IMG/VR virus record: IMGVR_UViG_3300018059_000011
Coordinates: 20,544 to 84,543 of that record
Reading direction: 5' to 3' (one strand)
Source: a virus
Length of the DNA: 64,000 nt
Shown here: in pieces, positions 1 to 64,000 of the stretch
How positions within the stretch are numbered: position 1 is the stretch's first letter
Layout: each line of letters begins with the position of its first letter
Program-made: the position numbers and the translations under genes
Notes under the pieces: generated by a model
Databases searched by the model: none
Told to the model about the DNA's origin: nothing
Seen by the model: only the letters and a program-made list of their open reading frames with translations

Positions 1-2
1 GC

Positions 3-140
3 GCGGGCGTTCGCCCCGGCTCCGCGAACGAGCGTCGTCCCGCGCAAGCGCGTCCGGTCGTGGACCAGAAGGAAATGACCGCCGCGCAGAAGATCGCCGC
101 CGGTTTGAAAGCTGGCGTCGCCGAGATGGGACGCCGGTAA
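3..140 (+). CDS. Capsid scaffolding protein, C-terminal fragment (truncated by window start)
   Basis: Frame ends KEMTAAQKIAAGLKAGVAEMGRR*; KIAAGL tail and position upstream of the capsid gene fit a scaffold protein. Confidence 0.65.
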   Translation, partial: AGVRPGSANERRPAQARPVVDQKEMTAAQKIAAGLKAGVAEMGRR

Positions 141-171
141 GAGCATCAAGAGTTCAGCGGGGGAGAGTAAG

Positions 172-200
172 AACGGGCGGCGGTGTCGCCCGTTTTTTTT
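172..200 (+). terminator. Rho-independent terminator
   Basis: AACGGGCG/CGCCCGTT stem followed by a T-run. Confidence 0.8.
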
Positions 201-213
201 AGGGGCATTGCTA

Positions 214-540
214 ATGGCCGACAGGAATAAAGCAGAGCGCGAGAAGCGCTATCGCAAGGAACTTCTTGCTAAAGACCCCGATGCTCTGAATCGTCTTAAT
301 CGAGCATCATTCAAGCGCCGACTCGAACAACAGGCTGGCCGTCCGCGTCCAGATGTGTGTGATATTTGTTCTAATTCCAATGACGACGACGCTCCTATGG
401 TGTTTGACCACGATCATGAAACTGGAAAATTTCGAGGGTGGGTTTGCAGCAAATGTAATTGGGCTTTGGGCCTTCTCAGGGACAACATCGAGATTGCATT
501 GAACATCGCGTTGTATCTTGAGCGAAGTCGCAGGGGTTGA
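214..540 (+). CDS. Endonuclease VII-like (His-Me finger) free-standing homing-type nuclease
   Basis: CDIC...DHDHETGKFRGWVCSKCNWALG motif; lower GC than neighbours. Confidence 0.88.
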   Translation: MADRNKAEREKRYRKELLAKDPDALNRLNRASFKRRLEQQAGRPRPDVCDICSNSNDDDAPMVFDHDHETGKFRGWVCSKCNWALGLLRDNIEIALNIALYLERSRRG

Positions 541-566
541 CTTATTAACTATGCTCATGTAAGGAT
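537..566 (+). promoter_or_regulatory. Putative late promoter for the capsid operon
   Basis: gggTTGACT-18bp-AAGGAT (TAAGGA with 17 bp also possible). Confidence 0.5.
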
Positions 567-733
567 AGAGTTGATCCAGGGAGTACGCGCGAGGCGGAAA
601 CGGGATCAACCGAAGGAAGATTTTCTACGGGAGAGCCGCAGAAAATCGCGATGAAGACGCCGAGAAGGCGATCCTTGAAAGCGATTTTGAGTTTTGTGGT
701 TCTGCATTCAAGTCCCAACCGTGGAGAAGACCG

Positions 734-1705
734 ATGGCTTCCGTTACCCTTCCTGAATCCGGCAAATTGGCCCAGAACGCGCTCATCGCGGGCGTGATCG
801 AGTCCGTGGTCACCGTGGACAACTTCTACGAAATCCTTCCGTTCGATGAGGTAGAGGGCAACGCCCTGGCCTACAATCGCGAAGCGACCCTGGCCCCTGT
901 GGCGACGGTCGGCGTGGGCGACACCGATGGTGACATCGGCGCAGGCGTTAGCTCCGGCTCCAACCAAGCCGAGCGTACCGCCGCGAAGGACGCCGCGACC
1001 TTCGACCAGATCACTTCGTCTCTCACGACCATCATGGGCGACGCCGAAATCAACGGGCTCATCCAGACGACTCGTTCGGGCGACAACGACCAGACCGCGA
1101 CGCAGATTGCGTCGAAGGCGAAGTCGGCTGGCCGCAAGTACCGCGACCTGCTCATCAACGGCGACGCGACGAACTATACGTTCGCCGGTTTGCTGGCCCT
1201 CTGCGCCGCGACTCAGAAGGTCAACACCGGGAACAACGGCGGCGCGCTGTCCTTCGAGTTCATGGACGCCCTGATCGACCAAGTGACCGACAAAGACGGT
1301 CAGGTGGACTATATCACCATGCCACGGCGCACCGTGCGTAGCTATTACGCTCTGCTCCGCGCGCTGGGTGGCGCCTCCATCAACGATGCGGTCGAGCTTC
1401 CTTCGGGCGCCGAAGTTCCGGCGTACCGGAAGATTCCGATCTTCTCGAACGACAACATTCCGACTACCCAGACGAAGGGCACGACCGCTGGAACGACCAC
1501 GACCATCATGGCCGGGACTTTGGACGATGGTTCCCGTCAGCACGGCATCGCCGGTCTGACCGCCGCTGGAAATGCCGGTATGCACGTTCAGGATGTCGGC
1601 GTCAGCCAGACGAAGGACGAGCACATCTGGCGCGTGATCTGGTACGTGGGTCTGGCCCTGTTCTCCGAACTCGGCTTGGCTGCGGCTCCGGGCATCACGA
1701 ACTAA
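734..1705 (+). CDS. Major capsid protein (YuA/phiJL001-like)
   Basis: MASVTLPESGKLAQNALIAGVIE N-terminus, WYVGLALFSELGLA C-terminus, GGAGA RBS, 323 aa. Confidence 0.92.
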   Translation: MASVTLPESGKLAQNALIAGVIESVVTVDNFYEILPFDEVEGNALAYNREATLAPVATVGVGDTDGDIGAGVSSGSNQAERTAAKDAATFDQITSSLTTIMGDAEINGLIQTTRSGDNDQTATQIASKAKSAGRKYRDLLINGDATNYTFAGLLALCAATQKVNTGNNGGALSFEFMDALIDQVTDKDGQVDYITMPRRTVRSYYALLRALGGASINDAVELPSGAEVPAYRKIPIFSNDNIPTTQTKGTTAGTTTTIMAGTLDDGSRQHGIAGLTAAGNAGMHVQDVGVSQTKDEHIWRVIWYVGLALFSELGLAAAPGITN

Positions 1706-1717
1706 GGGTTCATGCGA

Positions 1718-1741
1718 TGGGGCGGCTTCCAAGCCGCCCCA
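1718..1741. terminator. Strong hairpin after capsid gene (terminator or mRNA stabiliser)
   Basis: TGGGGCGGCTT-CC-AAGCCGCCCCA perfect inverted repeat. Confidence 0.6.
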
Positions 1742-1780
1742 AAGCAATCGACCTATTCTCTTACGAAGGGGTCCGCCCTC

Positions 1781-2803
1781 ATGCCTGCTTTCGTCATCCA
1801 ATTCCCCGATGAAAATTTCATGCCTGCACGCACGCTTGTCAATGGCGTCGAGGCTATGGTAGTTTTTGCCGCGACTTCCGCCGACGCAATCGCTTTCGCC
1901 AAGGCCCAGTCGGGCAACGATGTCGATTCGATGTGGGACAACGCCGATGTCACCGAAGTGGCGGCACCCGACGATCTCGCTGGTTTCACTTTGCGCGCAC
2001 AACTCTTCGCTCCTGACTCCGGCGGAACCCCGCTGGTCGATGAGAGCGCTTTCCCCGTAGTCGATGTCTCCATCCTTGTCGGCGACGCCGAATGGGAGAA
2101 GGCGGTCGGCACTCTCACGGGTGATACCGTCGCTACCCAAGTCGTATTGATTGGGACGACGTATTATCAGTTTGTGGACGACTCGACGCCTAATGCCGGA
2201 AATGGCACTGTCGGTACTCCCTATCTCGTCGATAATCTCGCGAGTGACACGGATGCTTTCGCCAATCTCGTAAAGGCGATCAATGCGACGGGTGTTGCCG
2301 GAACTACCTATTCCACTGGACTTGTCGCACACGCGACTGTTGAGGCGCTGACTTCCGATGCCACGACCCTGACCGTGCGGGCTCGTACTGGTGGTGCCGC
2401 TGGTGGTCTTATCGCGACAACGACCGGCGGTGATACCGACATCACTTGGGGCGCCACCACGCTTGAAGGCGGCCAGGACTTGTCCACCGTCGATTCGGTC
2501 GCTCTCGCGATGGCGGCTGCTCTGAATGCCACCGATGAGATCGCGGGTGCCTCCTACGACGATAGCGGTAATGTGCTGACTGTGGCCGAAACCACGGACA
2601 GCCTCGGCGATCACACGCTCGTCATCACGTTGACGCCGCCCGGCGCCCGCGATTCCGATGACGAAGACGGCGCCCCGTTGTCGCTTCCAGGCTTCTTCGG
2701 AGCGACAGTGGATGGCGGCTCCTCGGGAGATGCTGTCACCGTCGAATTTGGAGCCGATGACTACGATCTGCCAAAGTTCGTGGCCGGTTTCCAGCAGCTT
2801 TAA
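1781..2803 (+). CDS. Virion structural protein (putative head decoration) with inserted ~124-aa domain
   Basis: Starts MPAFVIQFP; paralog of 2819-3424 plus insert at 2102-2473. Confidence 0.75.
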   Translation: MPAFVIQFPDENFMPARTLVNGVEAMVVFAATSADAIAFAKAQSGNDVDSMWDNADVTEVAAPDDLAGFTLRAQLFAPDSGGTPLVDESAFPVVDVSILVGDAEWEKAVGTLTGDTVATQVVLIGTTYYQFVDDSTPNAGNGTVGTPYLVDNLASDTDAFANLVKAINATGVAGTTYSTGLVAHATVEALTSDATTLTVRARTGGAAGGLIATTTGGDTDITWGATTLEGGQDLSTVDSVALAMAAALNATDEIAGASYDDSGNVLTVAETTDSLGDHTLVITLTPPGARDSDDEDGAPLSLPGFFGATVDGGSSGDAVTVEFGADDYDLPKFVAGFQQL

Positions 2804-2818
2804 GAGAGGACTACTCTG

Positions 2819-3424
2819 ATGCCAGCCTATCTCGTTCAACTCCCAAGCGCCGAGGCTTCTCCAGGCCGCACGTTGGTCGATGGTGTGGACACGATGGTGG
2901 TCTTCGCCGCCGACGCCACTGATGCCAAGGCTGTTGCCAAGTCCCAGACCGATGGCGATCTCGAGGCGCTGTGGGATGCCGCCACGGTGACTGAGATTGT
3001 CGCCGGGGCCGACCTGATTGGATGGACGCTTCGCATCGCGATGTCCGACGCTGATGTCAATCCCGACACGGGCGTCAAGGACACGATCTTTGATCTTTCG
3101 GTGGTCGGCGCGGGCGCCAACAACACCATCGACGAGATCGCGGCCCTTATGGTCACCGCCCTGAACGCCACTGCCCCGATTGCTGGCGCGGCCTATGATT
3201 CCAGCGGCCAAGTCCTGAAGATCGCGGATGACTCCGACAATCTCGGTAAGAACACCGTCATCGTCGAGTGGTATCCGCCAAACGCGCAACAGAATGTTCC
3301 GGTCCCTGGTCTCGTGGTCTCGATTGCCGATGGCGCCGTGTCGGATGCTACCGATGTTACGGTCACGTTCGCCGCCGATGCTTTCGTGGTTCCGGCTTCT
3401 GCGGGGTCGTTCAAAGCCTCATAA
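2819..3424 (+). CDS. Virion structural protein (putative head decoration), paralog of upstream gene
   Basis: RTLVDGVDTMVVFAADATDAKAVAK matches RTLVNGVEAMVVFAATSADAIAFAK; GAGGA RBS. Confidence 0.75.
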   Translation: MPAYLVQLPSAEASPGRTLVDGVDTMVVFAADATDAKAVAKSQTDGDLEALWDAATVTEIVAGADLIGWTLRIAMSDADVNPDTGVKDTIFDLSVVGAGANNTIDEIAALMVTALNATAPIAGAAYDSSGQVLKIADDSDNLGKNTVIVEWYPPNAQQNVPVPGLVVSIADGAVSDATDVTVTFAADAFVVPASAGSFKAS

Positions 3425-3449
3425 GCCTTGCACATCGGGGAGGATGTAA

Positions 3450-4079
3450 ATGGCTGCCTACGTCAGAGTGACTTTTGTGCTTACCGGGCCTGATCGCGGT
3501 AAGACGAAGAAAGTCAAGCATTATTCATTCGTCAACGGCGAATGCACGGTGGATGTCCCACGCACGGGGCTTGCCCACGCGGCCAATTATCTGTCATACT
3601 TCGCTTCGTACCTCAAGGGATCGCCGGAGCATCTGGCGGACCTTGCGGCAAGTGAGGAAGCAGTCAATGGCGTACTCGGTAACGCTCCAGCGGGTGTTCA
3701 GGTCGGTGATGCTGACTTCGTACAAAGTCCTGAGCATCGACAGGCCGGGCCGGTTCCCGCCGCGCAAGATGTCAACGGCGGCGTCCCAGGAGATCGTGAG
3801 GAAGGGCGGGAGCGGGCTTCCGATTCCACCACAGGGCTTGGACCACAAGACTCCGGGCTGGCAGGGAAACACGCCGAACCTTCGGGGCTGAATGTAAGCC
3901 CGTTGTCTCGGGCGATCACGGCTCTCGATCCCGAAGTCGATACCAATTGGACAGAAGGCGGCTTGCCCGCCATTGCCGCGCTGGCCGCGTTCGACCCGTC
4001 GCTTACGCGCAGGGTCATCAATGAGGCGGCGCCGGGTTGGAATCGCGCCAAGGCGCGAGACGCCGCATCGCTTCTCTGA
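3450..4079 (+). CDS. Hypothetical head-region protein
   Basis: GGAGG RBS; C-terminal LDPEVDTNWTEGGLP helical motif; genome-typical codon bias. Confidence 0.65.
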   Translation: MAAYVRVTFVLTGPDRGKTKKVKHYSFVNGECTVDVPRTGLAHAANYLSYFASYLKGSPEHLADLAASEEAVNGVLGNAPAGVQVGDADFVQSPEHRQAGPVPAAQDVNGGVPGDREEGRERASDSTTGLGPQDSGLAGKHAEPSGLNVSPLSRAITALDPEVDTNWTEGGLPAIAALAAFDPSLTRRVINEAAPGWNRAKARDAASLL

Positions 4080-4086
4080 GCCGGGG

Positions 4087-4116
4087 TTGCGTACTCGACC
4101 CGGCATCGGATATACT
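4087..4116 (+). promoter_or_regulatory. Putative late promoter
   Basis: gggTTGCGT-18bp-TATACT in an intergenic gap. Confidence 0.6.
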
Positions 4117-4154
4117 CATCGAGTGACATGAACCATCCAATGGAGTGAACGACT

Positions 4155-4475
4155 ATGACCCAGACCATTTTTCTTGTGACCCGTTCGGCTGCCATCGGCG
4201 GACCACTGGTCAACGGCGTGGTCGCCATTCTCATCAACCTGCTCGACAGTTCCACCGATGCCGAAGTCATCGCCGCCGCAATCGCGCAAGCGAATAGGCA
4301 GGCGGGTGATACCGGCGCGAAGCCGTTTCCAGTGGCCGATGACGACGACAATGTGTCCGGGCATTATTTCGACACCGTGACCGTGATCGCCATCGGGTCG
4401 GCTCCGCTTAATGCTTCCACCGACGCCATCGTCATCGGATCGTTTGACGGCGCCGTCGAGATCGAGCAGGTCTAA
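4155..4475 (+). CDS. Small structural protein, possibly a distant paralog of the two decoration proteins
   Basis: GGAG RBS; LVNGVVAILI...DAEVIAAAIAQ resembles LVNGVEAMVV...DAIAFAKAQ. Confidence 0.6.
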   Translation: MTQTIFLVTRSAAIGGPLVNGVVAILINLLDSSTDAEVIAAAIAQANRQAGDTGAKPFPVADDDDNVSGHYFDTVTVIAIGSAPLNASTDAIVIGSFDGAVEIEQV

Positions 4476-4499
4476 TCCCCGCTGTCGTAACCGGCAGCC

Positions 4500-4534
4500 C
4501 CCGGCGGTCCACTGTGGCCGCCGGGTATCTCTTT
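4500..4534 (+). terminator. Putative terminator hairpin
   Basis: CCCGGCGGTC/GGCCGCCGGG stem then TATCTCTTT. Confidence 0.5.
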
Positions 4535-4551
4535 AGCCGGGAGATTCCGAC

Positions 4552-4704
4552 GTGGCCGCGAAGATGAAGTCCGAACGGCAGGTTCGTTTCCTGCTCAGCA
4601 AAGTCAGCCCCCTCACCAAGAATCAGAAGCACAAGCTGGTGACCGAGCTTCATAGCGGTGCGGTCAAGATCAAGCACACGCCGAGTAAGACACGAGGCAA
4701 GTAA
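4552..4704 (+). CDS. Small basic hypothetical protein (50 aa, below the ORF-track cutoff)
   Basis: GGGAGA RBS, GTG start, MAAKMKSERQVRFLLSKVSPL...; stop abuts the next ATG. Confidence 0.6.
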   Translation: MAAKMKSERQVRFLLSKVSPLTKNQKHKLVTELHSGAVKIKHTPSKTRGK

Positions 4705-5688
4705 ATGCCGATCCTCCTGGTGGTAGAAGATGGCGGCGGGAATCCCGACGCAAACTCCTATGCTTCGCTCGATGACGTTTCCAGTTACCACGAGATGCGC
4801 GGTAATGACGGCTGGCTGAGCGCGTTTTCGACGGCCACCGGCTTGCTCCTCTCCGACGCGAATTACGCCGATGGCGAGATCGTGGTCATTGGCACCAAGA
4901 CCTATACCTTCCAGGACACGCTTACGGATGTGGACGGCCACATTCAGGTCGGGTTGACCGAAGCCGCGTCTATCGCCAATTTGGCGGCGGCCATTAACGG
5001 CAATACCGGGGTTCCCGGCACAGACTATGCGGCCTCCAATACCCCAAGCACTGAAGTAACTGCGGTCGCAGCCGCGCATAAGTTGACGGTGACGGCTGTC
5101 ATCGCGGGATCGGATGCCAACTCCATCGTTTCCACTACCACGGCTGCGAACGCTTCCTGGGCCTTCAACACGTTGACAGGCGGTAGCGAAGAAGTTGCTA
5201 AGGCGTGCATTATCAAAGCCACCGACTACATTGAGAAGCGCTTCAGTGGGCGATTCCGGGGCACCCGGCAGACTGTCAGCCAAGGTCTTTCGTGGCCGCG
5301 CTTCAGCGCCCAGGACGAAGATGGATGGCTGATCGGTGGGATTCCGCCTCGGCTCATCAAGGCCGTCTCCGAGTACGCGCTCCGCGCAAAAATTTACAAT
5401 GTGCTGGCGCCCGATCCCACGCGGACGGCGCCGTCCCAGGACATGAGCACGAATCCGCCGACGCAGAGTTCGGAGGAGGTCGCGGCCACGCGCTTGAACT
5501 ACAAGCGGCAGAAGGTCGGGCCGTTGGAGCAAGAGCTTCATTATTCGGCGCTCGACGAAACCATCAAGCAGAAGAGTGGCGGCTCCGCGCTGATCGCGAT
5601 CACGTCGCTTCAAGAGTACCCGGAGGCCGATCTCATCATTGAGCATCTCCTCCGCAATCGGGGCGTTCGTCTCGTAAGAGGAGACTGA
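4705..5688 (+). CDS. Head-tail adaptor (family often labelled DnaT-like ssDNA-binding) with inserted domain
   Basis: VVEDGGGNPDANSY...KATDYIE...QGLSWPR motifs; insert at 4834-5184. Confidence 0.82.
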   Translation: MPILLVVEDGGGNPDANSYASLDDVSSYHEMRGNDGWLSAFSTATGLLLSDANYADGEIVVIGTKTYTFQDTLTDVDGHIQVGLTEAASIANLAAAINGNTGVPGTDYAASNTPSTEVTAVAAAHKLTVTAVIAGSDANSIVSTTTAANASWAFNTLTGGSEEVAKACIIKATDYIEKRFSGRFRGTRQTVSQGLSWPRFSAQDEDGWLIGGIPPRLIKAVSEYALRAKIYNVLAPDPTRTAPSQDMSTNPPTQSSEEVAATRLNYKRQKVGPLEQELHYSALDETIKQKSGGSALIAITSLQEYPEADLIIEHLLRNRGVRLVRGD

Positions 5689-5693
5689 GAGCG

Positions 5694-6242
5694 ATGGACC
5701 GGGTGTCTTGCCTTTACCGAATCACTTCTCCTTCCGGTAAGAGTTACATTGGAGTCACTCATCGTATTGCTCGTCGCTTGGTGGAGCATCGCTGCGCCAA
5801 ATCCCTTATTGGCAGCGCCCTTCGCAAATACGGGGATGAATGCAAAGTGGAAGTTCTGGTCGTTGGACCACCTGATTATATTCTGGGTTTGGAGCATTCG
5901 GCTATCGAAATTTTCGGGGCGCTTGCGCCAAACGGATACAATATCGCTATGGGTGGAATTGGGGGCGCGGGCTGTCCCTTGCATCCCGATCATAAGGCGA
6001 AGCTCTCGGAATCTCATAAGGGCGTACTTTTTACGTCAGAGCGTAAGGCCAATTTGTCTAGGGTGATGAATGCCCCGGAATATAAGACTCAGATGTCAGT
6101 TTTGAAAACCGGGAAAGCGCATTCTCCTGAAACTAAGGCCAAGATTGCGGCTTCGCGCATTGGCAAAATTCACTCACAACAGACCAAGGCCAAAATGTCG
6201 GTCTCTCAAGTTAACCGATTTTCGGCGGCGAGGGGTGACTAA
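5694..6242 (+). CDS. GIY-YIG homing endonuclease with NUMOD3-like repeats
   Basis: CLY...YIG, conserved R/E/N, HSPETKAKI repeats. Confidence 0.88.
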   Translation: MDRVSCLYRITSPSGKSYIGVTHRIARRLVEHRCAKSLIGSALRKYGDECKVEVLVVGPPDYILGLEHSAIEIFGALAPNGYNIAMGGIGGAGCPLHPDHKAKLSESHKGVLFTSERKANLSRVMNAPEYKTQMSVLKTGKAHSPETKAKIAASRIGKIHSQQTKAKMSVSQVNRFSAARGD

Positions 6243-6622
6243 TGTCGTCCTCATTTTACAGTCCGTTCGCTGGCTGGATCGCGGCGTTGATCGCCAAGAC
6301 TGGTCGCGAGGTCACGTTCGTGAAAACGTCGAGGACAGCAAGCGATAATGCGAAGCCTTGGCGCGCGGATAGCTCCAACGATGTGCGGGTAACGACAAAG
6401 GCCGTCATCATTCCGTTCGATGCCGAGGACGATCCGAGTTCGGTACGTCGTGGGAAGATGGTCTGCTATGTGAATGCGCCGCCATTCGATGCCGTGCTCC
6501 CCGCCAAGCCCGAGGACTTCAATACGATTGAGGACAACGGCGACATCTGGAACATTCGCAAGGTGATCGTCTACAATCCCGGTGACACTAGATTGCTGTA
6601 CGAACTCGATGTAGAAAAATGA
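6242..6622 (+). CDS. Head closure / head-tail joining protein
   Basis: LIAKTGREVTF...KPW...NPGDTRLLYEL pattern and synteny. Confidence 0.72.
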   Translation: MSSSFYSPFAGWIAALIAKTGREVTFVKTSRTASDNAKPWRADSSNDVRVTTKAVIIPFDAEDDPSSVRRGKMVCYVNAPPFDAVLPAKPEDFNTIEDNGDIWNIRKVIVYNPGDTRLLYELDVEK

Positions 6623-7176
6623 TTTTTCATCGCAAACTGCCTGCGGGCGTGGCTCTGGTTTACCACATTGTTTCTCCCTCCGGTCGCGGGTATATCGGGG
6701 TTACGGGGCATTTGCGCCTGCGTCTTTGGCAGCATTTGAACTCCGAAACTTTCCTCGGTTCGTCTCTTCGTAAATACGGACTGGACGCCCACGAGATCAA
6801 GATTCTTGCGGTATTGCCAACAGAAGAAGCCTTCGCTCTTGAAGAACGCGCTGTCCTGGCCTTTGGTACTCTGGCGCCTCATGGTATGAATTTGTATCTC
6901 GGCGGACTCGGAGGCGCTCGCGCTTTGAAGGGGCGGGTGCTCCCCGAATCGGAGCGAGAGAAGCATCGTGGTTGGCGCCATGATGAAGGCACAAAAATGG
7001 TAATCGCTGAACGCGCTCGTGAACAGTGGGCTCCCTTTGCGAAGCCCAAGAAGAACGGTAAACCGAAGTCGCCGGAGCACCGGGCGAAGTTGGCGGCGCA
7101 TTTGGCGACGATGCGAAACGACCCTGCGAGGCTTGCTGGCCTTCGGGCGATTCATGCCATGAGGAGGGTCGCATAA
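6619..7176 (+). CDS. GIY-YIG homing endonuclease with NUMOD3-like tail
   Basis: LVY...YIG...LEERA...GMN; KSPEHRAKL. Confidence 0.85.
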   Translation: MIFHRKLPAGVALVYHIVSPSGRGYIGVTGHLRLRLWQHLNSETFLGSSLRKYGLDAHEIKILAVLPTEEAFALEERAVLAFGTLAPHGMNLYLGGLGGARALKGRVLPESEREKHRGWRHDEGTKMVIAERAREQWAPFAKPKKNGKPKSPEHRAKLAAHLATMRNDPARLAGLRAIHAMRRVA

Positions 7177-7649
7177 TGCCGGTTCAAGACACAGGCGAGG
7201 CTCGCGACCTCATCATTGGCGTTGCCCAGGCAGCTATCAATACGCTGTCGCCGACGCCGAAGGTGCTGTACGCCGACAAGTCGGATGAAGTCCCGAAGGA
7301 CGGAGATACTTGGATTCGTGTCGCCGCCGTCCATTTTGCGGGCTATAAGGCGTCGCTCGGAAATGCTCAGGGCAAGTCTCGATTCCGCAATCGTGGCATC
7401 GTTCGCGTTGAGGTCCACACGCCGTTTGGCGACGGGTATACCCTGAGCGACCAAATCACAACCGTCATCAAGAACGCCTTCAGGAAACGCAGTTCGAGCG
7501 CCGATAAGGTCTCGTTCAGCAATGTTCTCTCCACGGAACAGCCCTATACCAGCAGGCCGGAATCCTCAGTTGTCGGGCCGGAAAAGGGCGATGGAAATTG
7601 GACCAGGGTGGACGTTACCGCAGAGTTCGATTACGCGGAAGTGGTATGA
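7176..7649 (+). CDS. Tail terminator / tail completion protein
   Basis: WIRVAAVH...SLG...RFRNRGIVRVEVHTPFGDG pattern; upstream of tail tube. Confidence 0.78.
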   Translation: MPVQDTGEARDLIIGVAQAAINTLSPTPKVLYADKSDEVPKDGDTWIRVAAVHFAGYKASLGNAQGKSRFRNRGIVRVEVHTPFGDGYTLSDQITTVIKNAFRKRSSSADKVSFSNVLSTEQPYTSRPESSVVGPEKGDGNWTRVDVTAEFDYAEVV

Positions 7650-8248
7650 GTATCTGCCTTTATCTTCTCACCTTTGCGAATGGCAAACAGTATATTGGTG
7701 TGTCCAGTGAAATGGACCGTCGTCTCAAAGAGCACAGCTTTCGTGATACTTTGGTAGGAAGGGCCTGGAGAAAATATGGGGCTCCAGCGATCAAAATCTT
7801 GCTGATCGGTGAGGACGATTTCATCTACGAGATGGAAAGAAAAGCCGTTAGTTCTTACGGCACGCTTTTCCCCGATGGTCTCAATTTGATGGAAGGTGGC
7901 AAGGGCGGGCGTCGTATGTCTGGCGCCACAAGAACTAAGATGGCGGTTAGCCACATCGGGGCGATTATGCCGGTGGAAGTTCGGGCTAAAATCGGCGCCG
8001 CAAAGACTGGTCATAAACGCGAGCCATTCGGGCCGGATTGGTGTGCTAAATTGAGTGAGGCCGCGCGCAAAAGCTCTGGATTTTCTGGCCGCTCCCATAG
8101 CCCAGAAACTAGGGCCAAGATGGCGGCATCTCAATTGAGGCGCAAGGCGAGATCGTCTAAGCTAGGGTTGACAGTAGACCAGGAAGCCGAGTATCCTTAC
8201 AGGGAGAAAGCCGGGCTTCCAGGCCAAGGACAGGGACCGATACCATGA
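7646..8248 (+). CDS. GIY-YIG homing endonuclease with NUMOD3-like repeats
   Basis: ATGA-overlap start; CLY...YIG...ME...GLN; HSPETRAKM. Confidence 0.85.
   Translation: MSICLYLLTFANGKQYIGVSSEMDRRLKEHSFRDTLVGRAWRKYGAPAIKILLIGEDDFIYEMERKAVSSYGTLFPDGLNLMEGGKGGRRMSGATRTKMAVSHIGAIMPVEVRAKIGAAKTGHKREPFGPDWCAKLSEAARKSSGFSGRSHSPETRAKMAASQLRRKARSSKLGLTVDQEAEYPYREKAGLPGQGQGPIP
8168..8197 (+). promoter_or_regulatory. Putative late promoter for the tail tube gene (inside the endonuclease 3' extension)
   Basis: gggTTGACA-18bp-TATCCT. Confidence 0.65.
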
Positions 8249-10611
8249 CTGCATTGACGAAGATCGACTCCAACGGCACGGGCCTTCGGTTCTGCGAGGA
8301 AGTCTCGCTCGGTGTGCTTTCGGCAACCGCCTCTCAAGTCTGGTATCCGGCTGAGCCCAACACCTACGACAATTTCGGCGGCCAGTTCAAGAAGGTCGCT
8401 CGGCGCCCCATCAATGCGTCGCGCCAGAATCGCAAGGGCGTGACCGTCGATCTCGACGCGGCTGGTGGCTACAACACCGATCTCACGCAGACCAATCTCA
8501 TCCGGTTGCTTCAGGGCTTCTTGTTCGCGGACGCCCGCGAGCCCTACGACAGCCAGTCGATCAACAATCAGGGCAGCGCCCTTACCGCCGTTGAAGATAG
8601 CGACGACACCTATCGTTTCTCCTACGGCAATGATCTCGACCGCGTGCTGGGGCAGAGCCTCGTGTTCGCCACCGATCTGGCAACGACCGCGAACAACGGT
8701 TTGAACGTAGTCAACTCGGTGACTCGCGCGCTCGCCGCCGGTACGCTGACGCTGACGCCCGGCGCAATCGTCGATGACGTTGTGGTTATCGACGGCGTGT
8801 ACTATCAGTTTGACGCCACGGTCACTGCGGGCTCTGGCACCGGCTTCGACCCCTACGTTGTGGACATCGGCGCGAACGACACCGAAGCCTTTGCCAATCT
8901 CGTGAAGGCGATCAATGCGACCGGCACACCCGGCACGGAGTATAGCTCCGCGCTTGTGAGCGCGCATCCGACTGTCGAAGCCATTTCCAGCAATGCGACC
9001 ACGATGGTCGTGAACGCCCGTAGCTACGGATACGCGGGCAACAGCATCGAGACCAGCGGCACCGGCAATGACGGCCTCGCTTGGGGCGGCACCACGCTCT
9101 CCGGCGGCACCGCGATGATCGACGTTGACGCGAGCCTCACCGACGAGACTGTCGATGACGACCACGCGGGAGGCACCCTGACCTTCACCGCTGGCGCAAT
9201 CGCCGATGACATCGTTGAAATCGACGGCGTGTTTTATCAGTTCGCGGCGGACCCCACCACGGGCACGCCGGATGGCTCCGAAGGCGATCCGTTCCTCGTC
9301 GATGTCGGCGGCACCGATACGATCTCGCTCGCCAATCTTCGCAAGGCGATCAACGCCACGGGCATCGCCGGAACGACCTATGCGGCGGAAGTCGTTGTCC
9401 ATCCGACTGTGACTGCGGTTTCGTCCGGTGCGACCACGTTGGTTGTGCGCGCGAAGGCTGCGGGTACGGACGGCAATGCAATCACGACTTCAGTCACGCT
9501 CTCCAGCACCGATGACGGCCTCGCTTGGGGCAGCACCAAGCTCTCCGGCGGCAACAACACTTCGGCCCGTGTCCGCGTGGTCGGTTATCAGTTCGCATCC
9601 TCCACCGTCGATGTGGTCGTGTCTTTCACGCATCCGAGAATCTCCCGCGCTTCCGGCGCTGTCGATTTCACTACGTTCGGTCTGGTCCCAGGCCAATTCC
9701 TCTGGGTTGGCGGCGATGTCTCTGGCAAGAAGTGGGTCAACGAGAACATGAATGGCTGGGCTCGCGTTCGCGAGGTCGGCGCCGCCTACATCGAGTTCGA
9801 CAAGACCTCGGCGGATTGGGCCGCTGAAACCGGCACCAGCTTGACGGTTCAAATCTTCTTCGGCGTGGTCCTCAAGAACGAGTCCGATCCTACGCTCATC
9901 AAGCGCCGGTCCTATCACCTGGAGCGCTCTTTGGGCTCGCCGGATGACGCCGACCTGACCGCGATCCAGAGCGAGTTGCTCACGGGCTCGGTTCCGAACC
10001 AGATGACCCTGGACTTCAAGACCGCCGACAAAGTGACGGTGGACTTGTCGTTCCTTTCGACCGATGACGTGCAGCGCACGGCCACGGAGGGCTTGCTCTC
10101 CCAGGCTGCGGTTCACGGCGGCGGCGCCGCTCCGGGCATCGTCAACGAAGACGCCTACAATACGTCGAACGACTTTTCGCGGCTGAAGATGGTCATCCTC
10201 GACCCGTTGGATTCCAGCCCGTCTCCGCTGTTCGCGTTCTTGCAGGATTTCAAGATCACGATCAACAACAACCTGAAGGCCAACAAGGCGATCTCTGTCC
10301 TTGGCGCCTTCGAGGTCACCGCCGGTCAGTTCGTTGTGACCGGGACGACCACGGCGTACTTCGCCGACATTGCTGCAATCGCCGCCGTTCGCAACAACAG
10401 CGACGTGAGCATCGACTTTGCGCTTTCTCGTGACAACGTGGGCTTCGCGGTCGATGTGCCGCTGATCTCGCTGGGCGACGGACGCGCTGACGTGAAGCAG
10501 GACGAAGCCATCATGCTGCCGTTGTCCATCGACGCGGCTGCCGACCGGCTTTTCGACTATACGATCCTGTTCGAGTTCTTCCCTTACCTGCCGGACGTTG
10601 CCGCCGAGTAA
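8245..10611 (+). CDS. Major tail tube protein with two tandem inserted domains
   Basis: KIDSNGTGLRFCEE...EPNTYDNFGGQ...RRPINASRQNRKG; inserts at 8734-9108 and 9166-9552. Confidence 0.88.
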   Translation: MTALTKIDSNGTGLRFCEEVSLGVLSATASQVWYPAEPNTYDNFGGQFKKVARRPINASRQNRKGVTVDLDAAGGYNTDLTQTNLIRLLQGFLFADAREPYDSQSINNQGSALTAVEDSDDTYRFSYGNDLDRVLGQSLVFATDLATTANNGLNVVNSVTRALAAGTLTLTPGAIVDDVVVIDGVYYQFDATVTAGSGTGFDPYVVDIGANDTEAFANLVKAINATGTPGTEYSSALVSAHPTVEAISSNATTMVVNARSYGYAGNSIETSGTGNDGLAWGGTTLSGGTAMIDVDASLTDETVDDDHAGGTLTFTAGAIADDIVEIDGVFYQFAADPTTGTPDGSEGDPFLVDVGGTDTISLANLRKAINATGIAGTTYAAEVVVHPTVTAVSSGATTLVVRAKAAGTDGNAITTSVTLSSTDDGLAWGSTKLSGGNNTSARVRVVGYQFASSTVDVVVSFTHPRISRASGAVDFTTFGLVPGQFLWVGGDVSGKKWVNENMNGWARVREVGAAYIEFDKTSADWAAETGTSLTVQIFFGVVLKNESDPTLIKRRSYHLERSLGSPDDADLTAIQSELLTGSVPNQMTLDFKTADKVTVDLSFLSTDDVQRTATEGLLSQAAVHGGGAAPGIVNEDAYNTSNDFSRLKMVILDPLDSSPSPLFAFLQDFKITINNNLKANKAISVLGAFEVTAGQFVVTGTTTAYFADIAAIAAVRNNSDVSIDFALSRDNVGFAVDVPLISLGDGRADVKQDEAIMLPLSIDAAADRLFDYTILFEFFPYLPDVAAE

Positions 10612-10674
10612 GGGCTGAGTTTAACCTGAGTATCCCTGGGGAGGGGTCATAAAGTGGGTCGTAGACCACCGTAT

Positions 10675-11289
10675 ATGAGGGTGGCCCTTTCGCCAGCGGT
10701 AAAAGCCGCGCAGGAGATTGTTGATAAAGACCCTGTGAATCGGGCGCTTGTTTATCGTGTGACTTCGCCATCGGGGAAATCCTACATCGGCGTCACTAGT
10801 AACCTCAATCATAGACTGAGGCGGCACGCTAAAAATAGATCGCATATCGGGAACTCGATTCGCGCATACGGCATCAAGAATCACGTAACAGAAGTGTTGG
10901 CGGTCCTTCCAAAAGAAGAAGCTTTTGCGCTTGAACAAAGAGCAATTGAAGCCTTTGGGACGTTGGCGCCAAATGGCATGAATCTGGTCTCTGGTGGTTT
11001 GGGAATGCAAAATCCAAGTGCAGAGACTCGGACCAAGCTTTCAGATGCTGGCAGAAATATTTCTCCCGAGACAAGAGCTAAAATGGTGGCCGCCCAAATG
11101 GGGCGTATACATTCTGAAGAATCAAGAGCCGCGAGGAGAGGTCAGAGACGCTCCGCAGAAACTAGGGCTAAAATGTCTACATCGCACAAAGGCAAAACTC
11201 ATTCCATTGAATCTAAGGCTAAAATATCGAGGGCAGTCCACGCTAGATATGCCCGGCCCACCCTTGTAGGGGCCATTCATTTGGCGTAG
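10675..11289 (+). CDS. GIY-YIG homing endonuclease with NUMOD3-like repeats
   Basis: LVY...YIG...LEQRA...GMN; SAETRTKLS/SPETRAKM repeats. Confidence 0.88.
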   Translation: MRVALSPAVKAAQEIVDKDPVNRALVYRVTSPSGKSYIGVTSNLNHRLRRHAKNRSHIGNSIRAYGIKNHVTEVLAVLPKEEAFALEQRAIEAFGTLAPNGMNLVSGGLGMQNPSAETRTKLSDAGRNISPETRAKMVAAQMGRIHSEESRAARRGQRRSAETRAKMSTSHKGKTHSIESKAKISRAVHARYARPTLVGAIHLA

Positions 11290-11320
11290 AATCAAATATA
11301 ACTTGGAGGAGAGTCCTATC

Positions 11321-11734
11321 ATGAGTTCCATTTTCGACGCATACAAAACGAACACCGATGCCGAGAAGGAAGGCAAGTGGTTCCCGAGCGCGTTTGTGCC
11401 CGAGGCCGAGTTCTTGCTCGCGCGTGCCGGTGGCGCCAACACCAAGTTCAAGCAGAAGGTCGCGGTGGCTCTGAAGCCTCATCTGCGGCGCCTGCAAGAC
11501 ATGAAGATGCCCGAGGAAGAGACGAATGCCATCGTCATTCCTATCTTCGTGGACTACGTGCTGCTCAACTGGAAGGGCGTCAAGCTGACGGACAAGACCG
11601 AGTATCCGTTCTCGAAAGAGAACGCGATCAAGGTGCTCACGTCGCTGCCGGACCTGTTCGCCGAATTGCGCGACAAAGCGCAGGAGTTCTCGAACTTCAT
11701 CGACGAGGCAATCGAGGACGCCGTAAAAAACTGA
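11321..11734 (+). CDS. Tail assembly chaperone (gpG-like)
   Basis: GGAGGA RBS; EKEGKW...LARAGGAN...LLNWKGV...LPDLF; lies between tube and tape measure. Confidence 0.85.
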   Translation: MSSIFDAYKTNTDAEKEGKWFPSAFVPEAEFLLARAGGANTKFKQKVAVALKPHLRRLQDMKMPEEETNAIVIPIFVDYVLLNWKGVKLTDKTEYPFSKENAIKVLTSLPDLFAELRDKAQEFSNFIDEAIEDAVKN

Positions 11735-12159
11735 CGGCGGTCCTTCTCTGGGAATTGGAGCAAGGGCCGAAGGCAGAGTTCATCGCCGAGATGGCGAGGA
11801 AGATGAAAACCGGCGTACCCAAAAAGATCGCCGAGCCACCGACCCTGCCTTCCTGTCTGGTATTCTACTACGAGGCATTCCTGACACTTTCGTCATGCCG
11901 CCAAGTCAGCATGTCGGAGTATCGTATTCCTTGGACTGCGGCCAACGAGTACGGCAAGCGTTACGAGATGCTGCCGTTCGAGTTCGAGGACTTCTGGGTC
12001 TTGCTGTCGGCTATGGATGCGGTGTATATTAAGCACAGGAACAAGGAATCCGAGAAGCGCCAGCAGGGCGCTAGGAAGCCGCCTGTAGGAAAGCCAGACG
12101 ATAGTGGGAACTCAGCCGTTCACGTTGTTCGCAAAGGTCATAACCAAGCGCGCCGATGA
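11725..12159 (+). CDS. Tail chaperone -1 frameshift extension (gpGT-like)
   Basis: Slippery A_AAA_AAC at 11725-11731 just before TGA; -1 frame continues LTAVLLWELE...AFLTLSSCR...IPWTA. Confidence 0.85.
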   Translation, partial: KKLTAVLLWELEQGPKAEFIAEMARKMKTGVPKKIAEPPTLPSCLVFYYEAFLTLSSCRQVSMSEYRIPWTAANEYGKRYEMLPFEFEDFWVLLSAMDAVYIKHRNKESEKRQQGARKPPVGKPDDSGNSAVHVVRKGHNQARR

Positions 12160-12625
12160 AATGGCGAAGTCCGCTGGTGAGATTGTCGCTGTCGCGGCCA
12201 GGGCCATAGGCGAGGACGTGGCGACCGAGACCCCAGTCGATACCGGGGTAGCCCGCTCCAATTGGATAATGTCCATAGACGCGCCGACCGGCGAAGTCAT
12301 ACCGGCCTACGTTCCGTATCCGCGCACCCATCAGCAGCATCGCATCGGTGAGTACAAGCATCAGGCCGCGACCGGCCAGGAGTACGGCTTTGGCCGGAAA
12401 GAGGAACGGGCGAATCTCGCCGCCGTGCTCGCGCAGCATGAAGCCGCCGTGGCCTCGTTCGATCCCGAGCGCAACAATGCGATCTATCTCTGCAATAATG
12501 TCGATTACATTCGTCGTTTGAACAACGAGGGATACTCCCCACAGACCGAAGCGTTCTTCGTTCAGCGTGCCGTGCAAAAGGGCATCACGAAGATTCGCTC
12601 GATGAAACTTTTGAAGGCGGCATAA
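12104..12625 (+). CDS. Neck protein (HK97 gp10-like)
   Basis: TPVDTGVARSNW and NNVDYIRRLNNEGYSPQ motifs. Confidence 0.85.
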   Translation: MGTQPFTLFAKVITKRADEMAKSAGEIVAVAARAIGEDVATETPVDTGVARSNWIMSIDAPTGEVIPAYVPYPRTHQQHRIGEYKHQAATGQEYGFGRKEERANLAAVLAQHEAAVASFDPERNNAIYLCNNVDYIRRLNNEGYSPQTEAFFVQRAVQKGITKIRSMKLLKAA

Positions 12626-12626
12626 C

Positions 12627-15600
12627 ATGGCCTCAGAAGCATTCATCATTGTCGTCCAGCAGAAAGGCGTCAAAGAAGCCAAAGCCGAAATGGACGGCTT
12701 GGCTGAGGCCGGTGGCAAGGCTGCGAAATCGACTACGGGTCTCGGCACCGCTGCATCCAGTTCCGAGAAGCACATCAGTGCGATCCGTGGGTCTCTGGCC
12801 CTCATGCGTAACGCCCTTGTGGCGTTGTCGTTCGTGCGGATCATCACTGGCGTGACCGATCTCGTAGATTCGTTCATCAACATGGAGTCGAAGCTCAATC
12901 TCGTCACCAAGTCTACGACCGACACCGGCATCGCCATGCAGGCGTTGCTTCAGGTCGCCAACGAGACTCGAGCTCCGTTGGATTCCACGGTGACGTTGTT
13001 CACCCGACTTGCCCGAGCTACAGCCGGATTGAAGCTCACCAATGGCGAGTTGCTGGACATCACTCGGTCGTTGAACCAAGCATTCGTTATCTCCGGTGCG
13101 ACCGCCGATGAAACGCGCAATGCCATCACCCAGTTGACGCAGGGCTTGTCGCTTGGCATTTTGCGCGGCCAGGACTTGCGGTCGGTGACCGAGTACGGTT
13201 CCCGTGTCGCGAAGATTTTCACCGATGAAATCAATAGGCAGGGCCTCGCCCGCGACCGCAACAACAAGTTGCTGCCGGGCGAGTTGTATTCTTGGACGCA
13301 AATTCATAAGAACGTCCTGACCACGAAGATCGCGGTTGAAGCCTTTAGGCACGCCCAGGAGCCTCTCGCCGCCGAGTTCACCCAGACCTCCAAGACCATT
13401 GGTCAGGGGTGGACCCAGCTTACGAACGTGTTCACGATCTTCTTCGGCAATCTCGCCACGAATAGCGGAGTTGTCGCCGGGATCACTGGTGCCCTGGACT
13501 TCTTGGCGAAGAACATCGGAGCCGTCACCATCGCAGTGTTGGGCTTTGCCGCTGCCTGGGCGTCGTTGCTCATCATCCGTACTTTCATCGGTCTCGCCGG
13601 TCAGATCGTATCCGCGTTTCTCGGCATCTGGCGCGCTCTTGGATTGGTGACTGCCGGTTTTCGTATTCTCGCGGTCACTGTCGGGACCATGACCGGCGCC
13701 GGATTGATTGTCGCTGGTATCGCCGCCGCCATCTTCCTCGTGGTCAAAGTTCTCCAAGCTTTCGGTGTCACCTGGGATGACGTTTGGGAGGCTGCGAAGT
13801 CCACGGTAGCTGGCATCATCGCTGCGATCCAAGTTCTTGGCGACATCTTCTACAACATCTTCACCGGAATGGCCCTCGTCGCTGTCCGCGCGTTCAATCT
13901 CGTGTCGGAGAAGTTTACTGCGTTCTTGAACTTTTTCCGCACGGAACAGAAGAAGCCGTTCCTGCTCGTCGAGCCCGAAGGCCCAAAGAACTTCGGCAGC
14001 GTCAGCGAGGACTTCGCGCGCCACTTCGCCGATAGCAAGAAGGCCGTGGACGAGACCATCAAGTTCATCAACAATGCGGTCAAGAGCGGCATCACCGATG
14101 ACGCGATTGCCGAGTGGAAGAAGAAGCTGAACGGCCTTGCCACCGATGCCGGGGACGCTGGAGACGAGATCAGCAAGAAGGTCGCCGGTCTCGTGAACCA
14201 GATCGAGTCGTTCATAGCCAGGGTCAGCCCGCTGTTCGACGTGACCTCGAAGATGGACAAGTTCAAGAAACTTGTTGCCGATCTCACCGCCGAGAAGGGC
14301 GGTGCCGCTGCGTTGAAAAAGGTCTTTGACTTCTCGGTGGCGGCTGGTGGCCCCGGTAGCATCGAAGAAGTATTTCGTCGTGTCCGACGTGAAGAGATTG
14401 GCGTCGGTAACGCCAGCACCGATCTTTCGGAGCGCTTGAAGCTCCTGAAGGGATATGTGGATGATGGCACAATCTCCTGGGAAGAATATAGCTTCGGAGT
14501 GAATGAGGTCAACATCAAGGCGCTCAAGGCCCAGCATGACATCGCCAGCGGCGTGGCCCTGGCCGGATTCGAGCAACAGCAGAAGATGATGAATGAGGCG
14601 TCCATTGCCGCGAAGGCGCTCGGAGCCGCCTACGAAGACATCAATGCGATTCACGATTACACCATTGCCCAGCAAGTCCTCAGTGATGAACTGAAGAAGC
14701 ATCCGGGGGAATACGACGCCATCACTCGGGCGATGCGCGAGAATGAACTCGCTATGCTCTCGAAGAAGACCGATTTTGGTAGTGGCATCCGCCGCGCCGA
14801 GATCGAGGCCGAGAAGCGTGCGCTCGACGACGCCACGATTGCTCAGGGCGCCTACACCGATGCGCTGAAGCAAGTGGACGCGCAACATACGTTCGTTGTC
14901 ACCCAGCGGACTTTGAACGACATGCTCGCGCAGGGCAAGATCGGTTGGGACCAGTACACCGAGTCGATGCGGGCCGCTGAGAACACGATGCTCCAATTCG
15001 ACAAGACCGCCGAGTCTGGTTTCCGTCAGGGTATCCTCCAGATCAAGGACGAACTCACCGATGCCGCATCCACGGCCAAGACCGCGTTTGTTGATGCGTT
15101 CCACGACATGCAGGATGCGCTCGTGGACTTCCTCGACACCGGTCATTTCAGCTTGCAGAAGTTTGCGGGCGATCTCACGCACAATTTGAACAAGCTCGCG
15201 GTCCAGCAGGTCTTCGGCCCTGCCATCGGCCAGCTTCTTGGCATCGGCGCCCCCAATACGCCGGGCTCCAGCGCGGGCGGCGGCCTTTTCGGGCTGCTCG
15301 GTCCACTCTTCGGCGCCACGGGCCTGGGCGGGCCTGGGGCTGCCCCCAAGGGCACCTTGACCGATCCCCTGCATGTGATCCTCGCTGGCGGTGCTGGTGG
15401 CCTGGGGGGCTTGGCATCCCTGCTTCCAAGTGGGGGCGGGAACCCCGGTTCGGCGATCTTCCAGAACGGTAATTGGATTCCCGGCGCCGAGGGATTCCCC
15501 GAGAAGATCGGCGAGGCGATCACGACTTCTGGAACTAACCTGACCGGCGGTATCGAGCAATCCTTGACCGGCGCCACCGGGGGCGGTGGCTTCCTCAGCA

Positions 15601-16013
15601 GCCTCGGTAATCTGTTTTCGCAGGGCGTGTCCGGCATCGGCAACTTGCTCGGTAGCATCGGCAGCGGGATCGGCGGCCTCTTCGGAGGCGGTGGGGGAGG
15701 CGGCGGTATCGGCAGTTTCCTTGGCGGTGCCCTCAGCCTCATTGGGTTGGCCGGTGGTGGCGACTTCGATGTTGGGGGTGCTGGAGCCACTGACAGCCAG
15801 ATCGTGGCATTCCGTGCGTCTCCAGATGAGCATGTCTCGGTCACGACTCCTGGTCAGCAGGCGCGTGAAAATAAGGCTCAAACGAATACGCCAATCCAGT
15901 TCACGATGCACGTTCACGGGGTTTCGGATGCCAATAGCTTTGCCCGTGCCGAAGATCAGATTTATGCGTCGGCAATGCAGCGCCTCAGTCGCGCTTCGCG
16001 TCGCAACAACTAA
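12627..16013 (+). CDS. Tape measure protein
   Basis: 1128 aa; AITQLTQGLSLGILRGQDLRSV tape-measure motif; Gly-rich C-terminus with AGGGDF. Confidence 0.93.
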   Translation: MASEAFIIVVQQKGVKEAKAEMDGLAEAGGKAAKSTTGLGTAASSSEKHISAIRGSLALMRNALVALSFVRIITGVTDLVDSFINMESKLNLVTKSTTDTGIAMQALLQVANETRAPLDSTVTLFTRLARATAGLKLTNGELLDITRSLNQAFVISGATADETRNAITQLTQGLSLGILRGQDLRSVTEYGSRVAKIFTDEINRQGLARDRNNKLLPGELYSWTQIHKNVLTTKIAVEAFRHAQEPLAAEFTQTSKTIGQGWTQLTNVFTIFFGNLATNSGVVAGITGALDFLAKNIGAVTIAVLGFAAAWASLLIIRTFIGLAGQIVSAFLGIWRALGLVTAGFRILAVTVGTMTGAGLIVAGIAAAIFLVVKVLQAFGVTWDDVWEAAKSTVAGIIAAIQVLGDIFYNIFTGMALVAVRAFNLVSEKFTAFLNFFRTEQKKPFLLVEPEGPKNFGSVSEDFARHFADSKKAVDETIKFINNAVKSGITDDAIAEWKKKLNGLATDAGDAGDEISKKVAGLVNQIESFIARVSPLFDVTSKMDKFKKLVADLTAEKGGAAALKKVFDFSVAAGGPGSIEEVFRRVRREEIGVGNASTDLSERLKLLKGYVDDGTISWEEYSFGVNEVNIKALKAQHDIASGVALAGFEQQQKMMNEASIAAKALGAAYEDINAIHDYTIAQQVLSDELKKHPGEYDAITRAMRENELAMLSKKTDFGSGIRRAEIEAEKRALDDATIAQGAYTDALKQVDAQHTFVVTQRTLNDMLAQGKIGWDQYTESMRAAENTMLQFDKTAESGFRQGILQIKDELTDAASTAKTAFVDAFHDMQDALVDFLDTGHFSLQKFAGDLTHNLNKLAVQQVFGPAIGQLLGIGAPNTPGSSAGGGLFGLLGPLFGATGLGGPGAAPKGTLTDPLHVILAGGAGGLGGLASLLPSGGGNPGSAIFQNGNWIPGAEGFPEKIGEAITTSGTNLTGGIEQSLTGATGGGGFLSSLGNLFSQGVSGIGNLLGSIGSGIGGLFGGGGGGGGIGSFLGGALSLIGLAGGGDFDVGGAGATDSQIVAFRASPDEHVSVTTPGQQARENKAQTNTPIQFTMHVHGVSDANSFARAEDQIYASAMQRLSRASRRNN

Positions 16014-16024
16014 CGGAGAGCCGC

Positions 16025-16999
16025 ATGACTTCGTTTCATAACGTGAGGTTGCCGGAAGAGATCGAGTCTGGTGCCCAAGGCGGACCCGGCTTTAAGACCA
16101 CGGTGCTGACGCTCTCGTCCGGCTTCGAGAAGCGGAATATAGAATGGTCGCGTTCGCGTGGCTCGTGGGACATCAGCTACGGCATTCAGACCAAAGATGA
16201 TGTCGGCAGCGTCATAGATTTCTTCTATGCCCGGCGGGGCAAAGCCTATGGCTTCCGGTTTAAGGACTGGACGGATTTCGAGATCACCAATCAGACCATT
16301 GGCACGGGTGATGGCGTTGCCGTTGTCTATCAGGTCTTCAAGAATTACCAAGATGATGGGGGGTCGTTTCAGCGCAAGATCACGAGGATCGTGGACGGCA
16401 CCCTGAGCGTCTACGTGAATGCGATTTTGAAGTCCGATCCCGGTGACTACACCGTTGACATCGACACCGGCCTCATCACGTTTGGGACCGCGCCCGGAGC
16501 CGTTGCCACGAGTGTGCTCACGTCATCCTCCAATTACTCTGTCGGAGAGACCGTTGTCATCGGCGGCAAGACCTACACTTTTGAGTCTCCTGTAACCAAT
16601 GTTGACGGCCATGTCTTGCGCGGCGGTAGCGAGGCAGCGTCGATGGCGAACCTGCATTATGCTATCAACAAGAGCGGCGGAACCATCGGCACAGACTATG
16701 CTCTTGCGACCACTGCCAATGCGTTTGTCACGGCGACCGACAACGGAGTTCATGCGCTCACGGTCACAGCTATCACCGGGGGTGCCGCAGGCAATGCCAT
16801 CACTACCGCCGAGACCTGTGCCCTTGCGGCATGGGGTCCGAACACCGCGTATCTGACCGGCGGTGCCGACGCCGATGTCACCGTGACTTGTGAGTTTGAT
16901 GTTCCAGTTCGTTTCGACACTGACAAGTTGCCGCTGAAGGCGACCTGGGAAGATGCTATCGAAGTCCCCCAGATTCCAATCGTAGAGATCAAGGAATAA
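16025..16999 (+). CDS. Distal tail protein (DUF2460-like, GTA-type) with inserted domain
   Basis: GAQGGPGFKT...FFYARRGKAYGFRFKDWTDF...EFDVPVRFDTD; insert at 16505-16864. Confidence 0.9.
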   Translation: MTSFHNVRLPEEIESGAQGGPGFKTTVLTLSSGFEKRNIEWSRSRGSWDISYGIQTKDDVGSVIDFFYARRGKAYGFRFKDWTDFEITNQTIGTGDGVAVVYQVFKNYQDDGGSFQRKITRIVDGTLSVYVNAILKSDPGDYTVDIDTGLITFGTAPGAVATSVLTSSSNYSVGETVVIGGKTYTFESPVTNVDGHVLRGGSEAASMANLHYAINKSGGTIGTDYALATTANAFVTATDNGVHALTVTAITGGAAGNAITTAETCALAAWGPNTAYLTGGADADVTVTCEFDVPVRFDTDKLPLKATWEDAIEVPQIPIVEIKE

Positions 17000-17002
17000 C
17001 CA

Positions 17003-18445
17003 GTGAAGACGATCTCAAGCGGATTGGACACGCATCTCACCGAAGAGGTCACGACGTTGGCCCGGTGCTGGAAGATCACGCGCCAAGACGGCGTTCAGTT
17101 CTTCTTCACCACCCATGACGCGAACCTGACTTTCGAGGGAGATGAGTACATCTCCATGAATGGATTCAATACGACGGCGATTACCAGCAGTGCGGCTCTT
17201 GACGTGGACAATCTCAACGTGGCCGGATTCTTCGAGGAGGAGACGATCACTTCCGAGGACTTGGCTGCTGGGTTGTTTGACTACGCCGATGTCCGCCTCT
17301 TTTTGGTTAACTGGTCTGACATCAGCCAGGGTGCCCTTAAGCTCCGGCGCGGTTGGTTCGGTGAAGTTATTCACACCCCGAGTGGGATGTTCAAGGTCGA
17401 ACTTCGCGGCATGACTCAGGCGCTCGCGCAGCATATCGGCGAATTGTATGGCCCCGAATGCCGCGCCGATCTCGGTGACACACGCTGCAAAGTTCCGATT
17501 GATCCTGATCTCATTCAGCGGCTCACCGCTTACGAAGTCGGCGACTACGTGAAGGTCGTCACGGACAGCGGGGCCTTCGGCTACGCGCAGTACGAGAACC
17601 GCGTCTATAAGTGCATTTCCGCAGGCATCACCGCCGATGCCCAGCCGGTTTATGACACCGGGGTGGGCAACACCACGGATGACGGTGGCGCTGCTGGTGG
17701 TGGGACTGTGGCTGTCTACACGGCTCCGGTCTCGAACTATACGCTTGGTCTTTTCATACGCATTGACGATTTCCAATATACCTTTGTGACGACGCTGACC
17801 TCTTCCTCTCCTGGTAATGTCCTCATTGGAACGACGGTCTCTGACTCGCTCGATAATCTTTTCAATGCGATCACCGGAGGCCCCGGAGCCGGAACCACGT
17901 ACAATGTCGATACGCCTGTGAACACGACTGTGACCGCGACTGAAGGCGCCGGCACTATCACCGTTGAACTCGCCGACTTCTCGATCCCCGGCCAGAACGT
18001 ATTGCTCTCGGCTTCCATCCTCAGTGGGACATGGGACGTGGCTTCGCTCTCCACGTCATCGAATGCCTGCGTATTCCAGGCAGTGGAGGCATGGTCTCGA
18101 AATTTCACGGTGACCGGCGTTACCGATCATGACACCTTTGCGATCTCGGTTGACGAGTCTCGTGCGGTCGATGGTTGGTTCGACGGCGGCGTTCTTGTTT
18201 TCGATGAAGGCCCGAACCATGATAAAGGCTTTGAGGTCAAGACCTGGACAAATTCCGGCGGGGCCGTGAACTTGTACCTTCCGGTTGGTTTTGATATAAC
18301 TATAGGTGAGCGTGGTCGCATCTATCCTGGGTGCGACAAGAGTTTGGCGACTTGCCGTGATAAATTCAACAATCTTTTGAACATGCGCGCCGAGCCGTAC
18401 CTGCCAGGAAACGATGCTGCCTTCACATACCCGGATTCGCACTAA
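17003..18445 (+). CDS. Baseplate hub protein (DUF2163/BR0599-like) with nested inserted domain
   Basis: TTLARCWKITRQDG...CRADLGDTRC...GCDKSLATCRDKFNN...EPYLPG. Confidence 0.9.
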   Translation: MKTISSGLDTHLTEEVTTLARCWKITRQDGVQFFFTTHDANLTFEGDEYISMNGFNTTAITSSAALDVDNLNVAGFFEEETITSEDLAAGLFDYADVRLFLVNWSDISQGALKLRRGWFGEVIHTPSGMFKVELRGMTQALAQHIGELYGPECRADLGDTRCKVPIDPDLIQRLTAYEVGDYVKVVTDSGAFGYAQYENRVYKCISAGITADAQPVYDTGVGNTTDDGGAAGGGTVAVYTAPVSNYTLGLFIRIDDFQYTFVTTLTSSSPGNVLIGTTVSDSLDNLFNAITGGPGAGTTYNVDTPVNTTVTATEGAGTITVELADFSIPGQNVLLSASILSGTWDVASLSTSSNACVFQAVEAWSRNFTVTGVTDHDTFAISVDESRAVDGWFDGGVLVFDEGPNHDKGFEVKTWTNSGGAVNLYLPVGFDITIGERGRIYPGCDKSLATCRDKFNNLLNMRAEPYLPGNDAAFTYPDSH

Positions 18446-18879
18446 TGCCAACCTCAGCCTCCTATCTCGCCCGTGCTCGTTCGTATCTCGGGACGCCATT
18501 TCGGCACCAGGGTCGTAAGCCCGGTATGGGGCTGGACTGCGTGGGCGTGCTCGTTTGCGCGGGACGAGCCGAGGGCATAGAGGTTACGGACACGCCGAAC
18601 TATCGCCGCCACGCCGACTGGGCTACATTCACAGCGAAGTTCAATGAGAATGCCGACTGGGTTGGCAATAGCCTCGATGCTCTCGAACCGGGCCGCATAA
18701 TTATTCTTCGCGACGGTAAGTATCAGACGCATTGCGCTGTCATCGGCACCGATCCCGTGGATGGCGCTTTCACGATTGTTCACGCCTATGAGCCCCGTGG
18801 CAAAGTCGTAGAGGAGCGCATCACTGAGGACTGGCGTTCTCGCATTGTCGGTGTCTATAAACTTCGGGGTCTTGACTAA
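18445..18879 (+). CDS. NlpC/P60 tail peptidase
   Basis: YLGTPFRHQGR...GLDCVG, catalytic His, IVHAY. Confidence 0.92.
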   Translation: MPTSASYLARARSYLGTPFRHQGRKPGMGLDCVGVLVCAGRAEGIEVTDTPNYRRHADWATFTAKFNENADWVGNSLDALEPGRIIILRDGKYQTHCAVIGTDPVDGAFTIVHAYEPRGKVVEERITEDWRSRIVGVYKLRGLD

Positions 18880-21800
18880 TGGGTCAGGTAGGCCAACTCG
18901 TTGTCGGCGTAGTCGGGGGCGTTATCGGCGCATTCTTCGGGGTGCCGCAGCTTGGCTTCATGCTGGGGTCGTTGGCTGGCAGCTTTCTGTTCCCAACAAA
19001 AGGACCAAATCAGGAAGGCCCGCGTCTTGACAACCTCTCGGTCACGTCATCGACCTACGGCCAGCCGATCTTCATTATCTACGGCACCGTTCGTGTTGGG
19101 GGCAATATCATTTGGTCGAAGCCGATCCGTGAACAAAAGACGGTGACCAAGCAGAGCGGCGGCAAGGGCGGCGCTGGAAGCAGCGGCAAGACCACGACCT
19201 ATGCTTATTACTGGACGGGAGCCGTCGCTCTCGGCGAAGGCCCGATTGTCGATGTCGTGAAGATTTGGACCGATACCAAGATCGCGTATGACCGTACTGG
19301 AACTTCGAGCACTGTCCGCAAGCCAGATTTTCGTTTCCGTGTCTACTACGGTGACGAGTTGCAGATGCCGGATGCGGCTATCGCCGCTGACAAGGGCGAC
19401 GCCAATGTCACTGCTCATCGAGGTATGGCCTACATCGTGTTCGATGACATTCCGCTGAAGGACTATGGCAACCGTGTTCCTAGTTTTACGTTCGAGGTCG
19501 TCGCCAATACCGGCGGTGCCACAGCCACGGGCGTTCACGGGATCATCGACTTGACGAGCGGGCCGGTCGCGGCTCCGCGCACTGGCATCCTTGTTCCTAA
19601 CTGGGTGCATCGTCGGCTCTACAAATTCCGTGACGGCGACTCCGGGGGCATCCATGTCTATAATATGGAGACGCGAAAAGAGATTCGGCAAGCTGCGGTA
19701 TTCGACGTAGTGGAACCCGATGATTCTTTTAGTCTTGGTTTTGGAGGCGAAGTCGCAGTAGACGATGATGGTTTCATTTACGCCCAGCTTACTAGCGGCG
19801 GCGCCAACAGCCGAGCGGTTGTCAAGATCGACGGCTTCTCTCTGAAAGAAGTCGCCCGAATCGGTAGCTCCTCGTCCAATTTGGACCCGCTCAAGAACAT
19901 CATTACCGGGGATAATTTTTGCGTCGTCAATGCCTATTCCGCCACTGGCCTGAATCGCTATCTTGTGAATTGCGATTACCGAGGGGATGTGCAGTTCATT
20001 CACTGCGGCGGCAGCGGCATGACCCTCTCATGTGTTACGTCTGTGGATGAGTTCAAAGCCTATGGCGTTCCGGGTGAGACCCGAGATGGGCGGGCCGTGT
20101 GCTATCTTGTCGGTCGCGCGCAGTTTGGCCCGCAATCGACGGAGCCTTTTGGCATCTATCGGATAACGGTGCCGGGCACCGCATATTTGTCGGCGATCAC
20201 CGACCAGCCTAATCCGGTTTTCACACGTACCAAACTCGGGACTATCTCGCCCACCCAAGTCGTCTCGTGGTGGTCCTATTTCAACAGCTTCGGTGGCTCG
20301 TTCTACGACACCCATGAGGGCCGTCTCTATCTTTTGGTGGAGGGTGGCCGCTTCTTCACGACCAAGACGAAGTATCTCGTCCGATACAATCCCGAGACGG
20401 CCTCGGTTGAATGGGCGAAGCCCCTCACCGTCAGCTTTTCCTTTACCGCTTACAATGGATTCTATCGTGTAAACTCCGGTTTTGTTTCGTTCGTGGGCGA
20501 CACAAATTTCGGGACTCACACGAGTCCTGTGCAGACCTTCAATCTTTCGACCGGGGATAGCGCCGAGACCGACCAGTGGGACTTCGAGGGCACGGTCGGT
20601 GGCGCCCAGACCTATGATTCTCAAACTGGGGCGATCATTGCTGTTGGTACTACCCTGGCGGATACCGGAGAGACGAATTGCATTATCTACACCGGCAGGG
20701 CCTCATCCGCTGGGGCCAACCTTGGTGACATCGTTACGAATCTGTGTGGTCGCGTTGGCCTGGAATCATCTGACATCGACGTGGCCGAACTCACCGATGA
20801 CGTGGATGGATATGTCATCAACAATCAATCTACGGTGCGCTCGGCTATCGAGCCTTTGGCGCTGACCTTCAATTTCGATGGAGTGGAATCGGATGACACT
20901 TTGAAGTTCCTGAAGCGTGGCCGTGCGTCGTCGCTGACATTGACCCAGCCTGATCTCAAATTCCTTAGCGATCAGGAAGGCGAGTTTCTTCGCGAGACGC
21001 GGATGCAGGAAGTGGAGTTGCCCGAGCGTGTGTCTCTGGTCTACCTGGACCCAGGCAAGGACTACCAGCAGAACACTCAGACTACTAAACGAATCAGCAA
21101 GCCGACGCCTAGCATGTTCTCGGCCAATCAAATCTCGAACACGATTCCAGTCGTGATGTCGGCGTCATTTGCCAAGCAACTTTCCGAGACGCTCCTGTAC
21201 ACGTCTTGGATCGAACGCATTCGCCAGGAGATCGCGATTAGCTGGGAGTACGCGAAGCTCGATCCTGTCGATGCCGTGACGATCAATCTCGACAATGGAA
21301 CGGTATATGAAGTCCGGCTTACCTCGGTTGACATTGGCGCCGATCTGACGATGGAACTGAAGTCGGTGAACGAGAAGGCGACCTCTTATTCCTCGCATGT
21401 TCCGGCTGACGGCGGCGATGGATTCCCGCAGCAGGTTCTTCCTGGCCTGAGCACGACCAAGACTTTCATCATGGACTGCACGTTGCTTCGCGATAGCGAC
21501 GATACCGGCGGTACTGTGTCGCGGATGTACGCCGCTGGTGGCGGCTTTGGTCAGCCCAATTGGCCCGGTGAGCAAATCGAGCACAGCGCCGATGGCAGCT
21601 TCTACAATGTGGTCGCCCAGATTCCGAATGAGTCTGCATGGGGATCGGTGGGGGATGCCCTTCCCGGCGTCACTAATCCTTTTGCCACGGACGAAGATAA
21701 CACCATCACCGTGTTCATGAACTCTGGTGAGGATCAGCTTGAGAGCATCACCGATCTGGAGATGGTGAATGGGGCCAATCCTGCGATCTTGTGGGATGAG

Positions 21801-22421
21801 GCTACTGGCAATCTCGAAGTTATCCAATACCGCGATGTCACGCAAAATGATGACGGCAGCTACACGTTGTCTGGTCTCTTGCGTGGCCGCCGTGGTACTG
21901 ACACTTTCGTGGGTTCTCATGTTGCTGGCGAAACCCTGCTTCTTATCAGCGCCGACACTACGGAATCTTTTCTCCTCGGACTCGGTGAACTGAACGTATC
22001 TCGGTACTATAAAGGCGTTCCGTATGGAACGGTCTTCGAGGATGCCCCGTTGAAGATCATCACCAGCACTGGTCGTGATTTGAAGCCCTACGCCCCGGTT
22101 AATGTGGCTGCGGCCATTGACGGCAGTGACATCGACTTGACCTGGGACCGCCGGACTCGCATCGGTGGGGCCTTGCAAGACGGCATCGGAACCGTGGTTT
22201 TGGGCGAGACTACGGAAGCCTACGAGGTTGACATCTGGAACGGCGCCGGGGATACTGTATTGAGGACTTTGACCTCGACTACGACCACGGTTACCTACCT
22301 GGACGCGGACATTACCACGGATTTCGGCTCGATCCCGGCTACGTTGACGGTTACGGTTTACCAGATGAGCGCAGCGGTCGGAAGGGGCTTTGGCAAGAAG
22401 GTGACGGTCGATGTCGTGTAA
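18879..22421 (+). CDS. Tail tip / host-specificity protein (GTA megatron / gpJ-like)
   Basis: EGPRLDNL...YGTVRVGGNIIW...AHRGMAYIVF...LSGLLRGRRGT...YQMSAAVGRG. Confidence 0.9.
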   Translation: MGQVGQLVVGVVGGVIGAFFGVPQLGFMLGSLAGSFLFPTKGPNQEGPRLDNLSVTSSTYGQPIFIIYGTVRVGGNIIWSKPIREQKTVTKQSGGKGGAGSSGKTTTYAYYWTGAVALGEGPIVDVVKIWTDTKIAYDRTGTSSTVRKPDFRFRVYYGDELQMPDAAIAADKGDANVTAHRGMAYIVFDDIPLKDYGNRVPSFTFEVVANTGGATATGVHGIIDLTSGPVAAPRTGILVPNWVHRRLYKFRDGDSGGIHVYNMETRKEIRQAAVFDVVEPDDSFSLGFGGEVAVDDDGFIYAQLTSGGANSRAVVKIDGFSLKEVARIGSSSSNLDPLKNIITGDNFCVVNAYSATGLNRYLVNCDYRGDVQFIHCGGSGMTLSCVTSVDEFKAYGVPGETRDGRAVCYLVGRAQFGPQSTEPFGIYRITVPGTAYLSAITDQPNPVFTRTKLGTISPTQVVSWWSYFNSFGGSFYDTHEGRLYLLVEGGRFFTTKTKYLVRYNPETASVEWAKPLTVSFSFTAYNGFYRVNSGFVSFVGDTNFGTHTSPVQTFNLSTGDSAETDQWDFEGTVGGAQTYDSQTGAIIAVGTTLADTGETNCIIYTGRASSAGANLGDIVTNLCGRVGLESSDIDVAELTDDVDGYVINNQSTVRSAIEPLALTFNFDGVESDDTLKFLKRGRASSLTLTQPDLKFLSDQEGEFLRETRMQEVELPERVSLVYLDPGKDYQQNTQTTKRISKPTPSMFSANQISNTIPVVMSASFAKQLSETLLYTSWIERIRQEIAISWEYAKLDPVDAVTINLDNGTVYEVRLTSVDIGADLTMELKSVNEKATSYSSHVPADGGDGFPQQVLPGLSTTKTFIMDCTLLRDSDDTGGTVSRMYAAGGGFGQPNWPGEQIEHSADGSFYNVVAQIPNESAWGSVGDALPGVTNPFATDEDNTITVFMNSGEDQLESITDLEMVNGANPAILWDEATGNLEVIQYRDVTQNDDGSYTLSGLLRGRRGTDTFVGSHVAGETLLLISADTTESFLLGLGELNVSRYYKGVPYGTVFEDAPLKIITSTGRDLKPYAPVNVAAAIDGSDIDLTWDRRTRIGGALQDGIGTVVLGETTEAYEVDIWNGAGDTVLRTLTSTTTTVTYLDADITTDFGSIPATLTVTVYQMSAAVGRGFGKKVTVDVV

Positions 22422-22938
22422 TTCTCAGCCAGCTTTGGATCATGACCGCGAGAGGTCTCGCGATTACCAGTCTGTGCTTCGTAGCACACCAGAGGGCCGA
22501 GCTAAATCCAATCAGGCCGCGAAGGATTCATACCACCGTTGCAAGAATGGACTCGGCAAAAGGTATCGTGCTCGTATTGCGACAATGGCTCCTAAGAGCC
22601 CACGAACTTTGCAGAAGGTTTGCGTGGAGTCCGCGCGTTTTCGCGCGGAAGAGAAAGATATTCCTTTCGAGATCACTGTGGCGGATTTGTTTTGGCCCGT
22701 GGTATGCCCGGTGACAAATCTTGTACTCGATTATGAATTGAATGCTTCGGTCGGCTCAGGTAGGGGGGCGCACCGTCCTCGTTCAAACGCCCCATCTTTG
22801 GATCGCATCATCCCATCTAAGGGCTATGTGGTCGGCAATGTCAGAGTTATTTCTTGGAAGGCGAACCTCTTGAAGAACGATTGCACGGACCCGGCGGTGT
22901 TTGAACGCATGGCCCGGTATATCCGGGGAGAAATCTAA
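22411..22938 (+). CDS. HNH homing-type endonuclease
   Basis: CPV...PSLDRIIPSKGYVVGNVRVISWKANLLK motif. Confidence 0.88.
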   Translation: MSCNSQPALDHDRERSRDYQSVLRSTPEGRAKSNQAAKDSYHRCKNGLGKRYRARIATMAPKSPRTLQKVCVESARFRAEEKDIPFEITVADLFWPVVCPVTNLVLDYELNASVGSGRGAHRPRSNAPSLDRIIPSKGYVVGNVRVISWKANLLKNDCTDPAVFERMARYIRGEI

Positions 22939-24824
22939 TGGCTAACGATCTTGCGCTCCCCCAAGTCGCGGCCAATCAGAATCAAAAGGAAGTCACCATA
23001 AACAGCGCCACCGAACAACTTGGTGGCGCGGTGTCCGATGAACTCGCCGTCGATTTGACCTCTGGCAACGTCACGCTGTCATCCACCAACTATCGCAAGT
23101 ACGTCGCCTTCGTGTGCTCGGGAAACTCGGTTGCTCGCAATCTCACGTTTCCAACCGTCAAGCGTGGGCTTGTCATCGTCGTTAATAATGGTTCGGCGAC
23201 GATGCACGTCGTCAAGGGCTCGACCTCGCTGCCGGTCATCGCCGGGGCTTCGTCCATGTTCCAGACGGACGGCACTACGGATGGCCTCGTCGAGTTGCAA
23301 GCTGCCGGTAACGGCAGCGGCGCCTCCGTTGCGTGGCGCGGCGCGTGGTCCGGCGCGACCACCTATGAGCCCAACGATCTCACGCAGGATGGCGGCTCCA
23401 CGTACATCTGCATTCTCGAACATACGAACCAAGAGCCTCCCAACGGCACGTATTGGGAACTTTTCGCCTCGAAGGGCGACACCGGCCCGACTGGGGCCAC
23501 GGGTCCGACCGGGGCTACGGGTGCGACTGGGGCGACCGGCGCGTTCGGCGGCGCCGTCGCCATCGAGTATGAGTTTTCGACCACGACTGCGGATGCCGAT
23601 CCCGGCAACGGCTTCCTGCGTCTGGATAATGCCACGCAGTTGAGCGCGACTACGATTCGCGCCGACTTGCTCGATTTCAACGGTGCGACCGTCACCAACA
23701 TTTTGGATGTGTTTGACGATAGCACCAGCGCCGTCAACGGCTTCATTCGCCTCGTCAAGAAGTCGGACCCCACGAAGTTTATTCTCTTCTCGGTCGGCAC
23801 CGTAGCGACCCCCGCTGGCTACCGCAATATCTCTGTCAATGAGGTCGCGGCGTCTGGCGCCGATCCTTTCGCTGATACCGACATCATCGTCTTGGAGTTC
23901 ACGGCCAACGGCGACAAGGGCGACACCGGAGCGACCGGCGCCACGGGTTCGTCTGGCGGCCTCGGCACTACGGGCTTGCCCGGAGGTTCCGTTACCATCG
24001 AATATACATTCTCGACCACTACCTCTGATGCCGATCCCGGCGCTGGAAATTTGCGACTCAACAATTCGACGCAGGCATCAGCCACCAAGATTTTCGCCGA
24101 TCTGCTCAATGACAACGGCGACGACTATACTGATCTGCTCGACACCCTCGATGCCAGCACCAATACGGTGAAGGGCGAAATCAAGCTTGTTAACAAGGCT
24201 GACTTCCGAAAGTTTATCATCTTCAACATGACGGCGCGGACAACCGCGACCGGCTATCGTAAGTTGGACATCACCGAGATTGCGACTTCGGGCGTCGATC
24301 CCCTTGTCAACGACGACACTATCTATCTCGTGTTCACGCGCGCTGGCGACAAAGGCGCGACGGGGGCCACGGGCGCGACCGGCGCGACCGGCGCGGGTGT
24401 CCCGACCGCCGGGTCCGCGCATCAAGTTCTGCGGAAGATCGACGGCACAGACTACAATACTGAATGGGCCGATCAGATTTACGACTTCGGCTTCTTCGCT
24501 GGCGGAAAGCCGGACACCGCTGAAATCGTTTTCAGGTACGTCGCTACTCGTGCTTTTCGGTTGCCATCGGCTCTTACGGGGTCGCAGTTCAATATCGGAA
24601 CGAATCCGGCTGCGACCATGACGTGGACGATTAAGAAGAATGGATCGTCCGCATCTGGTTCCGGCGGCACCGTCGCATTCTCCACAAGCGGCACCCCAAC
24701 GGTTACGTTTGCGGCAGACTCCGATTTTGCAGCCGGGGACATCCTCGAAGTGGACGCGCCGGGGTCACAAGATTCGACCGGCGCCGACATCTTCTTTGGC
24801 TTCCTCGCCAACTTGGTCCAGTAA
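22938..24824 (+). CDS. Tail fibre with collagen-like Gly-X-Y segments
   Basis: QNQKEVTIN N-terminus; GATGATG repeats; WRGAW module; two YxFSTTTxDADPG domains. Confidence 0.82.
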   Translation: MANDLALPQVAANQNQKEVTINSATEQLGGAVSDELAVDLTSGNVTLSSTNYRKYVAFVCSGNSVARNLTFPTVKRGLVIVVNNGSATMHVVKGSTSLPVIAGASSMFQTDGTTDGLVELQAAGNGSGASVAWRGAWSGATTYEPNDLTQDGGSTYICILEHTNQEPPNGTYWELFASKGDTGPTGATGPTGATGATGATGAFGGAVAIEYEFSTTTADADPGNGFLRLDNATQLSATTIRADLLDFNGATVTNILDVFDDSTSAVNGFIRLVKKSDPTKFILFSVGTVATPAGYRNISVNEVAASGADPFADTDIIVLEFTANGDKGDTGATGATGSSGGLGTTGLPGGSVTIEYTFSTTTSDADPGAGNLRLNNSTQASATKIFADLLNDNGDDYTDLLDTLDASTNTVKGEIKLVNKADFRKFIIFNMTARTTATGYRKLDITEIATSGVDPLVNDDTIYLVFTRAGDKGATGATGATGATGAGVPTAGSAHQVLRKIDGTDYNTEWADQIYDFGFFAGGKPDTAEIVFRYVATRAFRLPSALTGSQFNIGTNPAATMTWTIKKNGSSASGSGGTVAFSTSGTPTVTFAADSDFAAGDILEVDAPGSQDSTGADIFFGFLANLVQ

Positions 24825-24836
24825 AGGGGTAGCGTT

Positions 24837-25574
24837 ATGGTACAGAAGTTCACGGTCAAATGTGGTGAAGCCTGGATGTTGGCCCAGGCCCACGGCAAGA
24901 CCGATCCATTCGATAATCTCATTGAAGATGCCGTCTTCGATGTCAGCGATGAGTTCCTGTTCGAGAACACCGACGAGAACGTCGCCGAGATCATCAAGCG
25001 CAATCCCGATTGGTGGGGCTCTCCGTCGAAGCTGAGGCGTAGTGCCGAGCGCTATCTCGCGTGCATGAAGTTCAATCTCTACCTGAAGGCCGACATCCTC
25101 GACGGCGATCCCAAAAAGCTGAAGACCTTCGAGTCGTTGAAGGACGCGACGCTCGACAAGATGAATGAGACTACGCACATTCCGAATACCTGCCACGGCA
25201 ACGGCCCGGCAGACGGCCACGCTTGCGTGCGGACCTATGTTTGGCATCGTGACAGCGATGCCGATGCCCGCGTGCATCATGACCACCGGATTCACCACAA
25301 ATGTAAGAACCATCGCCATCTCGATGACGAGCGGTGCCACGCGCAGATTCAGCACGAAGGTCGTCACATGAGCAATGTGCTGATCGCCGCCGAACAGATG
25401 TTCGGGACTCCGGTTGGTGAGTTCCATTTTAAGTTCAACGCGAATCGTGAACTTGAGGTCAGCCATTCGCGTTTGACGGCGGCGGGGATGGATAAGCTCC
25501 AGAAGCATGTGCGGGCCACCTATCCGAATACGCCGACGCATGTGAAGCCGCACCCCATCCACAAAGAGGAGTAA
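24837..25574 (+). CDS. His/Cys-rich hypothetical protein
   Basis: 245-aa ORF in fibre operon with genome-typical codon bias. Confidence 0.7.
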   Translation: MVQKFTVKCGEAWMLAQAHGKTDPFDNLIEDAVFDVSDEFLFENTDENVAEIIKRNPDWWGSPSKLRRSAERYLACMKFNLYLKADILDGDPKKLKTFESLKDATLDKMNETTHIPNTCHGNGPADGHACVRTYVWHRDSDADARVHHDHRIHHKCKNHRHLDDERCHAQIQHEGRHMSNVLIAAEQMFGTPVGEFHFKFNANRELEVSHSRLTAAGMDKLQKHVRATYPNTPTHVKPHPIHKEE

Positions 25575-25580
25575 TATCCT

Positions 25581-26837
25581 GTGGGTGGAACGTCAGCCAT
25601 CTTTGGTTTCTCTCGGCCAGGCCTTAGTTCCATAACGACCGGCGGCACGTCTCGCTACTGGCCGCTCGGTGGTAACGGGTTTGGCTCTGCCAGCACGACC
25701 GAAGCTCTTGGTCAGATGTATTTCTATTCCAACGGAACGCTGAAGAATCTCGGTATTACCATAACCACGAATACCTACACCCTCACATTCACCAGCCGGA
25801 TCAATGGGGGCGCCGGGGCTCAGTCTATTTCGCAGACGGGCACTGGGCATTTTTCCGATTCCTCGAATATGGATTCGGTTACGTCCGGCCAGAATGTATA
25901 CATCAAGGCAGTGACTAGCGATGGCTCCCATACGGTCACCATTGCCGGTGGCGAAGTCGAGTTCAAAGCCAGCACTGGCAGCGGTAATCCGTTCTGCTTT
26001 AGCTCCAGCAGCTATACGGTTCCTGTCGAATACCAGTCGGGAGCGGGTTCGTTGTCGGCATTCGCGCCGCTGTACGGTGGCGCCCAGAACACAACGCCAT
26101 CTCCCACGGAAACGAAACTGGCAGATACCAAGTTGCGGGTATCCGGTACACTTCAGCGTTATCAGACTTACGTGCTGGTGAATACCCGAACGGTTGCCTG
26201 CTCGGTTACTTCTCGAAAGAGCACTACCGATCAGAATCAATCGGTCTCGATCCCGAACACCGGGGCCACGGGATATTTCGAGGATAGCAGCAACACCGAT
26301 ACCGTGTCGGGTGGCGACATCTGGAAGTACCATTTGAACGTTACCACCGGCACCGGGACGCTTGGTCTTGCATGGATGGGATGCTGGTTCACGACGACCA
26401 ATCATCAGTTCGATGTAGGATGCGGATGGGATAAAACTGTTGCGTCTATTTCTACTTCGGTTGACAATTTCTACCCGATTTCTGGCTACGGGGACTCTAC
26501 AACGACTGAGGCCAATGTCAAGCAAGTGGCGATGTTCGATTTCACCGCCGGGAATCTTCGTTGCACGGTCCCGACAAATTCCTCTGGGACTACGGTAACG
26601 GCGGCACTGTCGATCAATGGTTCTGCTGGGACTATGGCCCTGAGCATCACCAATGCTGTTATCGGAGATTTTGAGGACAGCAGCAATCAAGACAGCATCA
26701 CCGCGACGGAGACGCTCGCATTTAGGCATGGGCCGCCGAACAATTCCAGCTGGATCATCTCCAACATCACGATGACCGGCGATCCCGGCGCTGCCCCACA
26801 TCGCAAGCGCCGCATCTATTGGTCTCAAGGTGGGTAA
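25581..26837 (+). CDS. Thr/Ser/Gly-rich beta-structured virion or receptor-binding protein with three internal repeats
   Basis: GxF(S/E)DSSNxD(S/T)(V/I) occurs three times; GAGGAG RBS. Confidence 0.7.
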   Translation: MGGTSAIFGFSRPGLSSITTGGTSRYWPLGGNGFGSASTTEALGQMYFYSNGTLKNLGITITTNTYTLTFTSRINGGAGAQSISQTGTGHFSDSSNMDSVTSGQNVYIKAVTSDGSHTVTIAGGEVEFKASTGSGNPFCFSSSSYTVPVEYQSGAGSLSAFAPLYGGAQNTTPSPTETKLADTKLRVSGTLQRYQTYVLVNTRTVACSVTSRKSTTDQNQSVSIPNTGATGYFEDSSNTDTVSGGDIWKYHLNVTTGTGTLGLAWMGCWFTTTNHQFDVGCGWDKTVASISTSVDNFYPISGYGDSTTTEANVKQVAMFDFTAGNLRCTVPTNSSGTTVTAALSINGSAGTMALSITNAVIGDFEDSSNQDSITATETLAFRHGPPNNSSWIISNITMTGDPGAAPHRKRRIYWSQGG

Positions 26838-26841
26838 GGTC

Positions 26842-27219
26842 ATGGGAAAACATCACCGGCATTACGATCCGACCGGCCATTATTTCGAGGGCGGAAACCT
26901 CTTCGAGAGGATTCTTCGGTTCTTCAACCTGCTTGAGCCCAAGCAAATGGTGCTCTCGGTTTCCAAGATTGCGGTCTACTCCACACTCGGGTTGGTATTC
27001 TATGCTGTCAAGGCCGGACCCGGCAATATCGAGTTGGCGATGACCGCCCTTGCGGGTTTGGGGGTTAGCACGGTAAACTATGGGTATCGGCGGTACATGC
27101 AGTACCAGGAAGGGAATGGCCCGTATCCGACTCCGGCCAAAACTGACCAGCAGCCGCCCGATGACGTAGCTGATGCTGCCATGCGCGAGCTTGGAAAAGG
27201 TGGACCGAACAATGAGTAA
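26842..27219 (+). CDS. Two-TM membrane protein (holin-like candidate)
   Basis: Two hydrophobic segments (LSVSKIAVYSTLGLVFYAV; LAMTALAGLGVSTVNY) and charged tail. Confidence 0.55.
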   Translation: MGKHHRHYDPTGHYFEGGNLFERILRFFNLLEPKQMVLSVSKIAVYSTLGLVFYAVKAGPGNIELAMTALAGLGVSTVNYGYRRYMQYQEGNGPYPTPAKTDQQPPDDVADAAMRELGKGGPNNE

Positions 27220-27799
27220 GACGGGATTTGCCAAAGGGGCGGGACCGGCCATTTCGGGCGACGCGCAAAATTTGGCCGCCGGGCTCCGGCGTTTGGACAA
27301 GGTGCTCACGGGCACCGGCAAGGCGTATCTCAGCAAGGGCGATTGCAATCTCGATCCGTCCGTCATTCTCGACAACGCCCGTGTGCAGGTCGTTGGCGCG
27401 AACTCGGCGAACCGAACGCTTCATATCCCCTATGTGAATCGCGAAGTCATCTTCTCAAGCCATCCGAACAATCTCTTCGAGTTCGACATCGCCACCGACA
27501 AGATGACGATCTCGTTGAAGCCCGGCCAAAGTATCAAGGTGTTCATGGATGGCTTCGGCGGCATGGACGTGCTCGGCGGCTCTAGCGGCGGTGGCGGCCA
27601 GGGCCACGAAGGCAAGCGCGGTCCAGAGGGTCCACCCGGTAGACAGGGAGAACGTGGCGGCCAGGGCAATATCGGCCCGCGTGGTCCGCAAGGCAATCCC
27701 GGTCCAGCCGATCCGCGTTTCCAAATTCAGGACGGGCGTCTTCTGTTCGTTTCCGACCAAGGAACCTTTGTGATCTCGGCGACGAAGCTCCCCGGCTAA
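27212..27799 (+). CDS. Short collagen-like fibre protein
   Basis: GKRGPEGPPGRQGERGGQGNIGPRGPQGNPGP; N-terminal domain similar to the other fibres. Confidence 0.72.
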   Translation: MSKTGFAKGAGPAISGDAQNLAAGLRRLDKVLTGTGKAYLSKGDCNLDPSVILDNARVQVVGANSANRTLHIPYVNREVIFSSHPNNLFEFDIATDKMTISLKPGQSIKVFMDGFGGMDVLGGSSGGGGQGHEGKRGPEGPPGRQGERGGQGNIGPRGPQGNPGPADPRFQIQDGRLLFVSDQGTFVISATKLPG

Positions 27800-27814
27800 G
27801 GAGGAGCCGTTGTC

Positions 27815-31798
<3,984 letters not shown>

Positions 31799-31823
31799 CT
31801 CAGCCAAAGGAGAACGGCACGAG

Positions 31824-31853
31824 TTGCAAATGTCAGTTGTTATAGATTAGGTT
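31824..31853 (+). promoter_or_regulatory. Putative promoter
   Basis: gTTGCAA-18bp-TAGGTT. Confidence 0.45.
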
Positions 31854-31895
31854 CACATTCAGCACGATGATGTAATTCAACCAAGGAGAATGACT

Positions 31896-32197
31896 ATGAC
31901 AAACTTCGCTTCAATCGCCGTGGAAATTCCGGAATACGGAATTGCCAGTGTCGTGGGCGGCGTGACTATCACATACCCTGTTATGCCTGTCGATGATACC
32001 CGCTACGGGAGTGTAGCGTGGGTGGGGTGCAAAATGCGTCTTTGATAGGTTTTACTGGCGTCGAGCGCAGGCTCGCTATTTTCGTGGGCGGCGGTTATGT
32101 GATGGCGACTCCGGCGGCAATCGAAGACAAGATGGGCGGCGGTTCTCTCGGCACCGTGGTCCTTCCTACAGGATGGACTCTGCTCGCGATCATGTAA
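31896..32197 (+). pseudogene. ~100-codon gene split by a single-base frameshift
   Basis: AAGGAGA RBS; 49-aa ORF stops at 32045; -1 frame open from ~31997 to TAA at 32197. Confidence 0.55.
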
Positions 32198-32229
32198 ATG
32201 GCGCCGATTACCGGGCATTCTCCGTAAGG

Positions 32230-32259
32230 TTGCATATATGAGTCACAAAGGCGCATAAT
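32230..32259 (+). promoter_or_regulatory. Putative lysis-cassette promoter overlapped by inverted repeats
   Basis: ggTTGCAT-18bp-CATAAT. Confidence 0.6.
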
Positions 32260-32292
32260 GACTCGTATATAAGTCATTAGGAGGGAAGGCTC

Positions 32293-32871
32293 ATGAGTGA
32301 TCGCATCGACCAGATGATCGCCGTCATCATCAAAAATGAAGGCGACAAGTACACGAACATCCCCGGTGATAAGGGCGGGCCGACCAAGGACGGCATCACG
32401 TTGAAGTACGCGCATGGTGTCGGTTTCATCTCGATGGACCTCGATCACGACGGGGATGTAGACGAGCGTGACATCATGCTTGTCACTGCCGAACTCGCGG
32501 CGACGCTTTATCGACATGACTTCTTCGAGGCGCCGAGGATCAGTAGACTGCCCGTCGAACTCCAGCCGCAGGTCTTCGATACCGCTGTGAACTCGGGGCC
32601 GCCCCGTTCGATTCAGATGCTTCAGCGCACGCTTGGCAAACTCGGCTATCGCACCGATGTCGATGGCGTTATCGGCCCGGAAGTCATCTCCAAGGCCAAT
32701 GCCGCTTGCACTGCTCTCGGCTGGGCCGTCGTCAACGATGCGGTCGTGGACACGCGCAAAGAGTTCTATCGCGTCATCGTCAAGATGGACCCATCGCAAC
32801 AGAAGTTCATTCACGGCTGGATCAATCGCGCCGAGTCCTGGTATGTGGACAAGAGAAAAATCGGCTCATAA
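32293..32871 (+). CDS. Endolysin, glycoside hydrolase family 108 with peptidoglycan-binding domain
   Basis: NEG...PGDKGGPTKDGIT; FDTAVNSGP; DGVIGP; KFIHGWINR. Confidence 0.92.
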   Translation: MSDRIDQMIAVIIKNEGDKYTNIPGDKGGPTKDGITLKYAHGVGFISMDLDHDGDVDERDIMLVTAELAATLYRHDFFEAPRISRLPVELQPQVFDTAVNSGPPRSIQMLQRTLGKLGYRTDVDGVIGPEVISKANAACTALGWAVVNDAVVDTRKEFYRVIVKMDPSQQKFIHGWINRAESWYVDKRKIGS

Positions 32872-32891
32872 TCTGGGCCGGAAGGTCGGGG

Positions 32892-32921
32892 TTGCCGATT
32901 GCCTTCCCGTGGGGCTATAAT
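32892..32921 (+). promoter_or_regulatory. Putative promoter
   Basis: gggTTGCCG-18bp-TATAAT. Confidence 0.65.
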
Positions 32922-32960
32922 GGTGTTCTGAGCAAATCTCCGCAACGGAAGGACAGTATC

Positions 32961-33146
32961 ATGGCCGATGTCAAGAAGGTAGTCGCCGATGTTTCCGCGA
33001 AGGCCGACTCCGCAGAGTCCAAGGTCGAAGCCGCGACCGGCATCAAGGGTTCGTCCGGGAATTGGTTCTCGGCGCATCCGGCGTTGCTTGTTATCGTGGG
33101 CCTCGTGGTTGTCGCCCTCGTCGTCCTCAAGGCGTGCGTGGGTTAA
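32961..33146 (+). CDS. Small C-terminally anchored membrane protein
   Basis: GAAGGA RBS; ALLVIVGLVVVALVVL TM segment. Confidence 0.65.
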   Translation: MADVKKVVADVSAKADSAESKVEAATGIKGSSGNWFSAHPALLVIVGLVVVALVVLKACVG

Positions 33147-33170
33147 GGCCCACGTCACAGGATTCGTCCG

Positions 33171-33569
33171 ATGAGCATTATCTCCGGTGGCCTGAGTCTT
33201 CTCACTGGTGGGGCGTCGTTCCTCAGTGGTGCGAAGTATTGGGTAATCGCCCTGGCCCTGGCTACGGCAATCGCCGGAGCCGCAGGCTACTACAAGGGAT
33301 ACACCAAAGCTACCGGCATTGCCGAGGACAAGCTCGTAGCCGCCCAGATGGAGATGTACAACAAGGGCGTCACTGCCCAGAAGAATTTCAGCGATCACCA
33401 GTTCGAGGTCGCGTCCAAGGACTTTAGCACCCGACTCGCCGCTCTCCAGAAGCAGAAGCAGAAGGTCATCACCATCACCGAGACGCTGCATGATCTCGTG
33501 CCGCAGGTCGCGGCCTGCACGGTGTCGCCAGCGGCGATGAAGGCCCTCAACGACGTGGTGACCGAATAA
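33171..33569 (+). CDS. Inner-membrane spanin (Rz-like)
   Basis: N-terminal TM, coiled coil, C-terminal Cys; lysis cassette position. Confidence 0.75.
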   Translation: MSIISGGLSLLTGGASFLSGAKYWVIALALATAIAGAAGYYKGYTKATGIAEDKLVAAQMEMYNKGVTAQKNFSDHQFEVASKDFSTRLAALQKQKQKVITITETLHDLVPQVAACTVSPAAMKALNDVVTE

Positions 33570-33874
33570 TGAACGCGAAATGGTATCTCCGGTTTATCGC
33601 GATCATGTCGTTCATGACGATGCTGACGGCTTGCGCGTCCACGCCCGATATTCCGTTGCCGCTGCCTCCGCAGTTGTGCAAACCCGCATCCGATCTCGTG
33701 GCGCCGAAGCATCTCAAGCGCGTCCCCGAAGTCGCGACCGAGAACGATCAGTTCTACTCGTTGTTCTTGATGGAACGCGCCGATCACGCCACGGACATCA
33801 AGGACTTCAATTCGTTGCTGCGGACCTGCGTCGATTCGACTTTGCCCGAGCACATTCCCGTTTTCGCCGATTAA
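33569..33874 (+). CDS. Outer-membrane spanin lipoprotein (Rz1-like)
   Basis: Lipobox LTAC followed by Pro-rich segment. Confidence 0.78.
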   Translation: MNAKWYLRFIAIMSFMTMLTACASTPDIPLPLPPQLCKPASDLVAPKHLKRVPEVATENDQFYSLFLMERADHATDIKDFNSLLRTCVDSTLPEHIPVFAD

Positions 33875-33886
33875 AGGACTACGCCC

Positions 33887-34153
33887 GTGGCCGACGACAT
33901 CAATTTTGAAGTACAGCGCACCCTCGGTCGTCTCGAAGGCGGACAGGAACAGATTCTTGACGAACTCAAGCGGTTGCGTGTGGACTTCAACGGCCATGTT
34001 GAGGCCGATGACAAACGCTTTGGCCGGATCGACGCTGATCGCAATAAGGCCAAGGGTGCGGGCTGGGCCATCCTCGGCATCTTCTCTGCGTGCATCACCT
34101 TCGTCGGCAGCGCCGTCCTCGCGGTATTCGAGGGCTGGGTGAAGTTCCACTAA
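33887..34153 (+). CDS. Holin-like / small membrane protein
   Basis: LGRLEG coiled coil plus C-terminal TM. Confidence 0.55.
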   Translation: MADDINFEVQRTLGRLEGGQEQILDELKRLRVDFNGHVEADDKRFGRIDADRNKAKGAGWAILGIFSACITFVGSAVLAVFEGWVKFH

Positions 34154-34240
34154 TGCGCGGCCTCCTCCGACAGCGACAATAAGACATATCCGATAATCTT
34201 CGCAGCTTTCGATAAGCTATGCCTTATCGCGACGCTTCGC

Positions 34241-34311
34241 TGGGGATTCGTCCAACGGTAGGACTCCGGGCTCTGAACCCGGCAATGCAGATTCGACTTC
34301 TGTGTCCCTAG
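34241..34311 (+). tRNA. tRNA-Gln(CTG); CTA follows the discriminator instead of CCA
   Basis: Acceptor TGGGGAT/GTCCCTA, D-arm GTCC/GGAC, anticodon arm CCGGG-CTCTGAA-CCCGG, T-arm GCAGA-TTCGACT-TCTGT. Confidence 0.9.
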
Positions 34312-34644
34312 CTAAGCGCCGTACTTCTCATTCCAATGAAATTTGCGATGGCAGTTTGAGCACAAAACATCGCACTTTGCGATCTCTGCGAGGATACTGG
34401 GTTTTCCTCTACCAGCGAGAACACCGTGCGTAATATCGAAAAGTTTGGAGAATGGATCACGGTGATGGAAGTCCAAGCAGGCCGGATGCGATTCGGGGCA
34501 ATGCGAGCATTTCAACTTAGCCCTCAACGCCTCGAACCATTCACGGATTTCTATTTTTCGGCTCCTGATTCTTTTGACCTCTGATACCCGATTACGAGCG
34601 TACCATCGGTTTTGGGCCTGAAGTTGTTTCGACCGATCTCTCAT
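34312..34644 (-). CDS. HNH endonuclease inserted at the tRNA 3' end
   Basis: CSHC...LDFHHRDP...EIAKCDVLCSNCHRKFH. Confidence 0.9.
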   Translation of the reverse strand: MRDRSKQLQAQNRWYARNRVSEVKRIRSRKIEIREWFEALRAKLKCSHCPESHPACLDFHHRDPFSKLFDITHGVLAGRGKPSILAEIAKCDVLCSNCHRKFHWNEKYGA

Positions 34645-34651
34645 GGCCCAA

Positions 34652-34680
34652 AAGATAGCCCATTCGTACCCTTAAGTCAA
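34652..34680 (-). promoter_or_regulatory. Promoter for the HNH gene (probably leaderless mRNA)
   Basis: TTGACT-17bp-TATCTT; ATG begins 8 nt after the -10. Confidence 0.65.
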
Positions 34681-34852
34681 GTCCGAATCCTGTGTCCCCA
34701 GCCAAGCGCCGCGATAACATATACGTTGTCGTCTTCACGGCTTTTGATAACGCAGATGTTGTCGGTGTCGCCGCCGTTATACTCACTTCGTCCATTTGCG
34801 GGTATAGCGGCCCCGTATCCGAATCTGGCCTCTTTGTGTCCTGATTAGCTTA

Positions 34853-35110
34853 TGGTGCTGTGCGGTTGCAAGTCTTTGGTGTCGTGCGGTTGCAAGTCTT
34901 TTGTGTTTCCCGAGCGGGGTCATTTCTCACTATCCCGTATCTCAGGGACGCGAAAGTTCCCGAGCGGGATCAAATTTGGCCGGTTGTTTGGCCGGTTCCA
35001 TGTCCGGTTTGAGAAATGCGCTAAAGGCGTAGTCTGGCTACGCTTTCGGGGCATCTTCCTAAACCGGGTGTCCGGTAGAATGTCCGCTTTTGGCCGGTTC
35101 TTTGGCGGTT
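34853..35110. repeat. Non-coding short-repeat region between the convergent arms
   Basis: 24-bp tandem TGGTG(CT/TC)GTGCGGTTGCAAGTCTT x2; TTCCCGAGCGGG x2; TTTGGCCGGTT x3. Confidence 0.7.
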
Positions 35111-35247
35111 CATCGACACGTCCGGGCGTCATGTCGTCGGCGACGACATCAGAGGCTCTAGGAAGGCCGCTGGCGGGCTCCATTTTTGGGATGGACCACG
35201 CGCCGGGGACGGGCCGGACCCAGCCACGGCCCGGCTCTGCCTGGGTT

Positions 35248-35694
35248 TCAGACCTTCTTGACCATCTTCCAGGCGGCGATCCCGTCGTCGTAGTAGTCCT
35301 TGATGGTCTTGGCCCGGTAGAAGCCGTACCGGCGGTAAAAGCGGATGCCCTGGTCATTGGTTGCGTTGACGTGCAGGCTCACGTCCTGGTGCCCCCAGCG
35401 CCGGGCGCAGGCCACAGCCTGATCCATGAGCCGCTGGCCCCAGCCTGTACCCTGAGTTTGCCGGGCGACCGCGAGGTTGGCAACATAGGTGCCGATCCCG
35501 TGCTTGCCCGAGTTCTCGACAAAGATGTATCCCCGGATGCTGCCGCGCTCGTTAACGAGCACGTACCGGCGTTGGTTGACGGGGTAGCACCGCATCGACG
35601 CCCACGATTGCGGGTCGGGGAACGTCAAGTCCAGGCGATGGACCGCCATTGCGTCGCGCTTATGGAATGCTCTGATACGAAGTTGTTCGGTCAC
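35248..35694 (-). CDS. GNAT acetyltransferase (RimI-like)
   Basis: LAV...QGTGWGQRLM...LHVNATN...FYRRYGF...YYDDG. Confidence 0.9.
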   Translation of the reverse strand: MTEQLRIRAFHKRDAMAVHRLDLTFPDPQSWASMRCYPVNQRRYVLVNERGSIRGYIFVENSGKHGIGTYVANLAVARQTQGTGWGQRLMDQAVACARRWGHQDVSLHVNATNDQGIRFYRRYGFYRAKTIKDYYDDGIAAWKMVKKV

Positions 35695-36581
35695 GATGAC
35701 ATATCCTCCGGTGATCTCCAACCAAGGAACTGGCACATGCGGGGATGGTCATAGCCACCGACCGCAAGGTATTGGAATTTGGCGAAGCGGCCAATGACGT
35801 TTTCCCGGTCGTTCCAGATCGCTTCGCGGTCGGCGTGAGTGAAGCCGCCTCCGATCTCGAATGTGCCGGGCCACTTTGGGTTCTTGCATACGAGCGTGCC
35901 CATGCGCTCGCGCGCGACCTTACCGGCCTTCGCCGACGACCGCTTTGCGCGGCCACGCTCATCGCGTGTCTTCTCGTTCGTGTTCTCGAACTCCTGGGTG
36001 ATGGCGACGACCTCGCCCTCATCGTCTTCCCACGGCTTCACTTTCAACAGGAACGCTTCCTTGAGCGTTGACCGTCCGAACTTGTACGGGGCATCGCCGC
36101 GTCGGAGGATCAAGCCCTCGTGACCGGCGGCCAGCGCCACGCCGAACAGGCTCTTGACTTCTTGCTGATTCCTGACAACGTGCTGGGCAATGATCTCGAC
36201 CCAATCGGGGAGTCCAGTCGGTATCAAGAAGTAGCGGTCATCGTATGTGCCTCTGACGAGGTAGTTGTCGAAGACGAAGAACCGAATCGTGGGTGCGCCA
36301 TCGTGTGACATCACCGCAGAGGTCGTGGCCCGGAAATTCACGAAGCCATCGGTCACGACCCCGATTTCGCCGTCGAGTCCGTGGGGCAACGAGGACAGCA
36401 GCGAGTGAACGTGCCGATTGGGGATCGGCTTCAGCGAACGTGTCCGTGGGCCGTCCGGTGTTACCACAGCGCGGATGCCGTCCATCTTGTAGGACGCCAG
36501 CAACGGATACGTGAGCGCCGAGAGATCGGCGGCGTCCACGGCCAGCATCGGCTCGAAGGGCCTGTCCACCGCCTTAGCCAT
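35691..36581 (-). CDS. ATP-dependent DNA ligase
   Basis: KMDGIRA, LDGEI, FFVFD, EGLILR, LLKVK motifs. Confidence 0.95.
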   Translation of the reverse strand: MAKAVDRPFEPMLAVDAADLSALTYPLLASYKMDGIRAVVTPDGPRTRSLKPIPNRHVHSLLSSLPHGLDGEIGVVTDGFVNFRATTSAVMSHDGAPTIRFFVFDNYLVRGTYDDRYFLIPTGLPDWVEIIAQHVVRNQQEVKSLFGVALAAGHEGLILRRGDAPYKFGRSTLKEAFLLKVKPWEDDEGEVVAITQEFENTNEKTRDERGRAKRSSAKAGKVARERMGTLVCKNPKWPGTFEIGGGFTHADREAIWNDRENVIGRFAKFQYLAVGGYDHPRMCQFLGWRSPEDMSS

Positions 36582-36873
36582 GTTCCGCGACCTCGGCCAT
36601 CTCGATCATGGATTGGAAGCGTGCGAGCGCGCGTTTGAAGTCTCCGAACTCTTTCTCAACGTCGGGAGCCACGCGCAGCAGCCAGTCGATGTTGCGTTCC
36701 TGCTGTGCCTTTGGCAACAGCGGATTGACTTCCTCCGGCCCGAAGCGAAGGGTCTTGGCCGCCGCCTGGACAATGACGCCGAGGGCGATCACGGTCTCAC
36801 CGGCCTCCTCGATCACATGCGCGAGGAATTGCTCGGGCGTCTTCTGCTTGGAAAGAAACTCGTCGTGTGCCAT
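36574..36873 (-). CDS. MazG-like all-alpha NTP pyrophosphohydrolase (putative)
   Basis: IEEAGE...KTLRFG...EFGD acidic motif. Confidence 0.55.
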   Translation of the reverse strand: MAHDEFLSKQKTPEQFLAHVIEEAGETVIALGVIVQAAAKTLRFGPEEVNPLLPKAQQERNIDWLLRVAPDVEKEFGDFKRALARFQSMIEMAEVAEHG

Positions 36874-36876
36874 TTC

Positions 36877-37460
36877 CTACCCCATTGGATTGAGAGATTC
36901 GTGCCGGGAAAGTTCTGTGATGCCATCGCTGTTGATGGCGTATCCTCGCGATGTGGACCACGCCCAACCCTTCTTCACAAGGCGCTGGCCCATCGCCCCG
37001 CCGATGCGACCAAGGCCCTGCGCTGACATCCCATAGCCGTTGCGCTTGAGGCCGCCGGTAACCGCGTGGCCGAGCGCCGCCGGGTAGACCTCGCCGTAGT
37101 GCTGACCGAGGATGCGAATGTACCGGGCGCCGTAGTCGCGTTCGAGCGCGCGATGCAGACACCGGAGGGCGGCGATCTGTTTGGGTGTCGTCGTTGTCAT
37201 CCTTCGATGGCCTTTTCGTCCACGTATCGGGCGTAGCACCATGCTGTAGGATTGTCGGGGTCGTGCGATGTAGGCCAATCCCGATAGATCGCAAGGGCGT
37301 TGCCGGACTCGTCGTAGAGGATTGGATAGACATCGCCGTCACGACGCATAGCGTGATGGAGATGACAGGCGACTACGCGGCCATCGTCATATCTGACGTA
37401 GAGAAGCGTCTCGGTGGGCGGATGGATGTCGTTGAACTCGTGCCAGTTTCGTTCGCTCAT
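36877..37460 (-). CDS. Two hypothetical proteins (36877-37200, 37197-37460)
   Basis: Contiguous minus-strand ORFs with ATGA overlaps. Confidence 0.6.
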
Positions 37461-37951
37461 GATCTTGTGTCCTTGTTCACGTCCCAGAAGCGCACTTTCT
37501 TCATCTTGGAGATCGTGGAGTAGCCTTCGGAGACGGCATGGTGTCTACCGTAATCATGACAGACGATCCGGCGCTCGAAGACGCCGTAGTTCTGGTATTT
37601 GAAATCGTTGAGGAAACGCGGGGCGGCGACCGGCAACTTCGTGGTGCCGGGGATGATCGGTGTCGTCCGCTTCATCAGCAGCACCGAGCCGTTCTCGGAG
37701 ATGTTGACGCACGGTGCCAGCCACGACGCCATCTTGGTGTCGCGAAGCTGGTCCCAGAGTTCCCACTCGGCCACGTTCTGAAAGCTGTGCGAGGCTCGCT
37801 CGATCTTGACGACCAGGGACTTGTCGAGCTTGCACGCGAATACGTCGCGACCGATTCCATAGCCGAGCTTCTCGCCGACCATCAGATCGAAGAACTCGCG
37901 TGAGATCGCGCTGGTGAAATAGACTTGGCGGACTTCAGAATCACGGGCCAT
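37457..37951 (-). CDS. Minimal protein-kinase-fold protein
   Basis: LGYGIGRDVF, VVK, QNVAEW, DFKYQNYG, HDYG. Confidence 0.7.
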   Translation of the reverse strand: MARDSEVRQVYFTSAISREFFDLMVGEKLGYGIGRDVFACKLDKSLVVKIERASHSFQNVAEWELWDQLRDTKMASWLAPCVNISENGSVLLMKRTTPIIPGTTKLPVAAPRFLNDFKYQNYGVFERRIVCHDYGRHHAVSEGYSTISKMKKVRFWDVNKDTRS

Positions 37952-38210
37952 CACAAATCTCCACGTAGATGTCGCCGTGGCAAGCGACATCGTGATCGGG
38001 TTCTTTACAGACACAGCCCAGCGTCTTGCCGGTCAGGTCTCGGCGGATGCGCTTCTGAAACTCCAGGTCAGCGAGGACATCGGTTCTGTGTTTGGCGATG
38101 ACCTCCTCGCGGGTTCCGTGTTTGCCGATGACATACTTGTTGCCGTAGATGCTGGGCCGGGTGATTCTGGTATCGCAGGGTTCGTACTTGATGTTGACGA
38201 CCCGTGTCAT
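37941..38210 (-). CDS. DUF4326-like protein
   Basis: RPSIYGN...GTREEVI...LTGKTLGCVC...CHGD. Confidence 0.85.
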   Translation of the reverse strand: MTRVVNIKYEPCDTRITRPSIYGNKYVIGKHGTREEVIAKHRTDVLADLEFQKRIRRDLTGKTLGCVCKEPDHDVACHGDIYVEICDGP

Positions 38211-38656
38211 TTTTCGAGGATCGCTTTCGAGGCAGCAGCCTTCGTGACCATGAATCCGTAGAGTGGGCCAGAGAGCCGGTCGGCAATGGCCTTGAGATGC
38301 AAGCGCCGCTCGATGCGATTGTGGGTCAGCCCGAAGGTCATGTGCTCTTGCCGGTGCGCGAGCAATTCCTCATTGTATCGGAATTGGGGATTGGTGAGAT
38401 ACCAGTGCCACCATTTCTCCGGGCTCCAGTTCGGCTCGCTCGGGTCTCTTTCGCCGGGCAGACCCGTGAAGTATTCGGCGAGTTGCCGACGCGAATGAAT
38501 CTCTTCGTGCGCGACCAACTCTTTCGGAATTGAGACCCCGGTCGGATTGTGGATGGTGTCGCCATAGCAGAAGAGAACGCCGGGTTTACGGCAGGCGGCG
38601 CCGAAGACCTTCTCGATCTCGGCGATGTTCGGCGGCAGCGTCAACGCGATTTTCAT
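38207..38656 (-). CDS. HExxH-motif hypothetical protein
   Basis: YGDTIHNP...AHEEIHSRRQ. Confidence 0.6.
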   Translation of the reverse strand: MKIALTLPPNIAEIEKVFGAACRKPGVLFCYGDTIHNPTGVSIPKELVAHEEIHSRRQLAEYFTGLPGERDPSEPNWSPEKWWHWYLTNPQFRYNEELLAHRQEHMTFGLTHNRIERRLHLKAIADRLSGPLYGFMVTKAAASKAILEK

Positions 38657-38883
38657 GGACCCGTTCCAATCACGATAGGGTTGATGAAGGCTGTCTCCTC
38701 GTCGTTAAGTCCTTGGACCTCGACGGCGCACCATTGTAGGAAGCCCGATATGACCGCGAGCATTTTGCATCCTGACCACGGCTTAACGCATTCAGCCGGT
38801 GACCGCACCACGCGCATCTTGGAGAAATACTCCTGAGTGAAATAGCAGGGGCCGCCGACAGCAACGTCGTAGTACGATGTCAT
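38653..38883 (-). CDS. Hypothetical protein
   Basis: ATGA-coupled ORF. Confidence 0.5.
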   Translation of the reverse strand: MTSYYDVAVGGPCYFTQEYFSKMRVVRSPAECVKPWSGCKMLAVISGFLQWCAVEVQGLNDEETAFINPIVIGTGP

Positions 38884-39320
38884 CGAAGTTCGTCCCTGAT
38901 CTTCATGAGCATACGGCCCAGGTGATTGAAGCCGAGGCCGCCGCATTGTCCCCAGAAGGTGTCGCCCCAGTAGTTGCCTTCGACGATTTCACCGTCGATC
39001 TCCGCGAGCTTCGCCGCGAGTTCGGAGCCACGGGCGAACTTCTGCCTCAACAGCGCCTCCATCACCGGGAGCTTGATCGCGTCCCAGTCGCGGCGCAGGA
39101 TGAGCTTCTGGCCGCGTCTCTTGGCGTCTCCCGGTCTTGGGCACATTGCCAACGACGCGAACCAAACCCATTGATGCTCGTCCGTTGTCTTCGCCGCTTG
39201 ATAGGCGTGCTCGACGGTCGGGTAATCAAAATTGCCGACGCCACGAACTTGCGCCGGGTAGAAATTCGAGAGCCACCGGAACTTGCCGGTGAAACTCTTC
39301 ACTCCCCCGCTTTCTTGCAT
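38880..39320 (-). CDS. NADAR (YbiA-like) family protein
   Basis: LSNFYP...TVEHAYQAAK...DWD...KF...EGNYWGDTFWG...NHLGRMLM. Confidence 0.92.
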   Translation of the reverse strand: MQESGGVKSFTGKFRWLSNFYPAQVRGVGNFDYPTVEHAYQAAKTTDEHQWVWFASLAMCPRPGDAKRRGQKLILRRDWDAIKLPVMEALLRQKFARGSELAAKLAEIDGEIVEGNYWGDTFWGQCGGLGFNHLGRMLMKIRDELR

Positions 39321-39532
39321 CCCAAGCTCCTCAGAAGACGGCGCAGGCCGGAGCGCCGATTCAACAGGCCCCGATAGTCGGAGGGTGTCCCCGGATACGT
39401 CGAGTAGTAGGTCTTGAGCCCGACTTTGAAGTAGACAGCGGGGTGCTCAGCCCGATGCCCGAACTCGTAGGTGGTTATCCCGAACGAGATCAGTTCTTCG
39501 GCGAGCATCTTCTCGAAGTCACGGCGTTTCAA
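39299..39532 (-). CDS. HicA-like small protein
   Basis: EHP...TPSDYRGLLN pattern. Confidence 0.5.
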   Translation of the reverse strand: MKRRDFEKMLAEELISFGITTYEFGHRAEHPAVYFKVGLKTYYSTYPGTPSDYRGLLNRRSGLRRLLRSLGCKKAGE

Positions 39533-39831
39533 AGGAACTCTCCGTTCTCGTCCACGCGCTCGAAGTTCTTCAGGCTGAGAATGGCGAAGTCTTCGTGCAG
39601 GGCTTGCGGTGACAGCGCGCAGTGATTATCCCGCGAAGTGATGTAGCCGATGACGGCCCGGATGCGGCGGCCAGTGTAGCCGTCGTGGTCGGAGGTCTGT
39701 TCCATGAGCACAACGCCGTCACCGACCACGAAGTTGCGGTCGTCCGACCGCCTAAGATCGTGGGTCTTGGCGCCGGTCCAGATCGGATCGAATTGCTTGT
39801 GCGATGATTTCAAAAAATGTGTCGTGCTCAC
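39529..39831 (-). CDS. DUF3850 / ASCH-PUA-like protein
   Basis: HFLK...FDPIWTGAKTHDLR..DDRNFVVGD...YTGR. Confidence 0.82.
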   Translation of the reverse strand: MSTTHFLKSSHKQFDPIWTGAKTHDLRRSDDRNFVVGDGVVLMEQTSDHDGYTGRRIRAVIGYITSRDNHCALSPQALHEDFAILSLKNFERVDENGEFL

Positions 39832-41942
39832 AACCGCCCCCTCAAGAATGTCCGAAGCTCGGCGTCGAGCCGGATCACGGAATGATGTGCCGGGTCCATA
39901 TCCGAAGCCTTGGTGAACTCCGACAGGATGATGTCGCCATTGTCTCCGAGTTCAATCGACAGCGTGGCCTCGCCGATTGCCAACAGGTCTTTCCCGTTCT
40001 CAGCGTGGCCCGGCAGGACTACGCCTGGGGTCTTGCGCTCAAAGATGATGTTGTGGTCGATGTCGGCTACCATCAGACCAACTCCTCCATGCCGCGCCAA
40101 AGCTTGTGGTCGTCCTCGTAGACGCGGAACCAATTCGGACTTTGCTCACCGCTGAACTCGGCGTTGAGGCTGTCCACAATCTTGGAGGCCAGCGGCTCGT
40201 CGATGTCCGTGCAGATCAGGTAGTCGGCCACGGTCTCGCGCGCGAAGTTGTCGGTCATCACGATCTTCATCTGTAGAACTTCTTCTGAATCCGCGCAGGC
40301 AGTTTCGTGTGGATACGGCCTTCGCCACGTTTAGGCCAGTAGCCCGGCACGCGGCGTTCGATGAACTCGACTTTCTCAATCAAGTCCGCCCGACTGCTGC
40401 TCTTGTGGCAGTAGTCGTGCAGGAATCCGTCGTCGCCCAGGACTTCTTGGATTGGGGAGACGCCGGAGGCGAGCGCGAGCATACCAAGGAAACAAAGCGC
40501 GTGCAAGACGATCAGTTCGTACTTGCGACGTTCCATGCGTTTCTTTTTCAGGATGGTGGACGCCCGCTCATAGGGAGCGGCCCGGCTTCCGCGTTCGCAA
40601 CGCACGCGCTCGCCGATGCCGCGTTTCTCGGCGATGTCGATGGCCTGCCGCTTCGATGTAGCCCAGATGTAGCCGCCGAAGACACCAGGGCGCATCGCCT
40701 GTTCCTTCTTGCCAATGGGCGCCCAGTTCGCTCGATAGTCTGTGATCCACCAAGCCATCAGTTTTCTTCCAGTGCGTCTTGGTCGGCTTTCATCTGCGCC
40801 CTGAGTTTGACTTCGGATTTGAGACGGGCGAGCCGAAAGGTGTAGATAGTCTTGGCCGTGGACAAGATCGCGGTTATGGTCATGGCCGCTGCGACGATAG
40901 CAACGAGCCAGTCTGGGAAGTTGATGGCGAACTCGACGTGCATCAGAGGCTCCCGAGGACGTTGACGACGGCGTTGGGGTAATCCCGCTTCAGGAGCTTC
41001 TCGGCGCGCACGGCCTGGGCCTCGTTCAAGATCATAGCCGTGCCTTCGTCCGGCGACAACGTGCAAGTCCGATGTGGCCGCAGCGGAGTTCCCATGCGAA
41101 TGCCGTTCGGGGTCTTCGCCTTGCGAGGTCGCCCAGGAGTATGCGTCACCTTGAAGCCGGTGACCCGCGAGTACGGACCCCCGTCTTTGCGATGGGCCAA
41201 GAACTTCATTTGGTGGGTGACTCCTCGTAGAATTGAGCGAGCTTGTTCACGATCAGGTCGAGCTTGTGATCGACCGGATGGGTGACGATGATCGGCGTCG
41301 CCCGCAGGCGCCGTTCCTTCTCGGCGAGGCACAAGGCCCCGGCCCGAATGAGATCGCGCTCAGGCGTCTTCGGTTTCCACCATTCGGGCGACCACGGCCA
41401 ACCCAGGGGAATGCCGTTGTCATCAACGGACAGCGGGATGACTTCGCCTTCGTAGACGAGGCCGCCCGCGTTCTGGTAGTAGATGATCGCGGCCCGCAGC
41501 ATCTCACTGCCGTCGTGGGCATCATCGTGCTCTGCGGTCCAGCCCTCGACGGCGATCTGGCGCTTTCTCTCGGTGATGAGCGCGGCGAATGCTTTGACCC
41601 TGGCTTCGGCGGCAGCGGTTCTCATTTGCCCTCCCAGAACAAAACCCAGTCCCGAGGGACTGAGCACCAAAGATAGTCCGGCGTCATTTCCCCTTGGAAA
41701 TTGAAGATCAGCTTGTTCGTCTGGTCGTAGAGGATCAGCGCCTTTGCGGGGCCGAGACCGTATTCCTTCAAGTACCCGGCGACGATGAAGTCGGACATCG
41801 GAAACAGGTTGTGCTTGTCCTTGAAGAGAATGGGCTCTCCGGTCGGCGGCATCTCGTCCTTGAACGTGCGCCAAACGAAAGGCCCGCGACGTACTGGCGG
41901 GGTCACGATCCGGGGGCCGTCTGGCCGATGTTGTTTGCTCAT
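39828..41942 (-). CDS. Run of seven small hypothetical genes (39828-40073, 40073-40270, 40267-40758, 40758-40943, 40943-41209, 41206-41625, 41622-41942)
   Basis: Stop/start-overlapping ORFs; 41206-41625 has the common phage ERxRQxxxEGWTxEHDD...WPW...WKP motif. Confidence 0.65.
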
Positions 41943-42265
41943 GCTTCTTTCCTCAAAACTTTGCCTCGCAGGAATCCGCCCTTGCGAACTTCCTTCTCGC
42001 GGCGCTGATGTTCGATCTCGGACCAGGGCACAGCATTCAGCGTTGCCAAGTCCATCAACACTTGGAGAGCGTCCGCATATTCCACGGGGTCGGTCATCGA
42101 CTCGCGGATTTCCTCGGCCTCTTCGTGGAGCTTGCCGATGAGAAGCAGTGGCACCATGTTCGCGGCCACGGGTGGCTCCACGTCATAGGAATTGCCGGTC
42201 CTGGCAACGTAGGCGGCGTGGCCCGGATCGTCCTCCGGCCCCAGGAGATCGCGGATGACTTTCAT
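41939..42265 (-). CDS. PRA-PH / MazG-like nucleotide pyrophosphohydrolase
   Basis: KLHEEAEE...EYADALQV...KEVRKGGF. Confidence 0.8.
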   Translation of the reverse strand: MKVIRDLLGPEDDPGHAAYVARTGNSYDVEPPVAANMVPLLLIGKLHEEAEEIRESMTDPVEYADALQVLMDLATLNAVPWSEIEHQRREKEVRKGGFLRGKVLRKEA

Positions 42266-42269
42266 CTTC

Positions 42270-42524
42270 TTAGTTCCCACTTGCGGTCTTCCTTCCGATG
42301 GCATACTTGCGGGCGACGGCGTAGGCCCCGAGCGCGAACCACGCGCACTGAAGTACAAAGCTGGCGTAGGCTTGATGCGCGTAGACGTTGGCGCCGACGA
42401 GCACGGCACCGACGATGTTGGCAGCGTTCGACCAGTAGGACGTGCCCGCCAGCTTTCCCGTGGATACGAGATAGTACGCCACGAGGACGACGGCGATGCC
42501 GGTGTAACCGAGGACTTCGATCAT
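42270..42524 (-). CDS. Three-TM membrane protein (CBU_0592-like)
   Basis: LGYTG...AYYL...NIVGA...LQCAW; three hydrophobic helices. Confidence 0.65.
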   Translation of the reverse strand: MIEVLGYTGIAVVLVAYYLVSTGKLAGTSYWSNAANIVGAVLVGANVYAHQAYASFVLQCAWFALGAYAVARKYAIGRKTASGN

Positions 42525-42865
42525 CCGCCGTATTGCTCCACTTTGGATCGTTCGAGATCGGTGAGCCCATCCTCGCCCTTGATGGTGTTGTCCACCAGTT
42601 TAGCCGGGCGCGGGAAATAATGATACCAGCCGATGACAGTCCACGAGCATGTTTCGAGGCCGCCAAAAAAGAACGGCCAGTGGACTCCGAACTTTGCGAA
42701 CAGCCACCCGAAGTAAGTCACGCACGCGAACCAGAACAAGGCGATGGTTTGGGCCGGGACTTCAACGGCGTTGCCGGTTCTGAGCGCTTTATATACTGAC
42801 GGAAATGCGGCGATGCCGAACAACGCCCCACCGAGTCCGCCGAGAAGATCAATGTCGAAGTTCAT
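42521..42865 (-). CDS. SemiSWEET / PQ-loop-like membrane protein
   Basis: GGLGGALFGIAAFPSVYKALRTG followed by two more TMs. Confidence 0.65.
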   Translation of the reverse strand: MNFDIDLLGGLGGALFGIAAFPSVYKALRTGNAVEVPAQTIALFWFACVTYFGWLFAKFGVHWPFFFGGLETCSWTVIGWYHYFPRPAKLVDNTIKGEDGLTDLERSKVEQYGG

Positions 42866-45800
42866 GGTCGTGCTCCCCAGTGCATGATGCCGTTAGCGGC
42901 GTTGTTCGAGTAGAAGTGAATCCGATTGTCGGCATCGACTTCGAGATGGTGATACTTGAAGACAACGAACTGTGCCGGTGCGTAATTCTGCGGGCTTCCA
43001 GTGCCCCCGAAATAGTGGTGGCCTCCGACTTTGAAGGCGAGCAATCGCTCTTGCTTGTTCCAAGCGCAGAACGTGAGCTTGCCCCAGGAGACGCCGATGA
43101 TCTCCATGCGACGGTCATTGTGGAGGACGATCTCGGTCTGCATCAGCGGTTCACCTTGCCGAGTACCGCGTGATCGGGACACAGATGGCTGACCAAATAG
43201 TATTCGCCTTGCTTTGGGTCATGCACGAGGCCCGAGATAACTTTCCACTGCTTGCGCGTGATGATGTCATTGGCCTCTTCTTGGGACCGCGCATAGACAG
43301 TGACCTCGACGCAACAGCCACGGGCCTCATCGCAACCGATTGTGAAGGGAAGCTTGAACGCCATCAGAGAAGTCCCTCGGACATCGCTCGGTTGAACACG
43401 TAGTCATCGGCCCGCTTCTGGGTCTCGGGCCGGGGTTTGACGCCGCTAGTGTACTGGGCCTTGAAGTCTGAGGTCACCGTGAAGCGGGTGGCGTAACGGC
43501 GTAGACTGGGGGCCAAGGACGGCTGCGCGAACGAGAATTGGTAGCCGGGTTTGAAAATGTGGTCGCCGCCCTCGGTCACAGCTTCTTACCTTTCACGCCA
43601 TCATTATCACGGACATTGGTTTTTGTCAATGACAATTTGCGCCCCGGCACGAGAATCCTCATGGCCTTTATCATTCCGCGCGGGATCGTGAACAAGTTTG
43701 AAACCCGGCCCGTGTGATTGGCATCGTAGCGTCCGGCAATCGCTTGGCCGAGGCACACCGAATGCTTCGACTCTTTGATGAGGTAGCCGACCGTCTGCAC
43801 GGGATGCGGCTGGACATCGGCGTCGCCGTGGAGAACATCGGTCCAGCCGGTGAACCCGCTGTAGGCGTCATCCCACTCGACAATGACAAGTGGATATACG
43901 ATCCCGAAGGTGTCGTGCCATGAGTAGCCCTTGGACTTGAGGTAATCGAAGTTCGGGGTTTCGGTGTCGTCGCCGTCTGTGCGCTTCACGAGCCCCTCCA
44001 CTTGACGATGAGTTGCATTGACGCTTCGTGGTCGATCTCATGCAGCACCGAAGTCGAGAGGCCGATGCGTTCCAGTGCCCGGCTGCGTTCTTCCTTCAGC
44101 GAGGCCACGGCCAGCAGCGCCGACTTCGTGGGGTCGTTGCCACCGAACTCATGGAAGGATGACGCACGCAAGGCCGCGATTGCGAGATCGAACTTTACGA
44201 CCTCGGCGGCGTTGACCGCGATTTGGTTCTTGAGATTGGATATGCGCTTAGCGATCTCGGCCCCGGTTTCGACCTTGGGCCGCATGTCGGCGTAGGGTGC
44301 GAGCGGATCACCGCTTTTAGAACCTGCCATCAACTTCTCCCGAGGATCGCGTCCATGATAACCGAATGCTCTTGACTGCCGAACTCCTCGCTTGAGTTCG
44401 AGTGCCCGATCTCGCGCATGATGACGCCGTGTTCCTGGTGACTACCCGCGTCGCTTCTTGGGCAGGAGCGCGGCGGCGTCCATGTCTTTGAGCCACTTTT
44501 GGAGGTCCGGGTCCGCGAGACACGAGACGACGGCGCCTTTGTCGAACTCATTCACAACTCCCTCGGCGATGATTTCTTGTGCGTGGACGGCAATCGACCC
44601 GAGCTTCACGAGCACGGGCATTGACAGATCGGTGAGGCGGCTCATTTAATCAAGTCCCGCACCCGACGCTTACCGACAGGGGTAAGCACCCACACGTAGA
44701 GCTTGGTGATGCCGTTGACGAGGGTCTCGGTCTTTGTCACGAGTCCGCTGGCGTGCGCCCAGAGCATGACCGGAGATGCCCCCGTTGGCGTCATCGTCAT
44801 GTCGCCGTCCGCGAACAACGCCGCGAATGAGATCGTGTTCCTGACTTCGATGTCGGTCGGAACCTCGGCGGCGATCAGCGCCTTGAGACCGTCCTCGGCT
44901 CGGGCCAGGGCCTCAACAGCCGTGTCCACATCCACGAGTTCGGCGTCGATCAATGCGGCGTCAGCATTCTCGGAGATCGGTTTGAGCGCGGCCCACGCAT
45001 CGGAAATGCGGTTGCAGGCGATGACCAAGGCTACGCGGCGGCTCAACGGCGCCGCTCCTGGTAGTCCCAATGCCTGACGCTGGAGATGCGATTGTTGCGG
45101 ACGGTGATGCCGCCGCGTTCATACGCGACCACCCCTTGCTCGGATGCGGACAGCGCCGCGATCCGCGACGGGGCCTTGCCGTGGGCTCGGGCGACCCCAG
45201 TCGAGGGCTCGAACACCGAGTAATGCCACACGGTCTCGTCCACGCTCTTGTAGGCACGGGCTCGGGTCGTGTTGATGTCTTCCTTCGTAGCATCGGGCAT
45301 CAGCGCCCATTGCTCGATACCGCGTTCCGCCTTTTCCTTGACCCAGGAAAGTTGCAGGCGCGGGTGTTCAGTTCCGGTCATTGGCAGCTTTCCTCATTTT
45401 GTAGACTTTGCAGGCGATGTACGCTACCACAATCACGGAGAGGTAGGCGATGCTGAGAACCACTGAGATCGGCATCAGAGAATACCCCTCCACCAGAGTA
45501 TGGCTGCGATTCCAAGCGCGACTGTATACCCAATCGCGACCGAAGTCAAGACAATTCCGAGGGCGTGGGGATCGCCGCCGGGACCGGCTACGACCGGATG
45601 CGTAAAGAACATCGACGGGGACGGAGCCCAGGCCGCGAGTATCATACTCCTGGCCTCGTGAAAGATTTGGATTCCGGGACCGCGCCCATCATGCAGATCA
45701 AGGCAGTGGCCGTCATCCCATCATGGAGACCAGCGGCGTATATGACGCGCCCGGCCCAGACCAGGGAGAAGGCATAGCCGGTGACCAATGCGGCTACGGT

Positions 45801-48800
45801 TGCCGCGACCAAAAGCTTTTTCATTTGCGTTTCCTTCTGGCGAGCATCCGCTCGGCTTCGAGATCGGCCTCGTGAACGGTCTTGACGTTGGCGTAAGAGA
45901 GATCGCCGTAGCCGCTGACAGAGTAGCCGATAAGCTGTGCGAGTTGGTTCATGTCCTCACGGGTGAAGGCGTTCGAGGCATAGTGCATCCCGATCTTGTT
46001 CATGTCGAAGATGCCGCGCTCACGGCCTTGATCGAGCATCCACGAGATGATGCCGTTCTCTTTGAAACGGATGACGCCGTGGTCATCGAACACGAGAGGC
46101 TGATTCGGATGCTTGGGGCTACGCACGAGCCCGCTCATGTCGGCGGCTGCGACCATGTACTCGGACACGATCCGCTTCACGAACTCGGTGTCGCGTTCTC
46201 CCTTGAGCTTCTTCATGGCCGTGCGTGAGGCCGCGAGCAAGGCAACGGCGCCGTCGAGTTTCATCATCGCGGCAAAATCCCTGGAACTGCCGAAATCGTC
46301 GAGATCAACACCGACTCTGCCCGTTTGGGGTCGGCAACATTGGCGTTGAAATGGAGGTCGCGGGTCCGGCGTTTCTGAAGAAGCGACTCGACCTTGCCGC
46401 CAGACGGCGGGTACACGATGTAATCGAGGCACGCATTGCGGAGCGCAGCCAAAGTATGTGCGGCGTCGGCTCTGTCGTCGATGCACCAGCGCATCACCCG
46501 GCGGATGTTCCGCTCTTGGATACGCGCGTCTTCAATGGTCGGCACCAAGCGGACGCCATCGTCGGACCAATGGAGGTCGAGGCTCATTCGCCTTTTGCTC
46601 CGCAGGTACAACTTACCGGCGTGAATGGATGAGGGCGTCTCAAAGCGCAGTCGGTAGTATGCTCCGGCGACGCAGGATCGTGAGAGCACAGGTGGATGAA
46701 GTCGGCGCGGGATGCAGGCAACTCGAACTCCTCGGGGCATGAGGCGCCGTGCTCGCGGACGTTACGAACACCGGCCTTCAGCTTCGTGAGGTCCGTTCGG
46801 TAGGTGAAGAGAAGCCATGCCTGGACGAAGCCCAACCACCGGCTCGCCTTGGTAGCGGAGTCAAGGCTATGAATGCGGTCGAGCATCCATGCCATGTGGC
46901 GTTCACTGCGGCCCTTGGGGTCTTCAGCAGAGATCACGCCCTTGAAATAGCGAGCACGGATGCGACCGGCCAGCACCTTGGTGGTGCCAAGTGACAGATC
47001 GAGGCCGTTGTCGTCGAACGTGGCCGGGGTCAATCCCCGAAGAATCTGCCTTGCTACGGTCACGGCCTCGGCGGCGCCGAGATCGAGATCGTAGGAGGGT
47101 CCGTCGTTATACGGAATCCGAATTTGCAGCGCCGGAATCCCCGGCCCGAAGCCGGTGTTGAGCGCGATCTGATAGCCGTGAAACTTGTCCTCGGGTCGGT
47201 TCCAGATCACCACTGAGCCTTTAGCTGGGGGTTGCCCTGTGAATACGCGATGGCTCATGTCTCGTTCCTTTCGCATCGAAGGCAACTGCCTTGTTGATGC
47301 CATGTATGCGCTTTGCATATCGCGCAGAACTCAGTGACCACGGCTCCGGCCCGAGCCCGGCGATTGACGCACGAGCCGGGTGTCGGGCATTCACACTCGC
47401 ATTCGTTATCGGGACATTGGCATCCCTCGGCGTGAATGTCAATAGCCGTCATCGTCTTTTCTCATGTCGGCGACCGCCGCAAAGATTTCCGGGAGGGCGG
47501 CACCGCAGTCCAAACAGTCAGCGGAACCATCGACGTTGCCGCGTGTGCTCTCATGCGGGCACTTGATCCGAAGCTGCGTGAGGTCGTGTCTCAGCGCTGC
47601 GTGGGACGCAATCAGGAATGCTACGGGGTCGTCGCCCGCACCGATGTCGGGAACGATCTCGCGGAGATAGGAGACCACCTTGAGTTCGCTGGCGTCGTAG
47701 GGCCTCGCGTCGAAATCACGCTCCATCGGTTTTTCCTCCCGAGACCAAGCGCAGCGGTGTCTTCAGCATTTCCAGCAACGACATCAGATTTTTCGAGGGC
47801 TCGCCAAAGCGCGATCTCATGCCGTGGCAGATGTCGAACTCCAACTTCGTGCAGGCGCCGTAGACTTCGTACCACGGGGTATCGCAATCGTACTTGGTGG
47901 CGACGAGATAGCTCTCGAAATTGTGGACGAACACGATCCTGCCGTCTTCGGCCTTGTAGCCGATAGCCGCAATCCGGGCCTTGGCAAACGCTACCGAGTC
48001 CGTGAGGATGATGATCGCCATTACTTTCCTCTGGGGCCGGTGCCGACCAAGTGGACCGTACCCGAAAACATCTTGGCGTAATCGCAGGCGTTGCCGACAG
48101 CCATGTCGTGAGTGAACCGGCAGCCACCGTAGTGTGCGGCGTTGAAACCTTCGGTGTCGTGGTACTCGACGTAGGCTTGCGGCCACCACCGAGGCTGAAA
48201 TCCCCGAAGGCCCTGGTGCTGGAACCAGCCGCGATTGCCGAGCCAGATGATGAAGCGGGCTATCAATCGTTTGGCCCCGGCATTGCCCCCAGAGACCTGT
48301 AGTTCCGTTTGGCCTCTGGCAGCAGCTTAGCGGCTTCGTAGATCGCCGGGACGACGTGCCGCTGGAACGCACCACCGCCGTTCGTGAAATGGGTTTTGAG
48401 GGGCCACGGATGGCGACGGCTGTTGCACGGAGAGCATTCACCGCACACGTCATCATACATGCGTCCGTGGATGCGTTCGATGCGGTCGCCGAGGTCATGC
48501 CATCTTGCATTGAGGTCGAGCCACACGGCGCCGCCGGGATTGGCCTCGTCGAGTCTGCGCGTGATATGGTGCCGAGTGATCTTTGAGTCCACGTAAACAT
48601 GCAGTCCGGCGGCATAGGAGCAAGCCATCGCCTCGGCAACGACTACCTTGCTTTCAAGAAGGGCAAGAGCCCGCGCGACCACTGCACCGTGGTGCTCGAT
48701 CACGCGGGCTGCTACCTTCTCCCCAATGTCAAACAGGGCTTGCATTAGTTGTCGTCGCCGCCCTTGCCGTTGTCGCCGTCGCCGCCACCCTTGAGGGCCT

Positions 48801-49188
48801 TCTCCAGCCCCGCGAAGTCGGCCTTGGTCAGTGCCGTGTTCACGGCGGTTGTCAGCTTCTCGACCGCCTTCCTGGCCTTGCTGATCTCGCTCAGCCGTTT
48901 CTCGGAATAGGTCTGCGGCAGCGGCGTGGTGTTCGGAGCCGAGAATGCCTTGGCGCCGTCCGGCTTGTTGATGTCGTCATGTGCCTTCGTCAGCGTCACG
49001 AGCTTGTCGAAGCCCTTGACCAGAAGATCGGCGCGGCGACCGACTTCGCGCTCGACGAAAACATCCACGACACGATCCACGAGTGGACCTTCCGCTTGCG
49101 CCGCGTCGATGCCGTTTTGGACTCGCGTGAGAATCGTATCGGTAGTTGTCGCCTTCGGCTCTGCCGGAGACTGTGTTTCATCGGCCAT
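42862..49188 (-). CDS. Array of about 20 small hypothetical early genes (e.g. 43576-44001, 45043-45381, 46584-47258, 48263-48745, 48745-49188)
   Basis: Tightly coupled minus-strand ORFs; no recognisable function. Confidence 0.6.
45521..45549 (-). promoter_or_regulatory. Putative sigma70-type early promoter
   Basis: cTTGACT-17bp-TACAGT (inside a small TM ORF). Confidence 0.5.
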
Positions 49189-49229
49189 GTGTTGCTCCTC
49201 CCAGAGCGGTTGGTTGAGATGATGACGCC

Positions 49230-49258
49230 TCTATACCAGAGGCCACCGTGAAAGTCAA
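49230..49258 (-). promoter_or_regulatory. Sigma70-type early promoter
   Basis: cTTGACT-17bp-TATAGA with extended TG; intergenic. Confidence 0.7.
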
Positions 49259-49261
49259 GCG

Positions 49262-49973
49262 CTAATTGTCGTATGAGATGTCGCCGGACCCGAATGGATC
49301 GAGGATGCGATAATTGCGGTAGTCGATGGCCCGCAGGATGACGGCGCCGCCGTTGACGGTGAGGGCCTTGTGCTCATAGTGCACGGTCCCGCCTTCATCG
49401 TCCGAAGTCACCTTCAGCAGCGTGGCGACACAGGCAACCGCGTAACCGGCAACCCGGTCATCGTAGGCGAAGCGATAGCTGCTCCCGCCATTGATCTCAC
49501 GCGATTTGAGGAGACCGCCAGGAATCGCGCGGTAGGCTTCTAGCGACATCTCGACACGAGGCATCGCCAAAGGCGCACGTAGCAAATCACGAACGGTGAT
49601 AGAGTTGTCGAGAACGCTCATGTCGTCATCCTCCCTGTTTGCGGGTAAGCCAAGCATGATCGCTTTCGTAATCGGGATGATCCCGAAATGCAGCTTCGAT
49701 GCCCGTCGCGAGTTCAAGCGAAGCGGTGTCGTCCTTATTCCGAAGCACCCGGCACCGCCGTTGTGCCGTCTTCATCGTGAAGTCGCCGCGATACTGCTCG
49801 GCGTTCGACTTGTCACAGAGCTTCGTGGCTCCGCGCTTGTTGACGCCAATGCCACCGACGATCTCGTCGTGTCTCCACGAACTTTTCCATTCGTCGCGGA
49901 CGTAATACGCGCGGCGCTCACCCCGATGCTGGAATGTGTGTAACCGGAATCTCGGGTAGTGCTGCTCCCTCAC
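49262..49973 (-). CDS. Two hypothetical proteins (49262-49621, 49626-49973)
   Basis: Consecutive ORFs; GGGAGGA RBS before 49621. Confidence 0.55.
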
Positions 49974-50674
49974 GGGGTCACCGCCACGAGCCGGTCGAGT
50001 CCGATTGCCACTTCCAGCACCTTCATGCCGGGGTAGTCGTTGCGAAGCGAGATCGACGCCATCTCCCGCCAGTCCACGCCGTTACCGCTGGCGTCGAGGT
50101 TCACTTCAATGTCCCGCGTCTCCTCGGAGTAGGAGGGCAGGCGGTCGCTGTGGACGACGCGCGTCTCTGCATTCGTGATCGCGGCGATTTCGCGACGCAC
50201 GGATTCGACGACCGGCGCCGAATAGTCCGCCATCGTGTTGAGGCCGTAGACGCACTGGAACTCCAATTGGTAGAACTCGAAGAAGCGAAGTTTGGCGGCA
50301 TTCGCGCCCTCGGACGATTCCCGGCGGAAGCTCTTGCCCGCCTGATAAACGCAGACCGGCGGCTTGGTCCCGTGAGCGAGCAAGTAGCCCGCATAGAGAT
50401 AAGAGGAGGCCGTGGTCTCGGCTCGGAGGCTCACGCCTTCGCCGCCGAAGCTGCCTGATGTTGCCCACAGGTCGCTGTCACCGTACTCCGGCGAGATGCG
50501 AGACTGCGGCGTCAGCAGCGGACCATCGACCCGATGAAAGGACCATGCGCGATTGAGTTCGACCAGGGGCTCACGCACGGCAAAGACGAGGCGTGGGATG
50601 AATCCCTCGCGCAACGCGATCTCGCGCTCAGTCCAGAAGCGAAGCTGGCCGGTGTTGTAGAGCGCGTGGCTCAC
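49970..50674 (-). CDS. Stand-alone class II aminoacyl-tRNA synthetase catalytic core (GlyRS-like), no anticodon-binding domain
   Basis: LRAET, QAGKSFRRE (motif 2), LRFFEFYQLEFQ, EMASISLRND, EVAIGLDR (motif 3); 234 aa. Confidence 0.82.
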   Translation of the reverse strand: MSHALYNTGQLRFWTEREIALREGFIPRLVFAVREPLVELNRAWSFHRVDGPLLTPQSRISPEYGDSDLWATSGSFGGEGVSLRAETTASSYLYAGYLLAHGTKPPVCVYQAGKSFRRESSEGANAAKLRFFEFYQLEFQCVYGLNTMADYSAPVVESVRREIAAITNAETRVVHSDRLPSYSEETRDIEVNLDASGNGVDWREMASISLRNDYPGMKVLEVAIGLDRLVAVTP

Positions 50675-51119
50675 GGCTTTGCCTTTGGCTTGAGGAACAG
50701 CGCTTCGAGTTGATCGAGATTGTTGAGAATGATCCTGATCGTCCCCTTCGCGATCTTCGAGTTGTCGTGCAGCAACGTAACGATGACCTCGCGTTTCAGC
50801 CGCGAAGCACTCAGCTTGTGCATGGCCGATGCCAAATCGACGATAGCCGTCTCCAAGACTTCGGTCGGCAACGGGACATCGCCGGGTTTCACTTTGATCT
50901 GGCTCATGGATTCGTCCTCTGCATCATGATCTTGGTGCCGTGCTCGACAATGCGAAAGCGAGGCCGGTCATGGTAGAACAAAAGCTTCTGAATCGCCAGG
51001 GCCTCGACCATCGTCTTTGGTGTCAGATCGCCACGAGGGTGGATGACGAGGATGTCATAGCCCTCTAGTTTGGCCGCGTGCAGAAGCCAGTCTGATCTCG
51101 TGGCGAAGATGTCGGCCAT
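50671..51119 (-). CDS. Two small hypothetical proteins (50671-50907, 50904-51119)
   Basis: Coupled ORFs downstream of a promoter. Confidence 0.55.
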
Positions 51120-51144
51120 GCCCATCCCTAAACGAAGAAGGCGG

Positions 51145-51173
51145 ACTCTACCAGAGCCCGCCCTCGATGTCAA
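51145..51173 (-). promoter_or_regulatory. Sigma70-type early promoter
   Basis: cTTGACA-17bp-TAGAGT; CTCTGG before the -10, as at the 49230 promoter. Confidence 0.7.
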
Positions 51174-51195
51174 GAACTATTTTCAGCCAGCGACT

Positions 51196-51477
51196 TCAGT
51201 TCACGAGCCGAGGCGGCGCCCCGTTGAACTCCAAGGTCAGCACGCCGAGAGCCGTGATCTTGCGGATGATGCTAAGAGCGTCTTCGCGCCCCTTGGGATG
51301 GGGACCGGCGAATGCGGCCTTGGCCTTTTCGAGATAGGCTTCCATCAGCAACACGCCTTCGCCGACAGTGACGGTGGTACGGTCGGTCTGTGCGTTGCCC
51401 TTCTGCGCGTCCTGGTAATCGCGTTCGCTGTCGATTGCGGCGTAGACCTCCGCACGGGTTGCAACGAAATTACTCAT
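51196..51477 (-). CDS. Small helical protein, possibly MazG-like
   Basis: AGGAGG RBS; IDSERDYQD...RKITALGVLTLE. Confidence 0.55.
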   Translation of the reverse strand: MSNFVATRAEVYAAIDSERDYQDAQKGNAQTDRTTVTVGEGVLLMEAYLEKAKAAFAGPHPKGREDALSIIRKITALGVLTLEFNGAPPRLVN

Positions 51478-51661
51478 GCCATTTCCTCCTGGGTTAGAAA
51501 AAGACGGAGACCGGAATGCTACCACCCGATGCCCCCTACTCAGCTAGGCCCCCGCTTGTACTTCGCAGCGACCTCTCCGCATTCAAGTTCCTCTCGTTGC
51601 CTACCAGTTCAACCGGGTAGCGATCCACGGCTCGTAAGGGCTGCGCTCCGAGAGGAGTTCG

Positions 51662-52291
51662 CTATTTAATGAACCACGTCTTGATAGCATTCGACGTGAT
51701 CGAGATCACTTCATCGGACGTAGCCTCGCGGGGCTCGGCGCTTACCCAGGCCGGACCCTGCCAAAACACGCGAGCGTGCTCGGTGTCGGGATTGAATGTC
51801 CGGTCGATGAGAGTCACGGTCCCGTCTTCCGGCGCGCTCATGTGAATCTCGTTGGCCGCCTGCCGATACCAGTCACCGGCTTCGTAGAGTTCAACTGGAT
51901 GCTCGAACAGGCGCACGGGCACGGGATCGGACTTCACGCATCCGCCGGGGCCACATTGAATCGTCTGCTCGTTATAAATGTCTGAAGATTGCCCCAGCGT
52001 GATACCGCTATCGACTTCCTTGGTGTACCGGATGTTGCGAAGCCGACCGGCGATAATCAGTGACGAAAAGTCCCACGGGTGATCGTGATGCAGCGACACC
52101 TTCGGCACCCCATAGCGACTGTCCCACACATGCAGCCGCAGGGCCTTGTCGGGCATGTACAGCCGCAGCATCCCGAAACCTTGCAATGACCATTGCTGGC
52201 CGGAGCCGAGCGGCGCCCTGAGAACGCGCTCGACCAGGGAATGGATCATCTTGAACTCGGATTCGCTGCTACTGCCGTGAGTGTAAGTCAT
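51662..52291 (-). CDS. Cupin / double-stranded beta-helix-like protein
   Basis: LRLHVW...HHDHPWDFSSLIIAG...EIH...TVTL. Confidence 0.65.
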   Translation of the reverse strand: MTYTHGSSSESEFKMIHSLVERVLRAPLGSGQQWSLQGFGMLRLYMPDKALRLHVWDSRYGVPKVSLHHDHPWDFSSLIIAGRLRNIRYTKEVDSGITLGQSSDIYNEQTIQCGPGGCVKSDPVPVRLFEHPVELYEAGDWYRQAANEIHMSAPEDGTVTLIDRTFNPDTEHARVFWQGPAWVSAEPREATSDEVISITSNAIKTWFIK

Positions 52292-52692
52292 CGTTTCACC
52301 TTCACTACCTTTATGTGCGCGGCTTCTGCTCGCCGGATCATGTCGTCAGTTCCGGTCCCGCCTGGGAATGCCGCAACTACATCGGGGGCACCGACATCGA
52401 CCATCTTCTGGTTCCGGCGGAAACCGGCGCGAGCATCATACTTCTTGCCGTCCGCTCGGGTTCGGATCAAGGCGTCAGCGTGCGTGAGATCGTCCCATGC
52501 CGCCGGGTACGCCTCGAATGGAATGCCCCTGGACTTCGCCCACTCCCGACCGAGGGTGTCGGCGCCGGGCGCTTCACCTTCGATGATGACGCCAATGGGG
52601 TTGGCCGCGTGTGCGAGATCGAGGACACGAAAGACGCGGGCTTCATCGTTGTAGTCGCGACCGCCACAGACCAAGACCCGCCGTCCGCTCAT
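52288..52692 (-). CDS. DUF2493 / YspA-like SLOG protein
   Basis: RVLVCGGRDY...GEAPGAD...RNQKM...AFPGGTGTDDM. Confidence 0.88.
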   Translation of the reverse strand: MSGRRVLVCGGRDYNDEARVFRVLDLAHAANPIGVIIEGEAPGADTLGREWAKSRGIPFEAYPAAWDDLTHADALIRTRADGKKYDARAGFRRNQKMVDVGAPDVVAAFPGGTGTDDMIRRAEAAHIKVVKVKR

Positions 52693-53060
52693 CCCAACCC
52701 CTTAGTGCTGAAGCCTACCAAGCGCCCGGTATTGCGCTCGATCTGAACCGCACGGTCATCCCAGAGTTCAATGAGATCGTAGTCCTTCTGATTTGTTACC
52801 TTGAGGCGAACGCCGATGTGCTCGTGCGTCCAATCTTGGATGGCCTTGATGATTTCCTCGCGCGCATCCTGTTCGTCATCGCAGACGCGGGCGGTCATTA
52901 CCCGGACCTCGAAGCCGCCTGCAATCCACGCCTTCACGCGCACAATCATCGCGGGGATGGGCGCCCCGACTACATGAGGCCGATATGGCTTCTCGGTGTC
53001 GTCGGCAAGTGTGCCGTCGAGATCAACGCCGATCCACCCCCGTCGCGGCGTTGTGCTCAC
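52689..53060 (-). CDS. HAD-superfamily phosphatase-like protein
   Basis: WIGVDLDGTLA...MTAR...K...WDDRA. Confidence 0.8.
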   Translation of the reverse strand: MSTTPRRGWIGVDLDGTLADDTEKPYRPHVVGAPIPAMIVRVKAWIAGGFEVRVMTARVCDDEQDAREEIIKAIQDWTHEHIGVRLKVTNQKDYDLIELWDDRAVQIERNTGRLVGFSTKGLG

Positions 53061-53330
53061 TTCGGCCTGCCGGTCTTGTGGTTCCATCTGACCATCTTCG
53101 CGAAGACGGCGACGAAGCGCTTGGTGCCAAACGGGACCGGATTCCACGAGTTGAGATTGAAGCCCCGCGCCTGCATCCGGGCGCACCCGGCATCGAAGCT
53201 CTTGATGTCGCGGTAGCCCACGACCTTGTAGCGCGATCTCCGGTTCATGAGAAGAACCTGATCTTGATCGCGGCGGCAACAACCGCCACGACGATGATAC
53301 CGCCGAACACGACGGGAAGCATTTGGTCCA

Positions 53331-54170
53331 TCAGCTTTCCTCCACTTGCTTCTTGCGGAAGTCGAAACCCCGCTGCCAGTAGTTGACAGCGGCGACTTCG
53401 GTGTATGGGGCCTTCGGCGGGGTCCGCCCGTCTTTGGCCCCGGCCCAGCGGTCATATGCCGCCGATCCTTCACGTTTCCAGACCGCGTGCTTCTTCAGCG
53501 TCGCCGACATCTCGTCAAGCGCCGCCGCCAGCATGTCGTCATGCGCGGGCCTATCGTCGATCAGCACCCCACGGTGCTCAGCGTCCAAGAGAATGGCGTT
53601 GCACGCAATCGCATGGCCCAAGTGGTGAACCTCGGAGTCAGGAGCGAGCCGCTGGCCTTCCCACCAATCGAGGACATGGCGAATGGACGCGGCCACATAG
53701 ATCGACGCGATCACGGGCTTGTCCCGCCAATTGTACGGGCCGTACTTGTCGGCGCCGTCCATCATCGCCATCGCCCCCCAGGCGTAGCCGATGGCCGGGA
53801 ACTTGGAGAAGTCCACTTTGACGGCCCCGAACAGGTCTTTGGGGTTGGCTGTGGTCGCCTTGGACTTGGCACCGGCCACAGGCGCGTTATCGCCGGTCTT
53901 GGCGGCCTCGGCGGCTGCGAACACCCTGGCAATGGCGACGGCATCGTCGGGCTTCACGGCTGTCCCGAGAGGCGTGGCCCGGCCTACCACGAGCGGGCGC
54001 TCGGGATGGGTAGCACCATCACCCGGCTGGGCTGTCACCACGTCGATGCCCTTAGCCGGACGGGGCTGGATCATCTGTCGGCGGGTCTCACCGCTGGAAT
54101 CGAGTGGCGGAAGATCGGAACCGTCCTGGGCTCCACCAAATTCGTTGATCCCGGTCATCGTCATCCTCAA
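53331..54170 (-). CDS. DUF5664 (dATP/dGTP diphosphohydrolase-domain) protein
   Basis: NPKD...GADKYGPYNWR...RH...DSEVHHLGHAIAC...DDRP. Confidence 0.82.
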   Translation of the reverse strand: MRMTMTGINEFGGAQDGSDLPPLDSSGETRRQMIQPRPAKGIDVVTAQPGDGATHPERPLVVGRATPLGTAVKPDDAVAIARVFAAAEAAKTGDNAPVAGAKSKATTANPKDLFGAVKVDFSKFPAIGYAWGAMAMMDGADKYGPYNWRDKPVIASIYVAASIRHVLDWWEGQRLAPDSEVHHLGHAIACNAILLDAEHRGVLIDDRPAHDDMLAAALDEMSATLKKHAVWKREGSAAYDRWAGAKDGRTPPKAPYTEVAAVNYWQRGFDFRKKQVEES

Positions 54171-54333
54171 TCGGCTTCGGTCTTGGGCGCGTCCCCGCCC
54201 CGGTAACGACTGCGCGATTGCCGGAGCCGGGACGGCTCCAACCGGATTTCGCGCGCAAGCTGGTGGGCCTCGATACGATTGCGAGGCACGGCGTAGGTGC
54301 CGGGTTGCCGTACCGAGGTATCTGGCGTCGCCA

Positions 54334-54852
54334 TCACAGCGAAGGTGTCAGCAAGCTGACGGCGATGTCGGCGGCGTTCTCCAGCGACGGGACGATGTAC
54401 GGCGCGCACGCCCGCAGGAACAAATGGTCGTTGGGGTTACGCCAAATAATGTGGCCCGCAGGATCGAGCTTAGCCGGTTCGATGACCATGATGATCGGCT
54501 TGCGGTTTTCCAGGGCGATGCCGAACTCGACGGCGGTTCCCAGTGACGGGATCGTCGCCCCAAGATAGCAGGCGATCATGGCATCGCAGGACCGAACGTC
54601 ATTGCTGTCGCGGGCGAGGATGCCGTGAGGCGACCCGAAGCCTTGCAGCGACGAATAGTTGGCGACGCCGGAAATGCACTGTTCCTTCTCCAAGAACTCT
54701 TTCTCGCGCATCGGCGAGTAGCATTCCAGGTGGGTGGCATCGCGGTCGGCGAGCATCTGGACAAAGGCTTTGCGCCAGCCAAAGCGGGCAGCGTTGTAAT
54801 CGCAGCCGGTAATCGGCCCCGCAAGATACAGGCGTTTCTTCTGAAAGCTCAT
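54334..54852 (-). CDS. Nucleoside 2-deoxyribosyltransferase-like protein
   Basis: LYLAGPI...SPMR...RDSNDVRSCD...SLGTAVEFGIA...KPII. Confidence 0.85.
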   Translation of the reverse strand: MSFQKKRLYLAGPITGCDYNAARFGWRKAFVQMLADRDATHLECYSPMREKEFLEKEQCISGVANYSSLQGFGSPHGILARDSNDVRSCDAMIACYLGATIPSLGTAVEFGIALENRKPIIMVIEPAKLDPAGHIIWRNPNDHLFLRACAPYIVPSLENAADIAVSLLTPSL

Positions 54853-55938
54853 TCTTCTTCTCCCGTTGAATCCTCGTCGTCGATACCGGCCATTGCCTTC
54901 TCGTTCTCGGCGACGTACTTGGCCGCTTCGAGCGGCGTCAATTCATCGTCGTAAGCATCACGCCAAGCTTCCTTGTCCGGGCGTTGCCAGTCCTTCCCCA
55001 TGATCTTGAAGAAGCTGATCTCGCAGGACTTCACGTAGCCGTCGTATGACTGCGGAGACCTTGCGATCTCGCCGGTCTTTGCCGTGGGAATAAATCCACG
55101 CTTCGACGGCGGCGTCGCCACGAGCCCGAGCTTGTTCACATCGCGGACGACTTTCTTGGCGCCCTTGCTGGCAACTCTCTTCTTGGCGACGATCTCAGGC
55201 ATATTGAGGCAGCCTCACGATGCGAAGACTCTTGGACTCGCGTCTCTGGATGACGACGTTATTCCCAGTCATTGGCTTCTCGGGATCGACGGCCACGAAC
55301 TGGGAATACCAGCCTTCCTCAGTGTCGATTTCCTTGACATGATTCACCACGTTGTCGCCATCGTATATCATCAGGCGATGCCAGTCAAGCGGAATCCCAT
55401 AGAGCCCGGCGTCGCGGTCGGGAACGCGGGCGTATGTGATAGCCTCACTCATGTTGGGTCTCGTCAGCCTGATGGAAATGCGCGAACTTGAAATCCCGTG
55501 CGAGCACGGCGTCGAGAGCGTCGCGGACAAGATACGCCCAGCCCATGCGCCGAGCAAATTTCTCAACGCCGCTGACAACGGTTTCCCATTCGACCTTGCG
55601 TCCACTGAGGAAGCTCTTGGCAATCACTCGGTAGTCAGAGATCGGAGCCATATCGCTTCGGTTTTCGAGGACGATCTCGCCGATCTTCTCGGCGCGCTTG
55701 GCGTCGCCGGACGGCAGGAAATCGACTGTGATCCGAAGGCTCATGGAATTGGAATCCCACGTTTCTTCATCTCGTGTTCGCATTCGCCGCAGCGCTCATA
55801 GGCCCATTCACCAGGACTGCCGCCGTGGCCGTCGCCCTCGCGGGACTCGTCGAACTCCGCAGCCACTTCCTTGAACTCGGCGATCAGATCAGCATCGTCG
55901 AGATCGGCAGCGTGCTTCTTGTTGCGTGTCGTCAGCAT
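54849..55938 (-). CDS. Four small hypothetical proteins
   Basis: Coupled ORFs 54849-55202, 55195-55452, 55445-55744, 55741-55938. Confidence 0.55.
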
Positions 55939-56834
55939 CAGACTTTCTCGCGGATAATCTTGAGACCGTCTGCACGGATGACCGCCGCATGGCGCCGACC
56001 GGGCTCAATCTCTTTCCAGATGACAGCGTATCTCTTCACGAGATCGGCCTCGATCACGTAGGAGCCGTGGACTTCGGAGTCCGGGTTTGCCTCGTCGCGG
56101 ATAATCACATCTTGCCAGTCCCCAAACCCGACAGCGGCATAGGCATCGGGCGGCGTCGCATTCCATTCACCACCGAGGCGACGAATTTCCGGCTGGCTCT
56201 TACCGGCATCGACAGCGGCGTTGAAGCCACGGACCATGCCCGAGGACCAGCCGAGATCGGTGTAGATGGTGACGAGGTTGGCCCGGCGCATGATATGCCA
56301 GCCCAGGCCCATGCCGAGTTCTCGCTCCTCGTGAACCTCGTCACGAAGGATGCCGTCCTGGGTGTAAAGCAGATGTGATGCGAACGGGGCCTCACCGCGA
56401 AGAATGCTGTCGCGAATCGCAGCGCGCGCATAACGGATGTTGTACGCCTGGGTGCCCGGCCCGATACCGCGCACATCTTTCAGGCCCATGAACGGCGACT
56501 CGACGATCACAAACGGCTTGATCTTCGCCGGATCGTCGTCGGGATGATTGACGCGAACGCCAGCAGATTTTCCGATGATGCCTTCCATAGTCCTCGCCTT
56601 TGGATGCTGCGAGCAATCGCAGGGCTTTCCGTAATGGAAAGCGCAGTCTACTTCGTGGCCGCGTTCGAGCGAGGTCACCGCGTTCTCGACGCGAACCGTA
56701 CCGGGGTTCAGACGAACGTGCTCAGCGACATCGGAGGGGCTGTCGTGCCCCGCCGGGAGATCGACGAAGTAGAAGAAAGGCGGACACGACTTGCCTTCCT
56801 TCGTACTCGCGCGATGAAAGATGACCTCGGTCAT
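55938..56834 (-). CDS. Multi-domain protein with a DUF4406/deoxyribosyltransferase-like core
   Basis: VIVESPF...YARAAIRDSILRGEAPFASHLLYTQ...YTDLGWSSGM. Confidence 0.6.
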   Translation of the reverse strand: MTEVIFHRASTKEGKSCPPFFYFVDLPAGHDSPSDVAEHVRLNPGTVRVENAVTSLERGHEVDCAFHYGKPCDCSQHPKARTMEGIIGKSAGVRVNHPDDDPAKIKPFVIVESPFMGLKDVRGIGPGTQAYNIRYARAAIRDSILRGEAPFASHLLYTQDGILRDEVHEERELGMGLGWHIMRRANLVTIYTDLGWSSGMVRGFNAAVDAGKSQPEIRRLGGEWNATPPDAYAAVGFGDWQDVIIRDEANPDSEVHGSYVIEADLVKRYAVIWKEIEPGRRHAAVIRADGLKIIREKV

Positions 56835-56839
56835 TGGGA

Positions 56840-57313
56840 CTACCGATTGACGACGATTTTGCCGGGCACGAAATCCGCGTTCTTCGTCTCGTCGGATCGC
56901 TTGAGCATGATCTCCTGAAAGCCGATGTGCTTTCCATCCTGATCCACGATTTCGACCAAGCGCGTGTAGTACGGAGTGTCGTAGCAGTCTCCCGATTTTT
57001 CAATCTGAGCCGCTTCGTAAGCGACGTTCACACGGCGCTTATGCTCCAGAGCCACGTCCAAAAGGACGCCGTACAAAAGAGGCTGAATCCAGTACCGCAG
57101 TTCTTCCTTGATCTGGCCGGTCTTGACCAGTTCGCGCGGAATCTCCTGAATGAGTCGCGTCAGCGAGTAATTCAGTTCCCCCGCGAACGCGGCCTCGTAG
57201 CCGTGGCGCCCAGCAGCGGCGACAATCGCTTTCGCGAGTTCGGAGATGGCTGGATTCATAACCGCGCGGTCGTCTGCAAGACCGGGGGTCTTGTCACTCG
57301 GAACGTATGGCAT
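56840..57313 (-). CDS. Conserved phage hypothetical protein
   Basis: MPY...GELNY...E..RR....YE...I...GD pattern. Confidence 0.65.
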   Translation of the reverse strand: MPYVPSDKTPGLADDRAVMNPAISELAKAIVAAAGRHGYEAAFAGELNYSLTRLIQEIPRELVKTGQIKEELRYWIQPLLYGVLLDVALEHKRRVNVAYEAAQIEKSGDCYDTPYYTRLVEIVDQDGKHIGFQEIMLKRSDETKNADFVPGKIVVNR

Positions 57314-57619
57314 TTAGCCCTCCAGGGTTTTGGTTTGAAAGACCGGCGTGAACGAACGCCGTTCGAGATTGGCGGTCCAGACAATCGCGCGGATGCCGCT
57401 GGCGTTTGCCCGACGTTCGCCGGTTTTCCTAATGAGTCCATCTCGTGCGAGTTCGGAAACGCGCGGACGGATCGAGAGCACGGACTTGCCGAGCTTGATC
57501 GCGATTTCGTCGGCGGTGAAGTCCCCCTCGCAGAGAACGAGTTCGACTTGCTGGGTAAGGATGCCACCGTAGTAGCGGCGCGGCTTGGCCGCGACTTCCG
57601 CTGCAAACACGTCACTCAT
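57314..57619 (-). CDS. Winged-helix DNA-binding protein
   Basis: TADEIAIKLGKSVLSIRPRVSELARDGLI..TGERR. Confidence 0.8.
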   Translation of the reverse strand: MSDVFAAEVAAKPRRYYGGILTQQVELVLCEGDFTADEIAIKLGKSVLSIRPRVSELARDGLIRKTGERRANASGIRAIVWTANLERRSFTPVFQTKTLEG

Positions 57620-57831
57620 GTTGGGGCTCCGTCCTTTGGAATCTTCGGCTCATCCTTTGGCCTCGTGGGAACGATGGGCTTGCGCGTCCATGTCCCGCGA
57701 AGATTGAATCCGATCAACGATGCCGTGAAATAACTCTGACCGTCGTCGTCTGCGCCGCATTCAAAATCGGCGAATGACCCGAAGTTGTCCTCGAAGTCCC
57801 ATCCCCACGAAAGGGAAAGCTGGGCCATGTC
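57616..57831 (-). CDS. Hypothetical protein
   Basis: MAQLSLSWGWD... downstream of a promoter. Confidence 0.5.
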   Translation of the reverse strand, partial: DMAQLSLSWGWDFEDNFGSFADFECGADDDGQSYFTASLIGFNLRGTWTRKPIVPTRPKDEPKIPKDGAPT

Positions 57832-57969
57832 ATCGAAGCCCTTTTCATTATCCGTGCTCGCGACTGACGCTCCGACCCCGAAATCGAATGGGCCGGTCTC
57901 GAAAAAAGCAAACACGTTGAGGGCTGAGTACAGTGCCACGCTTCCTCCCAAGTAACGACATTGGGCGCA

Positions 57970-57998
57970 CGTATACTATAGGCCGTCGCCAAAGTCAA
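57970..57998 (-). promoter_or_regulatory. Sigma70-type early promoter
   Basis: cTTGACT-17bp-TATACG; intergenic. Confidence 0.65.
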
Positions 57999-58005
57999 GC
58001 GGTAT

Positions 58006-59706
58006 TTACGCGAAGAACCGCCCGGCCCAAAAGAATGCGATGCTGCGCTTTCCGTTCTGGTACGTGATGATGTGCGCGTGCGTATGCGACGACAAGCCGT
58101 GAACATATTCGAGGCGACGCTTTGAGGACGTGCCGCCCTGGTAGGCGCCGCCTGTGATCCTCGGGGAATGGCTGTGTCCGCCGTTGGCCTTGCGTCCGCT
58201 GTTGGCGATGGCGCGGGCCGATCCCCTGGCGCCGTCCGCACCCCGGTCGAAGTGAAGGCCGCATTCAATGCCGCCGCCCGCGTCTTTGCAGATGATGAAG
58301 CTTTCGTCTTCGGGCAGGAACGAGACGCCGAGCTTTTTCAGCTTGGAGGTCCACCCGACCAACTTCATACCTTCGACAAGAACATCTGCCTTGACGCCGT
58401 TGACGCGCTGCCACTTGAAGACGGCATCGTTCAACGCCGACCAGAACTCGGCATTCACCGGGTCTTTGCGCCCATCGACCTCGGTGAGCCAACGCTCAGG
58501 ATGCCGATCATGATTCGAGTTGACGACAATGGTCTTCGTGAACGGTCTCGCCGCGTGTTCGAGAAACTTGCCGACATCATCGAACTCGGTGCGAACGCTT
58601 TCTTTGTGCTCGATATAGCGAAGGTGCATCACATGCGAGTTCTTGATGTTATGATGGCCGCGACGGCTGAAGTCCAGAACGTCATGGATGAACTGGTACT
58701 CCGGCTGGAGCATATCCACAAGGCCGCCTTCGCCCCATGTGGCCGCGTCCACTTCCGGGTCAATGTTGTCAACATGAACGTCGCCGCCGGTCAATGCCTT
58801 GATGCGGTGACCATCCGTGACTTCTCCATCCTTCACCCGCAGCGTCAGATGATAGATGGTCCCGGTCGAGTCTGCGTTGATCTGATGGGGCCACCAATTA
58901 CCCTCGGAATCGACTTCGATCAGCAACGCGCCATAGGCGTGATGAAACTCGGCCTTGAGACCGGCGGCGCGCTGGATATAATTGCGAAGCGTGACCGTGC
59001 CGGTCGTGAAATTGAGCTTCGTGCCCTCACCTTTCATCGCCGCCACCGGCTCCAAGCCGATGGTCGTGTGCGGGAGGATCATCGACTTGCGGCCCGTCAA
59101 CACCTTCTTGCCCGCGAGCGGATTCGCCGTCGTCGGGCTTTCATTGGCCTCGCCGCAGAACACGAGACCCGGCGCGACTTCCATGCGCTGGTCCATGAGG
59201 AATGGTGTCAGCCGGTCATCCCATTTGAAATCGCGAACGGCCTTGAAGCGTTCGTTGTTCATCCACGCTGCTTTGTCGCCGCTGCCGTCCTTGTAGTAGG
59301 AGAACCGCGAGACGCAGATGCGCGCATCGTAGTGCTTGGCGAGGGCCTGAAGATTTGTCCAGAAGCCCTCATGCAGATTGGTATTGTTCTGGGCGCATGT
59401 GAAGAAATACCGATGGATTTTTCCCTTGTGCGGAAGCGGCGCCAGCTTCTTCGTTCGCATGGCCTTGATCTTGCCGCCGCGCCGTGGGCGACGACGCTGA
59501 GGCTTGTAGTCTCCGTTTTTGACCTCGGCGATGTGCTCGCGCGTCTTCCGGCCAGGACGAATCGGCTCGATCAATTGCTGGATCAGTGCTTCATCGTAGA
59601 GAGCGTGGACTTTTTTCCAGCCGGTGTTCGTCTGCCGAGCGACGGCTTTGAGGCTGCCATGCTTTTCGAGCGCGCGGACAAGTTGCTTCGGCGTGGTGAT
59701 GGTCAT
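58006..59706 (-). CDS. Calcineurin-like metallophosphoesterase with N-terminal HTH
   Basis: GDVH, HDVLD, SNHD, GHSH motifs. Confidence 0.75.
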   Translation of the reverse strand: MTITTPKQLVRALEKHGSLKAVARQTNTGWKKVHALYDEALIQQLIEPIRPGRKTREHIAEVKNGDYKPQRRRPRRGGKIKAMRTKKLAPLPHKGKIHRYFFTCAQNNTNLHEGFWTNLQALAKHYDARICVSRFSYYKDGSGDKAAWMNNERFKAVRDFKWDDRLTPFLMDQRMEVAPGLVFCGEANESPTTANPLAGKKVLTGRKSMILPHTTIGLEPVAAMKGEGTKLNFTTGTVTLRNYIQRAAGLKAEFHHAYGALLIEVDSEGNWWPHQINADSTGTIYHLTLRVKDGEVTDGHRIKALTGGDVHVDNIDPEVDAATWGEGGLVDMLQPEYQFIHDVLDFSRRGHHNIKNSHVMHLRYIEHKESVRTEFDDVGKFLEHAARPFTKTIVVNSNHDRHPERWLTEVDGRKDPVNAEFWSALNDAVFKWQRVNGVKADVLVEGMKLVGWTSKLKKLGVSFLPEDESFIICKDAGGGIECGLHFDRGADGARGSARAIANSGRKANGGHSHSPRITGGAYQGGTSSKRRLEYVHGLSSHTHAHIITYQNGKRSIAFFWAGRFFA

Positions 59707-60032
59707 GTGAATTTCCTCTGATAATTCGGAAGGATGCGAGCCTTGGCAGCGTCGAGAACTCGACGGCCACGAAACGTGACGACATACTCACGGGGAATAA
59801 TAGCGCGGCGGCTACGGTCGAGCTTCCACGCAAGGCATTTCCATGAGCGAAGTGTCTCCATCATCTTGATGTGGGCTTCGCTCATGTAGTCGTCGTTGAC
59901 GGTGAAAGCCATCTTCTGCCGCGCGAGCATCTCGGCGTGTTGCAAAATCTGGAGGTACATAAACGGAATCCGTTCAGCCACGGTATCAACCGGCGTCCGC
60001 CACGTAACGCGCGTGTAAGGGAGAGAGGCCAT
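59703..60032 (-). CDS. Hypothetical protein
   Basis: Coupled ORF. Confidence 0.55.
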   Translation of the reverse strand: MASLPYTRVTWRTPVDTVAERIPFMYLQILQHAEMLARQKMAFTVNDDYMSEAHIKMMETLRSWKCLAWKLDRSRRAIIPREYVVTFRGRRVLDAAKARILPNYQRKFT

Positions 60033-60544
60033 CAGTTGGCGGACCTGAGTTTCTGGAAACCATAGTACGCGATGAGCGCGGCCTCCGCAACCCCAATCGC
60101 CTGGGGCTTAGTCCAGTGTCCCCGTTTCGGTGCAAAGAGATCGGCATAGGCAGGGAAGAGGGCAGAAGCTTTCGCGACCGCCGGGCCTTTGTCGCCCTTC
60201 GGCGCCCGCACGCCCATGTCACCTTTCCACTTGACCGGCGAGATCATGGTGATGGGAATACACTTGGCGGCGACGAGCCCGCGCATGAACCCGGCGCTGT
60301 ATCCGAACTTGAAGGACGAAGACCCGCCCTGGCCGTGAATGAACCCGACCTTCTCGACATAGGCGTGGCCCGGCAGGTTTCCGATAGGCCAGAGCCTATC
60401 GAACTCCATTGCCAAGAGCGCGTAGTTGATCTCGAAGCCCTTGCCGGTGGACTTTACTTCTTCGGGTCGGAGCGCGACCAGAGTGATGCCATCGTATTCG
60501 ACGATGGCCCCGGTCGAGCCGGGATCGACGCCCAAAATCCTCAT
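60032..60544 (-). CDS. RuvC-like Holliday junction resolvase
   Basis: ILGVDPGSTGA...YVE...SSFKFG...PVKWK...AEAALIA. Confidence 0.88.
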   Translation of the reverse strand: MRILGVDPGSTGAIVEYDGITLVALRPEEVKSTGKGFEINYALLAMEFDRLWPIGNLPGHAYVEKVGFIHGQGGSSSFKFGYSAGFMRGLVAAKCIPITMISPVKWKGDMGVRAPKGDKGPAVAKASALFPAYADLFAPKRGHWTKPQAIGVAEAALIAYYGFQKLRSAN

Positions 60545-60738
60545 GGCTTTGCCTCCACTGTGGCGACGAATCGCTCGCCGCAATTGCAGATGTACGCCCG
60601 CCAAAGATTTCCGTCCGGCATCCGCACGAACGGCGACACCTTTGCGTGCGTATGATTTCCAATGATGTTGTCCGCGCGCGGGCAAGCCGGATGCAGTCTG
60701 TTGGCGTGAAAGAGAGTCTGAGCTTCTTCGCGGTTCAT
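60541..60738 (-). CDS. Small Cys/His (zinc-finger-like) protein
   Basis: C...H...CNCG; ATGA overlaps at both ends. Confidence 0.55.
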   Translation of the reverse strand: MNREEAQTLFHANRLHPACPRADNIIGNHTHAKVSPFVRMPDGNLWRAYICNCGERFVATVEAKP

Positions 60739-61166
60739 TTAGTTCTCTCCAAATAGTCCGCGCATTTACGCAAGCGTGTAACTTCGTCTTGGGCATGTCC
60801 GATTGTCCGATTGCAAGCACAACACAGTACGCCGCGTACTTTGTTTGTAACGTGATCGTGGTCTACTACAAGGCGCTTAGGTCCGGTCTTTTCAAAAGCG
60901 TCACCGCAGGCAGCGCAACAATTATTTTGACTTGAGAGCATGTTCTCAAAATCAGACAGCGAGAGTCCGTATTTTTGTTTAAGGTGCCAAACTCTATATT
61001 TGGTCCGGTAGTCATCACCGCGTTCCAATCGCCAACGATTCATGTAATTGGCATGACGCTTTTTATCGCGAAGGCGCCTAGCTACTACGCGATCAGGACG
61101 CCGGTTACGCTTTTTATCATGCGCCCGGATTCTAGCCTTGCTTTCTTCTGATCGCCACACCATCAT
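60735..61166 (-). CDS. Endonuclease VII-like homing-type nuclease
   Basis: KYGLS...QNNCCAAC...VDHDHVTNKVRGVLCCACNRTIG; AT-rich. Confidence 0.92.
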   Translation of the reverse strand: MMVWRSEESKARIRAHDKKRNRRPDRVVARRLRDKKRHANYMNRWRLERGDDYRTKYRVWHLKQKYGLSLSDFENMLSSQNNCCAACGDAFEKTGPKRLVVDHDHVTNKVRGVLCCACNRTIGHAQDEVTRLRKCADYLERTK

Positions 61167-61167
61167 T

Positions 61168-63183
61168 CTACTTCCTGTAACGGTCCTCGCGCCAGCATTC
61201 CACCGAGATCGGGCAGCCCTTCACCCACGGCGGAACCACGCACATGAGTTCCTCGAACTCATCGGCGCTGCCGAAGTCGGGATCGGTTTCGGAGATGATT
61301 TCGTCATGCACCGTCAGGATCACGGGGTACTTCGCGATCTCCAGCCGGATCATCGCCTCGGCCATGATGTCGCGCGAGATCGCCTGGACGATATTTTCCG
61401 TGAGCATCCCGCCGTAGGTTTGGATCGGACCCCATTTGCCGCCCTTCTTGGAGTCTTTACCCCAATACGTGATCTGGTCTTTCGGACCCCAAGAATGATG
61501 AACCTCTTCGATCCTTGGATTGAAATACCAGAGGCGACGGCCATTCGGGAGAATGCAAGTCAGCCATTTGCCGGACTTATCCTTGACCATCTCGAATGCG
61601 ATGTTGCGGTATGCCGAACGGAAGCCGGTCCTAACACAAGCGACAGCCGCTTCCTCAATCGCGTACCAGAACTGCACCACCTTCGGATGCTTTTTGCGCC
61701 AAGCTACTTTCTTCTCATCGACTTCGGAGTCGTTGTATTTATCGGACTTGTCGAACTTGCGCCATGCGTTGACGCCGCCCTGGTATCCGAACGCGAGTTC
61801 GCAGGTCTTGCCGACCTGACGTTCCTTTTTGTAGGTGTCCTTGGTCAGACACGGGTAGCCGAAGACCTGCGATGCCGTCGCCAGATAGATGTCCTGCGAA
61901 CCCCCGTAGCCTTCGCCACGGTCGATCCCGGCGAAGGCGTCGAGTTTCCACTGCTCGCCCGCGACCCATGCGAGCACGCGGGCTTCAATCGCCGAGAAGT
62001 CGCCGACGTTCATGACCTTGCCGGAACCGGCCACGAACATTCCGCGCAAAGCCGTGGACAGCGCATTCATGGGATCGCCGTACAGGACTTCCATTGCCGC
62101 GATGTCGCCGGTCTTGATGATCTTGATGAGGCGCGACATTCCCAGCCGCGCATTCTTGGTGATGATCTCTTCGTCGCCGCGTGGAAAGTTGTGCGGCTGA
62201 GGCCCGCGACCAGCCCACCGGCCAGTGCCAGCGCCGTGGTATTGCAGCAGCCCTCGCACGCGGCCATCACGACAAACCCAATCGAGAAGGCTATCGAGCT
62301 TCTTGATCGACGCCAGCGAGAGCATTTGACGGATTTGCAGCACCCGGCGGGCCTCGGGAGTGATCCCTTTATTTTCGAGCGCGATGTCGATGCTGTCGGC
62401 CTTCATGTCCGGCATATCGAGTTCGGCGTAATCCAAAAGCCATTGCTTGATGCGCGCCCGTTGCGATCCCTTCGTGACGATACCAGATGTCATCTTCGTG
62501 AGTTCGGCGTTGAGCGTCGTCTCGATAGTATTGCAGATCAGCTTCGCGGCGTTGATGGCTTCGAGATCAAGGGCGACGCCACGCTGATTGATAGTCTGGT
62601 CGAGCACCCAAAGCTTCTGCTCGGAGTCGGTGAGATCGCCGATGGTAACACCGAGGCCATGCTCGGTGTCTGTGTCACGGACGCAGTAGTCGTAAAGCTC
62701 CTGCATCAAGTCGAAGTCGTCGCACCATTCGCTCGTATTGTTCTTGGTGATCTTCTGCGGCGCGCAGAGTTTGCGGATCAGGAATTTGCCGCGCGGGTCT
62801 TTCTTAGTTGTGAGATTGAGGGCGTCTCCGACCTGATCCAAGCCAAGAGGCAGCGCCCGATACGCGCAGACGGCCAGTGTGTCTTTCCACCGCCGGGGCA
62901 TGGGAATGCCCATCTGCTTATTGAGAATGTTGATCCAGATCGCGCGCTCGAATTGCGCGTTGTGCGCCTCGAAGAAGATGACGCCTGAATTGATGAGGTC
63001 GATGAGGGCTTGGGGAAACGGAAGATCAGGAGTCCACAGGCCGGTGCGCCCGTTCCCGATTTTATACGACATGCACAAGATGGAAGTCGAAGCATCCTCG
63101 GCGTAGCGCCAAGCTCCAACTACAGTTACGTCCAAACGACTACGGGTTTCAAAATCGACCACAACTTTATCGGGAAGAAGCAT
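61168..63183 (-). CDS. polA: Family A DNA polymerase with 3'-5' exonuclease
   Basis: DFETRS, AHNAQFE, TGRWAG, DFSAIEARVLAW, KTCELAFGYQGG, VHDE. Confidence 0.95.
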   Translation of the reverse strand: MLLPDKVVVDFETRSRLDVTVVGAWRYAEDASTSILCMSYKIGNGRTGLWTPDLPFPQALIDLINSGVIFFEAHNAQFERAIWINILNKQMGIPMPRRWKDTLAVCAYRALPLGLDQVGDALNLTTKKDPRGKFLIRKLCAPQKITKNNTSEWCDDFDLMQELYDYCVRDTDTEHGLGVTIGDLTDSEQKLWVLDQTINQRGVALDLEAINAAKLICNTIETTLNAELTKMTSGIVTKGSQRARIKQWLLDYAELDMPDMKADSIDIALENKGITPEARRVLQIRQMLSLASIKKLDSLLDWVCRDGRVRGLLQYHGAGTGRWAGRGPQPHNFPRGDEEIITKNARLGMSRLIKIIKTGDIAAMEVLYGDPMNALSTALRGMFVAGSGKVMNVGDFSAIEARVLAWVAGEQWKLDAFAGIDRGEGYGGSQDIYLATASQVFGYPCLTKDTYKKERQVGKTCELAFGYQGGVNAWRKFDKSDKYNDSEVDEKKVAWRKKHPKVVQFWYAIEEAAVACVRTGFRSAYRNIAFEMVKDKSGKWLTCILPNGRRLWYFNPRIEEVHHSWGPKDQITYWGKDSKKGGKWGPIQTYGGMLTENIVQAISRDIMAEAMIRLEIAKYPVILTVHDEIISETDPDFGSADEFEELMCVVPPWVKGCPISVECWREDRYRK

Positions 63184-63577
63184 ATACTTCCTCCATTTTT
63201 CTAAGCACAGCCTGGGCCAATTGGAGAAGTTCTTGGGGAGAAAGACTCCCCTTCGCCCGGTTGCACCTATTGCAAATCACCCAAACATTGGTGGGGATGT
63301 ACCCGCGCTTGGAGTCAATCCTGTCCAGTGTTGGAGAATAGTTAGCGATCTTGTCGTCAGCCACTTTCATAGAGACGTGGCAAATTGGGCAATGCGAAGG
63401 AATAGGAGTGATGTCGGCGGGGGTCAATCGGTATTCAAGACCGTCTCTTCTGGAGCGTTCTCTAGCCCCTTTCAACATATTGATGTAGGGACGTTCGTGT
63501 TGTTGTCGTCTTTTGATAAGCCGCGCTTTTTCAGGAAAGCGCTTGGCCCATTTGTTCCCGCCGCCCTTTTTCCTCAT
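63167..63577 (-). CDS. HNH endonuclease inserted in the polymerase 5' end
   Basis: CPIC...PTLDRIDSKRGYIPTNVWVICNRCNRAKG. Confidence 0.9.
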   Translation of the reverse strand: MRKKGGGNKWAKRFPEKARLIKRRQQHERPYINMLKGARERSRRDGLEYRLTPADITPIPSHCPICHVSMKVADDKIANYSPTLDRIDSKRGYIPTNVWVICNRCNRAKGSLSPQELLQLAQAVLRKMEEVYASSR

Positions 63578-63663
63578 GGCAACACCGGCCACGCGCCGAC
63601 GACGGTCACGTCAAGACGCGACCTCGTTTCAAAATCGACGACTACCTTGTCCGGCAGAAGCAA
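63574..63663 (-). pseudogene. Orphaned original polymerase N-terminus (29-aa mini-ORF)
   Basis: TTG start; LLPDKVVVDFETRSRLDVTVVGAW-PVLP*; stop overlaps the HNH ATG (ATGA). Confidence 0.85.
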
Positions 63664-63718
63664 CGGAGCACCACGGCTAAGTTAGCCGCATATCATTCCC
63701 CACGTTTACCATGATGAG

Positions 63719-63746
63719 ATCATACGCCGATGTGAGAGGATGTCAA
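63719..63746 (-). promoter_or_regulatory. Promoter for the polymerase operon, with a downstream palindrome at 63674-63688
   Basis: TTGACA-16bp-TATGAT; CGGCTAA-G-TTAGCCG. Confidence 0.6.
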
Positions 63747-64000
63747 ACGGATTTCGGGGTGGTCGGCCTGACTTGGGACCAAGGCCGCAACGAGTGAGAG
63801 CATCTGACGATGCCATCGTTGGCGACCACTCCGAAAATCGTCGGTCGGTCTGACTTGTAACCAGACTGTAAGGTTCGAGACCAGATTATGAATCCGGTCT
63901 TCCCTGGCGACTCCCGATAGGGCAGCGGGGCTACCCTACGACTAGCGCCGGGTGCCCCACTGGGGTCCATCGTCCTTTAGGGGCGATGGTTCCCTGTTCA

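What the first reader, a model, noticed from the sequence alone, without database searches (positions are those of the whole stretch)
34241..34711. Same strategy at a tRNA: antisense HNH cassette replaces the tRNA-Gln 3' end with a structure-preserving recoded copy
Seen: 34291-34321 and 34681-34711 are 25/31 identical and flank a 390-bp unit with an HNH gene and its own promoter (TTGACT-17-TATCTT, probably leaderless). The stranded downstream copy looks mostly canonical (G53/C61, perfect CCCCA acceptor strand, CCA end). The copy attached to the tRNA has a compensatory A53-U61 pair, a G-U in the acceptor stem, and CCA changed to CTA, which is exactly the HNH stop codon on the other strand. No integrase is visible in the window. 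Inference: this is the RNA-gene equivalent of the polymerase event, done by a different HNH subfamily. The tRNA would need host CCA addition and faces antisense transcription.
Basis: partly seen in the sequence, partly recalled or inferred. Interest (0 to 1): 0.8.

Follow-up and report, generated by a model that had tools for sequence, protein, structure and literature searches.

The report
Nuclease gene rebuilds the tRNA it split
A small selfish DNA-cutting-enzyme gene sits inside this uncultured phage's glutamine tRNA gene and keeps the tRNA whole by supplying its own copy of the tRNA's last third, leaving the original end unused 390 bases downstream.

Summary
tRNA-Gln(CUG) lies at 34241-34311. 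A 110-aa HNH gene lies antisense at 34312-34644. A second, diverged copy of tRNA positions 53-76 plus 7 trailer bases lies at 34681-34711. It is 25/31 identical to the attached copy, the best match in the window.

New evidence that 34291-34680 is an insertion: the 31 bases before the tRNA pair, in register with the acceptor stem, with the trailer behind the downstream copy (23 Watson-Crick + 2 G-U of 31). This is the best of about 64,000 registers.

The 84.5-kb record has no integrase.

The HNH belongs to a family that sits beside tRNA genes:
- 62 of 120 unique IMG/VR loci have a tRNA within 100 nt.
- 58 of 78 cellular-genome loci do.
- 4 of 4 cultured phages inspected do.

The same layout recurs:
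- In an unrelated phage at tRNA-Met, stacked twice.
- In Pyrinomonadaceae chromosomes, where relatives show empty sites.

Best reading: a free-standing homing endonuclease cassette that carries a replacement tRNA 3' end. It resembles fungal mitochondrial mORFs and SegB.

Not shown:
- cleavage;
- an HNH-less allele of this phage;
- that the recoding is more structure-preserving than chance (p 0.08-0.29).

This scan had already noted the layout on other DNA. My five targeted searches found no paper describing it.

The parts
34210..34240 (+). tRNA leader. It is complementary, in register with the acceptor stem, to the trailer behind the stranded copy.
   Evidence: 23 Watson-Crick + 2 G-U of 31, best of all registers in the window; the next best is 20. 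Reported as inverted repeat I1.
34241..34311 (+). tRNA-Gln(CUG), present hybrid allele. Positions 1-52 are resident; positions 53-73 come from the cassette. CCA is not encoded (CTA instead).
   Evidence: ARAGORN; Rfam 48.8 bits; cloverleaf is the MFE at -25.4 kcal/mol.
34291..34321 (+). Attached copy (A) of tRNA positions 53-76 plus 7 trailer bases. Its last bases also encode, antisense, the final two codons and the TAG stop of the HNH.
   Evidence: 25/31 identical to 34681-34711; read directly.
34291..34680 (.). Inferred 390-bp inserted cassette: replacement tRNA 3' end, HNH gene and promoter-like site.
   Evidence: Bounded by the two copies. The direction of the event comes from the leader-trailer pairing.
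34312..34644 (-). HNH endonuclease gene, 110 aa, intact.
   Evidence: PHROG HNH E 4.6e-23. All 16 invariant columns of the 33-sequence family alignment are present. 488 homologues were found.
34652..34680 (-). Sigma-70-like promoter match TTGACT-17-TATCTT. It lies 7 nt before the ATG and abuts the stranded copy.
   Evidence: the count is no higher than in shuffles. The analogous locus L172 has TTGCCA-17-TATCAT in the same position.
34681..34711 (+). Stranded copy (B): the original tRNA 3' end, with G53, C61, a perfect acceptor strand and CCA, but C55.
34701..34731 (+). Native trailer. It pairs with the leader at 34210-34240.
   Evidence: The reconstructed precursor folds with this extended stem at -67.0 kcal/mol, z -4.6.
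34728..34751 (+). Terminator-like hairpin plus T run directly behind the native trailer. Probably the end of the original tRNA transcription unit.
   Evidence: pattern match only.

Best explanation
The 390 bases 34291-34680 are a free-standing homing-endonuclease cassette inserted into the phage's tRNA-Gln(CUG) gene at about tRNA position 52/53, on the 5' side of the T loop. The cassette has three parts: (i) its own version of tRNA positions 53-76 plus 7 trailer bases, (ii) an antisense HNH nuclease gene whose stop codon is the antisense of positions 74-76 (CCA changed to CTA), and (iii) a promoter-like site.

The resident 5' two-thirds of the tRNA joined to the cassette's 3' third still make a cloverleaf tRNA, so the insertion costs little. 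The original 3' end, with its trailer and terminator, is left unused behind the cassette.

Inferred mechanism:
- The nuclease cuts HNH-less tRNA alleles in or near the T arm, as the unrelated SegB enzyme does.
- The break is repaired from an HNH-bearing genome.
- The first event used homology on the tRNA side only (one-sided, illegitimate repair), which created the duplication.
- Later spread can use the tRNA 5' part and the stranded copy as two homology arms.
- The changed T-arm bases may protect the filled allele from re-cutting.
- The mature tRNA must get its CCA from the host enzyme.

Shown here: the anatomy, the direction of the insertion, the tRNA association of the nuclease family, and recurrence of the layout, including filled and empty sites in another lineage.

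Inferred only: cleavage, the target site, the repair route, immunity, and expression.
For: 1. The repeat is real and unique in the window.

2. The leader is complementary in exact register to the trailer of the downstream copy (23 WC + 2 G-U of 31). The trailer of the attached copy matches only through the duplicated 11 nt (9/11) and is then random.

3. Both alleles are tRNA-Gln by ARAGORN. The reconstructed allele passes to -ps113 and the present one to -ps110. Cloverleaf MFE is -29.0 and -25.4 kcal/mol respectively.

4. A G2-U71 wobble and an A53-U61 pair sit in the allele that is in use, while the unused copy pairs perfectly. This fits a hybrid of resident 5' and foreign 3' parts.

5. No integrase or resolvase is found in the record.

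6. The HNH is intact, with all family-invariant residues.

7. The family is tied to tRNA genes:
- 4 of 4 cultured-phage homologues inspected lie in tRNA clusters.
- 62 of 120 unique IMG/VR loci have a tRNA within 100 nt of the ORF.
- 58 of 78 cellular-genome loci do.
- A random 333-nt ORF in this genome would do so 2.2% of the time.

8. The same layout occurs elsewhere:
- Locus L025/L172: tRNA-Met, antisense HNH, stranded 3' copy (22/25, z 9.9). This is followed by a second antisense HNH of another family (Pfam HNH_2, 24.9 bits) and a third 3' copy (22/26, z 8.9).
- Pyrinomonadaceae loci L184 and L182 (z 11.3 and 8.9). In L184 the HNH stop TAA is again the antisense of tRNA positions 74-76.

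9. Filled and empty sites at the orthologous Pyrinomonadaceae tRNA-Met locus: 5 of 11 loci encode CCA and have no HNH. 6 of 11 have TTA or TCA instead, and 4 of those 6 have the HNH. The trailer behind the stranded copy resembles that of an empty site.

10. Precedents:
- SegB recognises the T-psi-C motif and cuts the 3' parts of tRNA genes (PMC2330249, passages read).
- One-sided homing by illegitimate repair occurs in T4 (review PMC2988022, passage read).

11. Two other HNH genes in this genome are also bracketed by diverged repeats.
Against: - No HNH-less allele of this phage was found. The phage collection has no DNA match. Exact-word scans of viral and metagenome contigs gave nothing related. 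The contigs of four runs showed no joint across the cassette.
- The foreign origin of the attached copy is not shown. Its 7 trailer bases are identical to the native ones, which fits a closely related donor but equally a local paralog.
- The recoding is not significantly structure-preserving (p 0.08-0.29).
- Both copies carry one rare feature each: A53-U61 in the attached copy and C55 in the stranded copy.
- The promoter match is no better than chance counts.
- No Pfam HNH model reaches threshold, and the only solved relative is a weak match to McrA (E 0.016).
- In L172 the first HNH has an in-frame TAG, so at least that copy may be dead.
- In L184 the stranded copy pairs less well with the tRNA 5' half than the attached copy does (read). 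The 'stranded = better partner' argument is therefore specific to the window.
- Locus counts are de-duplicated only for identical sequence, so related genomes inflate them.
Confidence: 0.8

Rival explanations
1. Local tandem duplication first, HNH second. The leader-tRNA-trailer unit was duplicated in tandem. An HNH gene then replaced the stretch from 7 nt behind the first copy's CCA to position 52 of the second copy. On this reading the attached 3' end is native, not brought in.
For: - Homing endonucleases can drive tandem amplification of tRNA segments (SegB; PMC13096335, sections 7 and 9 read).
- The 7 trailer bases behind both copies are identical.
- HNH genes flanked by two full same-isotype tRNAs exist: tRNA-Gln(ttg) and tRNA-Gln(ctg) in L014, and two tRNA-Gly in L103.
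Against: - It needs two events plus a deletion.
- The copy in use would have to have acquired a rare A53-U61 pair and a G-U wobble, while the unselected copy kept perfect pairing.
- No trace of a second leader or 5' half lies before the stranded copy. At the 390 offset the identity to the left of the repeat is low.
- A break point at or near position 52/53 recurs in the unrelated phage locus L172; in the Pyrinomonadaceae locus L184 the copies' similarity starts slightly further 5', in the variable loop.
Confidence: 0.1
2. Relic of integrase-mediated integration. The two copies are attL and attR of a decayed integrative element, and the HNH is a passenger.
For: tRNA 3'-end replacement with a displaced native end is the classic signature of integration at tRNA genes (established knowledge). 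The copies share an identical 9-nt block.
Against: - No tyrosine or serine recombinase is found in the 84.5-kb record.
- The unit is only 390 bp and is filled by one intact gene.
- The same nuclease family sits at tRNA ends in 62 of 120 viral and 58 of 78 cellular loci.
Confidence: 0.03
3. The HNH is a fixed, non-mobile gene. It might be a domesticated nuclease, or a source of antisense RNA that regulates the tRNA. The duplication would be an old scar with no present role in mobility.
For: - The gene is convergent with the tRNA, so its transcript would be antisense to it.
- No polymorphism for the cassette was seen in the contigs of four runs.
- Old homing genes commonly persist after fixation (review PMC2988022, passage read).
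Against: - All invariant family residues are intact.
- The family is patchy between related genomes: 4 filled and 5 empty Pyrinomonadaceae sites.
- Contigs drop rare variants, so says little.
Confidence: 0.05
4. Chance similarity: the downstream 31-mer merely resembles the generic T-arm motif shared by all tRNAs.
For: T-arm motifs are shared by all tRNAs. Several flank matches in other loci were only tRNA-to-tRNA similarity.
Against: - The match includes the gene-specific acceptor strand, CCA and 7 trailer bases.
- It is the best in 64 kb.
- It is followed by a trailer complementary to the leader.
Confidence: 0.01

Closest known systems
SegB of phages T4 and T6 (free-standing GIY-YIG homing endonuclease in the tRNA gene cluster). 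PMC2330249: abstract and passages read. PMC13096335: abstract and sections 7, 9 and 10 read.
   Same: - A selfish nuclease gene lives among phage tRNA genes.
- It recognises the conserved T-psi-C stem-loop motif.
- It cuts in the 3' parts of tRNA genes.
- It is statistically associated with tRNAs across phages.

Here the duplication starts at the T arm, and the HNH family is likewise tRNA-associated.
   Different: - The nuclease fold differs (GIY-YIG, not HNH).
- segB sits between tRNA genes, not inside one.
- No replacement tRNA end or stranded native end is described in the parts I read.
- Cleavage is shown for SegB and is not shown here.
Mobile endonuclease ORFs (mORFs) of fungal mitochondria that carry a foreign gene 3' end: Allomyces macrogynus atp6; Glomus sp. 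atp6, atp9, cox2 and nad3 (PMC3630166, passages read).
   Same: The architecture is the same: gene body, inserted diverged 3' end, endonuclease ORF, then the native 3' end stranded downstream. The hybrid gene is the functional one.
   Different: - The targets there are protein-coding genes and the nucleases are LAGLIDADG or GIY-YIG.
- The ORF is co-directional and often in frame.
- Here the target is an RNA gene, so 'recoding' must preserve base pairing rather than codons.
- Here the nuclease gene is antisense, with its stop codon inside the tRNA's CCA position.
HNH genes in phage tRNA clusters: T5 F-TflI/II/IV (named in a PMC2330249 passage) and mycobacteriophage cluster HNHs (PMC6409571, passages read).
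   Same: HNH-type nuclease genes are embedded in tRNA gene arrays and are proposed to spread tRNA genes.
   Different: In the passages read they are described as intergenic residents of clusters. No tRNA gene is described as split and rebuilt by the cassette.
Integration of temperate elements into tRNA genes (attP carries the tRNA 3' end; established knowledge; a haloviral example in PMC7230728, passages read).
   Same: The incoming DNA restores the tRNA 3' end and the native end is displaced.
   Different: That process needs a site-specific recombinase and an identical core. Here there is no recombinase, the cassette is 390 bp, and the copies have diverged.
[quoted passage not shown] Seen only as a citation and summary in the review PMC2988022.
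   Same: A break is repaired with homology on one side only, with a junction at microhomology on the other. It was proposed as the route by which homing elements reach new sites.
   Different: It was demonstrated for an intron in a laboratory system. Here it is only inferred as the origin of the duplication.

Membership tests
HNH (beta-beta-alpha-Me) nucleases | Significant match to curated HNH sequence profiles | tested here: inconclusive
   PHROG HNH families match strongly (phrog_3106 E 4.6e-23, phrog_2255 E 2.8e-22). No Pfam family reaches its cut-off and no NCBIfam family does. The family profile finds only McrA among solved structures, at E 0.016.
HNH (beta-beta-alpha-Me) nucleases | Catalytic His...Asn...His motif with two CxxC zinc-binding pairs | tested here: met
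   C46, C49, H60, H61, C95, N97, C98 and H99 are invariant in 33 family members and present in the window protein. That these are the catalytic and zinc-binding residues is my reading from general knowledge of HNH enzymes.
HNH (beta-beta-alpha-Me) nucleases | Beta-beta-alpha-metal fold | not testable with these tools
Free-standing homing endonuclease genes | Patchy presence: filled and empty sites at orthologous loci of related genomes | tested here: inconclusive
   For this phage no relative was found. For the same nuclease family in Pyrinomonadaceae, 4 tRNA-Met loci carry the HNH and 5 are empty, out of 11 loci with a tRNA-Met.
Free-standing homing endonuclease genes | The enzyme cuts the empty allele at or near the insertion site and not the filled allele | not testable with these tools
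   This needs a cleavage assay.
Free-standing homing endonuclease genes | Recurrent association of the family with one class of conserved target | tested here: met
   A tRNA lies within 100 nt of the ORF in 62 of 120 unique viral loci and 58 of 78 cellular loci. The random expectation in this genome is 2.2%.
Gene-end-replacing endonuclease cassettes (mORF-like layout) | The endonuclease ORF is bracketed by two diverged copies of the host gene's end | tested here: met
   25/31 identity at an offset of 390.
Gene-end-replacing endonuclease cassettes (mORF-like layout) | The attached copy completes a functional-looking gene | tested here: met
   ARAGORN and Rfam both call the present allele a tRNA. 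The cloverleaf is its MFE structure. Actual function was not tested.
Gene-end-replacing endonuclease cassettes (mORF-like layout) | The stranded copy is the native end | tested here: met
   Leader-trailer complementarity in register. A terminator-like site follows it.
Gene-end-replacing endonuclease cassettes (mORF-like layout) | The attached copy is of foreign origin | tested here: inconclusive
   The hybrid signature (G2-U71, A53-U61) points that way. No donor or relative is available, and none of the other tRNA-Gln(CUG) genes fetched is close.
Integrase-borne integrative elements at tRNA genes | A site-specific recombinase in the element or genome | tested here: not met
   PF00589 and PF00239 give 0 matches in the 84.5-kb record, and the controls respond. 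The record is estimated 87% complete.

The most novel reading that the evidence does not exclude
One widespread family of about 110-aa HNH homing endonucleases specialises in tRNA genes across phages, bacteria, CPR bacteria and DPANN or halophilic archaea. It can enter the gene itself, without an intron, by carrying the half of the tRNA it displaces.

- A 3' third comes with an antisense nuclease gene whose stop codon overwrites the CCA (window, L172, L184).
- A 5' half comes with a co-directional nuclease gene (L208, L236).

Repeated invasions would leave stacked fossil ends (L172). They would make hybrid tRNAs, move tRNA halves between genomes, and erase genomically encoded CCA. On this reading the elements shape how tRNA genes evolve, and are more than a curiosity of one phage.
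Probability: 0.55. Interest if true: 0.78.

Novelty: new variant of a known kind. Interest (0 to 1): 0.65.

Why it matters
Homing endonuclease genes are thought to need an intron, an intein or an intergenic site to avoid killing the gene they enter. Here the cassette enters an essential-type RNA gene directly and pays for it by bringing a spare part. That strategy is documented for fungal mitochondrial protein genes. I found no description of it for tRNA genes in my five targeted searches.

If general, it would explain four things:
- orphan tRNA fragments beside HNH genes in phage and microbial genomes;
- hybrid tRNAs;
- loss of encoded CCA next to such genes (6 of 11 Pyrinomonadaceae tRNA-Met loci);
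- why this nuclease family tracks tRNA genes.

It also offers small, natural nucleases that may be aimed at a very conserved DNA motif. And it provides a natural experiment on which T-arm changes a tRNA tolerates.

Tried and rejected
Searches for relatives of this phage that led nowhere:
- blastn of 33500-35500 against 50,697 phage records: no match.
- The neighbouring ligase found one IMG/VR relative (49% identity, L002), and it has no tRNA.
- The HNH as a single query found no IMG/VR relative; only the family alignment did.
- An exact 24-mer of the stranded copy: 0 hits in IMG/VR.
- A 31-mer of leader plus tRNA start: 0 hits in JGI metagenomes.
- The 24-mer of the tRNA start: 1 hit, L087. 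It is an unrelated AT-rich contig that shares only those 24 bases.

Sequencing runs:
- X1 and X2 hold the stretch and may be its source.
- In the contigs of X2-X5 laid at 80% likeness, no joint across 34290/34681 was listed.
- X5 holds diverged copies of the leader plus tRNA start. It also has one 878-nt contig that joins 34684-34711 to 34811. I could not read that contig, so it says nothing either way.

Ideas rejected:
- A third copy of the tRNA end in the window. The D2 member at 35219-35233 shares only a short word.
- A decayed second nuclease gene in 34592-35357. 0 PHROG hits for 4 ORFs.
- Wofford's two tRNA-Met genes flanking its HNH as duplicates. They are different tRNAs.
- A close relative among the other tRNA-Gln(CUG) genes fetched. 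There is none.
- Partial tRNA copies beside the paralog between tRNA-Cys and tRNA-His. None found (z <= 1.9).
- 'Structure-preserving recoding' as a statistical argument (p 0.08-0.29).
- Most flank-to-flank matches in other loci are only similarity between two full tRNAs.

- The look-up of encoding contigs, so the contexts of the closest homologues (up to 60% identity) were not seen.
- Structure prediction, so there was no fold test.

Malformed calls that I corrected and resent: 52, 94, 95, 102.

One translate call (99) was off by one base and was redone.

Supplementary files of papers were not opened. The gene-neighbourhood tables of PMC13096335 might list HNH neighbours.

Rows dropped:
- L261 comes from an unpublished genome (G015) and has no tRNA called, so it is left out of the 11-locus count.
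Full report
WHAT IS THERE

The window is bases 20544-84543 of an 84,543-base uncultured virus record. It is linear and estimated 87% complete. Runs that hold it are labelled freshwater sediment metagenomes.

Structural and lysis genes run on the + strand up to 34153. Replication genes run on the - strand from 35248 onward; these include a ligase (PHROG E 2.5e-57) and an acetyltransferase. The finding lies in the convergent gap between the two blocks.

ARAGORN finds one tRNA in the window, tRNA-Gln(ctg) at 34241-34312. Rfam's tRNA model scores 48.8 bits against a gathering score of 29.

The only sizeable ORF beside the tRNA is 34312-34644 on the minus strand, 110 aa. It matches PHROG HNH families at E 4.6e-23 and 2.8e-22. 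No Pfam or NCBIfam model reaches its cut-off. A profile of the family finds only McrA among solved structures, weakly (E 0.016).

In an alignment with 32 homologues, 16 columns are invariant, and all 16 are present in the window protein. They include two CxxC pairs, the HH of 'DFHH' and 'NCH'.

THE REPEAT

34291-34321 and 34681-34711 are 25/31 identical (28 nt at 86%).
- No other place on the + strand matches as well.
- The best match on the - strand is 18/31.
- 300 shuffles of the next kilobase never exceed 20.

In tRNA numbering the block covers positions 53-76 plus seven trailer bases. The six differences are as follows:
- 53 and 61: G-C in the downstream copy, A-U in the attached one.
- 55 and 59: both in the T loop.
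- 71: G2-C71 in the downstream copy against G2-U71 in the attached one.
- 75: CCA against CTA.

CTA is the antisense of the ORF's TAG stop.

WHICH COPY IS NATIVE

This is the new evidence. The 31 bases upstream of the tRNA are complementary to the 31 bases behind the downstream copy. The pairing is in exact register with the acceptor stem: 23 Watson-Crick and 2 G-U pairs of 31. That is the best of all registers in the 64-kb window. The next best is 20; the mean is 7.9 and the sd 2.4.

Behind the attached copy, complementarity holds only through the duplicated part (9 of 11). It then falls to background, with 12 of 31 overall.

A precursor rebuilt in a script from the 5' part and the downstream copy folds into a cloverleaf on a long leader-trailer stem (-67.0 kcal/mol, z -4.6). 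A terminator-like hairpin with a T run follows at 34728.

So the downstream copy, its trailer and the terminator are the original end of the gene, and 34291-34680 came in later.

Both alleles are called tRNA-Gln by ARAGORN. The rebuilt allele survives a slightly stricter threshold: -ps113 against -ps110. Its cloverleaf is more stable: -29.0 against -25.4 kcal/mol, and both are the minimum-energy fold.

Neither copy is wholly canonical. Among 350 distinct phage tRNAs from the fetched loci:
- The 53-61 pair is G-C in 338 and A-U in 2.
- Position 55 is U in 331 and C in 10.

The attached copy has the rare A-U pair. The stranded copy has the rare C55.

The claim that the recoding is 'structure-preserving' is true as a description. 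It is not improbable, though. Six random substitutions keep all 12 pairs in 8% of trials, or in 29% with the observed share of transitions.

The copy in use carries the wobble and the odd pair, while the unused copy pairs perfectly. This is what a hybrid of resident 5' and imported 3' parts would look like, and it is hard to explain by decay of a local duplicate.

NOT AN INTEGRASE EVENT

Searches of the whole record for tyrosine recombinase (PF00589) and resolvase (PF00239) find nothing, while the control genomes respond.

THE NUCLEASE FAMILY FOLLOWS tRNA GENES

The protein has 488 homologues at E <= 0.001 among 493 candidates, at up to 60% identity.

Cultured phages. 243 records hold a relative, all below 60% identity. 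I inspected four: PHB09, PaoP5, HGTV-1 and Wofford. In all four the gene lies inside a tRNA cluster.

IMG/VR. Two scans with family alignments gave 160 loci, of which 120 are unique with a complete ORF. From:
- 67 have a tRNA within 1.5 kb.
- 62 have a tRNA within 100 nt of the ORF.
- 35 have a co-directional tRNA at the ORF's 3' end. In 22 of those the stop codon is tRNA positions 8-10.
- 7 have a convergent tRNA, as in the window.

Species-representative cellular genomes. The family is also present here, in Pyrinomonadaceae, CPR bacteria, DPANN and halophilic archaea and others. Of 78 loci with a complete ORF, 75 have a tRNA nearby and 58 have one within 100 nt.

For scale, a random 333-nt ORF in this phage would lie within 100 nt of one of its three tRNAs 2.2% of the time.

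These counts are de-duplicated only for identical sequence, so related genomes inflate them.

THE SAME LAYOUT ELSEWHERE

I compared the two flanks of every homologue.

Locus L025 (read in tRNA orientation as L172) comes from a 109-kb viral contig. Its HNH is 44% identical to the window's. In order, it has:
- a complete tRNA-Met;
- an antisense HNH whose last 14 codons are antisense to the tRNA;
- a promoter-like TTGCCA-17-TATCAT;
- directly behind that, a stranded copy of the T arm, acceptor strand and CCA (22/25, z 9.9);
- a second antisense HNH of another family (218 aa, Pfam HNH_2 at 24.9 bits against a cut-off of 21), whose 3' end overlaps that stranded copy;
- a third copy of the tRNA-Met end (22/26, z 8.9).

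No other place in the 7.3-kb locus reaches 20/30. This looks like two successive invasions of one site, each pushing the previous end downstream. The first HNH there has an in-frame TAG at codon 20 and may be dead.

In Pyrinomonadaceae genomes, L184 and L182 show tRNA-Met, an antisense HNH and a stranded 3' copy (z 11.3 and 8.9). In L184 the tRNA has TTA where CCA should be, and that TTA is the antisense of the HNH's TAA stop. This is the geometry of the window.

A mirror form also exists. A stranded 5' half lies upstream of a co-directional HNH that is followed by a complete tRNA. Examples are L208 (tRNA-Gln, z 12.6) and L236 (tRNA-Gly, z 6.5).

FILLED AND EMPTY SITES

No relative of this phage was available. 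I therefore used the chromosomal tRNA-Met locus of the L184 genome and 60 genomes of its family.

Among the 12 best loci, one was dropped: L261, from an unpublished genome, with no tRNA called. The other 11 hold the orthologous tRNA-Met:
- Five encode CCA, are followed by a hairpin, and have no HNH.
- Six have TTA or TCA instead of CCA. Four of these have the HNH downstream.

The trailer behind the stranded copy of L184 resembles the trailer of an empty site. There, however, it is the attached copy that is identical to the relatives' tRNA apart from the CCA, and the stranded copy is the diverged one. Sequence identity therefore does not tell native from foreign in that lineage.

MECHANISM

Established elsewhere:
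- SegB, an unrelated GIY-YIG enzyme of T4 and T6, recognises the conserved T-psi-C motif and cuts the 3' parts of tRNA genes (PMC2330249, passages read; PMC13096335, section 9 read).
- In T4, a break with homology on one side only is repaired illegitimately at microhomology. This is a proposed route to new sites (review PMC2988022, passage read).
- Fungal mitochondrial endonuclease ORFs carry a foreign gene 3' end and strand the native one (PMC3630166, passages read).

Inference for this locus. The HNH cuts HNH-less tRNA alleles near the T arm. The tRNA-side end copies the donor's 3' third, the nuclease gene and its promoter. The other end is then joined at about position 53, which duplicates the end of the gene. 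Once formed, the cassette can home with two arms.

The identical seven trailer bases suggest that the donor was a related locus.

Four of the six differences lie in positions 53-61, which would fit protection from re-cutting. That is speculation.

The tRNA needs CCA added by the host enzyme. The nuclease gene's transcript would run antisense into the tRNA. Neither point was tested.

CONTEXT IN THIS GENOME AND IN THE SCAN

The record holds three more relatives of this HNH at 37-39% identity. One lies between tRNA-Cys and tRNA-His. The HNH in the polymerase gene is not among the matches.

A self-comparison finds diverged direct repeats around three nuclease genes:
- the tRNA case;
- the polymerase case (75 nt at 73%);
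- the paralog at C1 7354 (26 nt at 88%).

Earlier notes of this scan describe the same layout on at least seven other genomes, at tRNA-Leu, -Arg, -Ile and -Ser and at tmRNA. None shares this protein at the look-up's sensitivity. Those notes are unchecked leads, not evidence.

Five targeted literature searches found HNH genes in tRNA clusters and SegB. None found a description of a tRNA gene split and rebuilt by a nuclease cassette. The library is limited to open-access papers, and supplements were closed.

VERDICT

- The element is a new variant (RNA gene, antisense, CCA-overwriting) of two known kinds: tRNA-targeting homing endonucleases and gene-end-replacing endonuclease cassettes.
- Confidence in the insertion reading is about 0.8.
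- Confidence in the specific target and the repair route is about 0.4.

Noticed in passing
IMG/VR loci, e.g. L010, L016, L023, L029, L035-L037, L043: 35 of the unique viral loci have a co-directional tRNA at the HNH's 3' end. In 22 of these the ORF has no stop of its own and ends at TAG or TAA formed by tRNA positions 8-10. RNase P processing of the tRNA would then cut the stop codon off the nuclease mRNA, which could be a built-in brake on expression.
   Followed up: partly
L172 4521-5710 (same contig as L025): Stacked invasions of one tRNA-Met: two different antisense HNH genes and three copies of the tRNA 3' end. The first HNH has an in-frame TAG at codon 20. The third copy keeps the 5' acceptor strand as well, so it resembles an acceptor-T-arm minihelix.
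   Followed up: partly
L208 1415-1918; L236 1341-1883: A mirror layout in cellular genomes (a Planctomycetales MAG and a Pacearchaeota MAG). A stranded tRNA 5' half, with leader in L208, lies upstream of a co-directional HNH that is followed by a complete tRNA. In L208 the stranded half reads as a UUG anticodon and the complete gene as CUG.
   Followed up: no
L254, L256-L260, L263-L267 (Pyrinomonadaceae tRNA-Met locus): Encoded CCA is present in 5 loci, all without the HNH. It is replaced by TTA or TCA in 6 loci, of which 4 have the HNH. Two loci (L263, L266) have TTA and no HNH match, which may be footprints of a lost cassette.
   Followed up: partly
window 34853-35106: The non-coding stretch behind the stranded copy holds three repeat sets: a tandem 24-nt repeat (34853-34900, 92%), a 16-nt repeat 50 nt apart (34907 and 34957), and three copies of an 18-nt TTTGGCCGGTT-type word (34975, 34987, 35089). 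It may be an origin or a regulatory region between the two convergent gene blocks.
   Followed up: no
G000 C1 1789-2046, 7354-7548, 9288-9737 (before the window): Three paralogs of this HNH at 37-39% identity. The one at 9288-9737 lies between tRNA-Cys (8858-8932) and tRNA-His (10264-10342), with no partial tRNA copy nearby. The one at 7354 is bracketed by a 26-nt repeat at 88% identity (7118-7143 and 7568-7593).
   Followed up: partly
I confirmed it only as a repeat.
   Followed up: partly
window 34168-34264 and 34684-35052, run X5: A 2025 sediment metagenome holds three diverged short contigs of the leader plus tRNA start. They continue into a different anticodon stem. It also has an 878-nt contig that joins the stranded-copy region to 34811, skipping 99 bases. 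These are probably relatives of this phage, and the best place to look for an HNH-less allele.
   Followed up: no
L053 1790-1930: Behind the HNH lies a 47-nt tRNA-like remnant: a 5' start followed directly by a T arm. The word at the ORF end recurs about 100 nt downstream, in front of tRNA-Val. This is a messier scar of the same kind.
   Followed up: no
L016 1317-1341: A weak partial copy of the D arm to anticodon loop of tRNA-Gln(UUG) lies upstream of a co-directional HNH (z 3.0, p 0.01 in 100 shuffles).
   Followed up: no

What the first reader, a model, noticed from the sequence alone, without database searches (positions are those of the whole stretch)
63109..63663. HNH gene invaded the DNA polymerase and rebuilt its N-terminus with a recoded copy, without an intron or intein
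Seen: on the minus strand a TTG-started mini-ORF (63663-63574) encodes the polymerase's first 25 residues in GC3-rich, genome-typical codons. It stops in an ATGA overlap with the HNH start. The HNH 3' end contains GGAGG followed by a new ATG (63183). From there the same 25 residues, including the ExoI DFE motif, are re-encoded with 17/25 codons changed, mostly toward A/T endings (e.g. TCG>AGT, CTT>TTG, GGC>GGA, GCG>GCT). Inference: a 480-bp cassette (nuclease + RBS + recoded gene start) inserted after codon 25. It borrows the host gene's translation start, restores the essential gene and makes its own allele resistant to cutting, which amounts to splicing-free intragenic homing.
Basis: partly seen in the sequence, partly recalled or inferred. 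Interest (0 to 1): 0.85.

Follow-up and report, generated by a model that had tools for sequence, protein, structure and literature searches.

The report
Homing-nuclease cassette replacing polymerase gene start
A selfish DNA-cutting-enzyme gene sits 25 codons inside an uncultured sediment phage's DNA polymerase gene and keeps that gene whole by bringing a differently spelled copy of its first 25 codons, a strategy known from yeast and fungal mitochondria.

Summary
On the minus strand a 29-codon stub (63663-63574) repeats the first 25 residues of a family-A DNA polymerase (61168-63183) exactly. The two copies differ in 17 of 25 codons, and every difference is synonymous. Between them lies a 136-aa HNH-type nuclease gene. 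Its start overlaps the stub's stop, and its 3' end supplies GGAGG and overlaps the new ATG.

One contig of a related phage (about 83% DNA identity) from another metagenome study joins 63107 directly to 63588. It skips exactly 480 bases and matches the GC-rich upstream copy. So the cassette is an insertion and the upstream copy is the native one.

No intron model matches, and the reading frames exclude an intein.

The layout mirrors yeast WHO elements and fungal mitochondrial mobile endonuclease ORFs. Both replace a gene's 3' end and leave the old end as a stub (PMC7282813, PMC3630166). Here it is the 5' end, in a phage.

Cleavage, immunity and translational coupling remain untested. Whether the copy is a foreign allele or was recoded under selection is open.

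Earlier unchecked notes of this scan report the same layout in other phage genomes. My paper searches found no phage report.

The parts
63719..63746 (-). Sigma-70-like promoter (TTGACA, 16-base spacer, TATGAT) upstream of the old polymerase start. It is the likely promoter for the stub, the HNH gene and polA.
   Evidence: 11 of 12 matches. It is the only promoter-like site in 62900-64000 (shuffles: mean 0.6). Its function is inferred.
63574..63663 (-). Stub of the native polymerase start: TTG plus 24 codons (63589-63663), then 4 unrelated codons and TGA. GC3 is 0.72. It is the likely left homology arm and a possible leader ORF for the HNH gene.
   Evidence: The empty-site contig aligns to 63588-63640. 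No GGAG-type ribosome site lies before the TTG.
63108..63587 (-). The inserted cassette, 480 bases. It holds a 10-base leader, the HNH gene, the ribosome site and the replacement codons 1-25. Its borders are ambiguous by 4 bases (TGGC on both sides).
   Evidence: joint 63107->63588, 'skips 480', both=4; cassette GC 0.50 against 0.57-0.58 in the flanks. Removing it in silico leaves a 671-codon ORF with the same product.
63167..63577 (-). HNH-type (beta-beta-alpha-metal) nuclease gene of 136 aa. Its ATG overlaps the stub's TGA.
   Evidence: phrog_3322 'endonuclease', E 1.5e-24; 14,750 cluster representatives at E<=0.001; it keeps all 8 invariant residues of a 21-sequence family alignment; weak match to PacI (E 0.03). 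Pfam HNH only at E 0.1, below threshold.
63190..63194 (-). GGAGG ribosome-binding site for the restored polymerase start, encoded inside the 3' end of the HNH gene.
   Evidence: In the predicted fold it pairs with polA codons 2-4 in a 9-pair hairpin (63186-63194 with 63173-63181). The fold as a whole is not significant (z -1.0).
63109..63183 (-). Replacement copy of polymerase codons 1-25 (ATG start, GC3 0.32), including the conserved DFET exonuclease motif. It is the functional start.
   Evidence: Predicted RNA folding energy is -12.3 kcal/mol against -27.1 for the native copy.
61168..63183 (-). Family-A DNA polymerase gene (671 aa), intact.
   Evidence: PF00476, E 5e-15; phrog_17, E 9e-105; nearest database relatives are at most 57% identical.
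60735..61166 (-). A second nuclease gene (endonuclease VII-like) that starts 1 base after the polymerase stop. It is context, not part of the cassette.
   Evidence: PF02945, E 3e-20.

Best explanation
A free-standing HNH homing-endonuclease element has inserted after base 76 (codon 25/26) of the phage's DNA polymerase gene. The mobile unit has three parts:
1. the nuclease gene;
2. a ribosome-binding site and ATG;
3. a diverged, synonymous copy of codons 1-25, joined in frame to the resident gene body.

The polymerase is therefore made whole from the new start, with no RNA or protein splicing. The resident first 25 codons stay upstream as a stub.

By analogy with yeast WHO elements, I infer the following. 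The nuclease cuts empty alleles near codon 25/26. The break is repaired from an occupied genome, using the stub plus upstream DNA as one homology arm and the polymerase body as the other. The replacement copy makes the occupied allele uncuttable. With at most 14 identical bases in a row, it is also unable to recombine with the stub and delete the element.

The nuclease is probably transcribed from the polymerase promoter and translated by re-initiation after the stub ORF (ATGA overlap).

Shown: the architecture, the insertion polarity, the exact borders, the intact frames and the nuclease family. Inferred: cleavage, immunity, homing and coupling.

The origin of the replacement copy is open. 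My estimate is about 0.5 for a foreign donor allele that came with the nuclease, and about 0.3 for recoding under selection.
For: Duplication with 25 of 25 identical residues and 20 of 20 synonymous differences in codons 2-25.

Empty-site contig in run X5, from a different study than the source. It is about 83% identical over 62542-63107 (96 differences in 566 bases) and joins 63107 to 63588, skipping 480 bases. Its next 53 bases lie on the upstream copy, not the downstream one, and no piece fits two places. Of the 31 differences listed between 62732 and 62908, 26 fall on third codon positions (my count from a truncated table), so this is a coding homologue.

The left junction is bridged in a second run: X2 record 8 covers 63532-64000 with 2 differences.

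Removing the cassette in silico restores a 671-codon ORF with the same product.

Cassette GC is 0.50 against 0.57-0.58 in the flanks. GC3 steps from 0.32 in the replacement codons 1-25 to 0.74 over codons 26-125.

The nuclease belongs to a large phage endonuclease family and keeps all 8 residues invariant in a 21-sequence alignment. Its cultured-phage homologues are free-standing genes between replication genes.

No intron model matches.

The same genome has a second clear case. An HNH gene (34312-34644) lies between two copies of the tRNA-Gln 3' end that are 25 of 31 identical.

The mechanism has published precedent with biochemical support: WHO elements (PMC7282813, abstract and passages) and mitochondrial mORFs (PMC3630166, passages).
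Against: No activity data exist, and no RNA run holds the locus (0 RNA rows).

The empty site rests on one contig, seen only as coordinates. I could not read its letters or see what lies between 63640 and 63830 ('between: not known').

No listed contig piece of runs X2-X5 bridges the right junction (63107/63108), so that junction rests on the source assembly alone.

The nuclease has no relative above 48% identity, and no second copy of this cassette was found in any collection. Spread is therefore not demonstrated.

The family lacks the canonical HNH histidine at the aligned D-R-I-D position, and Pfam HNH models score below threshold.

The stub's TTG has no recognisable ribosome site, which weakens the 'borrowed start' idea.

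25 of 25 identical residues with saturated synonymous change is awkward for a plain foreign-allele origin. The 26 nearest polymerases (53-59% identical overall) share only 0-15 of 24 of these residues.
Confidence: 0.75

Rival explanations
1. A one-off illegitimate recombination. During a mixed infection, a break in polA was repaired from a diverged phage that carries this nuclease gene just upstream of its own polA. The donor's nuclease gene and gene start were copied in and joined by microhomology (TGGC). The structure is a scar. The nuclease need not target this site, and the unit need not be mobile now.
For: Only one genome lineage with the cassette was found. There is 4-base ambiguity at the borders. 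Homologues in cultured phages sit between genes, and neither of the 2 loci I checked has a stub. The fungal and yeast literature also reads the inserted gene end as donor DNA (PMC3630166, PMC7282813).
Against: Once formed, the structure has both homology arms and would home by ordinary repair, so 'scar' and 'element' are hard to tell apart. The same genome holds another nuclease gene bracketed by a duplicated target (tRNA-Gln) and a weaker third case. The nuclease keeps all family-invariant residues. Three of the 4 ambiguous bases are a Trp codon, which has no synonym, so microhomology is not demonstrated.
Confidence: 0.12
2. The replacement copy was recoded under selection, before or after insertion, and is not a neutral foreign allele. 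Synonymous changes would have been favoured because they destroy the nuclease's half-site at the rebuilt junction, stop stub-copy recombination that would delete the element, and loosen mRNA structure at the new start. This concerns the origin of the copy and is compatible with the best explanation.
For: No residue changed while codon identity (8 of 24) sits at the level of independent back-translation. These residues are not strongly conserved in relatives (0-15 of 24). All six changeable codons next to the junction (19-24) are changed. GC3 of 0.32 is below even the nuclease gene's 0.54. Predicted folding energy is -12.3 against -27.1 kcal/mol.
Against: In Glomus atp6 the inserted and native ends are 63.5% identical in DNA yet 91% in protein, and are read as horizontal transfer (PMC3630166 passages). 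At that rate, 25 of 25 identical residues would happen by chance about one time in ten (my arithmetic). Any synonymous change away from a GC3-rich sequence tends toward A/T, so the bias is not independent evidence. No donor or intermediate allele is available.
Confidence: 0.3
3. The 480 bases are removed at the RNA level (an unrecognised intron), or the assembly is chimeric.
For: Precise removal would give an intact ORF from the TTG. No listed piece of runs X2-X5 bridges the right junction.
Against: No Rfam family matches above noise in 62800-64000 (the single hit, at E 0.6, is a vertebrate lncRNA model). 411 of the 480 bases are nuclease ORF, which leaves no room for a ribozyme core. A complete second start with GGAGG would be pointless for an intron. 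The left junction is present in an independent run's contigs. The replacement copy's bases are unique, so an assembler needs real reads to link them to the gene body.
Confidence: 0.04

Closest known systems
WHO elements at the yeast aldolase gene FBA1 (Coughlan et al. 2020, PMC7282813; abstract and passages read)
   Same: A homing endonuclease gene travels with a cleavage-resistant replacement of one end of an essential gene. The old end is left as a fragment that serves as the second homology arm. No intron or intein splicing is involved. Resistance comes from allelic sequence differences.
   Different: WHO elements replace the 3' end in a eukaryotic nuclear genome and use an intein-derived LAGLIDADG-type protein. 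Here the 5' end is replaced, so the element must also supply a ribosome site and start codon, and it sits between the gene and its promoter. The nuclease is HNH-type and the host is a phage. Cleavage is shown for Who6 but not here.
Mobile endonuclease ORFs (mORFs) forming gene hybrids in fungal mitochondria: Allomyces atp6; Glomus atp6, atp9, cox2 and nad3 (PMC3630166 passages read). Partial C-terminal duplications of cob and atp6 next to endonuclease ORFs are also reported (PMC6279837 passages read).
   Same: An endonuclease ORF is inserted in a protein gene together with a diverged copy of the displaced gene end. The inserted copy is the expressed one and the native copy remains as a duplicate. 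DNA identity is low and protein identity high (63.5% and 91% in Glomus atp6).
   Different: These involve C-terminal ends, LAGLIDADG or GIY-YIG enzymes and organelle genomes. Here the N-terminal end is replaced, protein identity is 100%, and a new translation start is supplied.
Intronless homing by free-standing endonucleases of T4-like phages, and their split-gene insertions: mobE in nrdA, mobA in the topoisomerase gene, seg in gene 43 (review PMC2988022, passages read)
   Same: Free-standing phage endonuclease genes associated with essential replication genes, inserted without an intron or intein.
   Different: In those cases the gene is either untouched (the insertion is intergenic) or split into two polypeptides that reassemble. 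A search of that review for 'duplicat' found 0 occurrences. Here the gene stays in one piece through a duplicated start.
Synthetic home-and-rescue and cleave-and-rescue gene drives (PMC7968924, PMC6442612; search listing and abstract starts only)
   Same: Design logic: a nuclease targets an essential gene and is linked to a recoded, uncleavable rescue copy.
   Different: These are engineered Cas9 systems in insects. The likeness is functional only.

Membership tests
Free-standing homing endonuclease gene (HNH / beta-beta-alpha-metal type) | Nuclease domain of the family with its conserved residues | tested here: met
   phrog_3322, E 1.5e-24. 14,750 representatives at E<=0.001. All 8 invariant columns are kept in a 21-sequence alignment. 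I built it from 20 of the 150 listed hits, chosen for short length and a single matched stretch. Pfam HNH models score only at E 0.1 and PacI at E 0.03.
Free-standing homing endonuclease gene (HNH / beta-beta-alpha-metal type) | Presence/absence polymorphism at a precise site among related genomes | tested here: met
   One contig of run X5 lacks exactly 63108-63587. It is a single contig at about 83% identity.
Free-standing homing endonuclease gene (HNH / beta-beta-alpha-metal type) | Site-specific cleavage of the empty allele and one-way gene conversion | not testable with these tools
   Needs enzyme and homing assays.
WHO / mORF-type 'replace the gene end' homing element | The nuclease gene lies between a functional chimeric gene end and a stranded native copy of the same end | tested here: met
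   It is a mirror image (5' end instead of 3' end).
WHO / mORF-type 'replace the gene end' homing element | The stranded copy is the native one: closer to empty-site relatives than the functional copy is | tested here: met
   The X5 contig aligns to 63588-63640 rather than 63108-63160, and its 'fit two places' count is 0. GC3 is 0.72 against 0.32, with 0.74-0.75 in the gene body. The letters of the contig were not seen.
WHO / mORF-type 'replace the gene end' homing element | The replacement end confers resistance to the element's own nuclease | not testable with these tools
   Inferred from the 21 base differences, including all six changeable codons next to the junction.
Group I or group II intron carrying an endonuclease ORF | Ribozyme core recognisable by a covariance model | tested here: not met
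   cmscan of 62800-64000 at E<=1 gave no intron family. Only 69 of the 480 bases lie outside the nuclease ORF.
Intein | In-frame insertion translated with the host protein | tested here: not met
   The nuclease ORF is in a different frame. The polymerase frame reaches TGA four codons after the stub.
Genes-in-pieces split gene (as in Aeh1 nrdA, T4 gene 39/60) | Two polypeptides that together make up the protein | tested here: not met
   The downstream ORF encodes all 671 residues, including the 25 repeated in the stub.

The most novel reading that the evidence does not exclude
Phages may harbour a general class of 'home-and-rescue' elements. In these, free-standing endonucleases of unrelated families would each carry a purpose-evolved replacement of the piece of target they cut into: a gene start here, a tRNA 3' end elsewhere in this genome. 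The replacement would be synonymously or structurally recoded so that it is immune to cutting and cannot recombine with the stranded original. Nuclease expression would be wired to the target's own start by stop-start overlap. That would be a natural counterpart of engineered recoded-rescue gene drives. It would also be a third route, besides introns and inteins, for selfish nucleases to live inside essential phage genes.
Probability: 0.35. Interest if true: 0.8.

Novelty: new variant of a known kind. Interest (0 to 1): 0.6.

Why it matters
Homing endonucleases are usually said to survive inside essential genes only by hiding in self-splicing introns or inteins, or occasionally by splitting the gene. 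This locus shows a third solution in a phage, in an essential replication gene: replace the interrupted gene end with a differently spelled copy. A natural empty site fixes the borders to the base.

The case gives a concrete, small (480-base) and testable system for three things:
- allele-specific cleavage and immunity through synonymous change;
- how a selfish gene taps its host gene's expression signals;
- a natural analogue of recoded-rescue gene drives.

For annotation, such stubs and overlapping starts cause truncated or missed gene calls. A 67-aa protein identical to residues 70-136 of the nuclease is on record. I take it, from the identity alone, to be this record's own gene call.

Tried and rejected
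Searches for close relatives gave nothing above about 60% protein identity.
- IMG/VR loci: 12 loci, best 52%.
- 5.8-billion-protein search with PolA: best 57%.
- The same search for short N-terminal fragments: 11 hits, best 69% over part of the region.
- HNH protein at near lengths: 0 hits.
- Exhaustive HNH search: apart from a 67-aa identical fragment, listed hits are 29-48% identical.
- tblastn against 50,697 phage records: all 88 matching records fall in the under-60% band, and the 30 listed are 29-43% identical.
So neither a donor nor a second copy of the cassette was found.

A six-frame self-comparison of the whole 84.5-kb genome and of the 12 related loci looked for further peptide-level duplicates of at least 14 residues at 75% identity or more. 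The only duplicate of this kind was the polymerase one. The other hits were low-complexity or proline-rich repeats in the genome and a DNA-level repeat in L005. The first version of that script was too noisy.

I looked for stubs next to HNH homologues in 2 of the 88 matching phage records, Pseudomonas phage PaMx28 and Ralstonia phage DU_RP_I. There were none (scores 13-19). My check for a duplicated PolA C-terminus after the endonuclease VII gene used a wrong frame and is void. One search found no such duplicate.

Parts of the locus without contig cover:
- X2 has nothing between 62934 and 63388.
- X3 has nothing between 62643 and 63592. One of its contigs ends at 63593, five bases from the junction.
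This could hint at a branch between occupied and empty alleles, or simply reflect low depth (2-5). No weight is placed on it.

The crude count of ribosome sites (32 of 117 ORFs) uses first in-frame starts and is too rough to say that this phage's genes normally carry a GGAG-type site.

The hairpin that pairs GGAGG with polA codons 2-4 is not supported statistically (z -1.0). It is kept only as a note.

Paper searches for a phage precedent returned none. The library lacks most subscription journals, and supplements were not opened. What I say about PacI's unusual active site, and about the T4 mobA/gene 60 cassette paper (Bonocora et al. 2011), is recalled, not read.
Full report
WHAT IS THERE

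The window is the last 64 kb of an 84.5-kb IMG/VR virus contig. The contig is linear and estimated 87% complete, and the window's end is the contig's end.

The following lie in order on the minus strand.
- A sigma-70-like promoter, TTGACA-16-TATGAT, at 63746-63719. It matches 11 of 12 positions and is the only such site in 62900-64000.
- A TTG-started ORF of 29 codons at 63663-63574.
- A 136-codon ORF at 63577-63167. Its ATG overlaps the short ORF's TGA.
- A 671-codon family-A DNA polymerase gene at 63183-61168 (PF00476, phrog_17). Its ATG is preceded by GGAGG, which is encoded inside the end of the 136-codon ORF.

The first 25 residues of the short ORF and of the polymerase are identical. 17 of 25 codons and 21 of 75 bases differ.

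IS IT MORE THAN CHANCE?

All 20 differences in codons 2-25 are synonymous. None of 200,000 random placements of 20 changes achieved that.

Only 8 of 24 codons are the same. Two independent back-translations of the peptide would give 7.8-9.3. The longest shared run is 14 bases, over the DFET exonuclease motif.

GC3 is 0.72 in the upstream copy and 0.75 in the rest of the polymerase gene, but 0.32 in the downstream copy. That is the lowest value among the starts of 99 crude ORFs of the genome. Only 1.4% of 4,081 internal 25-codon windows reach it.

The segment is not unusually conserved. The 26 nearest polymerases, 53-59% identical overall, share 0-15 of these 24 residues.

WHICH COPY IS NATIVE, AND WHERE ARE THE BORDERS?

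No database relative exceeds 57% identity. I therefore looked at public runs that hold near-identical DNA and laid the contigs of four of them on 60700-64000.

Run X5 is a sediment metagenome of another study. It holds one contig of 2,593 bases at depth 26. The contig is about 82-83% identical to the polymerase gene (96 differences in 62542-63107, 90 in 61840-62336). It joins 63107 directly to 63588, skipping exactly 480 bases, with 4 bases fitting either side. Its next 53 bases lie on the upstream, GC-rich copy.

Of the 31 differences listed for 62732-62908, 26 fall on third codon positions (my count; the table is truncated). So the contig is a coding homologue.

The 480 bases are an insertion relative to this relative. 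The upstream copy is the resident one.

Removing 63108-63587 in silico leaves a 671-codon ORF with the same product. The cassette has GC 0.50 against 0.57-0.58 in the flanks.

X5 also holds a 151-base piece of the nuclease gene at 100% identity. Run X2 bridges the left junction (63532-64000, 2 differences). No listed piece from X2-X5 bridges the right junction, and I never saw the letters of the empty-site contig.

THE NUCLEASE

Pfam gives nothing significant (HNH at E 0.1). PHROG 3322 'endonuclease' matches at 1.5e-24.

An exhaustive search finds 14,750 cluster representatives at E<=0.001. Apart from a 67-aa identical fragment, the listed ones are 29-48% identical.

I aligned the protein with 20 short single-domain members, chosen from the 150 listed. 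It keeps all eight invariant residues: A38, R41, C63, D85, Y93, N97, N106 and K109.

The only solved relative by sequence is the HNH restriction enzyme PacI, at E 0.03. From recall, PacI uses a tyrosine where other HNH enzymes have histidine. That would fit the invariant Tyr and the D-R-I-D motif here.

In cultured phages, members of the family are small free-standing genes between replication genes.

WHAT IT IS NOT

- Not an intron. No intron family matches 62800-64000 at E<=1. Only 69 of the 480 bases lie outside the nuclease ORF.
- Not an intein. The nuclease is in another frame, and the polymerase frame stops four codons after the stub.
- Not a split gene. The downstream ORF encodes the whole protein.

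MECHANISM (INFERRED)

The unit matches the model worked out for yeast WHO elements. There, a homing endonuclease gene travels with a resistant replacement of the 3' end of the essential FBA1 gene. The displaced native end is left as a fragment that serves as the second homology arm, and cleavage is allele-specific (PMC7282813, abstract and passages).

It also matches fungal mitochondrial mobile endonuclease ORFs, which carry a diverged C-terminal segment of atp6, atp9, cox2 or nad3. In Glomus atp6 the two copies are 63.5% identical in DNA and 91% in protein (PMC3630166, passages).

By that model, the HNH enzyme would cut empty alleles near codon 25/26. Repair from an occupied genome would use the stub with its upstream DNA and the polymerase body as arms. 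The replacement copy would keep the rebuilt junction uncuttable.

With at most 14 identical bases in a row, the replacement copy would also resist stub-copy recombination, which would delete the element. All six changeable codons next to the junction (19-24) are changed.

Because the element sits at the 5' end, it must also restore translation. It does so with GGAGG and an ATG.

The nuclease has no ribosome site of its own, and its ATG overlaps the stub's stop, so re-initiation after the stub is plausible. However, the stub's TTG also lacks a clear site.

In the predicted fold, GGAGG pairs with polymerase codons 2-4. Nuclease translation runs through that hairpin, so it could open it. The fold is not statistically supported.

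ORIGIN OF THE REPLACEMENT COPY

There are two readings.

- Foreign allele. It is the donor's allele, carried in with the nuclease, as the fungal and yeast papers conclude. At the Glomus level of protein conservation, 25 of 25 identical residues would occur about one time in ten (my arithmetic).
- Recoding under selection. Three points speak for it: zero residue changes with saturated synonymous change in a segment that varies among relatives, GC3 below even that of the nuclease gene, and much weaker predicted RNA structure (-12.3 against -27.1 kcal/mol).

I cannot decide between them without a donor allele. I put them at about 0.5 and 0.3.

CONTEXT IN THE SAME GENOME

Earlier first-reader notes pointed to further cases, and I checked two.

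- tRNA-Gln case. A canonical HNH gene (34312-34644, minus strand; phrog_3106, E 1.5e-23) lies between two copies of the tRNA-Gln 3' end (34291-34321 and 34681-34711) that are 25 of 31 identical. The tRNA is still recognised. I count this as a clear second case.
- Phosphoesterase case. Upstream of the window, a 9-codon stub with its own GGAGG stops in a GTGA overlap with an endonuclease VII-like gene. That gene's stop in turn overlaps the ATG of a phosphoesterase gene whose first residues resemble the stub. The layout is the same, but the similarity is short and scores barely above noise (24 against up to 20).

The genome carries at least four endonuclease VII-like genes and four paralogues of another HNH family. 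One endonuclease VII-like gene starts one base after the polymerase stop.

NOVELTY

The strategy is published for yeast nuclear and fungal mitochondrial genomes. For phages, my searches found only intergenic free-standing endonucleases, intron or intein carriage, and split genes. In the T4 mobile-element review, 'duplicat' occurs 0 times.

Earlier follow-up notes of this scan, which I did not check, describe the same layout in several other phage genomes, including one other DNA polymerase gene. One of them gave me the lead to the WHO paper.

I class this as a new variant of a known kind: a phage, a 5' end, its own translation start, and an exact empty site.

VERDICT

Cleavage, immunity, homing and coupling remain to be tested.

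Noticed in passing
window 34241-34711: tRNA-Gln (34241-34312) has its 3' end repeated 390 bases downstream (34291-34321 against 34681-34711, 25 of 31 identical). A canonical HNH gene (34312-34644, minus strand) lies between the copies. This is the same 'replace what you cut into' layout, at an RNA gene.
   Followed up: partly
L015 3766-4262 (genome coordinates, upstream of the window): A 9-codon stub with GGAGG stops in a GTGA overlap with an endonuclease VII-like gene (3792-4262). That gene's TGA overlaps the ATG (4259) of a phosphoesterase gene whose first residues resemble the stub. The similarity is short and weak (score 24 against noise of 20).
   Followed up: partly
window 60735-61166: An endonuclease VII-like gene (PF02945) starts one base after the polymerase stop, so the polymerase gene has a nuclease gene at both ends. 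The genome has at least four such genes (also window 109-537, L015 3756-4259 and L015 10356-11087). It also has four paralogues of an HNH family (phrog_2255/3106).
   Followed up: partly
window 63641-63829: The empty-site relative also 'skips' 189 bases here, a multiple of three, between 63640 and 63830. The stretch holds the promoter-like site, the leader and codons 1-7. What the relative has in its place is not known. The stretch 63830 to about 63920 is shared at 80% identity or more.
   Followed up: no
window 63173-63194: The predicted 9-pair hairpin pairs the GGAGG site with polymerase codons 2-4, with the first two letters of the ATG in the loop and its G in the closing pair. Two of the synonymous changes (codons 3 and 4) are base-paired in the predicted stem. 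The fold is not statistically supported.
   Followed up: partly
proteins P0011, P0020, P0038, P0058, P0059, P0068, P0110: Several polymerase relatives are 836-1055 aa long. In four of them the best local alignment covers only 68-69% of the query. This suggests large insertions, possibly inteins, in the same gene family.
   Followed up: no
L016 1-1389 (Ralstonia phage DU_RP_I): The DNA polymerase is annotated as two CDS separated by about 300 bases, in a phage that has four matches to this nuclease family.
   Followed up: no
window 63167-63577: The protein collection holds only a 67-aa version of the nuclease, starting at Met70 (P0121). This looks like a truncated gene call, presumably caused by the overlapping, site-less start.
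   Followed up: partly
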